Assembly: GCA_964457525.1 (NCBI GenBank)
Contig: CAYWGS010000072.1
Location: forward strand, 1-7,265
Reading direction: 5' to 3'
Length of the DNA stretch: 7,265 nt
DNA from: an uncultured Erysipelotrichaceae bacterium
GTDB taxonomy: Bacteria > Bacillota_I > Bacilli_A > Erysipelotrichales > Erysipelotrichaceae
The position numbers and the translations under genes were made by a program. The notes beneath the pieces were generated by a model. The model did not search any database and was not told the DNA's origin. It saw nothing but the letters and a program-made list of their open reading frames with translations. Below, piece after piece: positions 1 to 7,265 of the stretch (the first letter of the stretch is position 1; each line of letters starts with the position of its first letter).

Positions 1-169
1 CGAAATATGGACCAAAATTATTTAGCGCTTTAATAATTCCATCCACATATCTCTCTTCAATCATTCCTTCTTGCACGAGTGGATAGGCCGCTTGCCTAAT
101 CGCTTCTTCTGGACTGCTTGCTTCAATATCAAGTTGGATCAAGGATTCCGATATTAATTCAACTAGCAT
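1..169 (-). CDS. PTS EIIA component (type-2 EIIA, ascorbate/mannitol/fructose class); N-terminal 56 codons only, gene continues beyond the left edge
   Basis: Absent from the ORF track because it is truncated. Minus-strand translation from ATG 167-169 gives MLVELISESLIQLDIEASSPEEAIRQAAYPLVQEGMIEERYVDGIIKALNNFGPYF. This pattern (L-I-x-L-D, EEAI, Y-V-D-x-I, GPYF) is the usual N-terminus of PTS_EIIA_2 domains such as UlaC/SgaA. A GAGGTG Shine-Dalgarno lies 8 nt upstream. An in-frame TAA lies just upstream with no alternative start codon in between. Confidence 0.7.
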   Translation of the reverse strand, partial: MLVELISESLIQLDIEASSPEEAIRQAAYPLVQEGMIEERYVDGIIKALNNFGPYF

Positions 170-200
170 TCTTTCATCACCTCTATCCGTTTACATTTAC

Positions 201-229
201 AGTTTAACTGTTGTCATTTCAAGATTCAA
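201..229 (-). promoter_or_regulatory. Candidate sigma-A promoter for the PTS EIIA gene
   Basis: Minus strand reads TTGAAT (224-229), a 17-nt spacer, then TAAACT (201-206), about 30 nt upstream of the ATG at 169 and downstream of the SWIM-gene terminator. Hexamer match only. Confidence 0.35.
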
Positions 230-287
230 AGACTTAAGGGTCTTACTTTTGTCCACCATTTTACAAAATTTAAACTCTTGTAATATT

Positions 288-311
288 AAAAAACCGAGTA
301 CATCTCGGTTT
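288..311 (-). terminator. Rho-independent terminator after the msrB-SWIM unit
   Basis: Minus strand reads AAACCGAG-ATGTA-CTCGGTTT followed by more T residues (TTTAATATT). The stem is CCGAG/CTCGG extended by AAA/TTT, 28 nt downstream of the SWIM stop codon (339-341). Confidence 0.75.
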
Positions 312-338
312 AGCTAATTAATCAAAAATAATTCTACT

Positions 339-887
339 TTATGACAAGAATGGAGGTTTAGGACTTTGACTCTTATACCATAGATACGCCATTATCACTA
401 AACGTATATCTTCTGATTCTTCAAGATATTTAAGAATAAACGTTAACAACTCACTTTGATCCTTATTCGATAAGAATTCAACTAAATCAAATGCACCATC
501 TTGATTAATCTCTTTGATAATTGCACGTACATTCTCTTCCATTTCTTCGATATCCACAACTTCACTATCATCTGTCTTAAAATCCAAATCACTGAATTCT
601 GATAGTTCAAACCCATCCTTCACAAGTAGATGCAACAAAGCAGCTCCTGTATGTTTACATAGACCTACACCACGATATGGGCAATCACAGTGCGTGAATG
701 TAACATCATGATCACGTAGTCTTACTTCGACATGATAATAACCACCCCGTTGATTTTCCACATGAAACTGTGCATGTTCATCATCATGATCGAGTAATTT
801 AACTTTGTCATTCTTAACAAGTTCGATGGAACGATTAAGAACTAACGCACGGATTCGTTGAGTAAATAGTCGGATGGGATACGCCAT
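339..887 (-). CDS. SWIM zinc-finger domain protein (182 aa), function unknown
   Basis: The ORF track protein carries the SWIM signature CxCx(n)CxH: C67-D-C69-PYRGVGL-C77-K-H79 (nt 651-689), followed by AALLHLL, which is typical of the family. An acidic stretch (ELSEFSDLDFKTDDSEVVDIEEMEEN) and a helical tail follow. An AAAGAGG Shine-Dalgarno lies 5 nt before the ATG. Confidence 0.8.
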   Translation of the reverse strand: MAYPIRLFTQRIRALVLNRSIELVKNDKVKLLDHDDEHAQFHVENQRGGYYHVEVRLRDHDVTFTHCDCPYRGVGLCKHTGAALLHLLVKDGFELSEFSDLDFKTDDSEVVDIEEMEENVRAIIKEINQDGAFDLVEFLSNKDQSELLTFILKYLEESEDIRLVIMAYLWYKSQSPKPPFLS

Positions 888-901
888 AATAACCTCTTTC
901 T

Positions 902-1324
902 TTATTCAAACAAGGATAGGTATTTTCCATATCCTCTAGCTTCTAAATCTTTCTTTGGAATAAACTCAAGTGATGCGGAGTTAATGCAATAGCGCAATCC
1001 ACCTTTATCTTGTGGACCATCATTAAACACATGACCTAAGTGACTGTTCGCATCCTTAGATCGCACTTCAATTCGAATCATTCCATAACTAAAATCTTTC
1101 TTCTCAATGATATTATCTTCAATTGGTTTAGTAAAACTTGGCCATCCACAATGGGAATCAAACTTATCCAACGAAGAGAATAAAACTTCTTTACTTACAA
1201 CATCCACATAAATCCCTTCTTCAAAAAAATTATAGAATTCATTCTTAAAAGGGGGTTCAGTCGCATTTTTTTGTGTTACTTGAAATTGCATTGGATTTAA
1301 CTTAGATAAATCGTACTTTGACAT
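902..1324 (-). CDS. msrB: Peptide-methionine (R)-S-oxide reductase MsrB
   Basis: Full-length family pattern: [70 protein letters not shown] (catalytic Cys in RYCINS, resolving Cys in SHCGWPSF). Closely resembles Bacillus-type MsrB. A strong AGGAGG Shine-Dalgarno lies 5 nt upstream. Confidence 0.95.
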
Positions 1325-1347
1325 AAATGCCTCCTTATTTATCTAGT

Positions 1348-1377
1348 AGTATACCAGTCGATTCTCCCCTATGGTAA
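1348..1377 (-). promoter_or_regulatory. Candidate extended -10 promoter for msrB-SWIM
   Basis: Minus strand reads TGGTATACT (TGn + TATACT, -10 at 1348-1353) with a weak -35 TTACCA (1372-1377, 18-nt spacer). It sits in the 62-nt gap between the MBL stop and the msrB start. Confidence 0.45.
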
Positions 1378-1386
1378 AACAATGCT

Positions 1387-2013
1387 CTAGAGATGATTCT
1401 TAGGTTCTAAAACCGCTATATGCGAAGCCATTGAACTACGATATTCCATAAATGATTGATGATAATAAACCACATCATAATTCAATAACTTTAAGAAATC
1501 ATCCAATCCACCAATCACATCATACCCAAAACGCTCTGTTCGATAATGCATTGGCACAATCACTTTTGGTTTAATCCGCTTAATCAATTGAACAACATCC
1601 TCTTTATTTAATGTATAATGTCCTCCAATTGGAACCATTAAGACATCAATATTCATCAATAAGTCTAATTCTTCATCTGTTGGCATACATCCAATATCAC
1701 CTAGATGTACACATTTTACTTCTTTATCTTGTAGAATTAATATCTTATTCTTACCTCTTTGAGACCCCATACTTTGATCATGATAACTATTAATTTCAGT
1801 TACTTTAAACGGATTCTCTGAATGCGGTAAAAGACTTACATTCTCTCTTGCATTATGATCCTTGTGTTCATGTGAACAATACACAATATGTGCGGATTCA
1901 TGTACACCTTTTAATCCAGGTACTACATTATCTCCAAATGGATCTAATACAATTAAATAATTATGATAATTTAGTTTAAAAGAAGAGTGCCCTAACCATT
2001 CTATCTTTAACAT
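1387..2013 (-). CDS. MBL-fold metallo-hydrolase (COG2220 / Lactamase_B_3-like, 208 aa)
   Basis: The N-terminus MLKIEWLGHSSFKL..IVLDPF and the metal motif SHEHKDH (HxHxDH), followed by HLGDIG and VPMHY, are the usual order of metal ligands in small UlaG/YtkL-like MBL hydrolases. An AAGGAG Shine-Dalgarno lies 7 nt upstream. Confidence 0.85.
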   Translation of the reverse strand: MLKIEWLGHSSFKLNYHNYLIVLDPFGDNVVPGLKGVHESAHIVYCSHEHKDHNARENVSLLPHSENPFKVTEINSYHDQSMGSQRGKNKILILQDKEVKCVHLGDIGCMPTDEELDLLMNIDVLMVPIGGHYTLNKEDVVQLIKRIKPKVIVPMHYRTERFGYDVIGGLDDFLKLLNYDVVYYHQSFMEYRSSMASHIAVLEPKNHL

Positions 2014-2032
2014 ATATAATCTCCTTACTCAT

Positions 2033-2038
2033 ATTATA
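2033..2038 (-). promoter_or_regulatory. Possible -10 box (TATAAT) for the MBL hydrolase gene
   Basis: A perfect TATAAT on the minus strand lies directly downstream of the terminator T-tract and about 7 nt before the AAGGAG Shine-Dalgarno. No convincing -35, since that region falls inside the terminator stem. The leader would be very short. Confidence 0.3.
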
Positions 2039-2041
2039 CCT

Positions 2042-2066
2042 AAAAAAAACGGGGTTTAACCCGTTT
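2042..2066 (-). terminator. Rho-independent terminator after the CoADR-fusion gene
   Basis: Minus strand reads AAACGGG-TTAAAC-CCCGTTT followed by TTTTTT (A-run 2042-2049 on the plus strand). The stem overlaps the TAA stop at 2065-2067. Confidence 0.8.
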
Positions 2067-4545
2067 AAATAAATAATGTTGTTCCTACGTTTTCGTTATT
2101 AGCGATATAGGTTCCTACACCACCGATTTCAACACCATCAATGAGTTCTTCACGCTTAATACCCATTAAATCCATACTCATTTGACATGCGATGAATTTA
2201 ACCCCAAGATTTTGAGCATTCTTAATCATGACTGGTAATTGATCGACATTCTTGTTCTTCATGATACCTTTGATCATTTTAGGCCCCATACCCAACATAT
2301 TCATATTGGATAACGGAAGTTTATTTGCCCCTCTTGGCATCATGAATCCAAACATACGTTCAATAAAGTTTTTATTTGTTGGAACATTGACATCCTTACG
2401 TAATGCGTTTAATCCCCAGAATGTAAAGAAGATGGATACATGTTTACCTTGAGCTGCTGCACCTTGTGCAATGATCATAGAAGCTAATGCTTTATCAAGT
2501 TCACCTGAGAATAATACAATCGTCGCATTTTCTTGGTTGATATTACTACTTTCTTGACTTATTTTTTTACCTTTTACAATCTCTGCCACATACTTATTAC
2601 CATCTAAGTTCAAGCTAACTAAATCATGCCCATTGGTTCTTGCCCATGCTTGTACATCTGCCGCAAAGCCTGGATCTGTCGCAATAACCTTAACCCCTTC
2701 ACCTTCAGATAAATCTTGTACGGCTTTATAGGTTTCAAGAAGTGGTCCTGGGCATTGTAGTCCAGAGACATCGACTACTTTATTCGTATCACTGGAAATA
2801 CCTTTGGTCATACCCGTTGTTTCATCGACTTTATTGGATTTGGTTAAACCAATCGATGATGAATTTAATTCATACTTATAAGCCTTATATGTTGCATATC
2901 CACCGGATAAGTTATATAAGTTTGTATAACCTAAATTACGCAACATCATTATTGCGACATAAGCACGTAATCCAACTTGGCAGTTTACCACAATTGGCGT
3001 ATCTTTTGATTCACCTAAAAGATGTAGATTTTGACGTAATTGATCAACTTCAAGATTAATCGCACCTGAAATTGCGCCAGTTTGATATTCAATTGGTGTT
3101 CGTACATCTAAGAATAGTGCACCTTGTTTACGTAAATCTTCGATTTGTTGGACATATGCGACTTTATAGTGACCCGCCACAACATTTTCCGCAATGTATC
3201 CCAAGATATTAACAGGGTCTTTAGCGGATGAGAATGGAGGTGCATACGCAAGTTCAAGATCACTTAATTGTGTAACTTTCGCTTTGAGTTTGATTGCGGT
3301 CGCAATGACATCAATACGTTTCTCAGTCCCATCTTGACCAATGGCTTGAGCTCCCAAGATTTCGAGTGTTTCAGGGTTATATACAAGTTTGAAATCAATA
3401 TTCGTTGCGCCAGGATAATAGGACGCATGATTATTACGATGTGCATGAATTGCTTGTACAGGTAGCTTCTTCATTTCTGCAGAACGTTGATTATTGCCTG
3501 TCGTCGCAACTGTTAGATTGAATACTTTTAATACTGAGGTTCCCATTGAACCGTTGTAATGTAAATCTGCCCCATGAATGATATCCGCCACAATTCTACC
3601 TTGACGGTTTGCAGGCCAAGCTAAAGCAATGGCAGTATCGGTATTAGTTACGAAATCCTTAACTTGGATCGCATCCCCAATCGCATAGATTCCTTCCACT
3701 ACTTCTTTGGAATTTAAGTCCAAAGCTTCTAGTTTTGATGTGACCGCAATATGACCACGAGGACCTACCAATAAATCTGCTTTCTTCGCTAATGCATTTT
3801 CAGGAACGACACCAATCGAAAGAATAATCAGTTCAGTTTCTACAGATTTACCACTTTCAAGATGAATGGTTCTACCATTATTCGCAAAACTCATTAATCC
3901 ATCCCCTAAAACTAAATCAATTCCATGCGCATTTAATTCACGATGAACAATTTGAGCCATTTCAAAATCAAGAGGAGCTAATACTTGTGGCATCTTTTCC
4001 ACAAGCGTAACTTTGATTCCTCGTTCAGTTAGATTCTCAGCCATTTCAACACCAATGAATCCACCACCAACTACTACAGCTGTCTTAGGTTTCTTGGTTT
4101 CGATGAAACGATAAATCGCATCGGTATCAGGTATATTTCTTAGTACAAATAAGTTGTTCGCTTCTTTGATTCCTTCAATTGGAGGAAAGATTGGTTTAGC
4201 ACCAGGGGATAGAAGTAATACATCATACGATTCTTGATATGTATCCCCCGTTTTTACTTTTCTTACGGTAACCGTCTTTTCTGCACGATTAATATCCACA
4301 ACTTCAGAGAAGTTACGAATATCTAAATTAAAACGCTCTGACATCCCTTCAACCGTTTGAACCAACAAGTCTTCACGATCTGTAATCACATTCCCGATAT
4401 AGTACGGTAATCCACAGTTTGCGAAACTAATATACTCGTCTCTCTCAAACATGATAATTTCATCTTCTTCACTCAATCTTCTAAGTCTTGCGGCTGCGGT
4501 TGCGCCACCTGCTACGCCACCAACGATTAATATTTTCTTCTTCAT
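2065..4545 (-). CDS. Four-domain CoA-disulfide/persulfide reductase - rhodanese - TusA/SirA-like - DsrE/DsrF-like fusion protein (826 aa)
   Basis: aa 1-455: FAD/NAD(P) disulfide reductase of the CoADR/Nox class (ILIVGGVAGGATAA, SFANC44GLPYY, VVVGGGFIGVEMAE, YAIGDA). aa ~462-556: rhodanese (LFLDVRTPIEY, VVNC522QVGLR). aa ~589-658: TusA-like (VDVSGLQC598PGP). aa ~672-826: DsrE_2-like (TIVLFSGELDKA, FFTFWGLN, FIAC787QMS). The AAAGGA Shine-Dalgarno upstream is moderate. Confidence 0.9.
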   Translation of the reverse strand: MKKKILIVGGVAGGATAAARLRRLSEEDEIIMFERDEYISFANCGLPYYIGNVITDREDLLVQTVEGMSERFNLDIRNFSEVVDINRAEKTVTVRKVKTGDTYQESYDVLLLSPGAKPIFPPIEGIKEANNLFVLRNIPDTDAIYRFIETKKPKTAVVVGGGFIGVEMAENLTERGIKVTLVEKMPQVLAPLDFEMAQIVHRELNAHGIDLVLGDGLMSFANNGRTIHLESGKSVETELIILSIGVVPENALAKKADLLVGPRGHIAVTSKLEALDLNSKEVVEGIYAIGDAIQVKDFVTNTDTAIALAWPANRQGRIVADIIHGADLHYNGSMGTSVLKVFNLTVATTGNNQRSAEMKKLPVQAIHAHRNNHASYYPGATNIDFKLVYNPETLEILGAQAIGQDGTEKRIDVIATAIKLKAKVTQLSDLELAYAPPFSSAKDPVNILGYIAENVVAGHYKVAYVQQIEDLRKQGALFLDVRTPIEYQTGAISGAINLEVDQLRQNLHLLGESKDTPIVVNCQVGLRAYVAIMMLRNLGYTNLYNLSGGYATYKAYKYELNSSSIGLTKSNKVDETTGMTKGISSDTNKVVDVSGLQCPGPLLETYKAVQDLSEGEGVKVIATDPGFAADVQAWARTNGHDLVSLNLDGNKYVAEIVKGKKISQESSNINQENATIVLFSGELDKALASMIIAQGAAAQGKHVSIFFTFWGLNALRKDVNVPTNKNFIERMFGFMMPRGANKLPLSNMNMLGMGPKMIKGIMKNKNVDQLPVMIKNAQNLGVKFIACQMSMDLMGIKREELIDGVEIGGVGTYIANNENVGTTLFI

Positions 4546-4578
4546 GACGATTTTCCTTTTTGCTTAAAGCACAAAAAA

Positions 4579-4607
4579 AGTATAAATCTCAAAAATGTGG
4601 AATTCAA
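4579..4607 (-). promoter_or_regulatory. Candidate sigma-A promoter (proximal) for the CoADR-fusion gene
   Basis: Minus strand reads TTGAAT (4602-4607), a 17-nt spacer, then TATACT (4579-4584), about 34 nt upstream of the ATG at 4545. Confidence 0.5.
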
Positions 4608-4631
4608 TAAGTCTCCAACAAATTTTAGAAA

Positions 4632-4660
4632 TTTATAACATTTTTAGTCTATTTTCACAA
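4632..4660 (-). promoter_or_regulatory. Candidate sigma-A promoter (distal, extended -10) for the CoADR-fusion gene
   Basis: Minus strand reads TTGTGA (4655-4660), a 17-nt spacer ending in TGT, then TATAAA (4632-4637), which gives a TGnTATAAA extended -10. Confidence 0.4.
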
Positions 4661-4688
4661 CTTTTGGAAATTTGAGCCGTCAAACTCG

Positions 4689-5558
4689 TTAAGAAATGAG
4701 ATTATTTAATAAGGGAATAAACTCTTCCATACTATCCAAGGTAAATACACGATCAAATGACTGTGTTTCACCTGTTTTTAGTAATGGTAATACCGAAGGT
4801 TTATGCCAACTGTAATTGTTTTGAATCGAGAAATGATGAACATCATTTGGATTATCACTGAGTAGTACTGTTACTTTACCTAAAGAGTTCATTAGTTTAA
4901 TACGTTGGTACTCTTCCATACCATTATCCGTAGGTCCTACAAAACTTAAATGACCAAATTTAGGATTACTGGATTTACAGATTTTTATCGCATCTTCATC
5001 TTTGAATAGTGGTCCATTCACAAAATGTAGGATTGATACTTCACGTTCTTTTAACTGTTCGTATATTACATGATCGACTACACTTCTATTTTGAATTAAT
5101 AAGGTATAAGGTTGACCAACAAACGTTTCACATAACGCTTTACATTGTTCAATAAATGCATCTTCTCGATTGATGGTGGTCACAATGGATACACGTTTTA
5201 CTTTACGATCGAGTAATGTATTATCTCCACATAAATAGAGGAATAGAGGCGCTTCTTCTTTAAAGTCTTGAAGGATAGCCTTAGGATATTCTTCATCAAA
5301 CTTATGCACGATAAAGACACGTTGTTTTAATCGAGCAAATGCAGCTTCTGTTTCACGCTTAACCAGCTGACAAACTTGTGGAAAATACTGAACAAACTTC
5401 GTACTTTCAAAATAGGTACTATAAAACTTCTGAACATCCAATAGTTCATTGATATTATCTTTTGTGATACGTGTGTTTACTAAAGTGTCATTTTGGACAA
5501 GCTTCTTTAAAACACTGTAGTTAATGGCTAATTTTTTATTTAAACTTGATTTATTCAT
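4689..5558 (-). CDS. Divergent DprA/Smf-like (SLOG/Rossmann-fold) protein, 289 aa, function unknown
   Basis: The size and layout match DprA: a ~95-aa helical N-domain followed by a Rossmann core. Segments are co-linear with DprA blocks: EAPLFLYLCGDNTLL (DprA P-x-L-L-Y-x-x-G-x-x-x-LL), KRVSIVTTIN (A-I-V-G-S-R), YTLLIQNRSVVD (I-V-S-G-x-A-x-G-I-D), EEYQRIKLMNSLG (F-P-x-R-N-R-I-I-x-G-L), VTVLLSD (V-V-V-E-A), HKPSVLPLL (G-R-x-V-F-A-V-P-G). The invariant residues are mostly replaced, so the family call is tentative. The ATG at 5556-5558 overlaps the upstream stop by 8 nt. Confidence 0.6.
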   Translation of the reverse strand: MNKSSLNKKLAINYSVLKKLVQNDTLVNTRITKDNINELLDVQKFYSTYFESTKFVQYFPQVCQLVKRETEAAFARLKQRVFIVHKFDEEYPKAILQDFKEEAPLFLYLCGDNTLLDRKVKRVSIVTTINREDAFIEQCKALCETFVGQPYTLLIQNRSVVDHVIYEQLKEREVSILHFVNGPLFKDEDAIKICKSSNPKFGHLSFVGPTDNGMEEYQRIKLMNSLGKVTVLLSDNPNDVHHFSIQNNYSWHKPSVLPLLKTGETQSFDRVFTLDSMEEFIPLLNNLIS

Positions 5559-6528
5559 AATTTTTAAGTGTCTTCTCTAAGGTTCTCTTCATTTCTTCCT
5601 TAACATCATTCGGCGCAATAACTTTCGCTTTATCTTGGAACTGTATAATCCATGATAAGAAAGTAGGACTGACATAAACTGTCTCACATATATCAAACCA
5701 CTGCTCATCAACCTCAGTTATTTTAACATCTATCCCAAAGCGGTCAATGACCACATTCAATAAATCTTTATGAAAGCGTAGAGTGACTTCTTTTTCATCC
5801 CCACTAAACATATTAAAGAGTTGATCACAATATTTCTCAATGTCTTCAGGCTTCTTATCAATCGAATGTTTTTGAAAGACAACACTGACCTCTCTCATTT
5901 TATCGACACGATATACCACATAATCATCGTGTTGTTCATGGTAGGTAACACAATAATATTTCTCATCATCCCAACATAAGAAAACTGGAATGACGGTATA
6001 GAAATCACCATTCTTACGATACTTCACTTCTTTATGAATATCATAATCAAAGTATTTAAAACGAAGTTTATAATGGCCTAATATCGCATCATGAATCGCA
6101 TCGACATTGAGGTAAACTGAATTATTACGTGTCTTTAATCGACCTGTTACGAGATCATCACGTTGTAATAATTGTGCTTCATGTTTACTGGTTAATGTTT
6201 TTATCTTTTCTATGAGTTCTACACTCTTTGATTGAGTAATAAACTTAGAAAACTTTATCGCATCCACCAAAAGTTTTAACTCAGCTAATTGAAAGTCTCG
6301 ATTCGCAACATGATACCAATTCTGTTTATCTTTCTCAGTAATAATATCTAAACCATAGTCTTCTAAGAGTTGTATGTAATGATAAATACTCTTACGTTCA
6401 CTCTGAATCCCTTTAGACGCTAAATAATCAATGATTTGTTGCGTGGAAATCGCGTGCTTATCATCTGTTTCACGTAAAAGTAGGTCTCGAATCTCTAATA
6501 GTTTTAGTTTATTTTTAGGACTTTCCAT
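5551..6528 (-). CDS. WYL-domain transcriptional regulator (wHTH - WYL - WCX architecture)
   Basis: N-terminal winged HTH: KLKLLEIRDLLLRETDDKHAISTQQIIDYLASKGIQSERKSIYHYIQLLEDYGLDI. WYL-type core: KLRFKYFDY...YTVIPVFLCWDDEKYYCVTYHEQHDDYVVYRVDKMREV (the YRVDKM corresponds to the family FRLDRI motif). C-terminal WCX-like region: FLSWIIQFQDKAKVIAPNDVKEEM. I place the start at ATG 6526-6528 (MESPKNKLKLL, the usual N-terminus of this family). The ORF track start at 6564 is a TTG that coincides with a -35 hexamer and has no Shine-Dalgarno. Confidence 0.85.
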   Translation of the reverse strand: MESPKNKLKLLEIRDLLLRETDDKHAISTQQIIDYLASKGIQSERKSIYHYIQLLEDYGLDIITEKDKQNWYHVANRDFQLAELKLLVDAIKFSKFITQSKSVELIEKIKTLTSKHEAQLLQRDDLVTGRLKTRNNSVYLNVDAIHDAILGHYKLRFKYFDYDIHKEVKYRKNGDFYTVIPVFLCWDDEKYYCVTYHEQHDDYVVYRVDKMREVSVVFQKHSIDKKPEDIEKYCDQLFNMFSGDEKEVTLRFHKDLLNVVIDRFGIDVKITEVDEQWFDICETVYVSPTFLSWIIQFQDKAKVIAPNDVKEEMKRTLEKTLKNYE

Positions 6529-6535
6529 ATGGATT

Positions 6536-6564
6536 ATTGTACACTGTTTGTGAAATACTCTCAA
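6536..6564 (-). promoter_or_regulatory. Candidate sigma-A promoter of the WYL/DprA-like operon (predicts a leaderless mRNA)
   Basis: Minus strand reads TTGAGA (6559-6564), a 17-nt spacer, TACAAT (6536-6541), 7 nt (AATCCAT), then ATG (6526-6528). Confidence 0.5.
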
Positions 6565-6588
6565 TAAAAAACAAGTTTTTGACTTGTT
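6565..6588 (-). terminator. Weak rho-independent terminator / inverted repeat after the membrane-protein gene
   Basis: Minus strand reads AACAAGT-CAAAA-ACTTGTT followed by TTTTATT. The 7-bp stem has only two G:C pairs and overlaps the TAA stop (6587-6589). Confidence 0.4.
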
Positions 6589-7231
6589 AGTGGAGATTTA
6601 GTGCTTTTCTCCAATACTTCGAGAAGAATGCGATTAAACTACCAACCGTAAACGCAAAGATAACAGTCCCTTCTCGAACAGGTGCATACGGAAGCGCAAA
6701 TGCCCATGTCATGAATAAAGATGAAAGGACAAATAAGAAATCTGCACCGGTTCGAACCTTGATAAATGGAATCTTAAAATGTTCAGAAAACACAACAATA
6801 AATGCATCATAGGGTAGTACAACTAACTTAACACTCATCATTAAACTTACCCCCAGTGACATCATCACAATGCCAATGAGTAGAGCGATAACTTGAAATC
6901 CATAATTGGATAAATTTAATTGAGCAATAAAGCTAAAGTCATAAAGAAAGAAGTTTACGATATTTCCAAATACTAAACTTAACAAAGGTTGTAGGATTAA
7001 AATGGGTTTAACTTTCTTACCGAGTAATATTAACTCAAAAACAAAGCATAATAAATTAAAGTAGATTAACACAGTTCCTGCTTTGATATTGATGACATGT
7101 GCTAATGCATTGGTAAAGCCTGAAACAGTGCTTTGACCTAGATTTGCTTTAATGATTAATGACATACCAAAGCCAATCATAGCGATCGCAATTAATGTAT
7201 AAACTAAATGAATTAAGAATTTTTTTTGCAC
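6587..7231 (-). CDS. YczE/YyaS/YitT-family (DUF6198-like) integral membrane protein, 214 aa
   Basis: About six hydrophobic segments. The N-terminal pattern LIAIAMIGFGMSLIIKANLGQS is characteristic of the YczE/YitT family (G-x-x-L-x-I-K-A-x-L-G). The start codon is GTG (7229-7231), with a GAGGT Shine-Dalgarno 6 nt upstream. Confidence 0.75.
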   Translation of the reverse strand: MQKKFLIHLVYTLIAIAMIGFGMSLIIKANLGQSTVSGFTNALAHVINIKAGTVLIYFNLLCFVFELILLGKKVKPILILQPLLSLVFGNIVNFFLYDFSFIAQLNLSNYGFQVIALLIGIVMMSLGVSLMMSVKLVVLPYDAFIVVFSEHFKIPFIKVRTGADFLFVLSSLFMTWAFALPYAPVREGTVIFAFTVGSLIAFFSKYWRKALNLH

Positions 7232-7265
7232 ACGATTACCTCAAACCTATATAGCACTATATCAT

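Follow-up and report, generated by a model that had tools for sequence, protein, structure and literature searches.

A conserved pairing of a WYL regulator gene with a degenerate DprA-like gene in uncultured Erysipelotrichaceae

Single-stranded DNA (ssDNA) is sensed by the WYL transcription factors DriD (PMC9186387), CapW (PMC11662680) and PafBC (PMC11804915), and c-di-GMP is sensed by a Lactiplantibacillus WYL factor (PMC11880434). A winged-HTH (wHTH) N-terminus is the family architecture of DriD and CapW (PMC9186387, PMC11662680), and defence operons commonly begin with the gene of a WYL repressor (PMC11662680). On the other side of the pairing described here, homologues of DprA are the antitoxins of the shosTA, psyrTA and rqlHI systems (PMC9122126). 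The DprA-like antitoxin ShosA binds RecA (PMC12961424). The arginine found at R52 of the H. pylori protein (HpDprA) and at R139 of ShosA is required for ssDNA binding, and the R139E substitution abolishes the antitoxin activity of ShosA. The DprA protein of S. pneumoniae switches off ComE~P, which is a precedent for a DprA protein controlling a transcription factor (PMC7665891). WYL regulators as ssDNA sensors (DriD, PafBC and CapW) and DprA-like antitoxins (ShosA and PsyrA) are each an active topic. A literature search on WYL with DprA and on WYL with SLOG returned no account of the two together; the pairing reported here is real and, as far as that search shows, has not been described previously, while its function is one that we infer.

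Layout of the locus and the WYL regulator

The window analysed is a stretch of 7,265 nucleotides from an uncultured Erysipelotrichaceae bacterium. Both genes of the pair lie on its minus strand, which the initial annotation had left unstated, and their neighbours in the window encode a membrane protein and a CoA-disulfide-reductase (CoADR) fusion. The genes, the domains of the regulator and the upstream boundary were as follows:

5551..6528 (-), WYL transcription factor gene, 325 aa, with the ORF open up to TTG 6564
4689..5558 (-), degenerate DprA/ShosA-like gene, 289 aa, from profile search, model, Foldseek and dN/dS
6319..6528 (-), N-terminal ~70 residues of the WYL protein, presumed winged-HTH DNA-binding domain
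5884..6105 (-), WYL ligand-sensing domain (PF13280), residues 154-227 of the 337-aa ORF
5569..5790 (-), WCX domain (PF25583) of the dimerisation type at the C-terminus, 337-aa ORF residues 259-332
6565..6586 (-), hairpin AACAAGT/ACTTGTT plus a T-run, an inverted repeat directly past the stop of the yczE-like gene

The initial annotation had the WYL gene extend to TTG 6564, the start of the longest ORF (337 aa). The frame is indeed open to that codon, but the start is probably ATG 6528-6526, which is favoured both by aligning the orthologues and by the 325-aa length at which they were called. The hairpin at 6565..6586, which is kept in L001 and L008-L014, is a likely terminator at the 5' limit of the operon; a stricter terminator scan did not call it, its G-C pairs being too few. 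Rfam detected no RNA family in the window, riboswitches included, and there are no tRNAs.

The WYL protein scored 35.7 bits for the WYL domain (Pfam PF13280, cut-off 21.8) and 31.8 bits for the WCX domain (Pfam PF25583, cut-off 23.9), and it was matched by the PADLOC WYL model (E=2.2e-24) as well as by the CRISPR-associated WYL models of PADLOC. A profile of 36 WYL homologues matched the structures of DriD (7u02/8tp8, E about 1e-9), making DriD the nearest solved relative, and no sequence-level match with the structures of CapW or BrxR was found. In the N-terminus of the window protein, the sole wHTH match was a sub-threshold hit to FokI_D3 (12.9 bits); the N-termini of the homologues carry precomputed matches to PF16902/PF08279. 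When the DriD contacts were traced through an alignment that, as printed, leaves out the upstream contacts Y168, R176 and R178, the equivalents of the ssDNA-contact residues Y192 and R207 were invariant in the 36 homologues and the equivalent of W206 was Tyr. The equivalent of R204 was valine in the window protein, and the R204 and K202 equivalents varied among homologues. These findings bear out the earlier identification of a WYL regulator and place it, by sequence, in the DriD/CapW/BrxR/PafBC family. The first gene probably encodes a WYL transcription factor that senses DNA damage.

Fold and lost motifs of the DprA-like protein

The 289-aa protein was divided into two domains:

5334..5558 (-), N-terminal helical SAM-like domain, residues 1-75, five or six helices in the model (H3-75)
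4692..5327 (-), Rossmann/SLOG domain, residues 78-289, whose phosphate-binding loops are degenerate, from alignment, model and Foldseek

The Pfam model DNA_processg_A (PF02481) matched residues 79-147 only, with 19.4 bits (E=6.4e-4) against a cut-off of 29.6, and no NCBIfam model matched the protein. With the family profile, the next relatives outside the family were Pfam-positive DprA proteins (E 1e-8 to 1e-3); the matches P0028-P0035 (E 1e-8 to 1e-6 among 1.84e9 proteins) were scanned with Pfam and all were DprA-positive. PDB searches with the single sequence and with the family profile returned ShosA at a marginal E=0.05. An AF2 model reached a pLDDT of 90.1 on a 65-sequence alignment with distant DprA proteins, an input that biased it toward the DprA fold, and a pLDDT of 42 was obtained on a shallow 12-sequence alignment of the family only. 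The best PDB match of the model in Foldseek was ShosA (8zva, E=1.3e-12, TM 0.62/0.59), with HpDprA and the S. pneumoniae protein SpDprA at E about 1e-9; the DprA-type matches (ShosA, HpDprA, SpDprA and RpDprA) spanned E 1e-12 to 1e-8 and were followed by the Moco carrier protein MCP (2iz5, 6y01), TM1055 (1rcu) and LOG at E 1e-4 to 1e-2 and probability 0.99-1.0, proteins with which the model thus has the SLOG-type Rossmannoid fold in common. Against viral predicted structures, Foldseek gave nothing below E=1e-3. The SAM-like domain was assigned from full-length alignment to ShosA and SpDprA, both of which have N-terminal SAM domains. Conservation was concentrated in this domain and the first beta-strands, and residues 1-118 hold 17 of the 22 family-invariant residues. 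The profile matches to Pfam-positive DprA proteins and the Foldseek matches to ShosA, HpDprA and SpDprA, the latter from a model whose alignment included DprA proteins, agree with the earlier assignment of the protein as DprA/SLOG-derived, with a predicted fold of a SAM-like N-domain and a DprA-type Rossmann domain.

The protein retains the YP...AP.FLY.G entry motif. In the window protein, GSR is replaced by TTI, SGGARGxD by QNRSVVD and GGTW by N-DVH, so that the degenerate motifs noted in the initial annotation are confirmed; throughout the subfamily of the window protein, the two glycine-rich phosphate-binding loops, SGGARGxD and GGT/SGS, read QNRSVVD and N-DVH. The column of the GSR arginine (HpDprA R52/ShosA R139) is occupied by I129 in VTTINRE, and GSR is kept only in a clade of 298-aa proteins. 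In the column of the RN-motif arginine (HpDprA R143/ShosA R234) the window protein has R218, a position at which H, D, S or G stands in the other members of the family; residual DNA binding through R218 may persist. The pI of the protein is about 7, and no effector domain was recognisable in it. With its phosphate-binding loops and GSR arginine lost, the window subfamily appears a doubtful candidate for the nucleic-acid or nucleotide-binding role first proposed for the protein.

Gene overlap, promoter and distribution of the pair

The junction of the two genes consists of a single feature:

5551..5558 (-), 8-nt overlap ATGAATAA, in which the DprA-like gene starts and the WYL gene stops, read from the sequence

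The reverse complement of 5551-5558 is ATGAATAA, in which the WYL stop TAA (5553-5551) and the ATG (5558-5556) of the 289-aa ORF are both contained, as had been noted. The octamer was identical in 9 orthologous loci, and since all 289-aa orthologues keep it, down to about 70% protein identity, the overlap exceeds what sequence would give by chance. The more distant lineages have overlaps of -14, -11 and -4. The best anti-SD duplex for the 289-aa gene was -2.9 kcal/mol (window, region -22..-4), and in most overlapping orthologues it was -0.9 to -2.1 kcal/mol, compared to -8.5 to -9.8 in lineages with a gap of 14-51 nt between the genes. Weak SDs thus go with overlaps (-8, -14, -11 and -4) and strong SDs with gaps, in agreement with the earlier remark that the second gene has no good Shine-Dalgarno. 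The stop/start overlap, the lack of an independent SD and the conservation of the arrangement were seen together across the motif-degenerate clade, which sustains the coupling signature first read at this junction; reinitiation itself is predicted. An internal sigma-70-like site (5747-5720) was considered as a promoter of the DprA-like gene and rejected, as it is not conserved in orthologues. Related WYL genes overlap the starts of unrelated cargo genes too, and therefore the overlap alone is no sign of a WYL/DprA-like complex.

Upstream of the WYL gene, a promoter scan gave the following elements:

6559..6564 (-), -35 hexamer TTGAGA, in TTGAGA-17-TACAAT with 10/12 matches
6536..6541 (-), -10 hexamer TACAAT, inside a palindrome-like TGTACA/TTGTACAAT motif

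The overall promoter count equals the shuffled expectation, and TTGnnn at 17-bp spacing was seen again in orthologues. Since the -10 hexamer ends 7 nt ahead of the ATG, a leaderless mRNA is probable. With hexamers this near to consensus (10/12 matches) repression fits better than dependence on an activator. Of the lineages examined, L015 alone lacked the motif (T)TGTACAAT ahead of the WYL gene, having TATAGAAT instead. A search for operators upstream of the WYL gene found none conserved beyond TTGTACAA, which overlaps the -10 hexamer; the TTGTACAAT at the -10 is the sole deeply conserved element and is inseparable from promoter constraint. A TTATTG-N22-CAATAA element flanking the promoter was rejected as an operator, being kept only in close relatives.

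Out of 5.8 billion proteins, the partner family accounted for ~34 clusters, and uncultured Erysipelotrichaceae were the source of every one. In every locus examined, with partner identity from 91% to 31%, the WYL gene was immediately upstream of the partner, and the conserved linkage that the initial annotation had proposed to look for among homologues was found in a pair that behaves as a unit at all loci. Its chromosomal position was syntenic across deep divergence with uniform GC content, and tblastn with the 289-aa protein found no match in the phage (50,697 records) and plasmid (72,556 records) collections. The pair is inherited vertically within one clade, on the chromosome. At three outgroup WYL loci (45-46% identity) no DprA-like ORF was present; at about 45% identity, WYL relatives are paired with different genes. 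Both genes gave a dN/dS of 0.02-0.07, a signature of strong purifying selection on both genes, in both branches of the family. The sister clade consists of the 298-aa proteins, in which GSR is kept and a gap with a strong SD takes the place of the overlap; its representative P0025 passed the threshold of the Pfam DprA model with 67.9 bits, and NCBI names the proteins of this clade DprA. In an NJ tree, this motif-retaining, Pfam-positive, SD-plus-gap clade was sister to the degenerate, overlapping clade, indicating that motif loss and coupling arose together.

Possible functions and comparison with described systems

The most likely reading, to which we assign a probability of roughly 0.45, is a clade-specific module that responds to ssDNA, regulates itself and has as its output a pseudo-DprA that works via protein contacts. 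The second gene would be a paralogue of the DprA/ShosA recombination-mediator fold without the canonical phosphate- and ssDNA-binding loops. The WYL factor would repress its own operon by binding the near-consensus promoter, whose transcript is probably leaderless, and ssDNA from damage or from invading DNA would bind the WYL domain and release the factor, upon which WYL and pseudo-DprA would be made together via termination-reinitiation. The pseudo-DprA would then work by protein-protein contacts and not as a classical ssDNA-binding RecA loader, with RecA as a candidate partner, as for ShosA and DprA, or alternatively with the WYL factor itself, in a feedback like that of DprA on ComE~P. The identities of the two proteins, their conserved pairing, the overlap, the selection on both genes, the motif loss and the restriction to one clade are observed, whereas what the WYL domain binds, whether the factor represses and what the partner acts on are the parts of this scheme that we infer. 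Counting against ssDNA as the ligand are the c-di-GMP-sensing WYL factor of Lactiplantibacillus (PMC11880434) and the valine at the R204 equivalent. A narrower and rather improbable proposal is that the degenerate DprA, having given up canonical DNA binding, is a dedicated WYL cofactor that docks on the regulator or hands over RecA/ssDNA filaments to it. If true, the pair would form a two-protein ssDNA-sensing switch and give Erysipelotrichaceae a lineage-specific, SOS-independent DNA-damage response, in which a former recombination mediator serves as a signalling subunit and coupling evolved in step with the loss of motifs.

We consider it unlikely that the pair serves phage defence or abortive infection as a relative of Shosta/PsyrTA that is cryptic or lacks a toxin, and in which a CapW/BrxR-type WYL repressor silences a DprA-like effector or antitoxin until phage ssDNA appears. 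The roles of DprA homologues as antitoxins (PMC9122126) and of WYL repressors in leading defence operons (PMC11662680) would suit such a module, as would the antitoxin ShosA being the best structural match, the matches to CRISPR-associated WYL models, and the PADLOC matches of the 289-aa protein to PsyrA (E=1.2e-7, residues 79-126 only) and ShosA (E=7e-4, residues 79-153), two models with no curated cut-off. However, those matches span just 48-75 residues, and nothing in the protein can be recognised as an effector domain. The pair adjoins no toxin gene of the PRTase, helicase or any other kind, PRTase and helicase genes being absent from the window (Pfam) and from all related loci. The short, weak matches and the missing PRTase toxin in the window are in keeping with the first impression that the pair fits no named system. 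The WYL and DprA-like genes are conserved as a unit, but the idea of a sensor-effector cassette of a conflict system is disfavoured by context: the family is confined to one clade and not patchily spread, its site is syntenic across deep divergence and compositionally ordinary, it is inherited vertically, and the phage and plasmid records held no match.

A fast-evolving ordinary DprA, serving as the transformation/recombination RecA loader of the organism under a WYL regulator, is a still fainter prospect. The protein has the size and two-domain layout of Bacillota DprA and SpDprA aligns with it over its full length, and the 298-aa sister clade keeps GSR, the Pfam match and the NCBI name. Against this stand the sub-threshold Pfam score, the missing NCBIfam match, the pI of about 7, and the replacement of both glycine-rich loops and of the GSR arginine, whose equivalent change R139E kills the antitoxin activity of ShosA. 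Moreover, strong purifying selection acts on a sequence without the motifs, indicating that its function has changed rather than decayed. It is very improbable that the pair regulates the neighbouring sulfur-stress gene, a CoADR-rhodanese-TusA-DsrE fusion, in place of a missing ArsR-type regulator. In every lineage the fusion is found on the downstream side of the pair, directly after it (about 120-145 nt) in the window, L001, L004, L017 and L020, and an ArsR/HTH_5 gene precedes CoADR only in the 298-aa lineages L015, L016, L018 and L019. Vertical inheritance explains this synteny equally well, however, other genes separate the pair from CoADR in L015 and L016, and the TGTACAAT motif is absent upstream of CoADR in the window. 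To our knowledge, no WYL or DprA protein takes part in persulfide sensing.

Within one small clade, the family offers a natural series from a motif-retaining DprA with its own SD to a motif-less fold whose codons overlap those of the regulator. What a DprA fold does after its usual ssDNA binding ends is made directly testable by two proteins and one promoter. The broader impact would be modest unless a regulator-cofactor mechanism is demonstrated, as the family is very small and confined to uncultured organisms.

Compared to DriD, CapW, BrxR and PafBC, the window protein (about 325 aa) shares WYL and WCX domains that score above the cut-offs of Pfam, and its gene lies directly upstream of a presumed cargo, as do those of CapW and BrxR. 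In its family, the residues matching DriD Y192 and R207 are conserved, and the one matching R204 is not. In contrast to these regulators, for which the literature search found no such cargo described, the cargo here is DprA-like. With ShosA, one of the DprA-like proteins of defence systems along with PsyrA and RqlI, the modelled 289-aa protein appears to have its closest structural resemblance, over its full length, with a SAM-like N-domain, a DprA Rossmann domain and a C-terminal helix; like ShosA, the window protein may be a DprA paralogue other than the transformation protein. It differs in having Ile in place of R139, which ShosA needs for ssDNA binding. The toxin partner in ShosTA and PsyrTA is a PRTase or a RecQ-like helicase, neither of which adjoins the window pair; unlike ShosTA, the window locus is chromosomal and syntenic and not in a phage or defence hotspot, and the partner is a transcription factor. 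With canonical DprA/Smf (S. pneumoniae, H. pylori), the protein shares the fold, the domain order, a length of about 290 aa and the YP...AP.FLY.G motif, but it falls below the Pfam threshold, has lost GSR, SGGARGxD and GGT/SGS, and instead has a dedicated WYL partner and a distribution limited to one clade.

The WYL and DprA-like genes and their products

All seven genes in the window are co-directional on the minus strand. The WYL gene was taken to begin at ATG 6528-6526 because orthologues and their gene calls start there.

4689-5558, minus strand: DprA-like ORF, 289 aa (ORF call)
5551-6564, minus strand: WYL ORF, longest form, open to TTG 6564
5551-6528, minus strand: WYL gene as adopted, 325 aa, MESPKNK...

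Read directly, the reverse complement of 5551-5558 was ATGAATAA, an 8-nt overlap in which the WYL gene ends ...TAT GAA TAA and the DprA-like gene starts ATG AAT AAA. No Shine-Dalgarno sequence was found in the 25 nt 5' of the DprA-like ATG, where the best anti-Shine-Dalgarno duplex was -2.9 kcal/mol.

The WYL protein cleared the Pfam cut-offs of both domains, with 35.7 bits for WYL and 31.8 bits for WCX, matched the PADLOC WYL model (E=2e-24) and belongs to a very large family (>7,300 matches at E<1e-10, some with the source name 'YafY family'). As a single query it matched no solved structure; a profile of 36 homologues matched the Caulobacter DriD structures (E about 1e-9) and, weakly, PafBC. 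When compared with the DriD-ssDNA contacts listed in PMC9186387, the equivalents of DriD Y192 (the Tyr of the WYL motif) and R207 were invariant in the family, that of W206 was Tyr, and those of R204 and K202 were not conserved. Solved WYL factors that sense ssDNA are DriD (PMC9186387), CapW (PMC11662680) and PafBC (PMC11804915).

The 289-aa partner scored 19.4 bits against Pfam DNA_processg_A, below the cut-off of 29.6, had no match in NCBIfam, and gave short, weak matches to PADLOC PsyrA and ShosA. A HMMER search of 1.84 billion representatives with the partner-family profile recovered seven family members (E<=1e-10) and then 44 matches (E 1e-8 to 1e-3), and all eight proteins scanned from this second tier passed Pfam DprA. 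With AF2, the shallow family alignment gave a model with a pLDDT of only 42, and a 65-sequence alignment one with 90.1 (pTM 0.86); the latter alignment included true DprA proteins, so this predicted fold is not independent evidence, whereas the sequence-profile link to DprA is. The top Foldseek neighbour of the model was ShosA (8zva; E=1.3e-12, TM 0.62/0.59, full length), followed by H. pylori, S. pneumoniae and R. palustris DprA and, below these, other SLOG proteins (Moco carrier protein, TM1055, LOG). A phage family of unassigned function, phrog_4299, matches residues 14-150 (window 5109-5519, minus strand; E=3.6e-5), despite which tblastn against phage genomes found nothing.

Motif loss, selection and the gene junction

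Alignment of the 289-aa protein with Pfam-positive DprA proteins gave the following replacements.

DprA motifs in the window subfamily (motif alignment)
Canonical VGSRN: VTTIN
Canonical SGGARGxD: QNRSVVD
Canonical GGTW / SGS: N-DVH

The RN-motif arginine is present in the window protein (R218) and variable across the partner family. HpDprA R52 and ShosA R139 are the equivalents of the GSR arginine; in ShosA, R139E abolished antitoxin activity and double mutants with R139E lost ssDNA binding (PMC12961424). The initial annotation was correct in its anatomy of a WYL gene and a DprA-like gene with degenerate motifs, overlapping at ATGAATAA without a Shine-Dalgarno, and its 'sensor-effector' framing is plausible; its assumption of nucleotide binding is doubtful, since the GSR arginine and phosphate loops are replaced. 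The partner is not decaying: dN/dS between orthologues was 0.02-0.07, equal to that of the WYL gene. Residues 1-118, comprising a SAM-like helical domain and the first Rossmann strands, hold 17 of the 22 residues invariant in the family.

Every 289-aa orthologue, to an identity as low as about 70%, had the identical ATGAATAA overlap. Overlaps elsewhere were 14 nt (294-aa lineages), 11 nt (a 293-aa lineage) and 4 nt (another 294-aa lineage), with mostly negligible Shine-Dalgarno duplex energies. In the 298-aa clade the two genes are separated by 14-51 nt, starts are GTG and Shine-Dalgarno sequences are strong (-8.5 to -9.8 kcal/mol). This clade keeps GSR, SG..D and GGS; its proteins passed Pfam DprA (P0025 with 67.9 bits, others via precomputed PF02481 matches), and one carries the NCBI name DprA. 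In a rough NJ tree with DprA outgroups at the root, the partner family was monophyletic and its first split parted the 298-aa clade from the motif-degenerate, overlapping clade, so that on this tree motif loss and stop/start overlap map to one branch.

Operon limits and distribution

A promoter scan found TTGAGA-17-TACAAT (10/12 matches) upstream of the WYL ATG, and because its -10 TACAAT ends 7 nt 5' of that ATG (window 6526-6564, minus strand), the window WYL transcript is probably leaderless. A (T)TGTACAAT motif is kept upstream of the WYL gene in all lineages but one. The gene is apparently leaderless in the closest relatives also; loci L009 and L010 (only ~80% identical; about 5000-5033) and the more distant L004 (about 2850-2890), L017 and L016 carry a Shine-Dalgarno (GAGG or GGGGG) in a leader of 15-30 nt. 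A leader in orthologues only ~80% identical places the predicted leaderless-leadered switch within a narrow clade.

Between the upstream yczE-like gene and the operon, just past the yczE-like stop codon, are a short hairpin and a T-run. A good sigma-70-like site (5720-5747, minus strand; TTGACC-16-TAAAAT preceded by a TG) lies inside the WYL gene, 160 nt ahead of the start codon of the DprA-like gene. It was not conserved in orthologues and is probably a chance match; no other promoter-like site precedes the DprA-like gene internally. With their own promoter, the upstream hairpin and the unconserved internal site, the two genes thus form a predicted self-contained operon.

With 34 clusters (90% identity) in a set of 5.8 billion proteins, the partner family is very small. 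In the species-representative genome collection it had seven matches, all of them MAGs, including a 2.0-Mb chromosome; five were labelled Erysipelotrichaceae, and the others 'Bacillota bacterium' and a metagenome chromosome. The WYL gene lay directly upstream in every locus recovered, at partner identities to the window protein of 91% to 31%, and at deep splits the WYL protein was more conserved (50-63% identity) than the partner (31-43%). The neighbourhood is syntenic on the chromosome, with the CoADR fusion gene downstream and either M20 peptidase and PAS_10 genes or the yczE-like gene upstream, and GC content is uniform. Phage (50,697) and plasmid (72,556) records held nothing similar to the 289-aa protein. 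WYL relatives at 45-46% identity had neighbours other than the DprA-like gene (in one setting, mobile-element-like, a GNAT and an ATPase_2/DUF234 gene; in another, a helicase and proteins without assigned family), and a profile search found no DprA-like ORF in these loci. The two genes thus occur as a pair in this clade alone and, in contrast to a typical defence island, seem to have been inherited vertically.

Other features were observed around the pair and in related loci.

2065-4545, minus strand: CoADR fusion (CoA-disulfide-reductase/rhodanese/TusA/DsrE), 826 aa, which all lineages have downstream of the pair; preceded by an ArsR/HTH_5 regulator only in the motif-retaining 298-aa lineages, missing in the window lineage; corresponding regions L015 11519-14286, L016 11803-14578 and L018 2006-4773
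6587-7231, minus strand: YczE/DUF6198-like membrane protein, directly upstream of the operon only in 289-aa lineages
339-887, minus strand: 182-aa ORF with a sub-threshold SWIM zinc-finger match and no other family; its place beside msrB is conserved in L001 and L017
L001 (closest long contig) 3296-3613: 105-aa gene, weak match to TfoX_N (competence-regulator N-domain), ~5.4 kb upstream of the pair
L021 (outgroup WYL locus) 5001-8327: WYL relative at 45% identity, widespread (577 member sequences), whose gene shares 11 nt with that of a GNAT acetyltransferase, then ATPase_2/DUF234, in mobile-element-like surroundings (SSB, HTH-peptidase M78, sigma factor); possibly an unrelated cassette under WYL control

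Proposed mechanism and alternatives

Protein identities, pairing, overlap, selection and motif loss were established in this analysis. Given ssDNA sensing by solved WYL factors and a near-consensus promoter, the operon would be autorepressed by the WYL factor and ssDNA-inducible. The pseudo-DprA partner would work via protein contacts, since the ssDNA-binding arginine and phosphate loops are missing and the SAM-like domain is highly conserved; candidate contacts are RecA, for which ShosA is a precedent (PMC12961424), or the WYL regulator itself, as pneumococcal DprA shuts off ComE~P (PMC7665891). As a whole, this mechanism is put forward tentatively, with a probability of roughly 0.45.

The partner resembles ShosA and PsyrA, which suggests a role in defence or a TA-like one, but such a role is unlikely given that a toxin gene is absent and the context is core-like and vertically inherited. 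That the 289-aa protein is an ordinary DprA is somewhat less probable still, as it failed the family threshold and has lost the motifs. Regulation of the adjacent sulfur-stress (CoADR fusion) gene by the pair, for which synteny is the sole basis, seems quite improbable.

The literature search found no description of a WYL/DprA-like pairing. Set against known systems, the pair is a DriD/CapW-type WYL regulator whose cargo is DprA-derived. It offers a clean evolutionary series and two proteins that lend themselves to testing, although only a small clade of uncultured organisms has it.
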